64,000 bases of DNA, taken from the NCBI GenBank assembly GCA_963771465.1, contig CAVYTU010000014.1, positions 320,001 through 384,000 on the forward strand, given 5' to 3'. The notes below the pieces were generated by a model. It saw only the letters and a program-made list of their open reading frames with translations. It had not been told where the DNA came from and ran no database searches. The translations under genes were made by a program, and so were the position numbers. Source of the stretch: an uncultured delta proteobacterium. GTDB taxonomy: Bacteria; Desulfobacterota; Binatia; UBA9968. Of this stretch, positions 1 through 64,000 are shown one piece after another. Position 1 is the stretch's first letter. Every line of letters begins with the position of its first letter.

Positions 1-111
1 CCACGCGCTCAGATCGATCAGTTGACAACGATCAGAGCAAAACGGCCGGTGCGAATTATTCTCCCAGGTCGTTTCTTTGCGGCAAGTTGGGCATTTGACT
101 ACGAGCGGCAT
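1..111 (-). CDS. yacG: DNA gyrase inhibitor YacG (partial, runs off window edge)
   Basis: Manual translation from ATG at 111: [37 protein letters not shown], with the CPxC..RPFCSxRC..IDL.W signature. Confidence 0.92.
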
Positions 112-126
112 AACCGTCGTCACAAT

Positions 127-1116
127 TTAATTTTCACAATCGACAAACAGTTCTTCGACGCCGAGCTTTTTGTCTATCAGCCCCTGATCGAGGGAGTAGC
201 CGATGAAGCGCTCAAGATTTGCGCGGTTCTTTTCAATGCCATGGGGCCACGGGTCGTCGCCAAAAGCGGCGCGCTCCTCTTCGAACAAATGCCGGCCCCA
301 GACAAAGCGCGACCAGTTGGGATCGTCGTAGTATTCGCGACAAGCTTCTTTCGCTTGGTCGAACGCAGCCGAGACGCTTTTCGCCAACCATGGATTTTTC
401 GCCAGCACCTCGTCCTTGAACGCAACCACATGCATGATCGGAAAGTAGCCGTTCCTTTTGAAATACTTCGTCTCTTCCGCCTTCGGATCGGCGAATAGCC
501 GGCGAATTAGGCCGCCACCGCGCAGCGCTTCTTTCGGCGGATGAGGCATCATCAAAGCATCGATCTCGCCTTTCTCCAGCATCGCCCCCATTTTTTGTCC
601 GGGCTTGACAAGCTGCATCTTCACGCCCGCGATCGGTTTCAATGGCACCGCTTCGTCTTTGGAGATGAACCAATCGATCTCACGCCAGGGAACATTATAC
701 TCGGCTTGTAGATCGCCCCGCGCCAAGACTGACAAGGTCGTTTGAAACGTACTCAGGCCAACTTTCCTGCCAATCAGATCCTGCGGCGATTTAATACCGG
801 ACTGTGCGTTGATCCACATTTGCGACATGCTAAACAGCCGTCGGGGAAACACCGGAATCGCCGTAAATGGCATACCGCGGCTCTTAGCGATTAAATAATT
901 CGACAGCGACAACTCGCAAATATCAAATTCGCCTTTCTGCAGCATCCGCTCGTGGCGATCCTGGCCGTGCTTCAACGGATTGGACTGGCCCACTTCCAAC
1001 ACCTGCAAATCAACGCCATCCGCCACAACCGAACTGTCGAACAGCGGAACATGCCGGTCGTAATGCGATAATGCTAAAGAAAGTTTGATCTGAGCCACGG
1101 GATTTCCTTTTAACAA
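127..1116 (-). CDS. Periplasmic-binding-fold protein, 4,5-dihydroxyphthalate decarboxylase-like family
   Basis: LSLALSHYDR..PL, FDICELSLS, AIPVFP.R, FPIMHVV, DPWPHGI..NR motifs. Confidence 0.75.
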   Translation of the reverse strand: MLKGNPVAQIKLSLALSHYDRHVPLFDSSVVADGVDLQVLEVGQSNPLKHGQDRHERMLQKGEFDICELSLSNYLIAKSRGMPFTAIPVFPRRLFSMSQMWINAQSGIKSPQDLIGRKVGLSTFQTTLSVLARGDLQAEYNVPWREIDWFISKDEAVPLKPIAGVKMQLVKPGQKMGAMLEKGEIDALMMPHPPKEALRGGGLIRRLFADPKAEETKYFKRNGYFPIMHVVAFKDEVLAKNPWLAKSVSAAFDQAKEACREYYDDPNWSRFVWGRHLFEEERAAFGDDPWPHGIEKNRANLERFIGYSLDQGLIDKKLGVEELFVDCEN

Positions 1117-1412
1117 GACTTAACTCTGATTACTCCATTTTCCAAACCAATGTCTAGCGTTCAGACAAATTTATCGACTCGCGGCGCGATGAACCGGGCC
1201 AACTCAAGACTCTGGGTGGGCCGATTCGAAAACCAAATGCGACCTGCCGTCGGCGCAGTTGCATAAAGATTCACTGCCAATCGCTCTGGTCAACGCGCTC
1301 TTTTGGTGTCAGCGCTGAGCCATTGCCGATTATTGTCATTATCCCGTCAAGGTTCTTGATACGAGGAATCATTTCAATGTTCAGAATCTTCCCTGAATTT
1401 CGCCGGAGTATC

Positions 1413-1428
1413 TGGCGCGGTGCTTGCT
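1413..1428 (+). promoter_or_regulatory. Candidate sigma54 -24/-12 promoter
   Basis: TGGCGCGGTGCTTGCT is GG-N10-GC and close to the TGGCACG-N4-TTGCW consensus; ~57 bp upstream of the kinase ATG. Confidence 0.65.
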
Positions 1429-1485
1429 TTGTTACGAAAATCGCAACGTTGAGTTTCGTCTGGGCAACCGTTGGATGGACTAAAA

Positions 1486-3900
1486 ATGATTCGCTTTGGC
1501 TCAAGCCTTCGAGCACGCTTAATCGCAATTGTCCTGTTAGCGGTGATCCCCGCTTTCGGCGTTATCTTATTTACCGACCAAAGACACCGCGCTTCGATAG
1601 CCGCGCAGGTGCAAAAGAACGCTTTAGGTTCCGCACGGGTCATCGCCACGGAACAGCGGCGCGTGTTCGAGAACGCGCATCAGCTGCTTATAACTTTGGC
1701 GCGCTTGCCGCAGATCCGCGAGCGCAATAGTGCCGCATGCGAAAAGATCCTCGCCGGACTACTCGAGCCTCTCTACGTCGATCTCGGTGTAATCGATACC
1801 AAAGGCAATCTGTTGTGTAATGCCCTGGGCTCAAAATCCTACCGAAACCGGCGTATGAAGGACTCCTATATTGGCCGCGTGGTTGAGACCCAAGACCTAT
1901 CAGTGGGGGAAATTCAGCGGGATGCGTCCAACGGCAAAACTGTTATCGAGCTGGGATTTCCCGTCGGCGACTCGCCCGGTGCGCTGCGCGGGATCGCTTT
2001 CGTCGTCCTGGACTATTCCTGGATCGTCAGGATTACCGCTGAAAATCATCTTCCTCCTGAAGCTTCATTCACGCTCTTCGATGACAATGGCAGAGTTTTT
2101 CTACGCTATCCAGACGAACCCAATTCGGTCGGCACACGCATTACCACCGGACTGCCCGCTGACGGCAAGCTCGTTCGGGGAGTTGAGGGAAATATAGAAT
2201 TTCTCGGCACCGACGGAGTTGCACATCTCTTTACCTACCGCCAGTTGGACCACAAGATAAGCGGCAGCATTATGTACGCCGGCATCGATATTCCGGCGCG
2301 GGCGGCGTTTGCCGAAGCGGAGCGCATACTTCATCAAAATCTAATCGTCGTTGGCGTCCTAACGGCTCTGACTCTGGTCGCCGCCTGGTTCGGCGCCGAT
2401 CTCTTTGTGCTGCGCCGAGTGCGCGATCTAATGGGCGCCACTAGACAACTAGCCGCCGGCGATTTGAAGGCGCGCACCGGATTGCCCTACGGCGGAAGTG
2501 AACTCGGTCATCTGGCGCGGACATTCGATGATTTGGCCCAGGCTTTGGAACAGCGCGCCACAGACGCCGAAGTGGCTAACACCAAGATCCATAAACAACG
2601 CTTACGCCAAAGCGCTATCCACGACATCAGTGCGGCGATGACCTCAAGTTTAAACGTGAGCAATGTCCTAACTGCTCTCTCAGATGGAATCGCCACCCTG
2701 TTTCCCTCTTCATGTGTGACTCTCAGCTGGGTCGGCGAAGACGGCGGCACAATCGGGCCCATCGAACAGCCCGTAAGAAACGATACGGTTAGGCAGATTG
2801 CCGCCGCGCGCGAACACGGACTTCCTCAGGAAGTCTTTAAAATCAACTTGCCCCTACTGATCTCAAACGTTCAGACCGATCCTCGGACCGCCGATCCAGA
2901 TTCGTTACGCGCCGCCGGCATCATTACCTACTTGGGTTTGCCGATGATAGTCAAAGAGGAAGTATTGGGCGTCCTGTCATTTTTTTCGACGGAAGCTATC
3001 GACCTACGAACCGAGGAAGAGACCTTTCTAACTGACCTCACTCAACAAGCTGCCATCGCCGTATATAACTCTCGCCTCTACGAGCAGACCAGAAATCAAG
3101 CCGCTGAACTGGAGAAATCGAACCGGATCAAAGACGAATTTTTAGGCGTCGTCTCCCATGAACTGCGCACGCCGCTCAACATCATCATGAACTGTACCGA
3201 AGCCCTGACGATGGGAGTATTCGGTGAAATCACTGCGGAACATGAGAAAGGCACGGGAAAGATCAGAATGCAGGCGAGCCATCTCCTGTCCCTAATCAAT
3301 GGGATTCTGGAAATTACCAAGATCGAGACCGGAGGAATTACCGTCAACTCAGAAAGAATCAATCTTTCGCATCTCGTCACCGAGTTAAAATCCGACTATG
3401 CCATGGTTTCCAAGGAAAAATGCTTGGCGATAAACTGGCACGTGCCACCTGATCTACCCGATATTGTTTGCGACCGCATGAAACTTCGCCAACTGGTAAT
3501 CAATCTCGTAAACAACGCGATCAAATTCACCGATCAGGGCTCGGTGGATATATCCTTTCGTACTATGGTTGACGAGCCATTTGTCGAGTTCTCGGTGGCG
3601 GACACAGGGATCGGCATGGCGGCGGAATCTTTGCCGCACATCTTCGATAAGTTTCGCCAAGTCGACAGTACTACGACGCGACACTACTCCGGCGCTGGAC
3701 TCGGGCTCTACCTTGTCAAAAGTTTTGCGGCGGTGATGGGTGGATCGGTTAGCGTCCAAAGCACCTTAGGCGAAGGAACGACTTTCACAGTTCGTATACC
3801 GATTGGTACGGCCTCAAGTTTTCTCGAGGATACCGCCGTGTCACCCAACATCACTACGACTGGCGTCGTTCCCAGCGCCTACTTGGAAGGAGAACTTTGA
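1486..3900 (+). CDS. Membrane sensor histidine kinase (Cache-like, HAMP, GAF, HisKA, HATPase)
   Basis: Two TM segments, HAMP (ELGHLARTFD), GAF, H-box SHELRTPL, N-box NLVNNAIKF, G-boxes DTGIG/GAGLGL. Confidence 0.92.
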   Translation: MIRFGSSLRARLIAIVLLAVIPAFGVILFTDQRHRASIAAQVQKNALGSARVIATEQRRVFENAHQLLITLARLPQIRERNSAACEKILAGLLEPLYVDLGVIDTKGNLLCNALGSKSYRNRRMKDSYIGRVVETQDLSVGEIQRDASNGKTVIELGFPVGDSPGALRGIAFVVLDYSWIVRITAENHLPPEASFTLFDDNGRVFLRYPDEPNSVGTRITTGLPADGKLVRGVEGNIEFLGTDGVAHLFTYRQLDHKISGSIMYAGIDIPARAAFAEAERILHQNLIVVGVLTALTLVAAWFGADLFVLRRVRDLMGATRQLAAGDLKARTGLPYGGSELGHLARTFDDLAQALEQRATDAEVANTKIHKQRLRQSAIHDISAAMTSSLNVSNVLTALSDGIATLFPSSCVTLSWVGEDGGTIGPIEQPVRNDTVRQIAAAREHGLPQEVFKINLPLLISNVQTDPRTADPDSLRAAGIITYLGLPMIVKEEVLGVLSFFSTEAIDLRTEEETFLTDLTQQAAIAVYNSRLYEQTRNQAAELEKSNRIKDEFLGVVSHELRTPLNIIMNCTEALTMGVFGEITAEHEKGTGKIRMQASHLLSLINGILEITKIETGGITVNSERINLSHLVTELKSDYAMVSKEKCLAINWHVPPDLPDIVCDRMKLRQLVINLVNNAIKFTDQGSVDISFRTMVDEPFVEFSVADTGIGMAAESLPHIFDKFRQVDSTTTRHYSGAGLGLYLVKSFAAVMGGSVSVQSTLGEGTTFTVRIPIGTASSFLEDTAVSPNITTTGVVPSAYLEGEL

Positions 3901-4616
3901 TGGTGCCATTCACCCTCCAACGTTTTGTGATCGGTTATTCGTCGATGCTCATACTGATGGTCGCCGTGTCAGGCTATTCGGTAAATCAACTGGGAAAACT
4001 CAGCGACGCGGCACACATGGCGCTTAAAGTTGACCAGCGCATGATCGACGACTCGGAAAAACTTGCCGATGCATTCCTGTCGCAAGTAAGATACGCTGGC
4101 CAGTTCATTGTCACCCATGCTCCGGTTCATCTTGATCAATACAAACAGTTCAAAGCCGACTTCGATCGATACATGGCACAATTGAAATCACTGGCCGGCT
4201 CAAGTGATGAGGTTCAACGCCTGACTCGCGCCGATGAGCATCATGCACAGTATCATCAACTGTTCGAAAAAGAAGTCGGTTACATCAAGAAAATGCAGCC
4301 TTATGGGGAAACCCGCTACCGCGAGGAGAAGGGGCGCCTTGTCGATTATCTGCTCAGGGAACATGAAGCCTTAAAGACCGATCGGCAGAAGAGCTTGCAA
4401 CAAAGAATCGGAGACATCGAAACGGCCGCGCTGGAGAGCCAAAGGATCACTTTATCCGCCACATTGCTACTGCTCGGTATGGGCATGTACTTCGCCTATT
4501 GTCTGACCGGCAAAACATCCAGAAAAGGGACAAGCTCGGCGGATTCTCATCGCGCCGTGCTCGGCATTCGCTGGCATTTCCCGACTTGGTGGAAAGGACT
4601 TGGTGTACCGAAATGA
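3897..4616 (+). CDS. Two-TM membrane protein with helical periplasmic sensor-like domain and no kinase domain
   Basis: TM1 (RFVIGYSSMLILMVAVSGYSV), ~150 aa helical region, TM2, short basic tail; overlaps neighbours on both sides. Confidence 0.7.
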   Translation: MMVPFTLQRFVIGYSSMLILMVAVSGYSVNQLGKLSDAAHMALKVDQRMIDDSEKLADAFLSQVRYAGQFIVTHAPVHLDQYKQFKADFDRYMAQLKSLAGSSDEVQRLTRADEHHAQYHQLFEKEVGYIKKMQPYGETRYREEKGRLVDYLLREHEALKTDRQKSLQQRIGDIETAALESQRITLSATLLLLGMGMYFAYCLTGKTSRKGTSSADSHRAVLGIRWHFPTWWKGLGVPK

Positions 4617-5146
4617 AAATGCAGACATCACGGCACCGTTCGCCCTGGAGAGCAGTTTGGGGATTTGTCTTACTATCCGGCTGCGCGTCAGTTTTTGATG
4701 GGCCCGAACTTCCGGTTGCCGATGTGAAAAAACACACCACGCCTTTCGAGCACAGCGCGACAATGATTTCTCAAGGGCAATACGAGGCCGCCTACACCGA
4801 AAACCAAAAAATACTCCAGGAAGGCAGGGGCGCTCCCGACGTGGCGCTTTTCAATATGGGAATGATCTCCGCCCATTCGGGGAATCCCAAAAAAAATTAT
4901 CCCCGCGCCCTTTCGTCGTTTCGCGCACTGGTCAAGGATTATCCTCAGAGTCCGATGGGAGAGCCGGCCAAGACTTGGATTCAGGTTCTTGAGGAGTATC
5001 AGAAAATGGCCGACGAGAAGCGAACCACGACCAGGGAAAGGGAGTCTTTGATGCAAGAAAAGGAGAAACTTAAGTATACCATCGAAAAGTCACGGCAGGT
5101 CGATGTCGAAATCGAAAAAAGGAGACGCGAAGCATTGCGGAAATAA
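4613..5146 (+). CDS. Lipoprotein with TPR-like and coiled-coil regions (QseG/YfhG-like architecture)
   Basis: ATG at 4613 overlaps upstream TGA; lipobox LLSGC; DVALFNMG..LVKDYPQSP helix pair; C-terminal coiled coil. Confidence 0.7.
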   Translation: MKMQTSRHRSPWRAVWGFVLLSGCASVFDGPELPVADVKKHTTPFEHSATMISQGQYEAAYTENQKILQEGRGAPDVALFNMGMISAHSGNPKKNYPRALSSFRALVKDYPQSPMGEPAKTWIQVLEEYQKMADEKRTTTRERESLMQEKEKLKYTIEKSRQVDVEIEKRRREALRK

Positions 5147-5349
5147 TCATCGTTCAGTTCTCTGATTGCCGTGGAGGTAATTCAGAGTGAAGTATCATAA
5201 ATGCTCTATAATCTCCCTTGATCAACGCAGGCAGTCGAAACCAACCGGCAGGCGAAAAAGCTGTTGGGCCCATTCGCGAGGTTACTGCGAACTACTTCCA
5301 GCGAGTTGCAGAGAATATTCCACCAAGTAGATTTTTGATCGAAGAGATT

Positions 5350-5424
<75 letters not shown>

Positions 5425-5459
5425 TCAGGTTGGTCAATAGGCAAGGGAAGAGTATGGAA

Positions 5460-6311
5460 TTAGCCGCGGGTTGTCAACGTGGAATATCGCGTGTTCAACT
5501 TGGCATGGGCTGATTTTCCGCGAATCACGGCGAGCAGGTCGGCTGCGGTCATTTTTGACACCAGAATGCAGATAACGTTTCCTTCCTTGTGCAGCACGGC
5601 GCTCAACTCATTATGTGAGAACGAGTAAAAATTGATTCTCATGTCCGCGTCGTAAAATTTTTCAGCGCGATCTGGAGCGTCGGCTTCGTTACCGAGAAAC
5701 GTGAAACAGGTGATCTCCGGTCCGGCGCCTTGGTAAACCGTGACGAGCACGTCGCGGCCAGCGATCGATTGAATGAAGCCCGCGACGGGGTAGAGCTGCA
5801 TCATCGAAAGATCAAACGCCATCGGCTGGAATCGGTCGCCGACCGCGCGCGCCAATTCTTTTCGCAGCGTCGCCGGATTGTCGGAACGCACAAACGTGGT
5901 CTTGCCGCTCAGAATACGGCGATGGGTCTCAATCGCTGCGACAGCGAGATTATCAGCGCCCCGCTGCGTGTAGAGGAAAAATGACCCAACTGCCACGAGC
6001 ACCATCGCCGTCACCAACGCGGGACGCCATGCGGGAAATTTGAACCAACCACCCAATCGTCCCTGGGACGAACCTCTCTCGATCGCAGTTGGCGCTGCGC
6101 GTTTTGTTTCGAGACTGTGGCGCAGTGCCGCCGGCGCGCTCACCTCGCGCCCGGCAAGATGGAGTTGCCGCTTCAAGAGCTGTTCTCGCGTATAAGCCGC
6201 AGTACAGTCGGCACAGCTCTGTAAATGAGCATGGACAGCCGAGCGCTCCTCGGCGTCCAGCTCGTTATCGACGCACGCGGTAATCAGTTCTTGAGCTTCG
6301 TCACAACGCAT
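5460..6311 (-). CDS. Anti-sigma factor, zinc-finger (HxxxCxxC) transmembrane type
   Basis: MRCDE..HLQSCADC motif, one TM, directly downstream of an ECF sigma. Confidence 0.88.
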   Translation of the reverse strand: MRCDEAQELITACVDNELDAEERSAVHAHLQSCADCTAAYTREQLLKRQLHLAGREVSAPAALRHSLETKRAAPTAIERGSSQGRLGGWFKFPAWRPALVTAMVLVAVGSFFLYTQRGADNLAVAAIETHRRILSGKTTFVRSDNPATLRKELARAVGDRFQPMAFDLSMMQLYPVAGFIQSIAGRDVLVTVYQGAGPEITCFTFLGNEADAPDRAEKFYDADMRINFYSFSHNELSAVLHKEGNVICILVSKMTAADLLAVIRGKSAHAKLNTRYSTLTTRG

Positions 6312-6314
6312 GGC

Positions 6315-6935
6315 CTAGGATTCCACTTCGCTGTTCTCCAGATAGGCGCTGAGAAGCTGGTGTAGTAGTTTTCGCCCGCGCGACAGACGCGAGCGCACGG
6401 TACCGATCGGACAGGATAATATTTCCGCCGCTTCGGCGTAGGAAAAGTCACCCATGTCGACGAGCACGATGGGCGCGCGAAACTCTTCGGGAATGCGTTT
6501 GAGCGCCGCGCCGATCTTGGCGCCCAGTTCCTGCTGCAAGATTTGATTCTCCGGTCCTGGCTGGTCCGCCGTCAAGCCGTCGAAAAAATTCTGCTCCGCT
6601 GCACCGCCCTCGTTGTGCTTGCCGATATCCTCGGCCGCCACCATACGCTTGTTGCGCGTGTAGGAATCGAAGAAAAAATTATAGAGAATCCGCGTCAACC
6701 ATGCTTTCATATTGCTGCCGGGCGCGAACTGACCATAAGCTCCGAGCGCCCGCGCGCAGGTCTCTTGGACGCAATCCTGCGCCTCGTCGTCGTTTCGTAC
6801 TAAGTGAAAAGCCACCCGGTAGAGATGATCCAGATAGGTCATAATCTCCGAGGCGAATCGCTCCTGCCCCTGTTGGCGTACCTCGATTTGGCTCACGGCC
6901 GGGCCATTGTAATAGAGCGGATATGTCGTGTCCAT
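6315..6935 (-). CDS. ECF RNA polymerase sigma-70 factor (start 6935 or GTG 6896)
   Basis: AQDCVQET, KAWLTRILYN (region 2); SYAEAAEILSCPIGTVRSRLSRGR (region 4). Confidence 0.93.
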   Translation of the reverse strand: MDTTYPLYYNGPAVSQIEVRQQGQERFASEIMTYLDHLYRVAFHLVRNDDEAQDCVQETCARALGAYGQFAPGSNMKAWLTRILYNFFFDSYTRNKRMVAAEDIGKHNEGGAAEQNFFDGLTADQPGPENQILQQELGAKIGAALKRIPEEFRAPIVLVDMGDFSYAEAAEILSCPIGTVRSRLSRGRKLLHQLLSAYLENSEVES

Positions 6936-7040
6936 GCGCGCGTTCCAATAACTCCAACGATTTCCGCGGCGCAAAAGTTCCCGCGCGATACGATCCGCAT
7001 CGCTTGCGATGCTAGCCGCAGCTGTCCTATGTTGGCTACC

Positions 7041-7985
7041 ATGAAATACCGAATGCTTGGCAAAACCGGATTGCGCGTCAGCGTCATCGGCCTGGGCACC
7101 ATGGTGCATGCCGGCCACTTCGGACCGATGAAAGATGAAGAATCGCTCGGCGCCATCGAGACGGCTCTGGAACTCGGCGTCAACTTCATCGACACGTCCG
7201 ACGCTTACGGCGCCGGCTACTCGGAAACGCTCCTGGGCAACGCACTCAAAGGCAGGCGCGAAAAAGTCATCCTCGCCACCAAGGGCGGCAATGTGATGAC
7301 CGGACCGAACCGCGGCCAACGAGTTTTCGAACCGGACTATATCAGCCGCGTGATGGACGAGAGTTTGCAGCGGCTTGGGACCGACTACATCGACCTTTAC
7401 CAACTGCATAACCCGACGGTCGAGGTCATCGAAAAAGGCGAAGTATGGAGCGTTCTGGAGCGGGCGAAGCAGGCCGGAAAAATTCGCCATTACGGCGTAT
7501 CGATCAATTCCATGGAAGAAGGCATCGCCGCAGTCAAAGACGGCCGCGCCGAGACGATTCAAGTCGAATATAATCTGCTGGCCCAGGAACCGGCCGAAAA
7601 AATCTTTCCGTTAGCCGAGCAGGCCAATGTCGGCATCATCGCCCGCGTACCGCTTAGACGGGGAATCCTCACGGGAAAAATGAGCCTCGCTGACGAAGCG
7701 AGATTCCAAGGCGAAGATGTGCGCGCCCGCAGTTTCAAAGGCGAAGCCTTCGCCAAAGAATTGGCCAAAGCCGATCAGCTGCGCTTTTTGGTGCACGGCG
7801 AGGTCAGAACTTTCGTGCAAGCGGCGCTGGCCTTCTGTATTGCCCATCCGGCGGTGAGCATCACGATCCCCGGCGCGCGCAATAGCGCGCAGATGGGCGA
7901 GAACGCCGCCGGCGCGGATGTCGAAATACCGCGCGCCGATCTGGATCGAGTTGCCGAACTCTGGCGTCGCGGCTTTGCGCGCTGA
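7041..7985 (+). CDS. Aldo/keto reductase
   Basis: MKYRMLGKTGLRVSVIGLG, FIDTSDAYG, ATKGG, DYIDLYQLH, IPGA. Confidence 0.93.
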   Translation: MKYRMLGKTGLRVSVIGLGTMVHAGHFGPMKDEESLGAIETALELGVNFIDTSDAYGAGYSETLLGNALKGRREKVILATKGGNVMTGPNRGQRVFEPDYISRVMDESLQRLGTDYIDLYQLHNPTVEVIEKGEVWSVLERAKQAGKIRHYGVSINSMEEGIAAVKDGRAETIQVEYNLLAQEPAEKIFPLAEQANVGIIARVPLRRGILTGKMSLADEARFQGEDVRARSFKGEAFAKELAKADQLRFLVHGEVRTFVQAALAFCIAHPAVSITIPGARNSAQMGENAAGADVEIPRADLDRVAELWRRGFAR

Positions 7986-8014
7986 GCAGCGGCGGTTTTA
8001 GCCGGAGCAATCTC

Positions 8015-8833
8015 ATGGAAAAAATACTTACCAGTTGGCCTGACGGCAAAAAACTCACTGTCATGGTCACGATCATGTTCGAGGTGTGGTCGGAAGGCAA
8101 AGCGCCGCCCTACTCGCCGATGACGACTGCGCTCAAACCGGGCACGCCGGATTTGCTCGGCATCTCTTGGTCGCAGTACGGCGGCAAGACCGGCATTTGG
8201 CGCTTCATGCGTATCCTCGACGACACCGATATCAAAGCGACGATCTGCTTGAACGCCAAAGCCGCGGAACTATTTCCCGAAGCGGTCAAACAATTGCACG
8301 CCCGCGGTCATGAAATCGCCGGCCACTCCTACACCCAAGACCTCGTATTGCCCTATCTGACGTTTGAAGAAGAGCAAGAAGTGATTCAGCGTTGCAAGCG
8401 TATCCTAGAGAACGCCGTTGGCAGCACACCGGTCGGCTGGTTTAGCCCGGTAGCCGCGCCCACCGTGCATACGGCGGCACTGCTCGCCGACGCTGGATTC
8501 ATCTGGCACGGCGACTATAACGACACGGATCTGCCCTACGCATTGGTAACACCGAAGGGAAAACTCGTCGCCATCGCCCACAGCGACTTCACCGACAACC
8601 GAACGCTGCGCTCCAGCCCGCGCGATTTTTACAACGTATACAAAGACACCTTCGATTATCTTCATAAACACGAAGCGCCGTCGTTGATCAACTTAACGGT
8701 TCATACCCACTTCGGCGGCCGGCCGCTGATGTCGGCTATATTGCATGAGTTGCTGCGTTATATGAAAGGCTTTCCCGATGTTTGGTTCGCCCGTCATGAC
8801 GAAGTCGCGCACTGGGTGTTGGCGCAGGGTTAG
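8015..8833 (+). CDS. Polysaccharide deacetylase (CE4) family protein, PuuE-like
   Basis: WPDGKK, YGGKTGIWR, HEIAGHSY, GWFSP, DLPY, VHTH..GRP, DVWFA. Confidence 0.85.
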   Translation: MEKILTSWPDGKKLTVMVTIMFEVWSEGKAPPYSPMTTALKPGTPDLLGISWSQYGGKTGIWRFMRILDDTDIKATICLNAKAAELFPEAVKQLHARGHEIAGHSYTQDLVLPYLTFEEEQEVIQRCKRILENAVGSTPVGWFSPVAAPTVHTAALLADAGFIWHGDYNDTDLPYALVTPKGKLVAIAHSDFTDNRTLRSSPRDFYNVYKDTFDYLHKHEAPSLINLTVHTHFGGRPLMSAILHELLRYMKGFPDVWFARHDEVAHWVLAQG

Positions 8834-8899
8834 AACACCCGGGCGATCGGCTCAAGTTTACGCTGAGGCTTATCTACTTTGAACGGGCGCTAAGCGTGG

Positions 8900-9391
8900 C
8901 TAGAACTCACCACGATAAAAGCCGCGCTGGCCGCGCGCCTCTTCGACGCCGACTTCCAGGGAGCGAATTTTTGCGCTGTGGAAATTTTGCCTGACCCCGC
9001 GGCGAATTTGGTTGGCGACATGTTCTGCCAACAATTCCGTGCTGGTATTGGCGAGCGGCAGGAGCAGCACATCGCGCTTCGGAAGAATGATCTTTTGCTG
9101 CCGATAGCGCACTTCAATTTCCTTGGCCCGCCGGTTGACCTGAAGAATGGGACTTTTGGTTTGGATCAACGTGCGATGATCTAGCGCGTCGCAAATCCGC
9201 TTGACCATCGGCTTGAAGGTAATGAAGTCGAGCACCACGCCAGCGCGGTCCAACTCGCCATCCAATTTCACCGACACTTGGTAGTTGTGGCCATGCAGAG
9301 GCTCGCGTTGGCCGTTGGCGAAAATCAAGAAATGTGCGGACGCGAAATTGAAATAATCCTTCGCCACTTCGATGCTGAACGTTCGAGACAT
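8900..9391 (-). CDS. 6-pyruvoyl-tetrahydropterin synthase family protein (PTPS-III-type motif)
   Basis: FASAHF, EPLHGHNY, LDH, NTSTELLA. Confidence 0.88.
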   Translation of the reverse strand: MSRTFSIEVAKDYFNFASAHFLIFANGQREPLHGHNYQVSVKLDGELDRAGVVLDFITFKPMVKRICDALDHRTLIQTKSPILQVNRRAKEIEVRYRQQKIILPKRDVLLLPLANTSTELLAEHVANQIRRGVRQNFHSAKIRSLEVGVEEARGQRGFYRGEF

Positions 9392-9515
9392 GGTCGCGAC
9401 GTTAACCAAAAGCATCCACCCTTTCAAGCACAAGCGGATATTGCGGGAAATGAAATTGTTCATTGGGGCGAATTTTGCTTGCATCTCGATATCGGAAGCG
9501 TTAGTGGAGGGGACC

Positions 9516-10274
9516 ATGTTGCTTGGAGAAGCGCTCGATCTTCGCCGGGGTGAGATGACTGCGCTGATCGGCGCCGGCGGCAAAACGACGACGATGTTTC
9601 GCCTGGCCAGGGAGCTTCGCGAGAAAGGGCGCAAGATCCTGTTAACCACCACGACCCAGATTCTTAAACCCAGCAAACCCCATGTCGATCGATTATTTTT
9701 GGCCGAGACGATCGACGCGCTGACCGAAACTTGCGCGCCGATCCCTGCGCCTGTGATCATCGGCGCTGGCAGCACTGTCAGCGAAGACGGGAAACTCTTG
9801 GGCTTGCCGTCGCCATGGCTCGATCGATTAAACGACGGCAAATCATTTGACGCGATCTTAGTAGAAGCCGACGGCCCTGAACCGCGCTTGTTTAAGCTTC
9901 CCGGCGATGCCGAGCCGGCGATACCGGCGAGCTGTCAGTTGACCGTTTGGCTGGTGTCGATCGGCATTTTAGACAAACCGCTCGACAACGCGTCGGATCA
10001 TCAAGTGGAACAAGCCAGAAAACTCTTCGGCCTGACCGCGGGCCGGCCGGTAACGCAGGATCTCATCGTTCAGTGGGTCAAGCACCCCGCCGGCTGTTGG
10101 AAAGGCATACCCCCGGCGTGCCGCAAAGTTGCCGTCATCAATCAAGCCGACAGTCCGGAACTTGTCAGCGCCGCGCGCGCTCTGGGCAAGCAACTGCTCG
10201 CCTGCGGCGTCGCGCGAGTAGTGATCACAAGTTATACGAGCGCAGAACCGGTCCAGGACGTATTGCTCCAGTAA
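9516..10274 (+). CDS. yqeC: YqeC-like selenium/molybdenum hydroxylase accessory protein
   Basis: GAGGKTT, LTTTT, ILVEADG..K.P..EP, INQAD; GGAGG RBS. Confidence 0.8.
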   Translation: MLLGEALDLRRGEMTALIGAGGKTTTMFRLARELREKGRKILLTTTTQILKPSKPHVDRLFLAETIDALTETCAPIPAPVIIGAGSTVSEDGKLLGLPSPWLDRLNDGKSFDAILVEADGPEPRLFKLPGDAEPAIPASCQLTVWLVSIGILDKPLDNASDHQVEQARKLFGLTAGRPVTQDLIVQWVKHPAGCWKGIPPACRKVAVINQADSPELVSAARALGKQLLACGVARVVITSYTSAEPVQDVLLQ

Positions 10275-10295
10275 AACAACCGCCGAGATAACCGC

Positions 10296-10883
10296 ATGAT
10301 CTCCGCCGTAATATTGGCCGCTGGGCGCGCCGAACGAATGGGTGAGCCGAAATTGTTTCTGCCTCTGGGCGATAAACCCGTGCTTCAGTGGGTTATCGAA
10401 AGTGCTCTCGCTTCCGATTTGGACGAAGTCATTTGTGTGTCCCGCGAATTGGAATCGGCGCGCCGGCAGATCAAACTCGTCGACGAACGCTTGTTTTGGC
10501 TGCTCAATTACGCCGCGGACCGGGGCCAGAGCACATCAGTGATCGCCGGCTTGTGGGCGGTCAATCCGGAGAGCGAAGGGGTCATGTTTCTCGCCGGGGA
10601 TCAACCGTTGGTTCGTAAAGAGCTGATCAATTCCTTAATTGAAAAATTTCAAGCCAGTTCCGCCCTCATCGTCGCGCCGAAGTTTAAAGACGCGGCGCGC
10701 AATCCTGTACTATTTCGCCGCGAGCTGTTCCCCGATCTGTTAAAGCTCACCGGCGACCGCGGCGAGCGGGCACTCCTGGAAAGCCATAGCATGAAAACCG
10801 CGCTGGTCGAGTGGCAGGATGAGGCTTCGTTCTTAGACATCGCTGAACCGGCGGACTTTGAGCGGCTCAAGGGGCTCGCTTAA
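10296..10883 (+). CDS. mocA: Molybdenum cofactor cytidylyltransferase-like nucleotidyltransferase (MocA/YgfJ)
   Basis: ILAAG..RMG..KL, GQSTS, GDQP, NPVLF, GDRG. Confidence 0.8.
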   Translation: MISAVILAAGRAERMGEPKLFLPLGDKPVLQWVIESALASDLDEVICVSRELESARRQIKLVDERLFWLLNYAADRGQSTSVIAGLWAVNPESEGVMFLAGDQPLVRKELINSLIEKFQASSALIVAPKFKDAARNPVLFRRELFPDLLKLTGDRGERALLESHSMKTALVEWQDEASFLDIAEPADFERLKGLA

Positions 10884-10891
10884 TGGCGCGA

Positions 10892-11995
10892 TCAATATTC
10901 AACAGCGCGGCCAACTGCTTCGGCAATATGCTTCAGGCCATCGCGTTCCAGTAAACGCAGCAAACCCTGATTGATTCGTTTCACCGCGCCTGGCCCTTCG
11001 AAGACCCAACCCGTGTAAATCTGTATCGCGTTGGCTCCCGCCTTTATCTTGTCATACGCGTCTTGAGCGGTGAATATTCCGCCCACGCCGATGATCGGCA
11101 AGCGCCCGTGGGTAATTTGATAAATGTGCGCGATAAATTTCGTCACCATCGCCGTGATCGGCCGGCCGCTCAAGCCACCGGGCTCGGCCCCGTTCGGCGA
11201 TTTCAATCCGTCGCGCATGAATGCGCTGGCGTTGGTGGCGACGATGCCGGTCAAGTTCACCTGTTCGACCACGTCGATGATCTCGTCGACTTGGGAGAAT
11301 TTCATGTCCGGTGCGATCTTGACGAACACCGGTTTCATCGAGCTATTGGCGCGCGCCGATAGCTCGCGGTTTTTTTCTTGCACCGCCGAAAGCAACTCAC
11401 GCAGCAATGACTTCTCCTGCAAGTCGCGCAGGTTCGGCGTGTTCGGCGAGCTGACGTTGAGCGTAAAAAAATCGCCGTGCGGAAACAGCGCTGCGAAACA
11501 CGCGAGAAAATCGCCAACCGCGTCTTTGGTCTCGACGATCTTGGTTCGTCCGATGTTCATGCCCAGTGGAATCTTCGGTCGCCCGTTACGCGCGCCCAAG
11601 CGGTCGAGTTTGAGCGCGATCGCCGCCGCGCCTTCGTTGTTGAAACCAAGGCGATTGATCAAAGCGTTGTCTTCGAGCAACCGGTAAAGCCGCGGCTTGG
11701 GATTGCCCGGTTGCGCCTGCGCCGTGACCGCGCCGACTTCCATGAAGCCGAATCCGAACGCCGATATCATCTTTGGCGCCGTCACGTTTTTGTCGAAACC
11801 GGCGGCGAGCCCGACGGGGTTTGAAAAAGTCAGCGGGCCGATTTTGACCACCAGCCGTTCATCTTCAACGTTGTACCAATCTTCCACCGTGCCGTAGAGA
11901 AACTCCAAACGCGCCAGCAAATGCAAGATGCGCTCGTGGCTTTCCTCCGGGTCTTTGTGAAATAACAGTGGGCGAATCAGCGATTTGTAAAACAT
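10892..11995 (-). CDS. pyrD: Quinone-dependent dihydroorotate dehydrogenase
   Basis: NPVGLAAGFDK, QPGNPKPRL, INRLGFNN, NVSSPNTP, GGLSG, IIGVGGI. Confidence 0.96.
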   Translation of the reverse strand: MFYKSLIRPLLFHKDPEESHERILHLLARLEFLYGTVEDWYNVEDERLVVKIGPLTFSNPVGLAAGFDKNVTAPKMISAFGFGFMEVGAVTAQAQPGNPKPRLYRLLEDNALINRLGFNNEGAAAIALKLDRLGARNGRPKIPLGMNIGRTKIVETKDAVGDFLACFAALFPHGDFFTLNVSSPNTPNLRDLQEKSLLRELLSAVQEKNRELSARANSSMKPVFVKIAPDMKFSQVDEIIDVVEQVNLTGIVATNASAFMRDGLKSPNGAEPGGLSGRPITAMVTKFIAHIYQITHGRLPIIGVGGIFTAQDAYDKIKAGANAIQIYTGWVFEGPGAVKRINQGLLRLLERDGLKHIAEAVGRAVEY

Positions 11996-12060
11996 GTCCC
12001 TTTTATCCATCTAACAACAAAAGGTTTGCGATGGTGATCTTTTCCAGCGGTGACAAAACA

Positions 12061-12088
12061 CGAGGGAGAGCCGGCAAGCTCTCCCTCG
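12061..12088 (-). terminator. Stem-loop, probable intrinsic terminator after the NIPSNAP gene
   Basis: CGAGGGAGAGC-cggcaa-GCTCTCCCTCG, followed by TGTTTT on the minus strand. Confidence 0.65.
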
Positions 12089-12146
12089 AAGAATAATTCA
12101 CCGCGCCAGGTTGACGGCGATGAATCTAACTCGACTGCAGGACAGT

Positions 12147-12764
12147 CTATTTAAACGGCGCGCAGGGCGCAGGCGTCATAATCGTGTTTTCTTGCATGAC
12201 CAAAAGTTCGCGGGTTGGCGGCGGCCAACCTTCGACCGTCTTTGATGCCTCCGCGCGCAGTCGCTCGCGTTCGCCGGCGTCTTTATAGGCCCACACATGA
12301 ATATATTGATTGAGCGGACCGATCATCGACTGACCCGCGAACACCAGCGGTGAGATTTTAGTGCGCGCCGCGATCACTTTGCTCCAGCGCTCCAATACCG
12401 TCGACATGGCGCCGGGTTGATAGGTATAGGTGCGGAATTCATAAAGCTCGCCCAGCTTCTTCTCCGGCAGCGGCGGCGAGAACGGCGCCAGCTGGACAAT
12501 CTTGTTCTCCTGGGTGACGATAAACTCTTGCGTCTTCGGCGGCCACTTGCCGGTCTTGCGCGCCTCGCCACCGATCCGCTCGCGGTCTTCAAAGCTCTCA
12601 TAGGGCCAGACATGGGTTACACGATTGAGACCGCCCACTTCTGAGCAGAATAGTCCAAGCAACTTGGAAAATTGCAGCCGCGCCGTCAAACCCTCGGCGA
12701 AGCGTTCGACAAAGTTGTTGGTCATCCCCGGTTTCAACACGTAGGTCCGCATTTCGAGAAACAT
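12147..12764 (-). CDS. Tandem NIPSNAP-domain protein
   Basis: Two repeats of E.RTY..PG..G.LN..HVW.Y..R..WPP..QEN.I. Confidence 0.9.
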   Translation of the reverse strand: MFLEMRTYVLKPGMTNNFVERFAEGLTARLQFSKLLGLFCSEVGGLNRVTHVWPYESFEDRERIGGEARKTGKWPPKTQEFIVTQENKIVQLAPFSPPLPEKKLGELYEFRTYTYQPGAMSTVLERWSKVIAARTKISPLVFAGQSMIGPLNQYIHVWAYKDAGERERLRAEASKTVEGWPPPTRELLVMQENTIMTPAPCAPFK

Positions 12765-12951
12765 GGCGCATCCCCCTTCGGTTGGTTTTCTATCCTTTCC
12801 CACGAATCCAGCAACAATTGCAACAGGAGATGTTCGCCAATTTGACGTGCGTTTGTCACTTTTGTCGGGGGCGACAAATTTTGTTAACTCAGAATTGCTT
12901 CATCCGCGCAGTTAACAACCCTTTTTACCTCCGTTTCAAAACATCCTTGGA

Positions 12952-12966
12952 TGGTATGTCCTTTGC
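12952..12966 (+). promoter_or_regulatory. Candidate sigma54 promoter for the polysaccharide cassette
   Basis: TGGTATGTCCTTTGC is GG-N10-GC; upstream inverted repeats at 12861-12878 and 12881-12918. Confidence 0.55.
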
Positions 12967-13043
12967 GTAGCGCTCGTATCTCAATCAGCACGCCAAGCAA
13001 GGATTTCTTGAAAGGAATAACAGTTCACGACACAGACACATAT

Positions 13044-14762
13044 ATGGATCAAATTGCACCCCAAGGGGCAGATAGCAGGGCATACAAAGATATGAACGGA
13101 AACGGCGCGCAGGCGCAGGCGATTAGCGGTACGGAACTCATCGGAAAAGGAAACGGACATTCTCAGGTGCCAGCAAGTTCCGAAATCGACTTTGGGCTTC
13201 GACGTCCGCCAGAGAGCCATACTGGTTTAAATTTTTGGAAGACCATCGTTGGTCAAAAACCGTATGAGCGGCACTTGGAAAGCAAAGATCGTTTGCGTCG
13301 AACAACTGGCCAAATTTTTCTCTTGGGCAATGTCGGCTTCGGGCTTTTATATATTTTCTGGTTTTCTTCTGTCCTGAATTGGAGTGTGTGGTACATTTCC
13401 TTACCATTCCTAATAGCGGAAATCGCCGGTTTGATTACGGCAACATATTTCGCCGGGATTATTTGGCACCCGAGATTCCATCGGCCCGAGGGACTTAGTT
13501 GGGACCAGACGCCTTCGGTCGATGTTTTTGTCACTACCTGCGGAGAGCCGCTAACCATACTTCAACGCACACTGACGGCCGTAGCACAAATCGACTATTC
13601 GAGAAAGAAAGTATATATACTCGATGATGCGGCATCCCCTGGCGTGAAAATGCTCGCGGAGCAGAATGGCTGCCATTATATCGCCCGAACTGATCATGCC
13701 AATGCAAAGGCTGGCAATTTAAACCATGGCCTTTCTCAAACGCATGGAGAATTCTTCCTCACCCTCGACGCAGATCAAATTCCGGAAAGAGACATCATTG
13801 CGCGGCTTGTAAGTTACTTTAAGTTTTCCAAAGTGGGATTCGTCCAAAGCGCCCAGCGGTTCGTACTCCCCGATGGAGATCCTTTTGGTAATAGTGATGA
13901 GTTATTCTATAAGGTCATGCAACCCGGTAAAGACAATGACAACTCCGCATTTTCTTGCGGCTCGGGAGTCATTTACCGACGCGCGGCGCTCGAAAGCGTC
14001 GGCGGCTTTAGCACCTGGAACCTGGTCGAAGACGTACACACTTCGATGAAAATCCATGCGAAAGGTTGGAAATCGATATATCACAATCATCCACTTACGA
14101 CAGGGACCGCACCGGCTGATATCCTTAACGTTTACAAACAGCGGCAGCAATGGGCCACCGATTCTTTGAGACTTTTGTTTTGGGATAACCCTTTTAAATA
14201 CGCCGGGCTCACTTTGAAGCAGAAACTTCAATATTTTCAGTTGGGGTTCGTCTATCTGATATCTGGCTTTGCCATGCCGATATATTTCCTAATTCCGTCT
14301 TGGTCCCTTTTGACCGGTCAATTTTTAGCTGACGCACCGGTAACTGATTATATGTTCTATAGAGGTCTCTATTTTTTGTTCGGAATACTAGCGCTGACGA
14401 TTCTCGAACACCCCGCTGATTCTCGAAAACCTTACAAAATGTGGGCAGGGTTATTTCCGATTTTTGTTAAAGCAACTATCGCGGCCATTCGCTCCAAGAC
14501 TCATAAACCTCGTTATGCCGTGAACGGCAAACTCCCAGACAACCCGAGTCTGCTACAGCGCATCAAAGCGATAGTGCCTCAGATGAGCTTCATAGTCCTC
14601 ACGCTGGCATCAATAGCCTTCAGCCTACAGCTCACGACACTTCCCATGGAACTTTTCCTTGTCAACGGACTATGGGGCTGTTGGGTCATCTGGTCACTCA
14701 TCGGTATTTGCACTGCGGCGGTGAAACCGAAAAAGTTTTCCCAGAGTGTCGGTCCCGCATAA
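13044..14762 (+). CDS. Cellulose-synthase-like processive GT2 glycosyltransferase (start uncertain)
   Basis: DVFVTT.GE, ILDD, AKAGNLN, DAD, FVQSAQ, CGS, VED, QRQQW; multiple TMs; no PilZ tail. Confidence 0.9.
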   Translation: MDQIAPQGADSRAYKDMNGNGAQAQAISGTELIGKGNGHSQVPASSEIDFGLRRPPESHTGLNFWKTIVGQKPYERHLESKDRLRRTTGQIFLLGNVGFGLLYIFWFSSVLNWSVWYISLPFLIAEIAGLITATYFAGIIWHPRFHRPEGLSWDQTPSVDVFVTTCGEPLTILQRTLTAVAQIDYSRKKVYILDDAASPGVKMLAEQNGCHYIARTDHANAKAGNLNHGLSQTHGEFFLTLDADQIPERDIIARLVSYFKFSKVGFVQSAQRFVLPDGDPFGNSDELFYKVMQPGKDNDNSAFSCGSGVIYRRAALESVGGFSTWNLVEDVHTSMKIHAKGWKSIYHNHPLTTGTAPADILNVYKQRQQWATDSLRLLFWDNPFKYAGLTLKQKLQYFQLGFVYLISGFAMPIYFLIPSWSLLTGQFLADAPVTDYMFYRGLYFLFGILALTILEHPADSRKPYKMWAGLFPIFVKATIAAIRSKTHKPRYAVNGKLPDNPSLLQRIKAIVPQMSFIVLTLASIAFSLQLTTLPMELFLVNGLWGCWVIWSLIGICTAAVKPKKFSQSVGPA

Positions 14763-14767
14763 TCACC

Positions 14768-15649
14768 GTGCGTCTTGGGCTATATCTTTCTGATTTGCCA
14801 TCTAACTTGGTCAGCGTCGATGGATGGGAGGAGCAATTAAGACATCCTATCGAGCTTCTAAGCATCTATCAGGCATGGGGATCGCAGTACCAGAACTTTT
14901 ACGCTAGGGAACTGGGCGATATCCACAAATCACGACGGACCGCCTTGATCACGTGGGAACCATGGGAGCTGCCGGTTCCGGGTAAATCTTCGAGCGATCA
15001 GCCTTGCTTTACTTTAAAACGGATCATTGCGGGAGATTACGACCCCTATATACGGCACTGGGCTGAGGCATCCAAATCCCTGCGCATACCCTATCATCTC
15101 AGACCGATGCACGAGATGAACGGTAATTGGTACCCTTGGTGCGGCACCGTCAATCAGAACCAGCCAGAGGAATACGTTGAAGCGTGGCGACATTTGCACG
15201 ATATCTTTCTTGAAGTCGGTGCGACTCAGGTTAGCTGGCTATGGTGCCCTTATGCCGCCTCATATCCGAACTCGCCTAAAAATGCCATTTCATGTTATTA
15301 TCCGGGCGATGCTTACGTCGATTGGATCGGTCTCGATGGTTACAATTGGGGGACTAGTCAACCTTGGTCACGATGGCAAAGTTTTCACGAGATATTTTCT
15401 CCCGCGTATGATATCGTCACGGATCTGACGGATAAACCGCTGCTTATTGCTGAGAGCGCTTCAACCGAGAGCGGCGGCAACAAATCTGAATGGATCAGGT
15501 CAGCGTTTGGAGAACTTAAAGACTCGTTTCCCAGAATCGTGGGATTCGTCTGGTTCAACGTTAAGAAAGAATGTGATTGGCGAATCGATTCGTCAGTACA
15601 GGCTCTACAGGCCTTTAGAGAAAGCGTGCAAGATTGGCCTGGGCCGTGA
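14768..15649 (+). CDS. Glycoside hydrolase family 26 (start uncertain)
   Basis: ITWEPW, LRPMHEMNGNWYPW, YYPGD.YVDWIGLDGYN, KPLLIAE. Confidence 0.9.
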   Translation: MRLGLYLSDLPSNLVSVDGWEEQLRHPIELLSIYQAWGSQYQNFYARELGDIHKSRRTALITWEPWELPVPGKSSSDQPCFTLKRIIAGDYDPYIRHWAEASKSLRIPYHLRPMHEMNGNWYPWCGTVNQNQPEEYVEAWRHLHDIFLEVGATQVSWLWCPYAASYPNSPKNAISCYYPGDAYVDWIGLDGYNWGTSQPWSRWQSFHEIFSPAYDIVTDLTDKPLLIAESASTESGGNKSEWIRSAFGELKDSFPRIVGFVWFNVKKECDWRIDSSVQALQAFRESVQDWPGP

Positions 15650-15670
15650 CGGTACAATGAGGGAGGCGGG

Positions 15671-16396
15671 ATGAACGGCTTTAAACATCATTTAATTGCA
15701 TGTTGTGTTTGGAGCTTGTTATTCCTCTGGCCGCTCAAAGCCGTGCCTTCCGAACTTGAGTTGTATACAGGCGCCGCGGTTGACACTCAAGCACAGGGTT
15801 ACGAGTATTTTGGACTAGGATACGGGCAACCGATAAACGACCAGTGGACATTCATGGGAAAGCTAATCGGCAACTTTCTGCATTATGAATACGAGTCGGG
15901 TTCGGACAACATTAGGGCAAAAGCACCAGGATTCAGTTTCAAAATAGGTCCTAAATACTTCACGGAAGGACGCTACTTTATTCTTACTGCGGGCTTGGAC
16001 TATAGGAACACCACACTGAGCCGCAATGACCCGGACTCAAAAACAAAGGGCGCCAAAACCGGAGGCACGGTCGAGGCTATTTATAGCCAAGATCTAGTTG
16101 AAAGGCTCACGACGGATCTCATAGTCAATTATAGTTCCATAGGAAATTTCACCTGGGGACGCGGACGACTCAAATATTTGACGGTCGCCACTCCAGGAAC
16201 GCAGAAGCTATTCTTCGGCATAGAAGGAATCGGACAGGGGAACAGCGATTTTACGGCGCAGCAGGTAGGTGCCGTGGTTGAGTTGCAACGGCTGAAAGAA
16301 CAGTTCTCAATTGTCCTGAGCGGCGGTTATAAGCATAGCAGTACGTTTTCCAACACGGGCTACTTCGGACTCGAGATGTATTACAAGATTTGGTGA
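15671..16396 (+). CDS. Secreted/outer-membrane beta-strand protein, BcsS-like
   Basis: Signal peptide, alternating beta strands, GRGRL..FGIEGIGQGN..F..QQVGA..LSGGY, aromatic C-terminus; GGAGG RBS. Confidence 0.6.
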   Translation: MNGFKHHLIACCVWSLLFLWPLKAVPSELELYTGAAVDTQAQGYEYFGLGYGQPINDQWTFMGKLIGNFLHYEYESGSDNIRAKAPGFSFKIGPKYFTEGRYFILTAGLDYRNTTLSRNDPDSKTKGAKTGGTVEAIYSQDLVERLTTDLIVNYSSIGNFTWGRGRLKYLTVATPGTQKLFFGIEGIGQGNSDFTAQQVGAVVELQRLKEQFSIVLSGGYKHSSTFSNTGYFGLEMYYKIW

Positions 16397-16862
16397 CCAA
16401 GTTCATCGGCCGAATTTCTGGCCAACGAATATTTGTTTGTAATTCTTCTCGCTCACCTCAAATCGTTCGCCTCATTGTATTCCGGTTTAAAGCGAACCTA
16501 CTAGAAGTCAGCGTTTAGGATTTATCCTCTTATCTTTTCTCAGGCCGAAGATATCCATGTCGAAGCGCGGCAGGAAAATTAGGTTTTAACTTTCACCGCG
16601 ACGAGGCCGTTGATCTTGCCATTGAGGTTAATGTTGAAGGCGGCAATTTCGCCGCCGGTTCGATCTCCGGGCTTAACTACCTGGTGATTGGACCGAGAAT
16701 TTTATACCGGCTCATAATTACGTTTCCACTGTTCGCTGCTAGGCGATTCGGCTCGCCAGATTTTCAAATTCCTCCGATTCTGCTAAGACACGGGCAATTG
16801 CTCGTTGAATGCCGTCGCTGCACGCGGCTGATTCCGCCATGGATGACGATCGCAATTAGTAA

Positions 16863-17984
<1,122 letters not shown>

Positions 17985-18097
17985 CCAATCGCGCCCACGG
18001 CCGCATGTCGATGATCGTGCCGCCAACTAAACGCCGGGCCACGGGTTGCGCCGCAAAATACGAGTGAAGTCAGCGAATAATTTCACAAAAAAACGGC

Positions 18098-18126
18098 TTG
18101 CAGTTTACGGAATTTCTTTCTATAAG
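18098..18126 (+). promoter_or_regulatory. Candidate sigma70 promoter for the coxS-M-G-like operon
   Basis: TTGCAG-N17-TATAAG. Confidence 0.55.
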
Positions 18127-18194
18127 AGAGCCCTAGCGAGTTTTTCTAGGCCGCACTGAGAACTCCGCACCCACATATTTAGAAAGGAACAGCA

Positions 18195-18662
18195 ATGGAC
18201 AAGAAGATAAAGTTTCGCGTCAACGGCAAGAAAGTCGAGTTGGAAGTTCCAACCAATCGCCTGTTGATCGACTGCATACGTTACGACGTCGGTCTCACCG
18301 GCACCAAAGAGGGTTGCAGCGTCGGCGTCTGCGGCGCCTGTACCGTGTTGATGGACGGCGACATGATCAGCTCCTGTTTGACCTTGGCGGTCATGGCCGA
18401 CGGCCACGATATCACCACCGTTGAAGGTCTGGCCAAGAACGGCGAGCTCAACCCAGTACAAAAAAGCTTTATTCAATACGGCGGCTTTCAATGCGGCATC
18501 TGCACGCCCGGTCAAGTCGTCGCCGCCACCGCTTTGTTAAAAGAAAATCCCAAACCGAACGAAGACGAGATCAAGGACTGGATGATGGGCAATCTGTGCC
18601 GCTGCACCGGTTACTACAAGATCATCGAGTCGATCGAGAAAGCGCATCAATTCGCCAAATAA
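18195..18662 (+). CDS. Molybdenum hydroxylase small (2Fe-2S) subunit, CoxS/CutS-like
   Basis: GTKEGC..G.CGACTV, QCGICTPG, GNLCRCTGY. Confidence 0.95.
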   Translation: MDKKIKFRVNGKKVELEVPTNRLLIDCIRYDVGLTGTKEGCSVGVCGACTVLMDGDMISSCLTLAVMADGHDITTVEGLAKNGELNPVQKSFIQYGGFQCGICTPGQVVAATALLKENPKPNEDEIKDWMMGNLCRCTGYYKIIESIEKAHQFAK

Positions 18663-18678
18663 TAATAAGGACACAGCC

Positions 18679-19626
18679 ATGATACCCTTTGAATATCGCA
18701 CTCCGAAGAATCTCAAAGAAGTTCACGCCACTTTAAAAGAATTCGGCGGCGACGCCAAGCTGATCGGCGGCGGAACGGCGCTCGTGATCATGATGAAGCA
18801 GCGTCTGGTCCGGCCCAGTTGCCTGGTCGCACTGCGCTCAGTGCGCGGATTGAATGGAATAGAAGTCAAAGACGGCGGTTTGAGCATCGGCGGCCTCGCT
18901 ACCCACCGCGAAGTCGAGAGCTCGTCATTGGTGCGCCGCCGATTGCCCATGCTGGCGGAAACCTTTCATCATGTCGCGACCATCCGCGTGCGCAACATGG
19001 CCACTGTCGGCGGTGGCTTGGCTCACGCCGATCCCAACATGGATCCACCGCCGAGCTTGATCGCTCTCGGCGCCACTCTGAAAGCGACTTCGGCGAGCGG
19101 CAGCCGGATGATTGCGCTCGATGAATTTTTCAAAGACTACTACGAAACCGTGCTCAATCCCGACGAAATCATCACCGAATTGTTCGTGCCGAAAGTGGCT
19201 CCCAATACCGGCGCGGCTTATATAAAATTCTTGCCGCGCACCGCTGACGACTACGCCACCGTATCAGCTGCCGCCGTGCTAACGTTAGACAAGACCAATA
19301 AAACCATCGCCGATGTGCGCATCGCCCTGGGTAGCGTCGGTGTGACGCCGATTCGCGCCACCGAAGCCGAAGCGGTATTGCGCGGCCAGCCGCTCAAGGC
19401 CGAAGCCTTCGCCGAAGCCGGCGAGAAGGCCAAGGGCGCGGTCGATCCGGTCAGCGATTTCCGCGGTTCGGCCGGATACAAGAAAGATATGGCGGCGGTG
19501 TTTGTCCGGCGCGCGCTGGAGAAAGCCCTAGCGGATATCCGCCAGCAGGCAAAAGCCAAAGCGGTGCCCAAGCCCAAACCCGCGCCGAAAAAGAAAGTCG
19601 CCAAGAAGAAAGGCAAGAGGAAGTGA
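18679..19626 (+). CDS. Molybdenum hydroxylase FAD-binding medium subunit, CoxM/CutM-like
   Basis: IGGGTAL, RNMATVGG.LAHADP, DFRGSA.YK; Lys-rich tail. Confidence 0.93.
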   Translation: MIPFEYRTPKNLKEVHATLKEFGGDAKLIGGGTALVIMMKQRLVRPSCLVALRSVRGLNGIEVKDGGLSIGGLATHREVESSSLVRRRLPMLAETFHHVATIRVRNMATVGGGLAHADPNMDPPPSLIALGATLKATSASGSRMIALDEFFKDYYETVLNPDEIITELFVPKVAPNTGAAYIKFLPRTADDYATVSAAAVLTLDKTNKTIADVRIALGSVGVTPIRATEAEAVLRGQPLKAEAFAEAGEKAKGAVDPVSDFRGSAGYKKDMAAVFVRRALEKALADIRQQAKAKAVPKPKPAPKKKVAKKKGKRK

Positions 19627-20069
19627 AATTTTCTCAAACCGCCCAGATTCCCGTAGCCCGCGAACCACTGTGGAACTTTTTAATGGATGTGCCCAAGGTC
19701 GCCAAGTCGCTGCCCGGGGTGGAGTCGGTTAAGAAGATCGACGACACAACCTATGAAGGCGCGCTCACCGTGCGCGTCGGCCCGATTAAGTTGAACTTGC
19801 AAGGCAAGATTATTCTCGAAGAGCAAAATAAGACCGATTGGCGCGCCGCGCTTCGCGCTGAAGCCAAGGACCGTATGGCGGCGGGCGCGGTTAACGGCAA
19901 AACGACGATGAGCTTGAAAGAGATCAGCGCCAATCAAACCGAGCTTGTCGTGGAGACCGATGTCAATATTCTGGGCAAGATCGGCGAGTTCGGTCAACCG
20001 ATCATCCGTAAAAAAGCTGACTCGATGCTCAAAGAGTTCGTCGAAAATATCAAAAAGCAGCTAAGCTAA
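19623..20069 (+). CDS. CoxG/SRPBCC family protein
   Basis: LW.FLMD..LPG, VRVGPI, GKIGEFG..I.KKA. Confidence 0.88.
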   Translation: MKFSQTAQIPVAREPLWNFLMDVPKVAKSLPGVESVKKIDDTTYEGALTVRVGPIKLNLQGKIILEEQNKTDWRAALRAEAKDRMAAGAVNGKTTMSLKEISANQTELVVETDVNILGKIGEFGQPIIRKKADSMLKEFVENIKKQLS

Positions 20070-20902
20070 CTGGGCAGACGCGGCTCGCTATCTTCGTCTA
20101 CCTCGTCATCTTGATCTGAATGGGTTTCCGTTAGCCGGCCGAGGACTCGATTGTAACAGACCTCGGCCAATTTTTTCCGCCCCAGCGAACTATCCGGGTA
20201 ACGAAAACACTCAACCTTCGGCTGGATCGTCACCAGCACTTCGACCCCGCGCAGCGACAACAGCTTCCAAAAGTGCGTGATGAAATCCATCTCGCCGTAC
20301 CAATAGATCAGATCGCGATTGTCGGCGCTGACCAGGCGGTCGTCGATGCTCTTGTACGTGATCGTCGCCGGCACGATGATCGAACGGCTGCGCAGCGGCG
20401 CCGCCAGTGGCACGGTTTGAAACGGCAGCATGCGCTCGCCGTTGGTTGACGTGCCTTCGGGAAACAACAGAATGTTGGCGTCCTGTTTGAGCTTGCGCGC
20501 CATCTCGCGGACCAACCTGCTCACTAGCCACTTATGCTGGCGGTCGATGAAGATCGTGCCGCAGAGAATATTCCACTGGCCGACGATGGGCCAGCTGCGC
20601 ACTTCTTTTTTGGAAACGAAGACGATTGGAAAGATACTGCCTAACACGATGCCGTCGACGTAGCTCGTGTGATTGGCGATGATGACATAGCCGCCCCGTT
20701 CCAGTTGCCCTTCATCCCCCGAGACGGTGACTTTGATATTGAGAATCAAGCGTAACAGCAAGGTGTAAGCGCGATTGAGCCGGCTGACGATTTTCCAGCG
20801 ATTGGGCAGACCGAGAATCGAGATCCACAGGTGCACCAATGCCACCAAGGCGAAGAAAAATGCCCAGAGCGAAAGAAACGCGGTTAACTTAAGCAGGCGC
20901 AT
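20066..20902 (-). CDS. PlsC-family acyltransferase, probable OlsA-like O-acyltransferase
   Basis: NHTSYVD, FIDR, FPEGTS; overlaps the OlsB-like gene. Confidence 0.85.
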   Translation of the reverse strand: MRLLKLTAFLSLWAFFFALVALVHLWISILGLPNRWKIVSRLNRAYTLLLRLILNIKVTVSGDEGQLERGGYVIIANHTSYVDGIVLGSIFPIVFVSKKEVRSWPIVGQWNILCGTIFIDRQHKWLVSRLVREMARKLKQDANILLFPEGTSTNGERMLPFQTVPLAAPLRSRSIIVPATITYKSIDDRLVSADNRDLIYWYGEMDFITHFWKLLSLRGVEVLVTIQPKVECFRYPDSSLGRKKLAEVCYNRVLGRLTETHSDQDDEVDEDSEPRLPS

Positions 20903-21665
20903 CGTGTCCCTTCAAGTCAGCCAGACCGAGCCGTTTCAAGTATTCGCCCTTGAGAGTGCCGAAATCCAATAGCAAGAAAAAATCCGCCGTGGCAAACTCG
21001 CGATCCAGTGCCGGCGGACCACCGACCAGCGCTCCGATGCGCAGGTAACCTTTGATCAAACTCGGCAGTTTCTGAAATTGCGCCGGCTCATCAGCTGCGC
21101 CGACTTGTTCCGTCAAGCCGACGAAGCGACAACTCTCCACGGGAAAAACCCGCTGCGCGTCAGGCGCATAGTAATTGTTTCTTAACAGCGAGAACATCGA
21201 AGCCACTTCGACAACATCGGTCGTGTACAGACTGCCGCAACCGAATAAATAGCGCACCTGATGTTTGCGCACTTGCTCGGCGATCGCTTCCCACATCAGC
21301 GGGATCAGCGCACGGTCGCGAAAATCCTTGCGCGCACAGGAACGCCCCAGTTCGAGCAGTTCGCCGTCGAGCGCTTTGACGCGCGATAAATCGAACTCTT
21401 TCTCCGAGTAGAATCCGCCGTGACGGCGCGCTTCCGAGCCGCGCAGCAAGCGGTAGGTGCCGACCACATCACCACTCCTAAGATCGCGGACGATCAAGTG
21501 ATCGCAAACCGCATCGAACTCATCGATATCTAAACCGCGTGCGTAGGAACTCTGCAATCCCTTGTTAAGCTCGAGGTTGAAAACCTGAAAGCGCAGCCGC
21601 TGGGCCTCTTCGATCTCATTCGCCTCATCGGCGATTTTAACTTCGAAGTCTACCATGCCGTCCAA
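20889..21665 (-). CDS. GNAT-family N-acyltransferase, OlsB-like (amino-lipid synthesis)
   Basis: AQRLRFQVF, D.DEFD..CDHL, VGTYRL, FYSE.EFD, LELGRSC, PSLIKGYLR.GA..PA.D.EF. Confidence 0.88.
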   Translation of the reverse strand: MDGMVDFEVKIADEANEIEEAQRLRFQVFNLELNKGLQSSYARGLDIDEFDAVCDHLIVRDLRSGDVVGTYRLLRGSEARRHGGFYSEKEFDLSRVKALDGELLELGRSCARKDFRDRALIPLMWEAIAEQVRKHQVRYLFGCGSLYTTDVVEVASMFSLLRNNYYAPDAQRVFPVESCRFVGLTEQVGAADEPAQFQKLPSLIKGYLRIGALVGGPPALDREFATADFFLLLDFGTLKGEYLKRLGLADLKGHDAPA

Positions 21666-21741
21666 AAATTAACATACCGATCCGTAATTGGAAATGACTA
21701 AGCGGGACAACTCGATGACAGCGAAATTTTGCCGCAACGTT

Positions 21742-22503
21742 CTAGCGATGTGTCCACTTAGCCGGACGCTTTTCGAGAAACGCCTTGACTCCTTCTTCGA
21801 CGTCATGAGTCTTGAGCAAATCGCCGCAATAAATATCCTCGGACCGCTTGAGCGCGGCATCGAAGCCTGGCAACGATAACTCGCGGAGTCCCTTTAACGT
21901 CAAGCGTAACACCGCGCCGCTTTTGCCGAGGAGCTCGTCCACTAACGCCTGGACGCCGTCATCGAGCTCGTTGGCAGCAAACACTCGGTTGATCAACCCC
22001 ATCGCCTGCGCTTCGCCGGCGCTGAAGCGGCGGCCGGTGAGAATCATTTCGGCGGCGCGATGATAGCCGATCAATTGAGAAAAGCGCGCCAGCGCCACCG
22101 GCGGGTAGCAACCAACGAGAATCTCCGGCGTGGCAAATGTACTTTCCTCCGCGGCGACAATGAAATCGCAGGAACTAGCCAGTTCACAACCGCCGCCAAG
22201 ACAGACGCCGCGAACCAAAGCGATGGTCGCTTGCGGCAGCGCCAAGAGTTTACGAATAACGCCGTGCATAGCATCGAGCATCTCCGGCACTTTTGCGCTC
22301 GTGTGGTCCTTGATGTCGACCCCCGCGGAAAACGCCCGGTCACCGGCGCCTTGCAGCAGCACCACATCAACGGAGGAATCCGCGGCGCAGTTTATCAGCA
22401 CCTGATCCAACTCACGCAAGAGAGCGATATCCAAGACGTTTAAAGGTGGACGATCCCAGGTGATCGAGAGCGCTCGGCGATTCTGTTCGACGGCCACAGC
22501 CAT
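21742..22503 (-). CDS. Enoyl-CoA hydratase/isomerase
   Basis: RPPLN, AFSAGVD, GGGCEL, PEI..G. Confidence 0.9.
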   Translation of the reverse strand: MAVAVEQNRRALSITWDRPPLNVLDIALLRELDQVLINCAADSSVDVVLLQGAGDRAFSAGVDIKDHTSAKVPEMLDAMHGVIRKLLALPQATIALVRGVCLGGGCELASSCDFIVAAEESTFATPEILVGCYPPVALARFSQLIGYHRAAEMILTGRRFSAGEAQAMGLINRVFAANELDDGVQALVDELLGKSGAVLRLTLKGLRELSLPGFDAALKRSEDIYCGDLLKTHDVEEGVKAFLEKRPAKWTHR

Positions 22504-22609
22504 TGGAGATTCCCTTATTTTCGAATTGGAATTGAATTCCGCCCGGCGAATCGCTTCTTCTCATAGACTATGAACCGCCGGGTTACAAGCAACCCACGCA
22601 AAGATAAAT

Positions 22610-22638
22610 TTGACAAAAGCCCTACTAGCACCTAAACT
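22610..22638 (+). promoter_or_regulatory. Candidate sigma70 promoter
   Basis: TTGACA-N17-TAAACT, 32 bp before the OmpA-domain gene. Confidence 0.65.
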
Positions 22639-22670
22639 TAGCGCTTAGTAGACTGTTAAGGAAGGCGCTC

Positions 22671-23435
22671 ATGAAAACTTTACGACTCTTGTTGGTCGGC
22701 TCAGTGTTGTTGACGTTAGCGTCCAAGCCGGTATTCGCTTATCCGGACGAATATGACGATAGCCAGTCAAATCCATTTCGGATCGCCGCCTATTTAATCC
22801 ATCCGGTAGGTTGGTTGGCAGAATGGCTGATCTACCGTCCGTTCCATTTGCTTGTCAGCGGCACCGAACCACAGGAAGCTTTCTTCGGTCACCGTCCACA
22901 TCCGCCGGTGCTCGCCGCGCCAATGCCAAGACAGGATTATTCATCCGCCAGGAGAGTTTACGCCGGTTCGGCTCACATCCCACCACCGGCGCCCGCGCCA
23001 GTGCCGCCTCCTGAGACGGTTAAGATCGTCGAGGTGCCGGTGGAAAGGATCGTCATCAAGGAAGTGCCGGTTCAAAAGATCGTCGAAGTTGAAAAAGTAG
23101 TCTTTCCAGCCGTCGCGTTCGCCTTTGATTCGGCCAATCTGACCGACCTCGGCAAAGGTCAGGTTTTCCTTGCCGCCCAGCGCCTCAAGGAGAAAAACGA
23201 TTTGACCGTGGTCATCGAAGGTCATGCCGACAATCGCGGCGCCGATGACTACAATCAGAAGCTCGGCTTGGACCGCGCCCAAACCGTGATGAACGAACTG
23301 GTTGGGCTCGGCATCGACCGTGGGCGCATTTCGACGAATAGTATCGGCGAAGGTCAACCATTAATCGGACAAGACGCGTCTTGGGCGCGGGCCGTCAATC
23401 GCCGCGTTGAGTTCCAAGTCAAAGCCGCGCGCTAG
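22671..23435 (+). CDS. Secreted protein with OmpA-like peptidoglycan-binding C-terminal domain
   Basis: Signal peptide, Pro-rich linker, F.FD..IEGHAD.RG..YN..L..RA..NRRVE. Confidence 0.9.
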   Translation: MKTLRLLLVGSVLLTLASKPVFAYPDEYDDSQSNPFRIAAYLIHPVGWLAEWLIYRPFHLLVSGTEPQEAFFGHRPHPPVLAAPMPRQDYSSARRVYAGSAHIPPPAPAPVPPPETVKIVEVPVERIVIKEVPVQKIVEVEKVVFPAVAFAFDSANLTDLGKGQVFLAAQRLKEKNDLTVVIEGHADNRGADDYNQKLGLDRAQTVMNELVGLGIDRGRISTNSIGEGQPLIGQDASWARAVNRRVEFQVKAAR

Positions 23436-23458
23436 AGCATTGACAGATTTTTGCAAAG

Positions 23459-23492
23459 GCCCGGCCTGTATTTCAGGCTGGGCTTTTTTTTT
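23459..23492 (+). terminator. Intrinsic terminator
   Basis: GCCCGGCCTG-tattt-CAGGCTGGGC followed by T9. Confidence 0.85.
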
Positions 23493-23519
23493 CACTGAGG
23501 AACATTGTAAATATCAGTC

Positions 23520-24137
23520 ATGGCCTACAATCCTCAAGACCGTTATTTCAAAAAAGCCAAACAGGAAGGTTACCGCTCGCGTGCTGCTTATAAGTTGCTC
23601 GAACTGCAACAACGCTATCGCATCATCAAACCTGGGGATAAGGTCATCGACCTGGGTGCGGCACCGGGCGGTTGGCTACAAGTAGCGGCAAAGATCGTCG
23701 GCCAAAATGGCCGAGTGATCGGCGTCGATCTTCAATCGATGCAAAACTTTGCCGAGGGTCAAGTGATTTTACTCAGCGGCGACATCGCATCCAAAGAAAT
23801 TCAACAGCAGATCACCCAACTCCTTAGCGGGCCGGCAAACTGCGTGCTTTCCGACCTAGCGCCCAAGCTGAGCGGCATCCGCGACGCCGACATGGCGCGC
23901 TGTTTGGATCTCAACCGCATCGCGCTCGCCGTCGCCATCGAATTGCTGCGCCCGGGCGGCACGCTGTTGGTCAAGAGTTTTATCAGCGACGATCTGCAAA
24001 CCTTCAGCGCTGAATTAAAGCGGTATTTCTCCACCGTCCAGCGCACCAAACCTGATGCCACGCGCCAGGGCTCATCGGAATTTTATTTTTACGCCAAGGG
24101 CTTCACCGCGCGGCCAAATGCCACCGCATCCCTGTGA
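23520..24137 (+). CDS. rlmE: 23S rRNA Um2552 methyltransferase
   Basis: GYRSRAAYKL, DLGAAPGGW, SDLAP, KP.ATR..SSE. Confidence 0.95.
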   Translation: MAYNPQDRYFKKAKQEGYRSRAAYKLLELQQRYRIIKPGDKVIDLGAAPGGWLQVAAKIVGQNGRVIGVDLQSMQNFAEGQVILLSGDIASKEIQQQITQLLSGPANCVLSDLAPKLSGIRDADMARCLDLNRIALAVAIELLRPGGTLLVKSFISDDLQTFSAELKRYFSTVQRTKPDATRQGSSEFYFYAKGFTARPNATASL

Positions 24138-25132
24138 GCGAGTTTAGAAAAGATCCGCTCACCGGCAGTTGGGTGATCATCGCCTCAGGGCGCGCCAAGC
24201 GGCCCCGCCAATTCGGCGCATTGAAGCATTCGTCGCAAGCCGAACCTTGTCCGTTCTGCGCTGGCAATGAAACGATGACGCCGCCGGAAGTTTGGGCTAA
24301 GCGGCAAAACCAGAGCGGCGACAATGGCCCTAGCTGGACTGTGCGCGTAGTGCCAAACAAATATCCCGCCTTGGCCGCTGAGAGCGAAGCGAGGGACAGC
24401 AGCGAGCAATTTTATCAGTCGCGCCGCGGTCTAGGCGCCCACGAAGTGATCATCGAAAGTCCGAAACACGATGTCAGCCTGGCGAGAGTTAGCGCGAGCC
24501 AGTTTGTGGCGATTGTCCAAGCTTACCGCACGCGCATGCGCGCTCTGAGCCAAGACCCCCGCTGGCGCTACGCCCTGCTCTATAAGAACCAAGGCGACCG
24601 CGCCGGCGCCACGCTCCAACATATCCATTCCCAGTTGATCGCCCTGGCCGCTGCGCCCAAAGCCGCGCTGAAGGAATTGCGCGGCGCGAGACTGTATTAC
24701 CAAACAACCGGACGTTGCGCCTACTGCGAAATCATCGAGCGCGAAGTGGAAAAGCGTGAACGAATAATCTTCGAGCACGAAAACTTCGTCGTGCTTTGTC
24801 CGTTTGCGCCGCGCTTCGCTTACGAAACATGGATATTGCCGAAAACCCATAGTGCGGACTTCGCGGCGAGCGCCGAGCCAGGACTCAGCGACTTCGCCCG
24901 TGCCCTGCACGAAACGATCACGCGGCTTGACCGTGCGCTCGGCGATCCGCCATTTAATTACATCATCCACTCAATGCCGATGGACGAAGCGACAAGGCAT
25001 TACTATCACTGGCAGCTAAAAATTTTGCCGCAGCTCTCACGCGCGGCGGGGTTCGAGTGGGGCACGGGCGCGCATATCAATGCCGTCGCCCCCGAGGAAG
25101 CCGCCCGCTTACTGCGCGACGCGCTGCTTTAG
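24134..25132 (+). CDS. galT: Galactose-1-phosphate uridylyltransferase family
   Basis: RAKRP, CPFC.GNE, PNKYPA, HEVIIE, GA.L.HIHSQ, AGFE.GTG. Confidence 0.92.
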   Translation: MSEFRKDPLTGSWVIIASGRAKRPRQFGALKHSSQAEPCPFCAGNETMTPPEVWAKRQNQSGDNGPSWTVRVVPNKYPALAAESEARDSSEQFYQSRRGLGAHEVIIESPKHDVSLARVSASQFVAIVQAYRTRMRALSQDPRWRYALLYKNQGDRAGATLQHIHSQLIALAAAPKAALKELRGARLYYQTTGRCAYCEIIEREVEKRERIIFEHENFVVLCPFAPRFAYETWILPKTHSADFAASAEPGLSDFARALHETITRLDRALGDPPFNYIIHSMPMDEATRHYYHWQLKILPQLSRAAGFEWGTGAHINAVAPEEAARLLRDALL

Positions 25133-26380
25133 ATCTTCGGGCGGCGTTTCCCTGGTTTGCCGTTGCTGGTAGAGCATCAAGGACGCCGCCAAGGCGCACG
25201 CCACACCTGAGATCGTAATCGCCCGCGGCGTGCCGATCGCGTGGGCGATGGCGCCGATGAAAAGCGTGCCGAACGACCACAAACCTTTGTCCATGAAGAA
25301 CAGGCTCAGCATGCGGCCGAGCAGTTCCGGCGGCGTTTCCATCTGGACGATTGAGTTCGCCACCGCACGAAAGGCGATATTGCTGGCGCCGACGAGAACT
25401 AAAAACAACATCGATAACGGCAGCGAGCGCGAGAATGAAAACATGATCAAAGCGAATGAGAAGGCGTAAACACTCATGGCGACGAAGTGAGTGCGGCGTC
25501 TAACTCTCCCCCAGGATGCTATACCCAGGCCGGAGATCACCGCGCCGATCCCTGGAGAAGCGAGAAGCAAACCGAAAGTGGTCGGCCCGGCATGTAAAAC
25601 GTCGGTGGCGATGACCGGCAAAAAGCGCGTATAAGGCGTGCCCACCAGGGCCACGCCGTAAGTCAGCAAGATGACCGCGTACAGCCGGCGCTCACCGCGG
25701 AGAAACTGATAGCCTTCACTCACTTCCTGCCAAAACGGCGCTTCGACGTTTACTCGGCCTTTGATCGCCGGAAACTCCATGACCAAGAGGGTCGCGATAA
25801 TCGCCGTAAAACTGACCGCGTTGACGAACAGGCAGCCAGCGATTCCGATGACACTGATCAGCACGCCGCCGAGCGATGGGCCGACGATCTTGGCGAAGTT
25901 TGCCAACGACGAGTTGAGCGCGATGGCGTTCATCAAGTCTTCGCGCGGGACTAAATTGTTGATCAGTGAATGGCGCGCCGTCTGATTGAGCGTGTTCACC
26001 GTGCCCAAAAACAACACCAGCACCATCACATGCCAGAATTGAATCCATTCAAAATAAACCAGTGCCCAAAAAGAAAATGCTTGAATCATCGCCAAAACCT
26101 GCGTCGCCACCAGCAAGCGGCGTCGCTCCAAGCGGTCGACGATGGCGCCGCCCACCGCGCCCAAAAGCAGTCGCGGCAGCGCTTGGCAGAAGCCGATCAC
26201 GCCGAGCAAAAGCGGTGATTGAGTCATCGTCCAAACCAACCAGCTTTGCGCCATGGCTTGAACGAAATCGCCGACGTGGGAAAGACTCGTGCCCCAAAAG
26301 AGCAGGCGGAAATTACGATGGCGCAGGGAGACGAGCGTGCGCTTGAGTTGGGCGGTCCCGCGTTCGCGCAGAGCCATCAC
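25109..26380 (-). CDS. MFS transporter
   Basis: About 12 TM, GAIVDRLERRRL motif. Confidence 0.9.
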   Translation of the reverse strand: MMALRERGTAQLKRTLVSLRHRNFRLLFWGTSLSHVGDFVQAMAQSWLVWTMTQSPLLLGVIGFCQALPRLLLGAVGGAIVDRLERRRLLVATQVLAMIQAFSFWALVYFEWIQFWHVMVLVLFLGTVNTLNQTARHSLINNLVPREDLMNAIALNSSLANFAKIVGPSLGGVLISVIGIAGCLFVNAVSFTAIIATLLVMEFPAIKGRVNVEAPFWQEVSEGYQFLRGERRLYAVILLTYGVALVGTPYTRFLPVIATDVLHAGPTTFGLLLASPGIGAVISGLGIASWGRVRRRTHFVAMSVYAFSFALIMFSFSRSLPLSMLFLVLVGASNIAFRAVANSIVQMETPPELLGRMLSLFFMDKGLWSFGTLFIGAIAHAIGTPRAITISGVACALAASLMLYQQRQTRETPPEDLKQRVAQ

Positions 26381-28206
26381 TCGACCGTGACGCTCTTGGC
26401 GAGATTTCGTGGCTGATCGACGTCGGTGCCGCGATGCACCGCGATATAATAGGCTAGCAGCTGAAGCGGTATCGTCATCACGATAGGAGTAAGATAGTGC
26501 GACGCCTTCGGCAGCGTCAGGACTCGATGCGCGCTGAGCTCGCTGGCGGCCGTGGCGTCGTCGGTGAGCACGATGACTTTGCCGCCGCGGGCGTCGACTT
26601 CTTTTAAGTTGCTCACGGTCTTTTGAAAATAGCGGTCGTGCGGCGCCAGTACGACGACGGGCAGGGTCTCGTCGATCAACGCGATCGGTCCATGCTTCAT
26701 CTCCCCGGCTGGATAGCCTTCGGCGTGGATGTAGGAAATCTCTTTGAGCTTGAGCGCGCCTTCGAGCGCGATCGGATAGTTGATACCGCGGCCAAGATAG
26801 AGAAAATCGCGGCTATGCATAAGTTCGTGGGCGAGCTCTTTGACTTCGCTTTCGATCTCCAGCGCTTTTTCAACCCAACTTGGCAGATGCATCAAATCGC
26901 GCAGCAGCTTGCGTGCCTCGGCGGCGTTGAGCTTGCCGTTCAAACGTCCCAGCGCGACGGCTAACAAGTAAAGCGCTGTCAACTGGGTCGTAAACGCCTT
27001 GGTGCTGGCAACGCTGATCTCCGGCCCGGCGTGGGTGTAGAGCACGCCATGAGATTTGCGCGGAATCGACGAATCGATCACGTTGCAGATCGACAATATC
27101 TTCGCTTTCTTCGCCTTGGCAATATCCGTAGCAGCCAAGGTATCGGCGGTCTCGCCGGACTGGCTGACCATGAGCAGAATCGATTTAGGATCCATCAACG
27201 GCGAGCGATAACGAAACTCGGAACCGTAGTCGACCTCGGCGGGAATGCCGGCGATCTCTTCGAGCAAGAACTTACCGACCAAACAGGCGTGCCACGCCGT
27301 GCCGCAGGCGACTAGGTGGATCCGTTTGATTTGCTTCACCGCGCTGGCGCTAAGCTTGATGTCTTCGAGCGACACTTGGCCGTCTTTGAGTGCGATGCGG
27401 CCGCGGAAAGTATCGGACAAGGCGCGCGGCTGGTCGTGGATCTCTTTGAGCATGAAGTGCGGATAGCCGCCCTTCTGCGCCGCCACCGCGTCCCAGGTGA
27501 TTTCTTTAACCGGCCGACGAATCGTTTTGCCTTTGCCGTCGAGCAAACGATACGAGCCGACGCTCACTTCGCCGATCTCGCCGTCTTCGAGAAACGTCAC
27601 TTTACGCGTGTGGTCCAACAATGCCGGAATGTCCGAGGCGATAAACGTTTCACCCTCGCCCCAGCCGATGACGATCGGCGTGGAGTTTTTCGCGACGATC
27701 AAGCGTTTGGGATCGCGTCGATTGAGAAACAATAACGCATAGGAGCCGTGAATCTCGCGCAAGGTGCGCCGCACTGCGTCGAGAAAATCGACACCGCGCG
27801 CGACTTTTTCGGCGACGAGATGGGCGACGATTTCGGAATCGGTTTCCGAGCTAAAATGCGTTCCGCGTTTGGACAATTGGGTTTTGAGCTCGAGGTAGTT
27901 TTCGATGATGCCGTTGTGCACCACGACCACGTCGCCGGCGCGATGCGGATGGGCATTGGTCTCGGAGGGCCGGCCGTGGGTCGCCCAGCGCGTGTGGCCG
28001 ATCCCTACGGCGCCGGACATCGGCTGGTGTTTGATCATGGCTTCGAGATTGTTGAGTTTGCCTTCGGCCCGGCAGATTGCCACTTGGCCGTCGTTGAGCA
28101 CGGCAATACCCGCCGAGTCGTAGCCGCGGTATTCGAGCTTGCGCAAACTTTCGAGAATCAGCGGCGCCGCTTGACGATGGCCGATATATCCGACGATGCC
28201 GCACAT
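26377..28206 (-). CDS. glmS: Glutamine-fructose-6-phosphate aminotransferase
   Basis: MCGIVG, HTRWATHG, SQSGETAD, PRNLAKSVTVE. Confidence 0.98.
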   Translation of the reverse strand: MCGIVGYIGHRQAAPLILESLRKLEYRGYDSAGIAVLNDGQVAICRAEGKLNNLEAMIKHQPMSGAVGIGHTRWATHGRPSETNAHPHRAGDVVVVHNGIIENYLELKTQLSKRGTHFSSETDSEIVAHLVAEKVARGVDFLDAVRRTLREIHGSYALLFLNRRDPKRLIVAKNSTPIVIGWGEGETFIASDIPALLDHTRKVTFLEDGEIGEVSVGSYRLLDGKGKTIRRPVKEITWDAVAAQKGGYPHFMLKEIHDQPRALSDTFRGRIALKDGQVSLEDIKLSASAVKQIKRIHLVACGTAWHACLVGKFLLEEIAGIPAEVDYGSEFRYRSPLMDPKSILLMVSQSGETADTLAATDIAKAKKAKILSICNVIDSSIPRKSHGVLYTHAGPEISVASTKAFTTQLTALYLLAVALGRLNGKLNAAEARKLLRDLMHLPSWVEKALEIESEVKELAHELMHSRDFLYLGRGINYPIALEGALKLKEISYIHAEGYPAGEMKHGPIALIDETLPVVVLAPHDRYFQKTVSNLKEVDARGGKVIVLTDDATAASELSAHRVLTLPKASHYLTPIVMTIPLQLLAYYIAVHRGTDVDQPRNLAKSVTVE

Positions 28207-29615
28207 TATTTTTGTTTTCCCTTCATCTGCTGGCGCTTCTGCTCGGTCCAGCCTTCGCGAATTTTTTCCTCGCGCTGGTTAAATACCAGCGCGCCGGCGG
28301 GAATGTCGTGGCGCACGGTGCTCGCCGTGGCGACGTAGACATCGTCGCCCAACGTGATCGGCGCCACTAACGTCGTATCACTGCCAACCTGAACGCGATC
28401 GCCGATCCTGCTCTGGTATTTTTGAAACCCGTCATAGTTACAGGTGATCGTCCCGGCACCGATGTTGGTGTCTTGCCCGATGGTCACATCGCCCAGATAA
28501 GTCAAATGATTCGCTTTGGTGCCGGCGCCGAGTTTGGCTTCTTTGGCTTCCACGAAGTTACCGATATGCACGTTGGGACCCAACACGGTGCCGGGGCGCA
28601 AATGGGCGAACGGGCCAATGATCGCACCCTGCTCGACACGGCAGCTCGCCATGACCACTGAAAATCGAATATGTACGTCAGCGGCAATCTCGGCATCGGT
28701 GAGATAGACGCTGCCGTCGATCCGACAGCGCTCACCGATGACAGTCTTGCCGCAGAGCTGCGTGTTCGGCCCGATCACCGTGTCTTTGCCAAGGGTCACG
28801 GATTCATCGATGTAGGTCGTGTCGGGATCCTTCAAAGTCACTCCGGCCAGCAGCCATTTTTTGTTTATGCTCTCGCGCAGACTTTTTTCCATAAAGGCGA
28901 GCTCCTCTCGGGTATTCACACCCATCATTTCGCGCGGGTCGTCGACTTGCAATGTTTCAATGACTTTTCCTTGCGCCAATCCAATGGTGACGATATCCGG
29001 CAAATAGTATTCACCCTGCTGGTTGTTATTTTTGACACCGCTCAACGCCGCGAAAAGAAAGCGCGCCGATGCGACGTAGACGCCAGCATTCACTTCGCGA
29101 ATTTGTCGCTGTGCTTCACTGGCATCTTTCTCTTCAACGGTGCCGGTGATCTTGCCGTCGCCGGCGCGTAATATCCGGCCATAGCCTTGAGGATTTTTTA
29201 GTGAAGCCGTGAGCAAGGTAAGCGCCGCTTTAGAGCGCCGATGATGTTCGACCAGCGCCGTAAGGGTAGCTTCGCGAATCAGCGGCACATCGCCGCTTAA
29301 AATCAGTAGATCGCCGGAGAAGTCGGTGAAAACTGGTTTGGCAGCTAAAACAGCATGACCCGTGCCGAGTTGTTGTTCCTGTACTCGCCAATCAACGTCA
29401 GAACCTGCATACGCTCGACGCACCGCATCCGCCCCGTGGCCGACAATGACCGCAACAAGCTTTGGTTTAAGTCGCCGCGCGGTGCCTAGTGGATGAAGAA
29501 ATAAAGGCTTTCCGCCGAGGTGGTGGAGAACTTTGGGGAGCGTCGAGCGCATCCGCGTCCCCTGTCCGGCTGCTAATAGAATGACTCCAAGTTGCTGCAT
29601 CTCGTCCATCGTCAC
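28206..29615 (-). CDS. glmU: Bifunctional UDP-GlcNAc pyrophosphorylase/acetyltransferase
   Basis: LAAGQGTRM, QLGTGHA, EYYL.D, GNFVE.K, TCNYDG. Confidence 0.97.
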   Translation of the reverse strand: MTMDEMQQLGVILLAAGQGTRMRSTLPKVLHHLGGKPLFLHPLGTARRLKPKLVAVIVGHGADAVRRAYAGSDVDWRVQEQQLGTGHAVLAAKPVFTDFSGDLLILSGDVPLIREATLTALVEHHRRSKAALTLLTASLKNPQGYGRILRAGDGKITGTVEEKDASEAQRQIREVNAGVYVASARFLFAALSGVKNNNQQGEYYLPDIVTIGLAQGKVIETLQVDDPREMMGVNTREELAFMEKSLRESINKKWLLAGVTLKDPDTTYIDESVTLGKDTVIGPNTQLCGKTVIGERCRIDGSVYLTDAEIAADVHIRFSVVMASCRVEQGAIIGPFAHLRPGTVLGPNVHIGNFVEAKEAKLGAGTKANHLTYLGDVTIGQDTNIGAGTITCNYDGFQKYQSRIGDRVQVGSDTTLVAPITLGDDVYVATASTVRHDIPAGALVFNQREEKIREGWTEQKRQQMKGKQK

Positions 29616-29652
29616 TACCCAAGTTGGAATTATAAGGTAACGGCGCGATCAT

Positions 29653-30852
29653 TCAAAGGGCTCTCGGGCCATCGACGGCCCTGGGCAGAATCCAAGAGAC
29701 AAATCCGCACGCCACCGCGCTTGCCGCCACCGCCACCGGCACGGGAAGAACCGCGGCCACGCTGCCGATGCAAATCGCGCCCAGCGAGCCGAAACCGCGG
29801 TCGAGAAAAAATAAGCTCATGGCGCGTCCGAGCATATGATCGGGACACTCCTCTTGAATGATCGCCCGCGCCAGCACCCGATAGCTCATCTGCATCGAGC
29901 CGACAGCCGCGAGCAGAAGCACGGACAAGATCAGCAACGGCGAGAGCGCGAATAGAAAAATCGCCACCGCGTAGATCAAGCTCGCGCCAACCAATAACCG
30001 CCGCATGCCTTTTAGCCGCGTGTGGGTCGAGAGAAAAAAACTGATCAGCACCGCGCCCACGCCGGGAGCCGCAACCAGGACACCGTAGCCGGCCGGGCCG
30101 ACGTGTAAAACTTCCTGGGCAAAGTAGGGCAGAAACTGCGCATAGGAGATGCCGAAAAAACCATTCGAATAGGTCGTGAGTATCGTCGCAGAGAGCCGGC
30201 GATTCTCGCGCATGTAAGAAATGCCCGCGACAATATCTTTCAACCAATCGCCCCTAGCCGCGCTCACCGGCGTAGCTTGCGGCGGCATCTTCCAAAGCGT
30301 AACGAGCATGCCGACAATCGACAGCGCCTGCACCAACAGACATGGCCCCGGACCGACCAGAGTCAGCAAAACGCCGCCGATGGACGGCCCGATCACTTTG
30401 GTCAAGTTGTGGGTTGCCGAGTTGATCGCCAGCGCGCTCACCACTCCTTCTTGCGGCACCAGCGAGACGATCACGACCTGCTGTGCCGCCGTGCTAAACG
30501 AGCTGACGATCGCCATGAAAATCACCAGCAGGACGATATGCCAGAACTCAAGCAGGCCGGCGAAAACCAGAAAAGCGAAAATAAGGCACTGAATCAAATT
30601 AGCGACGCGGCTGAGAATCAGCAGCTTCATGCGATCCATCCGGTCGGCGACTACGCCGCCGATGGGACCAAAGATAAAACGCGGCGCAAACTCAAAAAAA
30701 CCGAGTAAGCCCAAGTGGAATGCCGAGTGAGTCAGCTCCCAAGCCAGCCAGTTCTGCACGACAAAATGAATATACTCGCCGGTCTCGGCTGGAAAGTAAC
30801 CGAGGGTAAAGCGGCGAAACTCAGGGTAGCGCAGTGCCGGGGGAAGTCTCAC
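29653..30852 (-). CDS. MFS transporter (same family as 25109-26380)
   Basis: About 12 TM, GVVADRMDR, LGR..SLFF.D.G shared with the paralog. Confidence 0.88.
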   Translation of the reverse strand: MRLPPALRYPEFRRFTLGYFPAETGEYIHFVVQNWLAWELTHSAFHLGLLGFFEFAPRFIFGPIGGVVADRMDRMKLLILSRVANLIQCLIFAFLVFAGLLEFWHIVLLVIFMAIVSSFSTAAQQVVIVSLVPQEGVVSALAINSATHNLTKVIGPSIGGVLLTLVGPGPCLLVQALSIVGMLVTLWKMPPQATPVSAARGDWLKDIVAGISYMRENRRLSATILTTYSNGFFGISYAQFLPYFAQEVLHVGPAGYGVLVAAPGVGAVLISFFLSTHTRLKGMRRLLVGASLIYAVAIFLFALSPLLILSVLLLAAVGSMQMSYRVLARAIIQEECPDHMLGRAMSLFFLDRGFGSLGAICIGSVAAVLPVPVAVAASAVACGFVSWILPRAVDGPRAL

Positions 30853-30975
30853 GTGATGGAAGACGCCTTATCGACGAAACCGAGCGTTCGTCGGCGGACG
30901 AGTACCGGCGCCGACTATATTACGCGCCGAGCGCCAAGTCCAATTTGCTGTTTACGGTCAAATGTTCTTGTCAGT

Positions 30976-31197
30976 GTGAACGATTTCGACTACAAGAAAC
31001 TAGCGGCGCAACAACAGTTCCCGGAGGCTCATTTGGAGCAGAAGACCGAACTTCATACGGCAAAAGTAGCAGAGGAAGAAAACTGGTGGGATTTCTGTCC
31101 GATCTGTAACACCAGGCTAATAAACCAGAAGTGCAAGTACATCTGTCCAGGCCCGAAGTGTAATTTTTTCATGAGCTGCAGTGAATTTGATCTCTGA
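30976..31197 (+). CDS. Small Cys-rich zinc-finger-like protein
   Basis: GTG start assumed; CPIC..KCKYICPGPKC..SCSEF. Confidence 0.6.
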   Translation: MNDFDYKKLAAQQQFPEAHLEQKTELHTAKVAEEENWWDFCPICNTRLINQKCKYICPGPKCNFFMSCSEFDL

Positions 31198-31245
31198 CGA
31201 TACCCGTTGGCGATCTTGACCGCGTTGGGGTAAAAGACAAAAATC

Positions 31246-31974
31246 ATGGCGAAAAGCGCTGGCATCGTTATCATCGGCAACGAAGTCTTGTCAGGCAAGA
31301 CCCAGGACATCAATTCGCATTTTTTCTGCACCGAGTTGCGCCAGCTTGGCGTCGAAGTGCAAAGGATCTCGACGATCCAAGATGAAATCGATTTGATCGG
31401 CCGTGAAGTCGCCGAGTTTTCCCAGCGCTTCGATTTTGTTTTTACTTCCGGCGGCATCGGCCCGACCCATGATGACGTTACCATCGAAGGCATCGCCCAC
31501 GGCTTCGGCGTCAAAGTCGTCTGTCATCCGGATATCGAAAAGCGCATGCGTCAACGCCTGGGCGCCGATTTGAACGAAGCGCGGCTGCGCATGGCCAACG
31601 TCCCCGACGGCGCGACATTGCTCTGCGCCGATGCTCCCTTCGCGCCCATCGTCACCATTCGTAATGTTTACATTTTCCCCGGCATCCCGAAGATTCTCCA
31701 AGAACGCTTTCACGCCATCAAAGAGCGATTTCGCGACGCGCCTTATTTCCTTAAGAATGTTTACGTCAAACATGGTGAAGGCATCATCGCCGCCATGCTC
31801 AATGATCTCCTTGTGAGATTTCCCCAGCTCATGCTGGGCTCCTATCCGGTGCTCGATTTGCCGGATTATAAAGTCAAAGTCACTTTGGAATCGAAGGACG
31901 CCAGCTATCTTGATCAAGCGCTTAAAACCTTCGTCGCCTCCCTGCCAAAAGATTCGGTTCACCGCATCGATTGA
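31246..31974 (+). CDS. Molybdopterin-binding-domain protein (CinA N-terminal/COG1058-like)
   Basis: IGNEVLSG...DIN, SGGIGPTHDDVT, PGIP. Confidence 0.9.
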   Translation: MAKSAGIVIIGNEVLSGKTQDINSHFFCTELRQLGVEVQRISTIQDEIDLIGREVAEFSQRFDFVFTSGGIGPTHDDVTIEGIAHGFGVKVVCHPDIEKRMRQRLGADLNEARLRMANVPDGATLLCADAPFAPIVTIRNVYIFPGIPKILQERFHAIKERFRDAPYFLKNVYVKHGEGIIAAMLNDLLVRFPQLMLGSYPVLDLPDYKVKVTLESKDASYLDQALKTFVASLPKDSVHRID

Positions 31975-32044
31975 ACGCTAGCCAGCGTGGACCGTTTCGA
32001 TTCGACAATGACCGCGCTCGATCCCGTCGATTAGAATTTTACCC

Positions 32045-33484
32045 ATGGCCGATCAAACATCTTGGGGCGCGCTGCCACCGTTCAAAAAGGCGCCCCTGCC
32101 GCCCATGCCGGGCATGCTGCGAACCTTGGGCCCCGGCGTAGTTTTTATGGCGCTGGCGCAGGGCAGCGGCGAGCTGATCTTTTGGCCGTATACCATCGCC
32201 AAGTACGGCCTGACGTTTTTGTTTCTGCTCATCCCGGCTTGTCTGCTCCAGTTTCCCGTGATCTACGAGATCGGCCGCTACACGATGCTGACCGGCGAGA
32301 GCATCTTCCAAGGTTTTATTCGGCTCAATCGTCATTTTGCGTTTGTTCTCTGGGTTTTAATGGCGCTCTCGTTCCTTTGGTTTGGCGCCTTCGCCGCCGC
32401 CGGCGGCACTTCGATCGCGGCGCTCACCAATTATCCCGCTGGCTGGTCGCGTCGAGAACAGACGCTATTTTGGGCGTACGCGACTATGGCGTTGTTCCTC
32501 GCCGCCATCTTGCTCAGCAAAGTAATTTACAAACTCATTGAAGCGTTCATGTGGGGCGTGGCGATCTTCACCTTGGTCGGTCTCATGTGGGCCAGTGCGA
32601 ACGTCGAAGTGCTCGCCGCGCTGCCGGCCTTTCTCAAAGGACTTGTGATTCCTGAGTGGCCGATGCCGCGGCCGTGGGACCCAGCGGACGCGACGAAATT
32701 GCTAACCGCCATTACCTTTGCCGGCCTCGGCGGTTTCTGGACGCTTTTTTATTCCTACTGGCTGCGCGATAAGGGCGCCGGCATGGCGCATTACATGGGA
32801 CGACTCACCGGGCCAATCACCGGCAAACCCGAGGCGATTCCTGACTCAGGCTCACTGCCGACAAATGACGAAGGACTCGCCCATGTCCGGCACTGGAACC
32901 GTTTCATGTTCTGGGACATCGGCATCGGCGTCATCGGCAATCTCATCACCACGCTGCTCACCTGTCTACTCGCCTATGCGTTGCTCTTTCCCAAAGGTCT
33001 GCTACCCCAAGGTTACGAAATCGCCGTGGTGCAAAGCCGCTTCTTCGAAGCGAGCTGGGGTTGGTGGGGAAAAGTCTTTTTTCTAGTCATCGCCGCGGCA
33101 TTTCTCTCCGACACCTGGCTCGCCACTGTCGACGCGGTGAGTCGAACCCATGCCGATTGTGTCTACGGCTTTTTTCCCGGTAGTCATAAAATCGCTTACC
33201 GCAAATGGTATCTGTTTTTTCTGTTGCTTCTGACCGTCATCACCGGCGTCACCGTGCAACTCAACGAACCCGGCACGCTGATCTTGATTTCCGCCGTGAT
33301 CGGCTTCGTCGGCACGGTGATTTATTCCGTCGCGCTGATCTTGCTCAATCACGTCTACCTGCCGCGTCATCTACCCAGCGCAGCCAGGCCGGGCAAGCTC
33401 AATTTCTTTTTTATGCTGATCTCCTGCGCGGCGTACTTTGTCCTTGCCACGCTCTACGTACTAACGGTTCTGGAGATCATCTAA
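32045..33484 (+). CDS. Nramp-like/APC-superfamily transporter
   Basis: GPGVV..A..GSGE...WP, EIGRYT..TGE; about 11 TM. Confidence 0.8.
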   Translation: MADQTSWGALPPFKKAPLPPMPGMLRTLGPGVVFMALAQGSGELIFWPYTIAKYGLTFLFLLIPACLLQFPVIYEIGRYTMLTGESIFQGFIRLNRHFAFVLWVLMALSFLWFGAFAAAGGTSIAALTNYPAGWSRREQTLFWAYATMALFLAAILLSKVIYKLIEAFMWGVAIFTLVGLMWASANVEVLAALPAFLKGLVIPEWPMPRPWDPADATKLLTAITFAGLGGFWTLFYSYWLRDKGAGMAHYMGRLTGPITGKPEAIPDSGSLPTNDEGLAHVRHWNRFMFWDIGIGVIGNLITTLLTCLLAYALLFPKGLLPQGYEIAVVQSRFFEASWGWWGKVFFLVIAAAFLSDTWLATVDAVSRTHADCVYGFFPGSHKIAYRKWYLFFLLLLTVITGVTVQLNEPGTLILISAVIGFVGTVIYSVALILLNHVYLPRHLPSAARPGKLNFFFMLISCAAYFVLATLYVLTVLEII

Positions 33485-33586
33485 GCCGCGCGATTTCTTC
33501 TATCTGTGACTGTCTCCATCGTCGATTAATGGATTTGCTGCCACCGAGCTGTTACCCTAAGCCGAAGTTTTATCGGAGGAATCAGC

Positions 33587-34237
33587 TTGACGGAAATCAT
33601 GAATTGGATCATGGACTCCATCCGCGCTTACGGCGCATGGAGTGTATTCGCCGGCGTGATTATCGAGTCGGTGATCGTCCCGATCCCCTCGCCGCTGATC
33701 ATCATGGGCGCGGGTTTCATACTGATCAGCGCCGATTTGAAATTTTTCGAAGCGCTGACGCCGATCCTAGTGCAAATCGTTTTACCCGGTGCCATCGCTT
33801 CGACACTCGGCGCTTACATCGGCTATGCCATCGGTTACTACGGCGGCAAGCCAATGGTCGATCGCTGGGAGCGCTTTTTAGGATTTAGTTGGCGCGACGT
33901 CGAGGCGCTGGAGCGCCGTTTCAAGGGCGGGCAGATAATCACCTCGATTTTTCTTCTGCGCGCGTTGCCAATATTTCCCCTTTCGGTGATCTCCGCAGCG
34001 GCGGGTTTGCTACGGCTACCGCTCAAGCAGTTTAGTCTTTGGACGTTTTACGGCACCATTCCGCGTTGCCTGTTTCTCGGCTATCTGGGCTGGGGGATGG
34101 GTGAAACATATCAAGGCATAGCCAAAGGCATCGACAAGGCGGAAGGCATTGTTTCAGGTTTGATAATCGTCGCGATCATCGCGGCGATCATCTGGTTGCG
34201 CGCCCGGGTGCGCGGCAAGATTCTCGACAACGGCTAA
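33587..34237 (+). CDS. DedA family membrane protein
   Basis: ES..VPIPS, Y.IGYYGG, R..P...S..AG. Confidence 0.88.
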   Translation: MTEIMNWIMDSIRAYGAWSVFAGVIIESVIVPIPSPLIIMGAGFILISADLKFFEALTPILVQIVLPGAIASTLGAYIGYAIGYYGGKPMVDRWERFLGFSWRDVEALERRFKGGQIITSIFLLRALPIFPLSVISAAAGLLRLPLKQFSLWTFYGTIPRCLFLGYLGWGMGETYQGIAKGIDKAEGIVSGLIIVAIIAAIIWLRARVRGKILDNG

Positions 34238-34267
34238 GTCTCCACCAGCAATTTGGATGATTGCACC

Positions 34268-34449
34268 CGCCGAGCGCGGTGTGAGCCTGGAGGAACGAAG
34301 GCACCGGCGCAAATGTTTCATTTTAGACTCGGCATTCGCCACATTGTTTGAACATTTCGCTGCTGATCTCAAAAACAAGTCAGCCCGCTGACGTCTACAA
34401 GGCACAGCTGTTTTGCCTTCGTTCTGGAAGGTTCGCGCCGCGCTCGGCG
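34268..34449 (+). ncRNA. Candidate structured RNA / long imperfect inverted repeat, family unknown
   Basis: Arms 34268-34303 and 34414-34449 pair over ~32 bp; mismatches read as G-U on the + strand; two internal hairpins. Confidence 0.45.
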
Positions 34450-34478
34450 CGTCACTTTTCAACTGCGGAACGTGCGGA

Positions 34479-35189
34479 CTAAATCCAGCCCAACTCCGAA
34501 GCGATCTCCCTACCGAGAAAGAGCCCGAAGCCGATGCTGGCGACACCGGCAATCACACGAATCCAACGGTTCATCAGTGTAAAGCGCTGTGCGGTGAGAA
34601 TAAACGGCAGGCTTATGATACCGCTTAAAAGCAGCATCCCGCCGACTGAACCCAGACCGAAGATGACGATATAAATTAAACCGCTCCACGGCGACTCAAT
34701 GGTCGAGAGCACCAGCAACATCAACGCCGCGCTGCCGGCCAAGCCATGCACCATGCCGACGATAAAGGGCCGGCGCATCGCGTTTAAAGGGTGAGGATGG
34801 TGGTGGTTCTGCTGGGGATTTTCATGGACGTGGAAATGGGTGTGGGTTTGCGGATTGTGACTATGGGTGTGCAGATGCACCCGCTCAGCACCGAAGCTTT
34901 TGCGCAGCACGTTAACGCCGAGGAACACCAGCATCAGCGCCACCGCGAACTCTAATCCCAAACCCAGCCGCGGCGGTATCGCGATGCGTAAACTAATAAC
35001 GATCGAGTCCGACCAAGAACAAAGTCGTCGTATGGCCGAGCCCCCAAAAAGCCCCATGAGAGAGGCCCACTTGAAACTTTTCTGCTCGCTGACAATCGTC
35101 GACACCGCGATCAAATGATCGGGATCGAGCGCATGCTGAATGCCCAATAACAAGCCTAAGCCGAATGCGGCAAAAAGTGATGCTTCCAT
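34479..35189 (-). CDS. UreH/NiCoT-like nickel/cobalt transporter (internal compensating frameshift pair)
   Basis: HALDPDH, His-rich loop, GMVHGLAGS; WGLGHT is present only in a shifted frame. Confidence 0.85.
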   Translation of the reverse strand: MEASLFAAFGLGLLLGIQHALDPDHLIAVSTIVSEQKSFKWASLMGLFGGSAIRRLCSWSDSIVISLRIAIPPRLGLGLEFAVALMLVFLGVNVLRKSFGAERVHLHTHSHNPQTHTHFHVHENPQQNHHHPHPLNAMRRPFIVGMVHGLAGSAALMLLVLSTIESPWSGLIYIVIFGLGSVGGMLLLSGIISLPFILTAQRFTLMNRWIRVIAGVASIGFGLFLGREIASELGWI

Positions 35190-35269
35190 GGTGATAATAC
35201 TAGACGGAAAGGCGAGATAGAGACGCAAGCCTCCTCCCAATCTCGAGTCCCTATCTCTACTTAAATTCT

Positions 35270-35701
35270 CTATCGATCCGGTAGGCGCTGGCCTGTCTGC
35301 GTGCCGATCCATACCTCGCCACCCTGGTATACTTCCTTTTTCCAGATCGGCACGGTCTTCTTAATTTCTTCAATGGCAAACCGGCTGGCTGCAAAGGCCG
35401 CGTCGCGATGCGCCGACGAGACTACAATGACGACACTCGCTTCGCCGATTTGCACGGGGCCCAGTCGATGCAAGATCGCCATGCGGCAGATCGGCCAGTT
35501 CTTCGCGGCGTCAGTGCCGATGCGCGCCAATTCTTTTTCGGCCATCTCGGGATAGGCTTCGTAGTCGAGCGCAATCACCCGGCGGCCTTCGTTATTATTG
35601 CGCGTCGTACCGATAAACGTCGCGATCGCGCCGGCCTCAGGATCGATGACGTAATCGACCATTTTTTGCAAATCGATCGCTTGGTTGGTAACGCGAAACA
35701 T
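35270..35701 (-). CDS. moaE: Molybdopterin synthase catalytic subunit
   Basis: GAIATF.G..R, YEAY..MA, HRLG, SAHR, PIWKKE. Confidence 0.96.
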   Translation of the reverse strand: MFRVTNQAIDLQKMVDYVIDPEAGAIATFIGTTRNNNEGRRVIALDYEAYPEMAEKELARIGTDAAKNWPICRMAILHRLGPVQIGEASVVIVVSSAHRDAAFAASRFAIEEIKKTVPIWKKEVYQGGEVWIGTQTGQRLPDR

Positions 35702-35707
35702 CTTGGC

Positions 35708-35953
35708 TCAACCTCCGCTCACCGGCGGAATAAATACCACTTCATCCTGATCTTTGAGCGCCTGATCGACACCAACGTAATTCTGATTGACTGCGTAAAG
35801 CATACGAATCCCGGGCACGTCGAGTTTGCCATAATCCTTCTGCAATTCGCGCCACAGATCGGCCACCGAACTACCGTCGGCCATTTCTTTAACCAATTCG
35901 GCGGTTCCGGCGCGTTCTCGTAATATTGCGAAAAACTTGACGCGAACTTTCAT
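35708..35953 (-). CDS. moaD: Molybdopterin synthase sulfur carrier
   Basis: V.FFA.LRE, AVN, PPVSGG C-terminus. Confidence 0.96.
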   Translation of the reverse strand: MKVRVKFFAILRERAGTAELVKEMADGSSVADLWRELQKDYGKLDVPGIRMLYAVNQNYVGVDQALKDQDEVVFIPPVSGG

Positions 35954-36453
35954 TTGCCCTGAAGTTGCGAAACCATGTGGCGGATTTCCGGCAAGATTAA
36001 TTTTTCCATCGCCAAAGTCACCGCACCCTTCGAGCCGGGCAACGAGATCAACACCTTGCCGCGTACCGTGCCGGCCGCCGCCCGGCTCATGATTGCCGCC
36101 GAACCGATGTCCAAGTAACTCAGGTAACGGAACAGCTCGCCGAAACCGTCGAGCTTTTTTTCCAGGAAGCGGTTCACCACTTCAAACGTTCCATCGCGCG
36201 GCGATATCCCAGTGCCGCCGTTGACAATCACTGCGTCGGCATCGCCGCCCAGCGCTTCATTGAGCAACCCTTCGATCTCTGCCGGCTCGTCCTTGACGAT
36301 CCGATAGCCGGTGGTCTGATGGCCTTGGTCAACCAAGAACTGCTTGATCGTCTGACCGCTGGTGTCGGTCGCCTCATCGCGCGTATCGCTGACGGTGATA
36401 ACGAAACAGCCAATACTCTTTTTGCCTTTTTCCTTATGTTCATGCACGGACAT
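35950..36453 (-). CDS. moaB: MogA/MoaB molybdenum cofactor biosynthesis protein
   Basis: TVSDTR, D.SG, GGTG...RD.T, GFGELFR, SRA.AG, LPGS. Confidence 0.88.
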   Translation of the reverse strand: MSVHEHKEKGKKSIGCFVITVSDTRDEATDTSGQTIKQFLVDQGHQTTGYRIVKDEPAEIEGLLNEALGGDADAVIVNGGTGISPRDGTFEVVNRFLEKKLDGFGELFRYLSYLDIGSAAIMSRAAAGTVRGKVLISLPGSKGAVTLAMEKLILPEIRHMVSQLQGK

Positions 36454-36594
36454 GGCCAAACTCCTGACAAAATCTCCATCAAACCTTAGCAACACCTATC
36501 GTGATTTCAAAGATGGGTCAAACCACCGTCGGCGAGAGTGCAATCACGCGCCCTGGCGGTTGCGAGCGCGGGTGTCGGCGCATATGATACGTAA

Positions 36595-37752
36595 ATGTTG
36601 GCGCCATTTTCTCTCTACATCCACATCCCTTACTGCATCAGCAAGTGCCCCTATTGCGATTTCAATTCTCACGTCGTGGCCGAAATCCCCGAGGCGAAAT
36701 ATACCGACGCCTTGCTGCGCGAGCTGGAATATCATGGTGCGGACGAAGCCTGGCGCGACCGCACCGTGCAGAGCATCTTTTTCGGCGGCGGTACGCCCTC
36801 GACTTTCAAACCGGGAAGCATTGGCAAGCTGTTGGCCTGGGTCGCGGCAACGTTCCCGATCAATGCCGATTGCGAAATCACCATGGAAGCCAATCCGGGC
36901 ACGGTCGACGCAGCCTACTTTGCCGGTTATCGCGATGCCGGGGTTAATCGCATCAGCGTCGGCGTGCAGTCGTTTCAGCCGAGATTACTAAAACTCCTGG
37001 GGCGGATTCACGACGCTGAGGAAGCGAAGACGGCGTTGAAGGTCGTCAAGCAAGCCGGCTTCGACAACTTCAGCTTCGATCTGATCTACGCTAACCCCGG
37101 ACAGACGTTGGCAGAATTGGCCAATGACTTGGACACGGCGCTGGAATTTCAACCGCCGCATTTGTCCGCTTACAATCTTACCTTCGAGGAAGGCACGCCG
37201 TTTCATCACGAGTACCGCGCGGGAAGAATGGCGAACCTGAGCGAAGATGAAGAGATCGCCATGGCGGAATTGATCGAGTGTAAACTCAGCGCTGGCGGTT
37301 TGAAGCGTTATGAAATCTCCAACTACGCCCGTTCTTGGTTTCACTCGCGCCACAACGTCAACTACTGGCGCGCCGGCGATTATCTCGGTCTCGGCGCCGG
37401 CGCGCACAGCTACAAGCGAAATCCAGACGGTGTGACCGGTAAACGCTGGAGTGATGAAAAAAATCCTGGGCGCTACATGGCTCAAGTCGCGGAATCGCAG
37501 CATGGCGTCATCGACCAGGAAGAAATAGATTCACAGAAGGCTGCAGGCGAGTTCATGTTTCTCGGTTTGCGGATGACCGAGGGCATAGCGACGGACGTGT
37601 TTTGCGCACAATTTGGTAAGTTGCCCGAGGATTTCTATCCGCGCATCAAAATTTGGACAGAAGGTGGTTTTCTTGAAGAGCAAGGCGGCCACCTTAAACT
37701 GACCGCAAAAGGTTTGATGCTGGCGAATTCAATTTTCGTCGAATTCATGTAG
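36595..37752 (+). CDS. hemW: Radical SAM heme chaperone HemW
   Basis: YIHIPYC..KC.YCDF, FGGGTPS, EANP, YEISNY, HNVNYW. Confidence 0.92.
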   Translation: MLAPFSLYIHIPYCISKCPYCDFNSHVVAEIPEAKYTDALLRELEYHGADEAWRDRTVQSIFFGGGTPSTFKPGSIGKLLAWVAATFPINADCEITMEANPGTVDAAYFAGYRDAGVNRISVGVQSFQPRLLKLLGRIHDAEEAKTALKVVKQAGFDNFSFDLIYANPGQTLAELANDLDTALEFQPPHLSAYNLTFEEGTPFHHEYRAGRMANLSEDEEIAMAELIECKLSAGGLKRYEISNYARSWFHSRHNVNYWRAGDYLGLGAGAHSYKRNPDGVTGKRWSDEKNPGRYMAQVAESQHGVIDQEEIDSQKAAGEFMFLGLRMTEGIATDVFCAQFGKLPEDFYPRIKIWTEGGFLEEQGGHLKLTAKGLMLANSIFVEFM

Positions 37753-37788
37753 CCTGAGTGAGTTCTCACTGAGCAGGAAAGGAGCGCC

Positions 37789-38967
37789 ATGGCGTTAATC
37801 GATAACCTAAACACGATTCGCATCGATCATATCGGCAGCCTCGTTCGTCCGGCAAGACTCAAAGACGTCTTCGCCCACTCCGATCGCGGCCAAGCAGCGA
37901 AGCAGGAATTGTCGCAGGCGCAAGACGAAGCGATCCGCGATGTCATTGCCAAGCAAGAGGCTCACGGCTTCCCGGTCGTCACCGACGGTGAGTTTCGCCG
38001 CCACAGCTTCCAAGAAAGCTTTTCCGAGTGCGTCACCGGATTTGATGTGCCAAAGAATATCGGCCTCTACTATGAAAAGCGCGATTTGAATGAGAACCCG
38101 CTCGAGCGCGCCGAGCAAAACTTCGAAGAAGCCGGCCCAGCGATCATCACCCGGCGCGGCGCGTTCGAACGCTTGAAACTCGTACGCAACCTGACGCTAG
38201 AAGAATACCGCTACGCAGCGAGCGTCGCCAAAGTTCCGGCCAAAGTCACGCTGCTTGGTCCCGATCGTATCGCCCAGCGCTTCAAGTGGGAAGCGTCGTT
38301 GAATGTTTACAAAGGCCTCGACGATTTTGTCGAACATCTCGTCGTAATCGAGCGGCAGATCATCGCGGAATTGGTAAAAGCCGGCTGCAAGTACATTCAA
38401 ATCGATGCCCCCGGTTACACCGCCTACGTCGATAAAGTTTCGCTGGAAAGAATGCGCTCCCGTGGCGAAGATCCCGAGCGCAATCTCCAACGCTCCATCG
38501 ACGCGGACAATGCCATAATCGCAGGCTTCTCCGATGTGACCTTCGGCATCCATATTTGCCGCGGCAACGCCAGAACCATCGATCCCCAAACCGGCAAACT
38601 CGTCCCCCAATGGCATCGCGAAGGCTCCTATGACGCCATCGCCGAAAAACTTTTTAACACACTCAAGCACCAACGTTTGCTGCTGGAATACGACAGCGAC
38701 CGCGCCGGCAGTTTTGAGCCGCTGCGTCTGGTTCCAAAAGATAAAATTGTCGTCCTCGGTTTGGTCTCGACCAAGAACTCCGACATGGAAAGCGTCGACG
38801 CTTTAAAGCGCCGCATCGATCAAGCCAGCAAATATCTGCCCGTCAATCAACTCGCGTTGAGTCCGCAATGTGGCTTCGGCGGCATTGATTCGAAAGTGTT
38901 GAGCGAAGATGAGATGTGGCGAAAGCTGGATACGATCGTCGAGACGGTAAAGCAGGTGTGGAATTGA
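37789..38967 (+). CDS. Cobalamin-independent methionine synthase II (MetE C-terminal-like) family protein
   Basis: DHIGSL.RP, TDGEFRR, HICRGN, LEYD..R.G, LSPQCGF. Confidence 0.88.
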   Translation: MALIDNLNTIRIDHIGSLVRPARLKDVFAHSDRGQAAKQELSQAQDEAIRDVIAKQEAHGFPVVTDGEFRRHSFQESFSECVTGFDVPKNIGLYYEKRDLNENPLERAEQNFEEAGPAIITRRGAFERLKLVRNLTLEEYRYAASVAKVPAKVTLLGPDRIAQRFKWEASLNVYKGLDDFVEHLVVIERQIIAELVKAGCKYIQIDAPGYTAYVDKVSLERMRSRGEDPERNLQRSIDADNAIIAGFSDVTFGIHICRGNARTIDPQTGKLVPQWHREGSYDAIAEKLFNTLKHQRLLLEYDSDRAGSFEPLRLVPKDKIVVLGLVSTKNSDMESVDALKRRIDQASKYLPVNQLALSPQCGFGGIDSKVLSEDEMWRKLDTIVETVKQVWN

Positions 38968-38997
38968 CGACGTCGAACGCGGCCTCGATGCCGCAAA

Positions 38998-39299
38998 TTA
39001 GCAACAGCCTGGTGGAGTAGGAATCTGCGTTTTGCTGGCGTATCCAATGACAAAAAAAAGCTCGGCAAAACGTTACAAAGTAGCTGGACTAAATAGACGC
39101 GACGTTGAGATGATGAGAGAGAGTTGACAAAGAGATTCGCAAATAGCGAGAAGCCAGTTAGTAAAATAACCCCGATCGAGAATATTCCCCAAAAGAATAA
39201 AATCGACGGTGAGATATTCCCGAACATTCCCGAAAATAATAATGAACCAAGAATACCGAACGCACATAATGCGTATTCATGAACGGTTATCTTCTGCAC
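38998..39299 (-). CDS. Small AT-rich hypothetical membrane protein (3' end uncertain)
   Basis: About 3 hydrophobic segments. As sequenced the ORF runs to 38847, inside the convergent gene; one extra T in the T8 run would end it at 38998. Confidence 0.35.
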
Positions 39300-39321
39300 A
39301 TTTCTAATTCCAACCCTGTTT

Positions 39322-39604
39322 TCAACTATCCGGCCTCGCGCTACTCAACCACTCCTCATGCACATCGACCCAGATCGTATCCGTATCATGGCAGGTCGAC
39401 ACTTCGCTCAAGATCGAATTTAACAGTGTAGAGCGGCTTATGGATGCCGCGGTGATCTCTGATATTTTCGAGGACTCCGTGGACTAGGCCGATGACGCCG
39501 CGTTTGCCGCGTATATAACGTGGCGTGCGCGGGTTGCCGGTGGGATTTTCGTGGGCGACCATGACGGCGTCGCCGATTTTGTATTTGCTAATCGTGTCGC
39601 TCAT
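39322..39604 (-). CDS. Nitrile hydratase beta C-terminal / thiocyanate hydrolase alpha-like SH3 subunit (frameshifted near 39411)
   Basis: Y.IGD.V.V..P.GNPRTPRYIRGKRG..HG..PLYTV.F; removing one base continues as SEVSTCHDTDTIWVDVHEEWL to a stop at 39322. Confidence 0.8.
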
Positions 39605-39612
39605 AACAATTC

Positions 39613-40686
39613 TCAATCGGGCCGCACGCGCGGCATCTCAGCTTCGACGTGGGCGGCTTCTCGCTCGCGTAACTGCGAGGGTTCCAACGCGTAGCCCGCG
39701 CCAATCAAACTGTCGACGGTGACGAGCTTGGCCAATTCTGGTTCAGACATTCCTTCGGTGCCTTCGGGACGCTGCGGCAGGACGAAGTAGCGCACGTCGG
39801 AGGTGCTGTCCCACACTTGCAGCTCTTTGCCGGCGGGAATTTCTAGCTGAAACATGTCTCTGACGCAGGCGCGTGGGTTCTGCACGATGTTGGTCCGATA
39901 GCTTTCATGCTTGTACCACCACGGCGTGTCGCCGAGGATGTCATACGGATAACAGGAGCATAAGGTGCAGACGATGACATTGTGCAGCTTGTCGGTGTTC
40001 TCGACCACGACGAGTTTGCCGACTTTGCCTTGATGCACGCCCATATCTCTGAGCGCTTCCCGGCCAGTCGTAAGCAACGCCTGTTTAAAATCTGGATCGG
40101 TCCACGCCTTGGCAACGATCACGCCGCCGGACCAGGGACGCTCCTGGTGTAATTGTTTCCAGCGCTGTGCTAAATCGTCGCGCGTCGCCCAACCGCGCCT
40201 GATCAACGCCTGGACAAACACTTCGAGCAACTCCTGGTAATCTTTTAGATCTTGCTCGACGCCCGCCATGCGCTCTGCGAGCGCGCCGTGGTGTTCTTTC
40301 TTTTTGATCTTGAAAAAATCGTCGTAGTCGCCACGCTCCTTGCGGTTGTCCTCGGTCACCATGTCCATGCCTTCGACCGTGCGCGCGGAAACCAAAGCGA
40401 TGCCTTTGACGTATTCGTCAAGCCACTCTTCGAGATAGCGCACGCGCGCTTCGATGTTTTTCCCCTGGGGTCTAGCGATCTTAAAGAAGTGATCTTTCTT
40501 TTTAAGCGCGCTGCGCACCTTGAGCAGATCGTAAAACGTCACTACATTACGCCGCAGCAAGTAGAAAATACGCGGCTCGAAGCGTTTGGCGCGGTAATAT
40601 TCCAAATCTTCTTCGACGGCTTTGATATGCGCGAGGTAATCGTGCATATGGCCTTCGAACGGTTTGTGTCCGTGCTTTCCCGACAT
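39613..40686 (-). CDS. Co-type nitrile hydratase alpha / thiocyanate hydrolase gamma-like subunit with long N-terminal extension
   Basis: VAKAWTDPDFK, VVENT..HNVIVCTLCSCYP, WYK..YR, DSTSDVRYFVLPQRP.GTEG. Confidence 0.92.
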   Translation of the reverse strand: MSGKHGHKPFEGHMHDYLAHIKAVEEDLEYYRAKRFEPRIFYLLRRNVVTFYDLLKVRSALKKKDHFFKIARPQGKNIEARVRYLEEWLDEYVKGIALVSARTVEGMDMVTEDNRKERGDYDDFFKIKKKEHHGALAERMAGVEQDLKDYQELLEVFVQALIRRGWATRDDLAQRWKQLHQERPWSGGVIVAKAWTDPDFKQALLTTGREALRDMGVHQGKVGKLVVVENTDKLHNVIVCTLCSCYPYDILGDTPWWYKHESYRTNIVQNPRACVRDMFQLEIPAGKELQVWDSTSDVRYFVLPQRPEGTEGMSEPELAKLVTVDSLIGAGYALEPSQLREREAAHVEAEMPRVRPD

Positions 40687-40710
40687 CGGATTTCCTCCAA
40701 ATATATCCCG

Positions 40711-42426
40711 TCAATGGGTGTCGAATATTTCTTGATATTGCTTGAGCTTCGCTTGTGTCGCGTCCGTTTCCGCCTGGATCGGATTGGCCGGATCGAGCGC
40801 CGGCGGCAAGCAACCGAGCTTCATCAAGCACGCCATCAATAACAGCCGCGCTTTGGTCGCCGTCAGATTGCTACCGGCGATCGCCAGCGGATCGCGCGTC
40901 GGATCAACGAAGCCGCCGGCATTGCCGCGGCCGACTTTGACCACAGGCATACCGCTAAACGTCGCGCGTTTGAGCGCCGCATCGACGGCATTGCTCATGG
41001 CGCCGAAGGGCGCCGAGCCTTCAGCGACAAAGCCGGCGAGCGGCGCGGCGCGCAAATTATTTTCGATGCGCGCGAGTATATCGACTTCGCTGTTGGCGTC
41101 GCCAGAAGTATCCTCAGGCAAGTAGCGCGCATGTTTGACGATTGTCACCTTTGGAATGGCGGTGGCCAGCAGATTCCCGTCGGCGCCTTTGACCGCCACA
41201 GCGATCGCCCCAGCCTTTGACTCTTGGACCCTTGAACCTTGAACGCTGCTCGGTAGCTGCGTCACATTGACGGCAGAATCGTAGGTATGCCGTTTGATCG
41301 TCTTGAACGAAAACTGCGGCGCACCCGGATGACCTATTCTGCCGATGATGCCGCCATGGCCGCCGGTAGCCACATAGCCGCCGGGGCGCGCGTCGGCTTT
41401 TTGCACGTCGCGCGAAGTAAATATCTGCTCGTCGAGTATGGCAACGGCGCCGATGCAATCCCGGCCGTTTTCATCGGCCCAAATTTTCGATGCGATGTAG
41501 TCGACGGAGTCGACGATGTTGCGATCGCCGTCGTTGCCGATGGCGCCGTGGGGGCGCTGCGAGGAGTTGCCGGCAATCGGCACCGTTGTGTCGATCAGGA
41601 GATTCAGCCAATACGTGGTCTCCTCCACAAACGGGCTACCTTCGAGCCAGATCGCGCCGAGATATTTGCCGCTGCCGAGTGCGCGCTGGACGACGTTAGT
41701 GAGGCGCGCCAGCGCCGCCATCGGCGGCTCCTTGCGAAGATATCCGGGACGATAGGGGAAAAAATCCGTGCCGCGAACTTCCGGTGCGATATCGCCGTCA
41801 CCGATATCGGTGCGCTCGCCCGCGCTTCTCCCCTTTGTATAACCGCCCGACGGCAGAGCGCGATAGAAATCGAAATCGGCCTTTGCGGTTAGCAAACAGC
41901 CCACCCCTTCGTCGGAAATCCCCAAGCGGTCGATCTCTTCGAATAAACGCGAGCCGTCGGGGAAAAACGGCACCCGGGTCAACTCTGCCGGCGCATTTTT
42001 TTCCGCCCCGTCGGTCTCCCAAGGCTGGCCGCTGGCTTGGCGCGCCATATAGGGCAACGGATACAAACCATCTTCAGGCTGGAGCGTGATTTCATAAACG
42101 GGTTTGTCTTGTGGACCGGTTGGCTCTTTGTGAAAAGCGCCGGTTGAATCGAGATAGCCGTCAGGCGGCGCGTAGAGCTCGGCGTGATCCTTCTCCAGCG
42201 GATGCGCGCTGAACCGTTCGACGTAAATCGTCACCGGCGCCGCTAATCGCTGCGCGCGCAGCACATCGAAACGCAGCGGCGTGCCATCTTTGTTGGTGCG
42301 AGCGGGCAATCCATATTTCGCGCGCGCCTTGTTGCTCGTCACCAGTGGCTCGCTGTTTTGAATCGTCGCCGTCGGTCCGGAAAAGACCGCGATGCACGGT
42401 TTCGCGTTGCTCCGCGTATCAGCCAC
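40711..42426 (-). CDS. Divergent asparaginase/glutaminase-fold protein
   Basis: SGPTATI (GGTI-like), EGSPFVEET (HGTDTxEET-like), SQRP..DG.RN..D, RDVQK, G.PVV.V.R, L...KAR.LLM..L, Q.IFD.H. Confidence 0.8.
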   Translation of the reverse strand: MADTRSNAKPCIAVFSGPTATIQNSEPLVTSNKARAKYGLPARTNKDGTPLRFDVLRAQRLAAPVTIYVERFSAHPLEKDHAELYAPPDGYLDSTGAFHKEPTGPQDKPVYEITLQPEDGLYPLPYMARQASGQPWETDGAEKNAPAELTRVPFFPDGSRLFEEIDRLGISDEGVGCLLTAKADFDFYRALPSGGYTKGRSAGERTDIGDGDIAPEVRGTDFFPYRPGYLRKEPPMAALARLTNVVQRALGSGKYLGAIWLEGSPFVEETTYWLNLLIDTTVPIAGNSSQRPHGAIGNDGDRNIVDSVDYIASKIWADENGRDCIGAVAILDEQIFTSRDVQKADARPGGYVATGGHGGIIGRIGHPGAPQFSFKTIKRHTYDSAVNVTQLPSSVQGSRVQESKAGAIAVAVKGADGNLLATAIPKVTIVKHARYLPEDTSGDANSEVDILARIENNLRAAPLAGFVAEGSAPFGAMSNAVDAALKRATFSGMPVVKVGRGNAGGFVDPTRDPLAIAGSNLTATKARLLLMACLMKLGCLPPALDPANPIQAETDATQAKLKQYQEIFDTH

Positions 42427-42468
42427 AATGACCTCGCCGCGCTAGAATATTGAAATCGTCTATGGAAT

Positions 42469-43047
42469 TTATTTCAACTCGTACGGCAGCTGCTTCGGAC
42501 CGTAACCTTGCCAGTACTTGTTGGTCGTCGGATCGTAGCGCCCCTGGAGAAAACCGCCGGCTTTCTCAGCGCGCACGATGATCGCCACCGTCCGCTCATC
42601 GCCGCTCTCTTCGGCATGGATTGCGTAGGGCGGCACGAGATCGATTTTACCCGCGCCGACTTTGACGTTTACCGACTTGCGCACTTCAGCGTAGTCGGGT
42701 TTCGACCGGTCGTCGACCCGCTCGTAACGTGCGATCGACTCGGTGCCGTCGAGCACGCCATAGAGCGTCCAGTTGTGCGCGTGGTCGTGGATCGCGGTGC
42801 GCGTGTGCGGCGCTTTGATCAGGCCGTTGATGACAAACTTATAATCGGGATCTTCGTAGAAAAGTAAATTCTCGGCGCGCTCGGCGCCTTGAGAGCAGTC
42901 GGGCCAACGATTCGATTGTTCTTTGATCGATGGATCGGCGAGTAACTCTTGCAACAGCGGCGTCATCTTTTCCCACCGTTTGGCCGCATCTTTTTCCTCG
43001 GCGTGAAGCTGGCGCGCGGACGCGATGAATTTTTGCACGGCGGACAT
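42469..43047 (-). CDS. Cysteine-dioxygenase-like 3-His cupin
   Basis: T.IHDH..W..YGV..G.E...Y..P..IH; AGGAGG RBS. Confidence 0.75.
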   Translation of the reverse strand: MSAVQKFIASARQLHAEEKDAAKRWEKMTPLLQELLADPSIKEQSNRWPDCSQGAERAENLLFYEDPDYKFVINGLIKAPHTRTAIHDHAHNWTLYGVLDGTESIARYERVDDRSKPDYAEVRKSVNVKVGAGKIDLVPPYAIHAEESGDERTVAIIVRAEKAGGFLQGRYDPTTNKYWQGYGPKQLPYELK

Positions 43048-43163
43048 AAAATCCTCCTGACAGTACGAAGCCAATGGGTTATCGGATTATTATTCCGAGC
43101 GAGTAGTGCTCGTCAAGTCAGGTTTTGCGAGATTTCAGCTCTAAGAGTCCACGCGCCAAATCG

Positions 43164-43200
43164 AAAAGGCTCCGGCAGCGATCAACCGCCGGAGCCTTTT
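43164..43200. terminator. Intrinsic terminator after ahcY (bidirectional form)
   Basis: AAAAGGCTCCGGC-N-GCCGGAGCCTTTT. Confidence 0.85.
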
Positions 43201-43222
43201 ATGAGAATGATTGAATTTCGTC

Positions 43223-44497
<1,275 letters not shown>

Positions 44498-44655
44498 TCA
44501 CTTCCTCTCATCACGTTGCGTTAGATTAGTTTGAAATTGCCCGCTGGCATTTCTTGACTTGCAAAGAGCAGCTTAGAGCGTCATGCTGCTCCGAACTTTG
44601 TCCCTTTGGTGGTGAATAGAATTGACTGACTTTGCTGCTAGCTTCGCGCAAAACC

Positions 44656-45834
44656 TCAGACCCGCGCCGCCGCTTTCTTGAGATCAGCCGCTCGATCGGT
44701 CTTTTCCCAAGTAAACAAACCTTCTTCCGGCGCCCGGCCAAAGTGGCCATAGGCCGCCGTCGCACGGTAGATGGGCCGCTTCAGATCGAGGGTCTGAATG
44801 ATGCCTTTGGGGCTTAAATCGAAACTGTCCTGGACGATCTTAGCGATCTTGTCTTCGGGAATAGCCGCGGTGCCAAAGGTTTCGACGAGCACCGACACCG
44901 GCTGCGCCACGCCGATGACGTACGCAAGCTGGACTTCGCATCGCATGGCCAACTCCGCCGCAACGATATTCTTTGCGACGTAGCGCGCCATGTAGGCCGC
45001 GCTGCGATCGACCTTGGATGGATCTTTGCCGGAGAAAGCGCCGCCGCCGTGCCGACCCATGCCACCGTAGGTATCGACGATAATTTTGCGTCCCGTCAAA
45101 CCGCAATCGCCTTGCGGCCCGCCGACCACGAAACGGCCGGTTGGATTCACATGAAAGATCGTGTCTTTGTCGAGATACTCGGCCGGAATGACCGCCTTGA
45201 TGACGCCCTCAATGATCGTTTCGCGTAACTTAGCGTATTCGACATCGGCGCTGTGCTGGGTCGAGATCACGACGTTTTTGACTCTGACGGGTTTGCCGTC
45301 GCGATATTCGACGGTCACCTGTGACTTGCTATCAGGACGAAGAAAATAGGCTTCGCCGCCTTTGCGGACTTTCGCCAAATAGTGAACTAAGCTGTGCGCC
45401 ATCTGAATCGGAAACGGCATCAGTTCCGGCGTCTCGTCGCAGGCGTAGCCAAACATCATGCCCTGATCGCCGGCACCCTGTTCTTTGTGCAAGCCTTGGC
45501 CTTCGGTCACGCCCTGAGAAATATCCGGTGACTGTTGCTCGATGGCGGTGAGAATCGCGCAGGTATTGCCGTCAAATCCCATGGAGGAGTCGGTGTAACC
45601 GATCTCGCGCACGACTTCGCGAACGATATCAACATACGGGACTTTGGCACTGCTGGTAATTTCACCGGCAACCACCACCATGCCGGTTTTGGCCAAGCTC
45701 TCACAGGCCACTCGGCTGTTCGGGTCGCCGGCTAAATGAGCGTCGAGAATCGCGTCGGATACTTGGTCGCAAAGTTTGTCGGGATGACCTTCGGAAACCG
45801 ATTCGGACGTAAATAAAAAATCTTTACCAGCCAT
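44656..45834 (-). CDS. metK: S-adenosylmethionine synthetase
   Basis: [33 protein letters not shown]. Confidence 0.98.
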
Positions 45835-45910
45835 GAGCTGACCTCCAGTGGCGTCAAAATTCCGATTTTTAACCTGTCTTGTATAGCGGATCAGCTGGGG
45901 CGATTCAACC

Positions 45911-46186
45911 TTACTCGCTCTCGTTGAATCGATTGTCGAGCAACTTTTCGAGCGCTTTGACGACTTTTTCTGCGTCCTCGCCGTTGGCCTCGATGTGAAT
46001 CTTACTGCCCTGGGTCGCCGCCAGCGTTAACACTCCCATGATGCTGCGGCCGTCCGCCGTTTGACCGTCCTTGGAGACGCTCACTTGGGCGGAAAATTTG
46101 TTGACGGTTTGCACCAGCAGGGCCGCCGCGCGGGCATGTAAGCCGAGCCTATTTTTGATTTCAAGTTTTTTGACGATCTTGGCCAT
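45911..46186 (-). CDS. ptsH: Phosphocarrier HPr/NPr
   Basis: GLHARAA, SIMGVL.L. Confidence 0.92.
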
Positions 46187-46190
46187 AACC

Positions 46191-47057
46191 TCACCTGTCG
46201 ATATCCCGATGCTTGACGTGAATCCGTAAGCTGCCGCCGCCGAAGCGCTTCTGCAGCTCTTCCACCAGAGCCACGGAACGGTGCCGTCCTCCGGTGCAGC
46301 CCAGAGCTAAAGTCAGGCTGCTTTTGCCTTCGCGCTCGTAGAGCGGCAAGGTGAATTCCAAAAGCGCGTAGAGACGGTCGAGAAACGCGCGCGTCTCGGC
46401 GTTACCGAGAACGTACTCTTCGACTTCGTGCTCCAAACCGCTTTTGTGGCGCAGTTCGGCGACGAAGTAGGGATTGGGCAGAAAGCGCACGTCCAGGATA
46501 ATATCGGTGTCATGGGGAATGCCGAACTTGTAACCAAATGAGGTCAGAAATAGCGCCATGCGGCGCACCGACGGCGCTTCGCAAAACTGCTGCTCCATCT
46601 CGCGCTTGAGCTGGTGGACGTTAAAATCGCTGGTATCGATCACCTTATCCGCCAGCGCGCGGATCGATTCCAACGCTTTACGTTCCCAGGAAATACCGTC
46701 TTGAATCGATCCCTGGCGCGCCAGCGGGTGCGGCCGGCGTGTCTCGCTAAAACGACGCACCAGGACGTCATCGGAAGCGTCGAAGAAGAGCACCTGCACA
46801 TGGTGTCCCGCGGCGCGCAGTTCGCCGAGCACTTGGGGTAACGACTGCAAAAACTGGCTGCCGCGCAAATCGACGCCCAGGGCAACGCGCATGATGTCTT
46901 CCTGATAACCGTGGCAGAGCTCGACGAATTTAGGAATCAGCGGCGTGGGCAGATTATCGATGCAGAAAAAACCGTTGTCTTCGAGAGCGCGAATCGCGAA
47001 GCTCTTTCCGGAACCGGAAAGACCTGTGATGATGAAAATATCTAAGCCATCGGCCAT
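46191..47057 (-). CDS. rapZ: RNase adapter RapZ
   Basis: TGLSGSGKS, DNLP, ETRRPHP, DVRFLPNP, GCTGGRHRS. Confidence 0.96.
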   Translation of the reverse strand: MADGLDIFIITGLSGSGKSFAIRALEDNGFFCIDNLPTPLIPKFVELCHGYQEDIMRVALGVDLRGSQFLQSLPQVLGELRAAGHHVQVLFFDASDDVLVRRFSETRRPHPLARQGSIQDGISWERKALESIRALADKVIDTSDFNVHQLKREMEQQFCEAPSVRRMALFLTSFGYKFGIPHDTDIILDVRFLPNPYFVAELRHKSGLEHEVEEYVLGNAETRAFLDRLYALLEFTLPLYEREGKSSLTLALGCTGGRHRSVALVEELQKRFGGGSLRIHVKHRDIDR

Positions 47058-47067
47058 AGCGGGGTTA

Positions 47068-47529
47068 TCAAAATTTATCGTCTTCCTCGGCGATTAGGGT
47101 AAACAGCTCTTGATTGGATTTTGCCGCCATCAAACGGCGCCGGAAAGACTCGTCTTTGAGCAGACGCGAAATCCGCGCTAACGCTTTTAAATGATCCGCC
47201 GCGGCGCCTTCAGGCGCGATGAGAACGAAAAACAAATGCGTCGGACCGCCATCCAACGAATTGAAATCGACACCTTCGGAGCTGCGCGCAAAGACACCGT
47301 ATATCCGCTCCAAGCCCGGCAGTTTGCCATGCGGTATGGCAACCCCTTCACCGATGGCGGTGGTACTGATTCTTTCGCGCTCCATGAGCACGCTCAATAC
47401 CCGCTTTGGGTCGAGATCGGTATGGTTTGCAGCGAGCCATCCGGCCAGCTCTTCCAGAACGGCATTTTTTTCTCGCTGTGCAAGCGCCGGTATAACCGTC
47501 TGCACGCTCAAGAAATCGGTGATTTTCAC
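47068..47529 (-). CDS. ptsN: PTS EIIA(Ntr)
   Basis: RE..T.IG.GVAIPHG, HLKALARISR. Confidence 0.92.
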   Translation of the reverse strand: MKITDFLSVQTVIPALAQREKNAVLEELAGWLAANHTDLDPKRVLSVLMERERISTTAIGEGVAIPHGKLPGLERIYGVFARSSEGVDFNSLDGGPTHLFFVLIAPEGAAADHLKALARISRLLKDESFRRRLMAAKSNQELFTLIAEEDDKF

Positions 47530-47843
47530 GCCTTGTTCCTTCTGCGGCTGACTTTAGACTTATCCTTTTGCTTGCGCACCTGGCGTTCAATTTTATCGAT
47601 CACCAAGTCGATCGCCGCGTAGAGATCTTGGTGCTGCTCTTTGCCATGGATCATGGCACCGTGAGTGTGCAATTCGATTTCAGCCAATTGGCGCTCTTTG
47701 GTATCGACAGCCAGAATAATATGCGCGTCGAGAGCCTGTGAGAAATATTTGCCGATCTTGTGAATCTTTTCTTCAGCGTACTGCTTTAACGCTTGGGTCG
47801 GCTCGATATGACGGAATGTAACGGAAACGGTGATCTCGCTCAT
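47526..47843 (-). CDS. hpf: Ribosome hibernation factor (short HPF/RaiA)
   Basis: VTFRH.E.T.AL..Y, DLYAAID..K.ERQ.RK.K; located in the rpoN operon. Confidence 0.9.
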   Translation of the reverse strand: MSEITVSVTFRHIEPTQALKQYAEEKIHKIGKYFSQALDAHIILAVDTKERQLAEIELHTHGAMIHGKEQHQDLYAAIDLVIDKIERQVRKQKDKSKVSRRRNKA

Positions 47844-47856
47844 GCGGTTAACAGTA

Positions 47857-49332
47857 TTATTTCCGCGCAAACGGTTGTCGACGTCGGGAAGACGGCAAGA
47901 TGCCCATCGCTTCGCGATATTTCGCCACCGTGCGCCGCGCGATGTCGATGGCGTCGTTCGACAGCGCGGTCGCGATATGTTGATCGCTGAACGGCGCGCG
48001 CGGATCTTCGGCCGCGATGATGTTGCGGATTTTCTCTTTCACCGATTCGCTGGCGACATCTTCGCCGTTACCGCTTCTAAGACCGCTCTGAAAAAAGAAC
48101 TTGAGCTCATAGAGTCCCTGCGGCGTGTGGACGTATTTATTCGCCGTCGCCCGGCTCACCGTGGATTCGTGCATGTGAATGTCTTCGGCAACATCGCGCA
48201 GCACCATCGGTTTTAAATGGCTCACGCCATGATCGAGAAACTCCTGCTGAACCTTGAAGATGCTCTGGGTGACTTTCATCAACGTCTGTTGGCGCTGCTG
48301 AATGCTCTTGATCAACCAAGTGGCCGCGCGCACCTTTTCTTGTAAATACTGCCGTGCCTCTTCTTCCGCCGCGCCGTCCTGACCGGCCATGCGCCGATAG
48401 AGCGAACTGACCCGCAGCCGCGGCACGCCGTCGTCGTTGAGGTAAATGACGAAATCATCGCCAACCTTCTCGACGAAAACATCGGGCAGCACCGTGCGCA
48501 CTTCATCCTGTTCAAAACCACGCGACGGCTTGGGTTCAAGGGATGCGATCAAGTGCGCTGCATCGGCAATTTCGTCGATGCTCACGGCCAAATCTTTGGC
48601 CAATTTTTCGTAGCGTTTGGATTCGAGAAAGCTTAGATGGTGGTCGACAATCCGGGCCGCCAAACTGTCGCTGAGCTGGAGATTTTCCAGCTGGATAAGC
48701 AAGCATTCGCGCAAATTCCGCGCCGCGACGCCGACCGGATCGAAAAACTGAATTTGCCGGAGCAAACTCTCGACCTCTTCCGGACGGGTTTCCGTGATCG
48801 CGCAAATCTCATCCACCGTCAAAGTCAGATAGCCGTTCTCGTCAAGATTCTGAATGATGTTGAAACCGATGGCTGACTCTCGCTCGGTGATCTTCGACAG
48901 CCGCAGTTGCCACATCAAGTGATCTTCCAATGATGTTTTTTTGGTAAGACTGTTCTCCCACGACGGCGGCGAGTCGCCATCTTCCGAATTCGCTTCCGCG
49001 GTTAGAGAACCATGCATGGAGTTCGAGTGAGTATCGAGATAGTCCTGCCAATCCAACGTACCGATCTTATCGACCGTGGAGAGCTCGCGATTGACGACCA
49101 ATTCGGACATCTCTTCCGGCGCGCCGCTTTGCGCCTCAGCGCGCGGCTGTTCGCCTTGCTCGGATTCCTCGCTCGCTCCTTCTTCGAGAGCAGGATTTTC
49201 CTGCAGCTCTTTAAGCACCATTTCTTCCAGTTCGATGCGCGAAAGTTGCAACAGCTTGATCGCTTGCTGAAGCTGCGGTGTCATCACCAGCTGTTGGGCG
49301 AGCCTTTGAACTTGTCGAATCTCAAGTGCCAT
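47857..49332 (-). CDS. rpoN: RNA polymerase sigma-54
   Basis: MTPQLQQAIKLLQL, HESTVSR, ARRTVAKYR. Confidence 0.98.
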   Translation of the reverse strand: MALEIRQVQRLAQQLVMTPQLQQAIKLLQLSRIELEEMVLKELQENPALEEGASEESEQGEQPRAEAQSGAPEEMSELVVNRELSTVDKIGTLDWQDYLDTHSNSMHGSLTAEANSEDGDSPPSWENSLTKKTSLEDHLMWQLRLSKITERESAIGFNIIQNLDENGYLTLTVDEICAITETRPEEVESLLRQIQFFDPVGVAARNLRECLLIQLENLQLSDSLAARIVDHHLSFLESKRYEKLAKDLAVSIDEIADAAHLIASLEPKPSRGFEQDEVRTVLPDVFVEKVGDDFVIYLNDDGVPRLRVSSLYRRMAGQDGAAEEEARQYLQEKVRAATWLIKSIQQRQQTLMKVTQSIFKVQQEFLDHGVSHLKPMVLRDVAEDIHMHESTVSRATANKYVHTPQGLYELKFFFQSGLRSGNGEDVASESVKEKIRNIIAAEDPRAPFSDQHIATALSNDAIDIARRTVAKYREAMGILPSSRRRQPFARK

Positions 49333-49334
49333 AA

Positions 49335-50057
49335 TTAGAACTTAAAGCCTTCTCCTAAATAAAATTTTCGCGCCTTGGGACTTGCAGCAATCGTCTCGGG
49401 CGTACCTTCCTCAAGGATCGTGCCTTCATTGACGATGTAGGCGCGGTCACAAATCCCCAAGGTCTCTCTGACGTTGTGATCGGTGATCAGAATGCCGATG
49501 CCGCTGCTGATCAGGCGGCGCACGATATTTTGGATTTCCGCCACGGCAATGGGATCGATGCCGGTGAACGGCTCATCCAACAACAGAAAGAAGGGCGCGA
49601 GCACGAGTGCGCGAGCGATCTCCACCCGGCGCCGTTCGCCGCCCGATAGGGTGAAGGCTTTATGCGTCGCCAAGTGACTGACGCCGAGCATTTTCAACAA
49701 CCCATCGCAGCGTTCTTTTTGTTCGGCGCTATCGAGCTCAAGAGTTTGGAGAATCGCGCGGAGATTGTCCTCCACCGAGAGCCGACGAAACACCGAGGAC
49801 TCTTGCGGCAGGTAGCTGATACCGGCGCGCGCTCTCTGATAGATCGGTGCTGCGGTGAGGTCTTCGTCGTTGAGCAGAACGCGGCCGTCTTCGGGTTGAA
49901 CTAAACCCACCATCATATGAAACGTCGTCGTCTTACCGGCGCCGTTCGGCCCAAGTAAACCGACGACTTCGCCGCCTTTCACTTCCAAGCTCACACCGTT
50001 AACCACGCGACGCCCGCCATAGGATTTTACTACCGACGCCGCTTTGAGAACGCTCAT
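49335..50057 (-). CDS. lptB: LPS export ATPase
   Basis: GPNGAGKTT, YLPQE, LSGGERRR.EIAR, TDHNVRE. Confidence 0.96.
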   Translation of the reverse strand: MSVLKAASVVKSYGGRRVVNGVSLEVKGGEVVGLLGPNGAGKTTTFHMMVGLVQPEDGRVLLNDEDLTAAPIYQRARAGISYLPQESSVFRRLSVEDNLRAILQTLELDSAEQKERCDGLLKMLGVSHLATHKAFTLSGGERRRVEIARALVLAPFFLLLDEPFTGIDPIAVAEIQNIVRRLISSGIGILITDHNVRETLGICDRAYIVNEGTILEEGTPETIAASPKARKFYLGEGFKF

Positions 50058-50059
50058 CG

Positions 50060-50614
50060 TTACTTTGCATCCCCTCGCTCCCGGTCCTTCATCTCCTCCG
50101 GAAAGATCGTCGCCTGAACCCGCACTTTACCATCGCCCTCGGCGATCGCCTTATCCTGGTCGATAAAATAGACCACCTTGACGCCGCTCACTTGATTGTT
50201 GCCCTGGCGCATCACCGGACTACCCGTTAGGGTCACGGTCTTGGCTTTGTCGTCAAACACCGCCCGTTCGCTGGTCGCTACCCGCACGCCCTGGGTCGCG
50301 TTAACTTTTCCCTCCGCGACAATCTGGTGTATCCCCTTCATCTCCGGATCGTAGTAGGCCGTGAGCGCGTCGCTTCTCATGGTCATGTCGGCCTGCACCG
50401 TCACGACACGGCCTTTGTAGACAATCGAGTTTTTTTTCTGATCGACTTCCATCCAATCGGCGGTGATATAAATCGGGTCCTTCTTGTTGAATTCAAATCC
50501 GGAGGAACTTTTCTTGTTATCGTCCTTCGCCGGCGCCGCGGCGCTCCCGGCTAAAATTGGCGATCCCAAAATAACCAAGCCCAGCGCGATCCGAAGCAGT
50601 TTGAAACTCGACAT
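50060..50614 (-). CDS. lptA: LPS transport periplasmic protein
   Basis: Signal peptide, PI.I.AD, beta-jellyroll pattern; synteny. Confidence 0.88.
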   Translation of the reverse strand: MSSFKLLRIALGLVILGSPILAGSAAAPAKDDNKKSSSGFEFNKKDPIYITADWMEVDQKKNSIVYKGRVVTVQADMTMRSDALTAYYDPEMKGIHQIVAEGKVNATQGVRVATSERAVFDDKAKTVTLTGSPVMRQGNNQVSGVKVVYFIDQDKAIAEGDGKVRVQATIFPEEMKDRERGDAK

Positions 50615-50617
50615 TAT

Positions 50618-51247
50618 TCATCCCCCGACTTTGCGGTCGCCAGTGGCTTTGTTATTTTTCTTTTTTGCCAACTTTTCGGGCTCAATCTTGGTTTTAACGT
50701 TCTGCAACAAGCGAATCTTTTTGTCTTCCATCTCAATTTCCATCCTCGAACCCTCTAACTCCATTCCTTCGCCGACCACTTTAGTCCGCGTCGGCAGAAC
50801 GATTCGATCCTTGGCCGGAAAGTAATTCGCTTCTTCCGAATTGAGCACATAGCCTTGAAATGAAACTTGGATCGCGCCGCGAAGCTCCATGCGGTCGAGT
50901 TCTTTCTCGTTCAAGTATATTCGCGCTTCGTCGGCGTTGGTTTCGATGGCCTCGCCTTTCTTGTCATAGTAGTAAAACTTCGGCTTCTTAATCACCGCCT
51001 CTTTCTGATCCTTAAAATAGTTTGCCTCGTCGCCATACAATTCCCAAATCTTGCGCCCATTCTCAATCTTGGCGCGGTGAAAGTCTTTCATTTGCAGCGC
51101 CGATTCCGGTAGATAATCCAATGCTTTCAGTGGGTTCTTTTTAATTTGCCCCTGGGCGCCGCGGATAATATCGTAAACCTTGTAGCCAACTCCTCCCAAA
51201 GAAAGAAAAATTACCAGGAGCAGGACTGAGCGTCGAGTTTTTCGCAT
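50618..51247 (-). CDS. lptC: LPS export protein LptC
   Basis: N-terminal TM plus beta-rich domain; lies between kdsC and lptA. Confidence 0.82.
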   Translation of the reverse strand: MRKTRRSVLLLVIFLSLGGVGYKVYDIIRGAQGQIKKNPLKALDYLPESALQMKDFHRAKIENGRKIWELYGDEANYFKDQKEAVIKKPKFYYYDKKGEAIETNADEARIYLNEKELDRMELRGAIQVSFQGYVLNSEEANYFPAKDRIVLPTRTKVVGEGMELEGSRMEIEMEDKKIRLLQNVKTKIEPEKLAKKKNNKATGDRKVGG

Positions 51248-51268
51248 ATTGAATCCGCACGAATGGTA

Positions 51269-51297
51269 AAAATACCACTCTTCCAAAAACCTGTAAA
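51269..51297 (-). promoter_or_regulatory. Candidate sigma70 promoter for lptC-lptA-lptB-rpoN
   Basis: Minus strand TTTACA-N17-TATTTT with TG extension. Confidence 0.5.
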
Positions 51298-51358
51298 GCA
51301 TTAGGCACGAAATTTGCTTTGCAAGCAAGGCAACTTTAGGAGAATCTTGGCAGTTTAA

Positions 51359-51886
51359 CTAGCGTAATGTCAATTTGCGCCACTTTTTTTGGGCCCGAAG
51401 CAATAATTCAGCTACTTCTCTTACCGCGCCCCGTCCACCTCGCTCCTCGGTGGTATAGTCGACGGTCGAAGACAATTCCGACCAGCCGTCCGCGACTGAA
51501 ACCGCTAATCCGACCCGGCGCAACACCGGTAGGTCGATCAAGTCATCACCAACGTACGCTATCTGGTCATCCTTTAAATCGTGGTTACGCTTGATCTCCT
51601 CGTAGCACGCCAGCTTGTCCGCGAGGCCTTGATAAACCAATCGTACTCCCAAGTCCCTTGCGCGATGGCGAACCACTTTGGAGCGACGCCCGGTGACGAA
51701 CCCGACATCAACGCCAGATCGTATCAGCAATGAAATGCCCTGGCCGTCGCGGACGTGAAATTGTTTGGTCTCCACGCCGTGATCGTCGATGATGATGGCA
51801 CCATCGGTGAGCACGCCATCGACATCGAGCAGCAGCAACCGAATTTTGGCAGCTTTCTTACGAAGGGCAGCGGAGATAAGTTTCAC
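51359..51886 (-). CDS. kdsC: KDO-8-phosphate phosphatase
   Basis: DVDGVLTDG, DG.G, GDD..D, GG.GAVRE. Confidence 0.95.
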   Translation of the reverse strand: MKLISAALRKKAAKIRLLLLDVDGVLTDGAIIIDDHGVETKQFHVRDGQGISLLIRSGVDVGFVTGRRSKVVRHRARDLGVRLVYQGLADKLACYEEIKRNHDLKDDQIAYVGDDLIDLPVLRRVGLAVSVADGWSELSSTVDYTTEERGGRGAVREVAELLLRAQKKWRKLTLR

Positions 51887-51893
51887 GGGTGGA

Positions 51894-52865
51894 CTAGATT
51901 CCGGCTTTAACCAGATCGTGCAGATGAATCATACCGAGCGGTTTTTTGCTGCTGACGTGGAGCACGAAGAGAGCAGTGATCGAGTAGCGTTCCATGATCG
52001 ACATCGCTTCCGTAGCCAATGATTCAGCGGGGATGGTTTTAGGATTGCGCGTCATAATGTCTTTAGCTTTGAGTTCGAGGATCTGACCTCTCGATTCCAA
52101 GCTACGGCGTAGGTCGCCATCCGTTATTACGCCGACGAGCTTGCCCTTAGAATCGGCGACGCCCGTGACGCCAAGCCGTTTAGAAGTAATTTCAAAGAGC
52201 GCATTTCTTACCAATGTCTCTTCTTGAACCATCGGCAACTGCTCGTCGCGATACATGATGTCCTCAACCCGCAAGATCAGCCTTCGGCCCAAAATACCGC
52301 CGGGATGGCGCGCCGCGAAATCGTCCGGCTTAAACCCTTTTTGTTCCAACAGTACGACAGCAAGAGCATCGCCCATGGCCAACGCGGCGGTCGTGCTCGT
52401 CGTCGGCGCCAAGCCGAGCGGGCAAGCTTCCTCATTGATCCTGACGTTCAGCACGACCTCGCCGGCTCGGCCGAGAGTCGATTCGGGATTGCCGGTGATG
52501 ACGATCAGTTTGAGCTCATGGAACTTGAAATGGGGCAGCAATTTTAGAATTTCATCGGTCTCGCCGCTATTGGAGACCGCGAGTATCAAGTCGCCTTTCA
52601 TGACCATGCCGAGATCGCCATGCAAAGCTTCGCCCGAATGAAGGAAGAAAGATGGCGTACCGGTGCTGGCCAGAGTCGCGGCGATCTTGGCGCAAATGTG
52701 ACCGGACTTGCCGACTCCCGTGACGACGACTTTCCCCTCGCAGCGTTGAATCAGTTCAACCGCCCGAACGAAATTGTCATCGAGCCGGTCGATTAGCGAC
52801 AGAATCCCGGCGGATTCGTTTTTGAGTACGGCGGCCGCCCGTTGGAGCAACTGCGCGGAATTCAT
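51894..52865 (-). CDS. kdsD: Arabinose-5-phosphate isomerase
   Basis: G.GKSG, STGTP, HGDLG, APT.STT, HPGG.LG, CBS pair. Confidence 0.95.
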   Translation of the reverse strand: MNSAQLLQRAAAVLKNESAGILSLIDRLDDNFVRAVELIQRCEGKVVVTGVGKSGHICAKIAATLASTGTPSFFLHSGEALHGDLGMVMKGDLILAVSNSGETDEILKLLPHFKFHELKLIVITGNPESTLGRAGEVVLNVRINEEACPLGLAPTTSTTAALAMGDALAVVLLEQKGFKPDDFAARHPGGILGRRLILRVEDIMYRDEQLPMVQEETLVRNALFEITSKRLGVTGVADSKGKLVGVITDGDLRRSLESRGQILELKAKDIMTRNPKTIPAESLATEAMSIMERYSITALFVLHVSSKKPLGMIHLHDLVKAGI

Positions 52866-53698
52866 CTCTGCTCGCTTCGCTTGATCAGATCGTCAATTTC
52901 TTTAACGGTCCTGAGGAGGGATTCAAAATTCTCCAGCGCGAGGGAATTGGGTCCGTCGCTCAACGCATGCTCGGGATCCTCGTGAACTTCCATAAACAGC
53001 GCGTCGATACCGGCCGCGACTCCCGCCCGCGCCAGCGCCGGAATATACTTGCGCTCCCCGCCCGAAGCGCTGCCCAAGCCGCCGGGCAGTTGCAGGCTAT
53101 GAGTTGCATCGAAAACGACTGGATAACCAAGCTCGCGCATCACGACCAAGGACCGCATGTCGGAAACCAAATTGTTATAGCCGAATGACGCGCCGCGCTC
53201 GGTGAGGAGAATCTGCTGGTTGCCGGTCGAAAGAATCTTCTCGACGACATTGCGCATATCCCATGGCGCTAGGAACTGGCCTTTTTTAACATTGATGATT
53301 TTCCCGGACTTGGCAACCGCAACGACGAAGTCGGTCTGGCGGCAAAGAAACGCGGGTATTTGTAATATGTCGGCAACTTCTTTAACCGCCGCGACTTGAT
53401 CGATCTCATGCACGTCGGTGAGAACCGGCACGCCGATCTTTTTCTTGATTTGGGCGAGAATCGCCAAGCCTTCGACCAATCCTGGGCCACGAAATGAATT
53501 GACCGACGATCGGTTGGCCTTGTCGTAGGAAGACTTGAAGATGTAAGGCACACCGACGCGGTCGGCTCGTTCCTTCAACGCCGCGGCATGCCGCAACGCA
53601 GACTCCTTGCTTTCCACCACGCAAGGGCCGGCGATCACCGCGAGGGGTCGGCCGCCCCCGATCTCGACGTCACCGGCCGTTACCAGCTTTGTAGTCAT
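52862..53698 (-). CDS. kdsA: KDO-8-phosphate synthase
   Basis: AGPC, KANRSS, PAFLCRQTD, KKGQF, DATHS. Confidence 0.97.
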   Translation of the reverse strand: MTTKLVTAGDVEIGGGRPLAVIAGPCVVESKESALRHAAALKERADRVGVPYIFKSSYDKANRSSVNSFRGPGLVEGLAILAQIKKKIGVPVLTDVHEIDQVAAVKEVADILQIPAFLCRQTDFVVAVAKSGKIINVKKGQFLAPWDMRNVVEKILSTGNQQILLTERGASFGYNNLVSDMRSLVVMRELGYPVVFDATHSLQLPGGLGSASGGERKYIPALARAGVAAGIDALFMEVHEDPEHALSDGPNSLALENFESLLRTVKEIDDLIKRSEQR

Positions 53699-53717
53699 GG
53701 AAACAACTAAAGGACCG

Positions 53718-55373
<1,656 letters not shown>

Positions 55374-56147
55374 TCAGTTTAAACGCCGCTTCAAATAACG
55401 CTCCGCCCGCTTGAGATCTTCGGATGTATCGACTTCCACCGAGTGCTCGTCAACTTCAGCCACGTAGATCCGATAGCCGTTTTCCAACGCGCGCAGCTGC
55501 TCCAAACTCTCAGTCCGCTCTAGCGCAGTCGGTCGGAGCCGCGCAAACTTGAGCAAAAATTCGCGCCGATAGACATAAAGCCCGAGGTGACGAAAGCCCC
55601 AAAGCCGGCGCTTGCTGCCGGTTGGTAGTTTCCTGCCGCGCGGATCGACAACGCTGTTGCGCACAAAAGGAATCGGCGCCCGGGTGAAATACATCGCGAA
55701 CCCGGCGCGGTCCGTGAGCACTTTGACGATATTTGGATCATGCCACTCCGCTTCGTCGTAAATCGCCGTGCACACGGTGCTCATTGGTACCCTGCGATTT
55801 TGCCGCAGCGGCCGAACCGCTCGGCTGATCGTCGCCGCGTGAATAAACGGCAAATCGCCTTGCACATTGACCAGCAAATCAGCCTTGATCTTGCGCGCCA
55901 CCTCGGCCAAACGATCCGTGCCGCTGGCATGCTTCGGCGAGGTCATCATTACCTCGCCGCCAAAACTTTTGACCGCGGCTTCGATGCGCCGGTCGTCCGT
56001 AGCGACGATGACGCGGTCCAACACTCTCGCCTTCGCGGCGCTCTGGTAAACATGTTGAATCATCGGTTTGCCGCCGATATCGGCCAACGGCTTTCCCGGC
56101 AAACGGGTCGAACCAAAGCGCGCCGGAATGATCGCGACAACACGCAT
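55374..56147 (-). CDS. kdsB: CMP-KDO synthetase
   Basis: IPARFGSTRLPGKPL, SGTDR, NVQGD, LEQLR.LE.G. Confidence 0.96.
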   Translation of the reverse strand: MRVVAIIPARFGSTRLPGKPLADIGGKPMIQHVYQSAAKARVLDRVIVATDDRRIEAAVKSFGGEVMMTSPKHASGTDRLAEVARKIKADLLVNVQGDLPFIHAATISRAVRPLRQNRRVPMSTVCTAIYDEAEWHDPNIVKVLTDRAGFAMYFTRAPIPFVRNSVVDPRGRKLPTGSKRRLWGFRHLGLYVYRREFLLKFARLRPTALERTESLEQLRALENGYRIYVAEVDEHSVEVDTSEDLKRAERYLKRRLN

Positions 56148-56398
56148 GGTTCACGGTCTAAGTTCAATTAAACCAAATAAATCGGCAACCAAAAGAGCGT
56201 CACATCCTAAAAATAAAAAACCGTAATGGCTTTCCGGGAAAGCGCATCACGGAATTCGATAATACGCTTGGGCTGTCGAGGTGTCAATGTGAATGCGCGG
56301 ATCAAGACACAAGCTGGCGAAAACCTCTCGGCGCTTGACTCAACATTCCGTAATCGTGATAGGAGTAACCTATCCAAAGAAACGGCAGGAAGTTTATT

Positions 56399-57325
56399 AT
56401 GGCAGATTTGATCAAGATTAACGCCGGTTTCGCCACCATCGGCCAGGGCGCGGGACCGATGATGGTGACGTGGAAAGCCGGGCTGTTTCAAAAACACGGA
56501 CTCGACGTCGATCGCCCGCCGGTGATGGGGGGAGCCAAAGGCGTAGTGCGCGGTCTGATGTCAGGGGAAATTCAATTTGGCAATTTGGCCGCGCCGGCGC
56601 CGCTCAGAGCGAATCTCAAAGGCGAGGCGGACGTCGTCTTTCTTACCGGTGGCATCAATCAGCAGTTCGTCATCGGTCGGCCGGGAATCAACAGCCGGGC
56701 TGAATTGGCGGGCAAAAAAATCGGCACGGTCGCCGACGGCGGCATCGGCGATGCGCTGGTGAAGTTCGTAATCGCTAAGCTCGATGCAGCCGGTATCAAA
56801 GGGCTGCACGAAGTGCCGATCGCGCACGGCGCCGAAGCAGAACTCGAGGCGCTGATGAGCGGCAAAGCCGACGCCGTCGTCGGCACGCCGCCGGAATGCA
56901 TTGACGTGATCCGTCATGGGTGCAAATATTTGATCGACTTCGCCGAGTACGGTCTTAACTATGCGCTTGGCGGTATCGCCGGGCGACGCGACTACATCGA
57001 AAAGAATCCCGAAATCACGCGAAAATTCGTCAAAGCTTACGTCGAAGGCATGCACCGTTATCGGACGGACCGAGAGTTTACCGTCGACGTCCAGGCTGAC
57101 TATAGCGGCATCGCCGATCGCACCATCGCCGAAGACACCTACGACCTCACCCAACCCGGCATGCCGCGCGCGCCCTATCCAGTGGTCGCCGCACTGCAAA
57201 CGTTACTCGATTTCATGGCCAACGAATTGCCCGAAGCGAAGGGAGCGGACGCCAATAAGTTCGTCGACCACCGCTTCATCCGCGAGCTGGAAAACAATGG
57301 CTTCATCGCCTCGCTGGCGAAGTAA
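56399..57325 (+). CDS. NMT1/SsuA-like substrate-binding protein (no clear signal peptide)
   Basis: GLF.KHGLDV, L.GKKIG, NPE...KFVKA, FVD..FI.EL...GFI. Confidence 0.8.
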   Translation: MADLIKINAGFATIGQGAGPMMVTWKAGLFQKHGLDVDRPPVMGGAKGVVRGLMSGEIQFGNLAAPAPLRANLKGEADVVFLTGGINQQFVIGRPGINSRAELAGKKIGTVADGGIGDALVKFVIAKLDAAGIKGLHEVPIAHGAEAELEALMSGKADAVVGTPPECIDVIRHGCKYLIDFAEYGLNYALGGIAGRRDYIEKNPEITRKFVKAYVEGMHRYRTDREFTVDVQADYSGIADRTIAEDTYDLTQPGMPRAPYPVVAALQTLLDFMANELPEAKGADANKFVDHRFIRELENNGFIASLAK

Positions 57326-57339
57326 AGGAGAGCGAATGT

Positions 57340-58356
57340 ATGACTAGAACAATGATCAATTTACAAATTGGGCTGTTTTCACTTCTATTGCTGGTCAGTT
57401 CGATAACCCGCGGCCATGCGGCCAGCAGCGAGTCGTTGATCGACGCCGCCAAGCGTGAAGGGGAAGTCGTCTACTACGCATCGATGAATCTCAGCGAAGC
57501 CAACGCGATCGTCGCCGAGTTCGAGAAGCGTTACCCGTTTATCAAAGTGAAGTTGCAGCGCACCGGCAGCGAAAAACTTTTGAGCCGCGTATTGACCGAG
57601 TTCCGCGCCAAGAAAATTTTTGCCGATGTGATCCAGACCGTCGAGTTCAGCATGCATATTTTCAACCGAACGGGCGCGCTGGCGCGTTATCTGCCGCAGT
57701 CGAATGCCGCCTATCCGAAGGAGTTCAAGGAAGAAGGATTTTGGACCACGGTTTATTACAATGCTTATGTCACCGCCTATAACACTCGGCTGGTGCCGGC
57801 CCGTCAGTTGCCAAAAACCTACGACGACCTGCTCGATCCCAAGTGGAAAGGCAAGCTCATGATGGAAGGAACCAAAGCCGATTGGTTCGCCGGTATGCTG
57901 CAGATCCTCGGCCAGGAACGCGGCTTGAAATACATGCGCGACCTCGCCAAGCAGCAGCCAAGCCCGCGTGAGGGGCATGAGCTGTTAGCCCAACTCGTCG
58001 TCGCCGGCGAGGGCGCCTTCGATATCAATATTCCGGCGGCTTCGGTGGAGAGAATGAAAGAGCGCGGCGCGCCGATCGATTGGACCGCGCTCGGCCCGAC
58101 ACCGGCGATCATGGTCGGCTCCGGCGTCGCCACCGGCGCACCGCACCCTAACGCGGCCAAACTGTTCCTGGAGTTTGCGCTATCCCGTGAAGGTCAGAAA
58201 CTGATGCAAACCCCGGGTCGCCATAGCGCCCGCACGGACTTCAGCAACGAGCAGGCCGCCATGCTAAAAGACCTCAAGATCGTCCCGGTCAATCCCGCAC
58301 TGGCGGAAAAGCTCGACGAATACGCTAAACAACTTCGGTCGATCTTCGGTAGCTGA
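57340..58356 (+). CDS. Extracellular solute-binding protein (AfuA/FbpA-like)
   Basis: Signal peptide, AKREGEVV.Y, YNT..P..Y.DLLDPKWKG, APHPNAAKLF..LS.EGQ. Confidence 0.85.
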   Translation: MTRTMINLQIGLFSLLLLVSSITRGHAASSESLIDAAKREGEVVYYASMNLSEANAIVAEFEKRYPFIKVKLQRTGSEKLLSRVLTEFRAKKIFADVIQTVEFSMHIFNRTGALARYLPQSNAAYPKEFKEEGFWTTVYYNAYVTAYNTRLVPARQLPKTYDDLLDPKWKGKLMMEGTKADWFAGMLQILGQERGLKYMRDLAKQQPSPREGHELLAQLVVAGEGAFDINIPAASVERMKERGAPIDWTALGPTPAIMVGSGVATGAPHPNAAKLFLEFALSREGQKLMQTPGRHSARTDFSNEQAAMLKDLKIVPVNPALAEKLDEYAKQLRSIFGS

Positions 58357-58424
58357 CGACGCTTTGGAGTATTGGTCCTCTCAGTCTTATGAGTCCTATT
58401 GCTAAATTGAAAAAGGAGAACCCG

Positions 58425-59195
58425 ATGCGCTTCATGTTCTTGAACCACTCGGCGCAACGCCACTCGCCCGAGCTCGAAGCCCACATCGCCAAGCTGCTCA
58501 AAAGCTACGCCTCGCCGGAAACAACTTTCGAGCAAGTTTATCCCGAAGATCTCGGTAGCGGCGCGGTGCTAAGCCTGCTCGAAGAGCGTAAAGCGCTCTC
58601 GGGTTTGCACCACATGCTAGAAACACCGGCGCTGGTGAAAAAAGCCATCGAGGCTGAACAACAAGGCTTCGACGCGGTGATCCAAAGCAACACCTTTGAC
58701 CCCGGCGTCGAAGCGAGCCGGCTCGCCGTCCGCATTCCCGTCATCGGTCTGTTGCGCGCGTCGCTCCATTTTGCCGCGACTATTTGCGATCGATTCGGAC
58801 TGATCGTGCCGTTGGAGACCCACATTGCGCACACCCAGAGGCTGGTGCAAACCTATGGCATGTCGGGCTTCGTCATGGGCGTTCGCACCGTCGGACTCTA
58901 TGATACCGGCGACCTGTGGGGTTACCATGACGAGGTGATTCAGCGCACGCTCGAAGTCGGCAAGGAATTGGTCGCTCAGGGCGCGCAGGCGATCATTCCT
59001 CTTGGCGGCAAGATTTATCCTTACGTCGTCACCCCCGAAGAACTGGAACCCCATCTCGGTGTGCCGGTGATCAACACCAAAGCGGTCGGCGTGAGTTACG
59101 CTGAGCTGATGGCGCGAAACAATTTGAAACACAGCATCAAAGCTTATCCATGTCTTACCGGCATGGACCCCGAATCGGTTTCGAAGCGGTTGTAA
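58425..59195 (+). CDS. Asp/Glu/hydantoin racemase superfamily protein lacking the catalytic Cys pair
   Basis: AE..GFDAVI....DPG..A.R....PVIG, GA.AII.LG, GVPVI; AAGGAG RBS. Confidence 0.8.
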   Translation: MRFMFLNHSAQRHSPELEAHIAKLLKSYASPETTFEQVYPEDLGSGAVLSLLEERKALSGLHHMLETPALVKKAIEAEQQGFDAVIQSNTFDPGVEASRLAVRIPVIGLLRASLHFAATICDRFGLIVPLETHIAHTQRLVQTYGMSGFVMGVRTVGLYDTGDLWGYHDEVIQRTLEVGKELVAQGAQAIIPLGGKIYPYVVTPEELEPHLGVPVINTKAVGVSYAELMARNNLKHSIKAYPCLTGMDPESVSKRL

Positions 59196-59260
59196 TTAAC
59201 CGCTCGCAGAGATGCGTCCCACAGATTTTGCCAGAAGCCTATTTGGAGTATGACGAATTC

Positions 59261-60355
59261 ATGATTATCGACGGCGACGGTCACTTTTTTGAAACCGAAG
59301 AGATGTTCGATAAATATATGGAGCCGAGTTTGCACAATTATCGGCCGCGCTTGCTGACCGACGAACAAGGCCATAACTTCTGGGTCGTCGATGGCCAGAC
59401 CTCGTACAAAAGGCCAACAATCAAAGGAGCCGGCGCGCCCGGCACCGCCGCACCCCCAGGCAAAGCGCTGCAATCGGCGCGGCGCGCCACGCCTGGAAGT
59501 CAGACGCTGACCAATCTCAAAGAACGCTTGGAAGATCTCGACCGGGAAGCGATCGACTTGCAGTTCATCTATCCAAGTTTTCTGCTCCACGCCAACGCTT
59601 GGCCAGACGGCATTTTGGCCAACGGCGTCTGCCGCGCCTATAACACCTGGCTCAACGAAGCATGCAGTCAAGCGCCCGACCGGCTCAAAGCCGTCGGCGT
59701 CGTATCGTTGATGGATCCTCAAGGCGCGGCGAAAGAGATCACCCGCTTGCACGACATGGGCGTCATGGCGGTGATGATCAACGGCACCGCCGGAGCACGC
59801 CGCCTCGATCATCCGGAGCATGATGGGTTTTTCGCCGAATGCGATCGCGTCAAGATGCCGATCGCTGTCCACTTTAGCTTGCAGTTTCCCTGCGTCGATA
59901 CGCTCTTCGAGCACCACTTTCCCAACCGCGTTTTGGCGGGCATCTTCCCGATCATGGCCGGGCTCACCAGCGTGCTCTGCTCCGGCTTGCTCGATCGCTA
60001 TAAGAATTTAAGGTTCGCCTTTCTCGAAGGCGGCATCAGTTGGGTGCCGGCCCATGTCGAACGCATGGATGACCATTTTGACAATCCGCGTTACGGTGCC
60101 AAGGATCTGCTCAGCCATCCGCCTAGTGACTATCTCAAAACCGGTCGCGTGTTCTTCGGCTGCGAAGGCAACGAGCCTTTCCTCGGCAAGATCGTCGCGG
60201 CAGTCGGCGAGGAGCTTTTCATGTTCTCGTCCGATTATCCGCACGCCGACCGCACCGAGGGAACGGCAACTTTCCTCAAGGATCGCACCGATATCGCCGC
60301 GCCGGTGCGCCAGAAGCTTTTGGCAGACAACGCGCGAAACTTTTACGGTTTGTGA
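59261..60355 (+). CDS. Amidohydrolase_2 family protein
   Basis: IID.DGH..E, RAYN.W, VH, FLEGG..W, FSSDYPH.D, NA..FY. Confidence 0.9.
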   Translation: MIIDGDGHFFETEEMFDKYMEPSLHNYRPRLLTDEQGHNFWVVDGQTSYKRPTIKGAGAPGTAAPPGKALQSARRATPGSQTLTNLKERLEDLDREAIDLQFIYPSFLLHANAWPDGILANGVCRAYNTWLNEACSQAPDRLKAVGVVSLMDPQGAAKEITRLHDMGVMAVMINGTAGARRLDHPEHDGFFAECDRVKMPIAVHFSLQFPCVDTLFEHHFPNRVLAGIFPIMAGLTSVLCSGLLDRYKNLRFAFLEGGISWVPAHVERMDDHFDNPRYGAKDLLSHPPSDYLKTGRVFFGCEGNEPFLGKIVAAVGEELFMFSSDYPHADRTEGTATFLKDRTDIAAPVRQKLLADNARNFYGL

Positions 60356-60507
60356 TCGACTCGGCGTGACGCTCGTACTCAATGGAGCGTAATCGCGGTG
60401 ACGATTCGTTCGCCATGCCGTAACCACGTCCTTGAGGTCTTAAGCGTTGCATCGTCGTTTGAATCGACTCACTCAGGCCATGTCGATATGTCGAAGGCGA
60501 TGAACTC

Positions 60508-60795
60508 ATGAAAAACGCAATCAATATTTTCGTCGTCGTAGTGACAACCTTAGTATTTAGCAGTGTCTCCTTCGCCCAAGCGAAAACGGCGCTGCCGGTC
60601 ATTCCTGCAACTCCGACGATGCCTGCAATGGAAACGAAAGCGGAGAAGGCGTTCGAGAAAGTCGCGGAAAAAGCCGGCGAGAAGGGCAAGGTCGAAGCCA
60701 AGGCTAAGTCCAAAAAGCCTACCAAGAAGGCGGTTGACGAGATGGCTGACATGGCGAAAGCCAAGATGGAAGAAAAGACGGGTGAATATGGGTAG
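60508..60795 (+). CDS. Small secreted Lys/Ala/Glu-rich protein
   Basis: Signal peptide ending SFA-Q, PATP linker, low-complexity body. Confidence 0.65.
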   Translation: MKNAINIFVVVVTTLVFSSVSFAQAKTALPVIPATPTMPAMETKAEKAFEKVAEKAGEKGKVEAKAKSKKPTKKAVDEMADMAKAKMEEKTGEYG

Positions 60796-61009
60796 GAAAA
60801 ACAAGTAATCCGTCGACTTCCGTTTTTTCCCAGGGGCACTCGACAAGCTCGATTGTCCTTTTTTTTGGTACCCGCAACCTGCTTGGTGATCGGCTTGTCA
60901 GCGACCAACAGCAAACCCAGCTTGATTTACCCCATCTCGATACTATAAAATTTCTAACTGTAAGTGGTGCGTTGCGCGGGGTTCGGGTGTGTTGAAAGGA
61001 GGAGTGGAG

Positions 61010-61192
61010 ATGGATCTGCCGAAATGTCAGAAATGCAACAATGGTATTCTTATTCCCCTGTCAGATTACGGCCAGGAGGGCGCCTCGGTAACGTACAAAG
61101 CATGGGCTTGTACTAATCCCGACTGCGGCTTTTCTCTGCGTATCGACAAAGGCGAAGTAACCTACGGCAAGCGCATCGAACCGAAACACTGA
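61010..61192 (+). CDS. Small zinc-ribbon protein
   Basis: AAGGAGG RBS; CQKC..LIPLSDYG..KAW.C.NP.C. Confidence 0.75.
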   Translation: MDLPKCQKCNNGILIPLSDYGQEGASVTYKAWACTNPDCGFSLRIDKGEVTYGKRIEPKH

Positions 61193-61291
61193 ACGAGAAA
61201 ACGTTGATATTTCTACCGGCGGTCTGCAATTCGGGCCATCGAATCCAGACCCAAACGCGCAACTCTCCAGGACTCCATCACACCATTTTTC

Positions 61292-61948
61292 TTATCCCGG
61301 CATGCTTTGATTGAAGCTTTGAATCGCTCGGCCAAAGAGCTCGCAGCCTTGCTTCAAAGCCGCCAGACATTTTTGCTGTGACTCGGCATCGGTGGCGTAA
61401 CGCCGGAGAATTTCCGGCGCGATCCATTCATGTCCTTCTTCGTCGGCAAGTAGCGTATCGCGATAAATCGACGCCGTTGTCGGATCGATCGGCGTCACCC
61501 GCTCGATGAACGATTTTGACGTGCGCGGAAAAAACTCTTCATGACCGAATTGCACGCTGGCGATCAACTCGCACAGCGATCCCAGCGACGAGTGAAAATC
61601 CCACAGTTCTTTCAGCTCCTTAAGAGGGCTGTTCCACAACGCATCGGGATCGCCGTTGAGTTCGGCGATGCGTTTGCGCAGGATGGCGGTGTGCTTGAGT
61701 TCGTTGACGACGTACTCGGACATCGGTTGTTGCAGATCGAGATCGGGAATCTTGCCCACCCATGGCGCGGTCACTTCCGCCGCTTTGCGCTCCATTACCA
61801 CACCGAACTGAAGCCGGCGCAAAACCACGGCTGCGCTCAACGGTTTCTCAGCGCCGTAGCTTTTGCGTTCGGCATTCATTTTTTCCCAGAATCCTTCGCG
61901 GGTCGCGACTAATTGATTGAGAAATTCTTCCGGCTTCAAGGTTTGCAT
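61292..61948 (-). CDS. Ferritin-like (four-helix di-iron) protein
   Basis: E (MER)..ELKH..EE..EEGH ligand pattern; GAGG RBS. Confidence 0.7.
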   Translation of the reverse strand: MQTLKPEEFLNQLVATREGFWEKMNAERKSYGAEKPLSAAVVLRRLQFGVVMERKAAEVTAPWVGKIPDLDLQQPMSEYVVNELKHTAILRKRIAELNGDPDALWNSPLKELKELWDFHSSLGSLCELIASVQFGHEEFFPRTSKSFIERVTPIDPTTASIYRDTLLADEEGHEWIAPEILRRYATDAESQQKCLAALKQGCELFGRAIQSFNQSMPG

Positions 61949-62079
61949 AATTTCCTCGCTTCAACACAACGCTCGGTGATTGACTCCAGGTTTCATTTAG
62001 GTTTTAACAATACAAGAAATCCGACCGCGGTAAAAGCTTGTAAAAAGCGCCGAGCCGAGCCATTTCACAACCATCGCCA

Positions 62080-62823
62080 ATGGAACCCGCGCAAGCCAAG
62101 ACAGTCGTCGACAACCTCTATAAGGACGTCCACACCCACTGGGACAAGACCATCAACCACGGCGAGTTCATGACTCGGCTGCGTGAAGGTACTCTGCCGC
62201 TTCCCTGCCTGCGCAGGTTTTTCAAAGACTGGGGGCTTTTCTCCATCGAAGTCGTCGCCCTCAATGCGGTTTCCTATTACGTCCATTTGCCGTTTTTCGT
62301 CGACAACTTCGATCTACTCGCGCCGCTCTGCGACAAAGTCGCCGAGGAACTGATCTCGCCCAAACCACCGGGGCATATTCTAATCTTGCTCGAAACGGCG
62401 CAAGCGATCGGTCTGTCAAAAGAGGAAGTTTTCGAACAGCCGGCGTCCGCCGCCGGCCGCGCCATCAGCGACTTTTGTCGGCGCGTCTTTCAAGACGGCT
62501 CGATCATCGAACTCTGGGGCGCCCATGTTTACGAAGAGACCCTCGGCCACTGGTCTAAGCAATGGGCCGAGGCTCTGGTCACCCATTACCGCATGAGCAA
62601 ACGCCAGGCGATTTATTTCACCGCCCACGCCGAAGCCGACTTGATCCAACATGAAGATCGCATGGGCCACGGCCCGCTCAATCGCATGATTCTGCAGCGC
62701 ATCTTGGAACAGGGGAGAACCGCAAAAAAACTCGGCTACGATCCGAAATACTGCGCCTTCACCATGGTCGATCTCCAAGCGCTGATGGAGCAGCATGCGT
62801 TGGCCAATCCTTATCCGTCATAA
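62080..62823 (+). CDS. Heme-oxygenase-like / TenA-PqqC-CADD fold iron-containing redox enzyme
   Basis: H.F...L..G.L, EEL..H, YE, YF..H..AD..H. Confidence 0.75.
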   Translation: MEPAQAKTVVDNLYKDVHTHWDKTINHGEFMTRLREGTLPLPCLRRFFKDWGLFSIEVVALNAVSYYVHLPFFVDNFDLLAPLCDKVAEELISPKPPGHILILLETAQAIGLSKEEVFEQPASAAGRAISDFCRRVFQDGSIIELWGAHVYEETLGHWSKQWAEALVTHYRMSKRQAIYFTAHAEADLIQHEDRMGHGPLNRMILQRILEQGRTAKKLGYDPKYCAFTMVDLQALMEQHALANPYPS

Positions 62824-62860
62824 AATTTCATTAGCGTCGAAGTCGAATCAAATAGGAATC

Positions 62861-63796
62861 ATGCGCATGGTTCGCCTACGTGCCGCCTGTCTATTGCTGC
62901 TTAGTTTCATGATTCCAAACGCGCGCGCCGAAATGCCAGGAAAATGGCAAAGCCGCGCGCCGATGCCTTCCGCCCGCACCGAAGTTGCCGCGGTGGAAGT
63001 GGGCGGCAAAATCTTCGTGATCGGTGGCTATGATAAAAGCGGTCAACTCGTCGAGGAATACGATCCGACCAAAGACAATTGGCGTGCTCGGGCGGCGTTG
63101 CCCAAACCGCTGCATCACGTCGGCGCCGCCGTGGTCAATGGAAAAATTTATGTCATCGGCGGCTACATTTCCGGTGTCGGTCCGGTCGATACGGTTTACG
63201 AATACGATCTCAGTGCGGATCGCTGGACGGTGAAAAAAGTCATGCCGACACCAAGAGGCGCTCTGGCAAGCGGAGTGATCGGCGGAAAAATATTCGCCGT
63301 CGGCGGCGTCACGACCACCAGCAGAAACACCGCGGCCAACGAAGCTTTCGATCCCGCGAAAGATCTCTGGACCAAGCACGCTCCGATCATGACGCCACGC
63401 GATCATCACGCCGTCGGCGTCCTCAACGGAAAACTTTATGCCATCGCCGGCCGCATCAACGGCAATCACAACCGCAGCATCGGCGACAACGAGGAATACG
63501 ATCCTGCGAGCGACCGCTGGCGCGTCCGCTCGCCGATCCCCACCGTGCGCAGCGGCATCGTCGCGGCAACGCTGGCCGGAAAGATATTCGTCTTTGGCGG
63601 CGAGTACGGCCGCCGCACCCATGCCAACGTCGAGTCCTACGATCCGGCCAATAATAAATGGCAACGCTGGTCGCCCATGCCCACCGCCCGCCACGGCCTC
63701 GGCGCCGCCGTCATCGGCAACTCGATCTACGTCATCTCCGGCGGCCCGCAGCCAGGTGCGACGTTCTCATCGGTTAACGAAATGTTCACACCGTAA
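62861..63796 (+). CDS. Secreted Kelch-repeat beta-propeller protein
   Basis: Signal peptide; six GKIYVIGG..YDP..W..MP..R repeats. Confidence 0.92.
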   Translation: MRMVRLRAACLLLLSFMIPNARAEMPGKWQSRAPMPSARTEVAAVEVGGKIFVIGGYDKSGQLVEEYDPTKDNWRARAALPKPLHHVGAAVVNGKIYVIGGYISGVGPVDTVYEYDLSADRWTVKKVMPTPRGALASGVIGGKIFAVGGVTTTSRNTAANEAFDPAKDLWTKHAPIMTPRDHHAVGVLNGKLYAIAGRINGNHNRSIGDNEEYDPASDRWRVRSPIPTVRSGIVAATLAGKIFVFGGEYGRRTHANVESYDPANNKWQRWSPMPTARHGLGAAVIGNSIYVISGGPQPGATFSSVNEMFTP

Positions 63797-63802
63797 AATA
63801 GT

Positions 63803-64000
63803 TCAGCCCTCATCCCTGTTACTCGAAGCGGCGAAAAAATCAGCGATTCGCTGCGGCACCCAATCAAGTGATCCCGGAAATGCTCCCGCAACGAAGCCCA
63901 CATGGCCGCCTGAATCAGGGAATTCCAATGTAACTGAAGCAGAAACTTCCGCGTCCGTCGGCAGCGCCGCCGCCGGAAATAAAGGATCGTTGCGGGCGTT
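63803..64000 (-). CDS. Alpha/beta hydrolase, YheT-like (C-terminal part only)
   Basis: Manual translation NARNDPLF..GGHVGFV..W..RI..FF..stop at 63803. Confidence 0.75.
   Translation of the reverse strand, partial: NARNDPLFPAAALPTDAEVSASVTLEFPDSGGHVGFVAGAFPGSLDWVPQRIADFFAASSNRDEG

Follow-up and report, generated by a model that had tools for sequence, protein, structure and literature searches.

A conserved gene cluster combines a nitrile hydratase of unusual build with an asparaginase-like protein and a thiol-dioxygenase-like cupin in uncultured soil bacteria

What chemistry could bring together a nitrile hydratase (NHase) that lacks the N-terminal half of its beta subunit, a divergent protein of the asparaginase superfamily and a small cupin? 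The question is raised by four minus-strand genes in a 64,000-nt stretch of DNA (the window, to which all positions refer) from a lineage of uncultured soil bacteria whose relatives are labelled Candidatus Binatia. From 5′ to 3′, these genes encode a 3-His cupin, an asparaginase-like protein, an NHase alpha fusion and a small protein with the C-terminal domain of NHase beta (hereafter beta-C), separated by gaps of 42, 24 and 8 nt; our measurement returned the same values as the initial annotation. The cluster is flanked by the ahcY terminator and by a convergent MetE-like gene. The terminator had been proposed as the upstream boundary, and a hairpin with a 16-bp stem and a U-rich tail does lie just past the ahcY stop (approximately 43158..43200, minus strand; −29.3 kcal/mol, z −3.09, with 1 of 200 shuffles equally stable). 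Inside the cluster, no terminators above chance were found. Pfam and NCBIfam models detected no amidase-signature amidase, NHase activator or full-length beta subunit in the cluster, as had been claimed; NHase_beta_N (PF21006), required for a full two-domain beta partner of the alpha fusion, is likewise absent from the locus. Across the whole genome, the accessory-protein model nitrile_acc (TIGR03889) had no match above its cut-off, its best hit (21.1 bits versus 46) being the beta-N gene of a second NHase locus; this locus, situated on a different contig, also holds the sole PF21006 domain of the genome. The four-gene cluster as reported is confirmed to be real and conserved.

To quantify the linkage, we used 46 related loci from relatives labelled Binatia. 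Of the loci with space for the gene in question, 37 of 38 have the asparaginase-like gene beside the NHase and 36 of 37 the cupin; beta-C is found in 42 of 42. The flanking genes are less constant (ahcY 23/30, MetE-like 25/35). In conservation, the cluster proteins come close to AhcY (median identity 83–86% versus 89%). A sister family (G1135, G1137) has the four genes side by side as asparaginase-like, NHase, beta-C and cupin: the cupin has gone from first (5′) to last (3′), and the proteins are only 55–73% identical. Conservation of the neighbours across genomes extends through this rearrangement. Cupin orthologues (71–73% identical) occur in both sister-family genomes that have the cluster, and in the three that do not, the best cupin match reaches 57–58%. 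All linked loci belong to two families of one order, so that shared descent explains part of the linkage. The fused NHase also occurs without its asparaginase-like and cupin partners, both as a 45%-identical paralogue (L092–L094) and as a solitary 80% orthologue (L095). Altogether, the comparison supports the view that the four genes behave as a unit.

The alpha fusion (39613..40686, minus strand; 357 aa) carries its catalytic domain at residues ~150–335, behind a helical N-terminal extension of 150 aa. Pfam NHase_alpha matches residues 153–330 with 210.1 bits (gathering score 27.2), the best solved relatives are Co-type alpha chains in the PDB (E 6.6e-57 to 1e-53), and a VIA structural match to 4ob1_A has Z 24.1 and an rmsd of 1.3 Å over 152 residues. 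The CTLCSC site (240–245) fits the Cys-(Thr/Ser)-Leu-Cys-Ser-Cys metal loop and is followed by a Tyr (CTLCSCY, 240–246). Across 67 rows C240, L242, C243, S244 and C245 never vary; the Thr and the following Tyr mark Co-type NHase. The fusion scores below the equivalog cut-offs of both NHase alpha (TIGR01323, 205.3 bits versus 249.85) and thiocyanate hydrolase gamma (TIGR03887, 145.9 versus 291.45), and the TIGR03888 cut-off is missed at the NHase genes. In the tree, the fused alpha domains, 19 in all, group together (support 100/99) to the exclusion of 9 conventional alphas. The extension itself has no sequence match in Pfam or the PDB, and sequence searches detected no relatives outside the fused clade. 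Its hhalign comparison with beta and accessory-protein profiles gave probabilities of at most 6%, and Foldseek retrieved no NHase beta chain with it. Among 48,161 chains ranked in a wide VIA search, three beta chains fall within the first 14, at Z 4.1–4.8, which is under the noise level of helical models; a thiocyanate hydrolase (SCNase) beta chain is among the weak VIA matches. It is solely from these weak structural rows (Z 4.1–4.8) that the extension might be read as standing in for beta-N.

Beta-C (39322..39604, minus strand) matches Pfam NHase_beta_C with 45.3 bits. Its reading frame starts at the ATG at 39604, but the insertion of one nucleotide at 39409/39410 shifts it into a stop at 39386; the conserved C-terminal end runs on in another frame to 39322. 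This frameshift does not figure in the initial annotation. All 42 complete copies in related loci stay open past the insertion point (~93 aa), and one related-strain DNA contig, ~94% alike, lacks the extra base. The predicted complex of beta-C with the alpha fusion has an ipSAE of 0.86 versus 0.06 for the best of three controls, with at least 83% of contacts shared by three runs and a partner pLDDT of at least 78. Of 80 solved complexes, 58 attain this ipSAE mark, against 2 of 110 mismatched pairs; the pass may stem from likeness to solved NHases. In the predicted docking, the invariant Arg26, Thr27, Pro28 and Tyr30 of beta-C would touch residues 241–242 of the alpha metal loop.

The claim that the NHase is re-architected holds; the cluster has no beta N-terminal domain. 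The pair resembles cobalt-type NHases (Pseudonocardia thermophila, 1ire/4ob1; Bacillus, 2dpp) in its alpha domain, 40–48% identical by structural alignment, in its CTLCSC loop and in the Arg-x-Pro-x-Tyr stretch of the beta C-terminal domain, predicted at the active site, but it differs from them in the clade-specific 150-aa alpha extension and in a cluster without beta N-terminal domain or accessory protein. A beta-C made as a separate small protein is also seen in thiocyanate hydrolase (2dd4) and in the split-beta NHase of this genome (L070); both, however, keep a recognisable beta-N protein (PF21006 with 77.7 bits in L070), whereas the cluster has no PF21006 match. Toyocamycin NHase is a three-subunit member of the same family. 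The eukaryotic NHase of Monosiga brevicollis, as far as excerpts of its descriptions go (PMC2603476, PMC3323583), has whole beta and alpha joined, and is similar in being a fusion that involves the alpha subunit but different in that here an unrelated-looking domain is fused to alpha and beta-C is separate.

The asparaginase-like gene (40711..42426, minus strand, GTG start) encodes a long protein of 571 aa with the two-domain fold of type II asparaginases and a conserved insertion of ~200 aa (residues ~25–235). The Pfam Asparaginase N-terminal domain scores 36 bits (cut-off 22.5), and the C-terminal domain falls below its threshold (30.1 versus 34.6). The AF2 model (pLDDT 88.2, pTM 0.89) matches type II asparaginases in Foldseek (E 5.2e-17, TM normalized by target 0.69–0.76), with alignments of ~340 columns to targets of 303–330 residues; the fold covers both domains. 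Within the family, T21, N303 and K343 are invariant and G263, S264 and P265 near-invariant, S264 and P265 occurring in at least 90% of 50 aligned rows. The catalytic residues of type II L-asparaginase, which we take to be Thr12, Thr89, Asp90 and Lys162 in E. coli numbering, are not all kept: the protein shares with type II L-asparaginases and glutaminase-asparaginases the fold, an invariant Thr21 at the position of the Thr nucleophile and an invariant Lys343 equivalent to Lys162, but Ser264 replaces Thr89 and Pro265 replaces Asp90, the HGTDT motif reading EGSPx. It further differs in its insertion, in the lack of a signal peptide (none was read from the sequence in any cluster protein) and in a TIGR00520 score far under the cut-off (56.5 bits versus 314.3). 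Away from any NHase, the family occurs in other phyla, in four Streptomyces and four Rhizobiales loci. Three of the latter adjoin FmdA/AmdA amidases, two Opp-type ABC transporters and one urease, and in one annotated Streptomyces locus the gene adjoins an asparagine-synthase (amide-forming)/phenazine-type set. These amide-metabolism contexts fit an amidase role. Three sister-family genomes also have the family without an NHase, two of them beside a dienelactone hydrolase. That the asparaginase-fold protein fills the role of the amidase is plausible but unproven.

The cupin (42469..43047, minus strand; 192 aa) belongs to the cysteine/thiol dioxygenase family, with putative ligands His87, His89 and His144. 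Its best solved relative is mercaptosuccinate dioxygenase (MSDO, 8vni; E 4.9e-8), followed by chains of cysteine dioxygenase (CDO) and 3-mercaptopropionate dioxygenase, and the nearest Atlas clusters carry the name cysteine dioxygenase family. Pfam, searched even at E 10, returned no family, with neither CDO_I nor PCO_ADO matched. The cupin fold is shared with MSDO, and in the alignment to 8vni the three-His iron site of the CDO family is present, His87, His89 and His144 aligning with His93, His95 and His149 (ligand identities according to excerpts of a preprint on that enzyme). In contrast, Gln64 and Arg66 of MSDO align to an Ala and Asn60, and the Ser/His-His-Tyr strand of characterised thiol dioxygenases to Ala-x-Ile-x-Arg, both correspondences resting on pairwise alignment; the second-sphere Ser/His-His-Tyr motif and the substrate-binding Arg are absent from the cupin. 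Two paralogues of the cupin adjoin an Amidohydro_2 gene and a metallo-beta-lactamase-fold gene, and this company of other hydrolase genes indicates small-molecule work for the cupin.

We therefore suggest, with a probability of roughly one half, a conserved operon in which an NHase of new build, an amide-splitting enzyme of asparaginase fold and a cupin would turn a nitrile into acid and ammonia. The alpha fusion and beta-C would form a cobalt-type enzyme of the NHase family, in which the helical domain of alpha would take the place that the N-terminal half of beta has in ordinary enzymes, and the shortened beta, reduced to its C-terminal domain, would contribute its conserved Arg to the metal site with the oxidised cysteines. 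This hydratase would convert the C–N triple bond to an amide, and the asparaginase-fold protein, with Thr21, Ser264 and Lys343 as candidate catalytic residues, would split the amide into acid and ammonia in place of an amidase-signature amidase. For the cupin we propose a small-molecule role in this pathway rather than maturation of the hydratase: most likely, it would oxidise the substrate or product at a thiol or some other group. A polar nitrile resembling an amino acid is the probable substrate. In NHases, which are major industrial catalysts, the beta subunit largely determines both the substrate pocket and the stability. A clade that has lost beta-N in nature and brings a helical domain on alpha instead would offer a new scaffold and a test of which parts of beta an NHase really needs. 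If the proposal is true, nitrile metabolism would gain two novelties: an NHase whose partner is a hydrolase of the asparaginase superfamily rather than an amidase-signature enzyme, and a thiol-dioxygenase-like cupin as constant companion. Together they would point to an unrecognised nitrile, perhaps sulfur-linked, important to a widespread uncultured soil lineage.

How much of this could be explained otherwise? The neighbours might be kept by descent only, with a self-sufficient hydratase pair and a cupin and asparaginase-like protein serving unrelated nitrogen or sulfur metabolism. The confinement of linked loci to two families of one order, and the occurrence of each partner family elsewhere without the others, would fit, but conservation is stricter within the cluster than in its flanks, the four genes stay together through internal rearrangement at 55–73% protein identity, and the gaps are short, without internal terminators beyond chance; we regard this explanation as unlikely. 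Less probable still is the beta-cyanoalanine route raised in the initial annotation: cyanide, fixed as beta-cyanoalanine, would be converted to asparagine by the NHase and then to aspartate and ammonia by the asparaginase-like protein. An asparaginase-fold enzyme does accompany the hydratase, the proteins lack signal peptides, and excerpts of PMC8567248 describe NIT4-type nitrilases and asparaginase handling 3-cyanoalanine by the same succession of steps, from nitrile through amide to acid and ammonia, albeit, as far as they go, with a nitrilase-superfamily enzyme rather than a metallo-NHase and with no cupin. Yet no beta-cyanoalanine synthase gene is found in the cluster, the cupin is left without a role, the asparaginase-like protein departs widely from true asparaginases in TIGR00520 score, Asp90 equivalent and insertion, and its relatives lie in contexts unconnected with asparagine.

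It had also been proposed that the cupin may oxidise the active-site cysteines. As a maturase it would convert two of them to sulfinate and sulfenate, in place of the missing activator. Membership in the thiol dioxygenase family with all three His ligands kept, the lack of residues that bind the small-substrate carboxylate in the solved enzyme, the genome-wide absence of a detected NHase accessory protein and a linkage that survives rearrangement could be cited for a maturase. This proposal fares poorly, however, against the NHases that do without a cupin: none adjoins the 45%-identical paralogues (0/3 loci), the 80%-identical NHase and beta-C pair of L095 has none either (best cupin match in that genome 58%), and the second NHase of the genome under study has none nearby. 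The cupin paralogues beside hydrolase genes point the same way. NHase cysteine oxidation is not known to require a dedicated enzyme, and we consider a maturase highly improbable. We give equally little credit to a thiocyanate-hydrolase-like hydratase acting on inorganic thiocyanate, for which one could invoke the beta of thiocyanate hydrolase, also split in two proteins, its gamma chain as a structural match and its beta chain among the weak matches to the extension; the NHase alpha model scores higher than TIGR03887, which is far from its cut-off, and inorganic thiocyanate hydrolysis is not known to require an amidase. Chemically, the three enzymes could also form a pathway for organic thiocyanates or S-cyanylated thiols, for example S-cyano-cysteine, which arises when cyanide attacks disulfides. 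Hydration of R-S-C≡N by the hydratase would yield an S-carbamoyl thiol, whose cysteine version is isosteric with glutamine; the glutaminase/asparaginase-fold enzyme would hydrolyse it to thiol, CO2 and ammonia, and the 3-His cupin would dioxygenate the freed thiol to sulfinate. Among the schemes considered, only this one gives all three proteins a chemically necessary step, but its basis is chemical logic, and we rate it as very unlikely.

As to transcription, two RNA libraries, one from each of two studies, yielded contigs over parts of the cupin, asparaginase-like and NHase genes. None of these contigs crosses from one gene into the next, and such libraries can contain DNA. A sigma-70-like match (43089..43116, minus strand; TTGACG, 16 nt, AATAAT; 10 of 12 positions) is a weak lead for a cluster promoter, the search having given 3 sites versus 2.0 expected in shuffles. 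Related-strain contigs from two DNA runs join 43047 directly to 43124, so the leader is not conserved in those strains. In the window, AGGAGG lies at 43058–43053, 5 nt ahead of the cupin ATG.

We suggest, with a probability of about one half, that the four genes of the cluster serve one pathway acting on the same small molecule: a Co-type nitrile hydratase (NHase) of new build would yield an amide, an asparaginase-fold hydrolase would cleave that amide, and a cupin would handle a thiol or related group of the molecule. The cluster lies on the minus strand behind metK (45834..44656) and ahcY (44491..43223), and consists of the cupin gene (43047..42469; 192 aa, with AGGAGG 5 nt ahead of the ATG), the asparaginase-like gene (42426..40711; 571 aa), the gene of the NHase alpha fusion (40686..39613; 357 aa) and a small gene for the NHase beta C-terminal domain (beta-C), starting at 39604. 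A MetE-like gene on the plus strand (37789..38967) converges with it. The gaps of 42, 24 and 8 nt are as the initial annotation gave them, and the ahcY terminator that it placed at the upstream edge was recovered as a 16-bp hairpin with a U-rich tail directly after the ahcY stop (-29.3 kcal/mol, z -3.09; 1 of 200 shuffles equally stable). The four genes stand as first described. The fourth, however, carries a frameshift that had gone unmentioned: the frame from the ATG at 39604 ends at a stop at 39386, and the conserved end of beta-C lies in a different frame that closes with the stop at 39322. One extra base at 39409/39410 explains it. The gene is open, at about 93 aa, in all 42 relatives' loci that hold it whole, and a DNA contig from a strain about 94% alike is without the extra base. 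Either an assembly error or a genuine lesion in this strain could underlie the frameshift; the long-read assemblies of relatives contain many single stops within matches.

Scored against each model's own cut-off in Pfam and NCBIfam, the alpha fusion passes Pfam NHase_alpha over residues 153-330 (210 bits; cut-off 27.2) and stays below the NHase alpha equivalog TIGR01323 (205.3; 249.85) and the thiocyanate hydrolase gamma model TIGR03887 (145.9; 291.45). Likewise, beta-C passes Pfam NHase_beta_C (45.3 bits; 27.7) and falls below the beta equivalog TIGR03888 (39.9; 152.2). The best solved relatives of the alpha fusion are Co-type alpha chains (E 6.6e-57 to 1e-53), followed by Fe-type chains at about 1e-40 and thiocyanate hydrolase gamma at about 1e-34. 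Its AF2 model (mean pLDDT 78.9, pTM 0.63) places the alpha domain on 4ob1_A with Z 24.1 and an rmsd of 1.3 Å over 152 residues. As first noted, Pfam and NCBIfam detect neither an amidase-signature amidase nor an accessory protein in the cluster. They detect no beta N-terminal domain either. Across the whole genome (6.9 Mb, 19 contigs) nothing scored above the nitrile_acc cut-off, and the sole NHase_beta_N is part of a second NHase, on contig C2. This second enzyme (L070 4823-6067) has a beta-N of 103 aa, a beta-C of 101 aa and an alpha of 240 aa; a PEPCK gene adjoins it, and downstream lies an ORF of 195 aa that matches no Pfam family. We predicted the complex of alpha fusion and beta-C from our own alignments, using the intact pair of a related locus (L002). 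The score was 0.86, against 0.06 for the best of three controls; 58 of 80 solved complexes attain the score mark, as do 2 of 110 mismatched pairs. Contact agreement between runs was at least 83% and partner pLDDT at least 78. Among the predicted contacts, the invariant Arg, Thr, Pro and Tyr at beta-C positions 26-28 and 30 meet metal-loop residues 241-242. The prediction speaks for an association of beta-C with the alpha fusion, and since NHase complexes have been solved, the pass may reflect likeness to known NHases.

Upstream of its alpha domain the fusion carries a 150-aa extension, modeled as helices at 17-45, 51-60, 78-100 and 136-163; residues 102-125 come out disordered. Pfam at E 10 gave no match to it, and phmmer against the PDB a chance match only; profiles drawn from 13 beta subunits and from 4 accessory proteins reached a probability of at most 6% in hhalign. 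Foldseek with the whole fusion model returned 39 matches at E<=0.001, all alpha or gamma chains. In a VIA search of 48,161 chains, 3 of the top 14 rows were beta chains aligned over the N-terminal helical part (4fm4_B, Z 4.8; 2dd4_B, Z 4.4; 3qxe_B, Z 4.1); because such Z values are common for helical models, we take the modeled likeness to the beta N-terminal helical part as a hint and not a finding. The extension is conserved across the clade of fused NHases, paralogues of 45% identity included. Those paralogues (L092 7447-8508, L093, L094) have a His-rich insert inside it, which could be a metal-handling feature. A search for a short stand-alone extension gave 89 matches, mostly fragments at 70-95% identity; a few (P0442, P0448, P0456, P0463) have 49-65% identity and cover more than 90% of it. 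Two extension remnants without an alpha domain were set aside as decayed copies: the first (L097 6930-7488) has a beta-C gene attached directly to it, and the second (L098 899-1726) continues into a C-terminal stretch of unrelated sequence, which by eye resembles IspG, beside an ORF that is transposase-like by eye. In a sparse phylum-wide draw, none of 400 other genomes had the extension.

The asparaginase-like protein passes the Pfam Asparaginase N-terminal domain (36 bits; cut-off 22.5) and lies below the cut-offs of Asparaginase_C (30.1; 34.6) and TIGR00520 (56.5; 314.3). In Foldseek its model (pLDDT 88.2, pTM 0.89) aligns with type II asparaginases and glutaminase-asparaginases along the full length of those enzymes (E 5.2e-17, target TM 0.69-0.76); an additional insert of about 200 residues, mostly beta-stranded, follows the first strand. 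Among 1.84 billion cluster representatives it has 1195 relatives at E<=0.001 and 217 at <=1e-30, including about twenty full-length clusters at 44-56% identity; the named members come from Devosia and Streptomyces. Over 50 aligned rows T21, N303 and K343 never vary, and G263, S264 and P265 hardly do. The HGTDT motif that asparaginases show in the PDB alignments reads EGSPx here. The family therefore looks, from its sequences, like an active Thr/Ser-Lys hydrolase that is not an orthodox asparaginase. The gene occurs in 4 of 301 Streptomyces genomes searched, with no NHase or cupin match at any of the four loci, and in 4 of 401 genomes of the Rhizobiales order that holds a Hyphomicrobiaceae-labelled MAG (G002). 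In the latter an FmdA/AmdA-family gene adjoins it at three of the four loci (L083, L084, L086), and it follows an Opp/Dpp-type ABC transporter in two and precedes urease genes in L086. The one annotated Streptomyces locus (G021, L077 1603-9662) places it in a phenazine-type set with asparagine synthase, RidA, PhzA/B, a glyoxalase-fold gene, DUF4186, an O-methyltransferase, DUF488 and PhzF. These settings are amide or nitrogen-scavenging ones. They would suit an amidohydrolase able to work behind a hydratase, though they do not prove it.

The cupin has no Pfam match even at E 10. Among solved structures it is closest to mercaptosuccinate dioxygenase (8vni, E 4.9e-8); CDO-type and 3-mercaptopropionate dioxygenase chains come next. 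The three iron ligands of mercaptosuccinate dioxygenase, as named in the preprint 10.64898/2026.05.19.726356, align with His87, His89 and His144 of the cupin. Gln64 and Arg66 of that enzyme align with Ala and Asn, and the His/Ser-His-Tyr strand of thiol dioxygenases reads Ala-x-Ile-x-Arg (pairwise alignment to 6xb9). The genome has two cupin paralogues, one 53% identical (C18, L068 5461-6099) beside an Amidohydro_2 gene (474 aa) and one 46% identical (C5, L069 5346-5930) beside a metallo-beta-lactamase-fold gene (511 aa); a second small Cupin_2 gene accompanies each.

Scanning one genome per species, we obtained 65 loci. The 357-aa type is found in 46 (L001-L046; 76-92% identity), under the record labels Candidatus Binatia or the older delta proteobacterium and Syntrophobacter; 18 have conventional alpha subunits (41-54%), and one more is a weak match. 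Among loci of the first set with room for the gene in question, beta-C is present in 42 of 42, the asparaginase-like gene in 37 of 38 and the cupin gene in 36 of 37, L035 being the single exception for both; ahcY lies upstream in 23 of 30 and the MetE-like gene downstream in 25 of 35. The remaining 19 loci gave no cupin or asparaginase-like match. Median identities to the window's proteins are 83% for the NHase, 83% for the asparaginase-like protein, 86% for the cupin and 80% for beta-C, with AhcY (89%) and MetK (94%) for comparison. In our tally of kin genomes, which includes one flagged as unpublished (G1109), the high-identity type is present in all 24 other genomes of the genus (some copies cut by contig ends) and the fused type in 5 of 5 genomes of a sister family (f112); in a third family (f113), 0 of 11 genomes have a match beginning before residue 110. 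In a tree of the alpha domain (28 rows picked from one alignment, plus the genome's second alpha), all 19 fused sequences form one clade (100/99 support), apart from the 9 conventional ones.

Two loci of the sister family (L091, L096) encode cluster proteins 55-73% identical to the window's, in the order metK, ahcY, asparaginase-like, NHase, beta-C, cupin; the cupin is at the opposite end and the four genes still adjoin. Mere inherited adjacency of the four genes is an unlikely, though still serious, account of the cluster. Three further loci of the family (L092-L094) have the 45%-identical fused NHase with beta-C and neither partner, among varied neighbors (LigB/Rieske/GST; Amidohydro_2 and MetE-like). 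In those genomes the asparaginase-like gene lies elsewhere (62-64% identity), adjoining a dienelactone hydrolase in two and a Haem_oxygenas_2/TENA-family gene in one, and the best cupin match is 57-58% identical, versus 71-73% where the cluster exists. At L035/L095 an 80%-identical NHase and beta-C stand alone, flanked by a molybdopterin dehydrogenase operon and by recQ. The partner genes, whose conservation the initial annotation had made its test, are therefore conserved beside the orthologous clade and not beside the paralogous one. The same loci bear on its proposal that the cupin oxidizes the active-site cysteines of the hydratase, which is weakened by hydratase pairs living without a cupin and which we regard as very improbable.

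Among narrower accounts of the substrate, a beta-cyanoalanine route seems improbable, less so than a route for organic thiocyanates or S-cyano-cysteine, the boldest reading, which we would consider a long shot; if true, the latter would account for a thiol dioxygenase in the company of a hydratase and a glutaminase-like hydrolase. We found no published description of such a cluster in the literature searched: no paper on NHase in Binatota, no cluster of NHase with a thiol dioxygenase by title or abstract, no metallo-NHase with an asparaginase-like neighbor and, among NHase fusions, only the whole beta-alpha fusions of eukaryotes.

Rfam gave no match over 38500-46500, and no terminator was found downstream of beta-C (folding z -0.34). 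A promoter-like site lies at 43116-43089, such sites not being enriched (3 found against 2.0 expected in shuffles). Contigs of related strains from two DNA runs join 43047 to 43124, so the 76-nt leader with this site is replaced or missing there. Two RNA libraries, from two studies, yielded contigs that match stretches of the cupin gene with its leader, of the asparaginase-like gene and of the NHase gene; they leave parts of the cluster uncovered and bridge no gene junction, gaps that carry no weight as evidence, and such libraries can contain DNA. The spacer between beta-C and the MetE-like gene (38968-39321) is about 350 nt long and low in G+C (0.456 in 39000-39499); its counterpart in L002 measures only about 40 nt. 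It holds the start of a 150-aa ORF (39299..38847) with a hydrophobic beginning, conserved only in the part overlapping the MetE-like gene. The latter, of the cobalamin-independent synthase family, has at least seven more copies across the window's genome (33-53% identity), and one MetE-like copy adjoins the paralogous fused NHase in L094.
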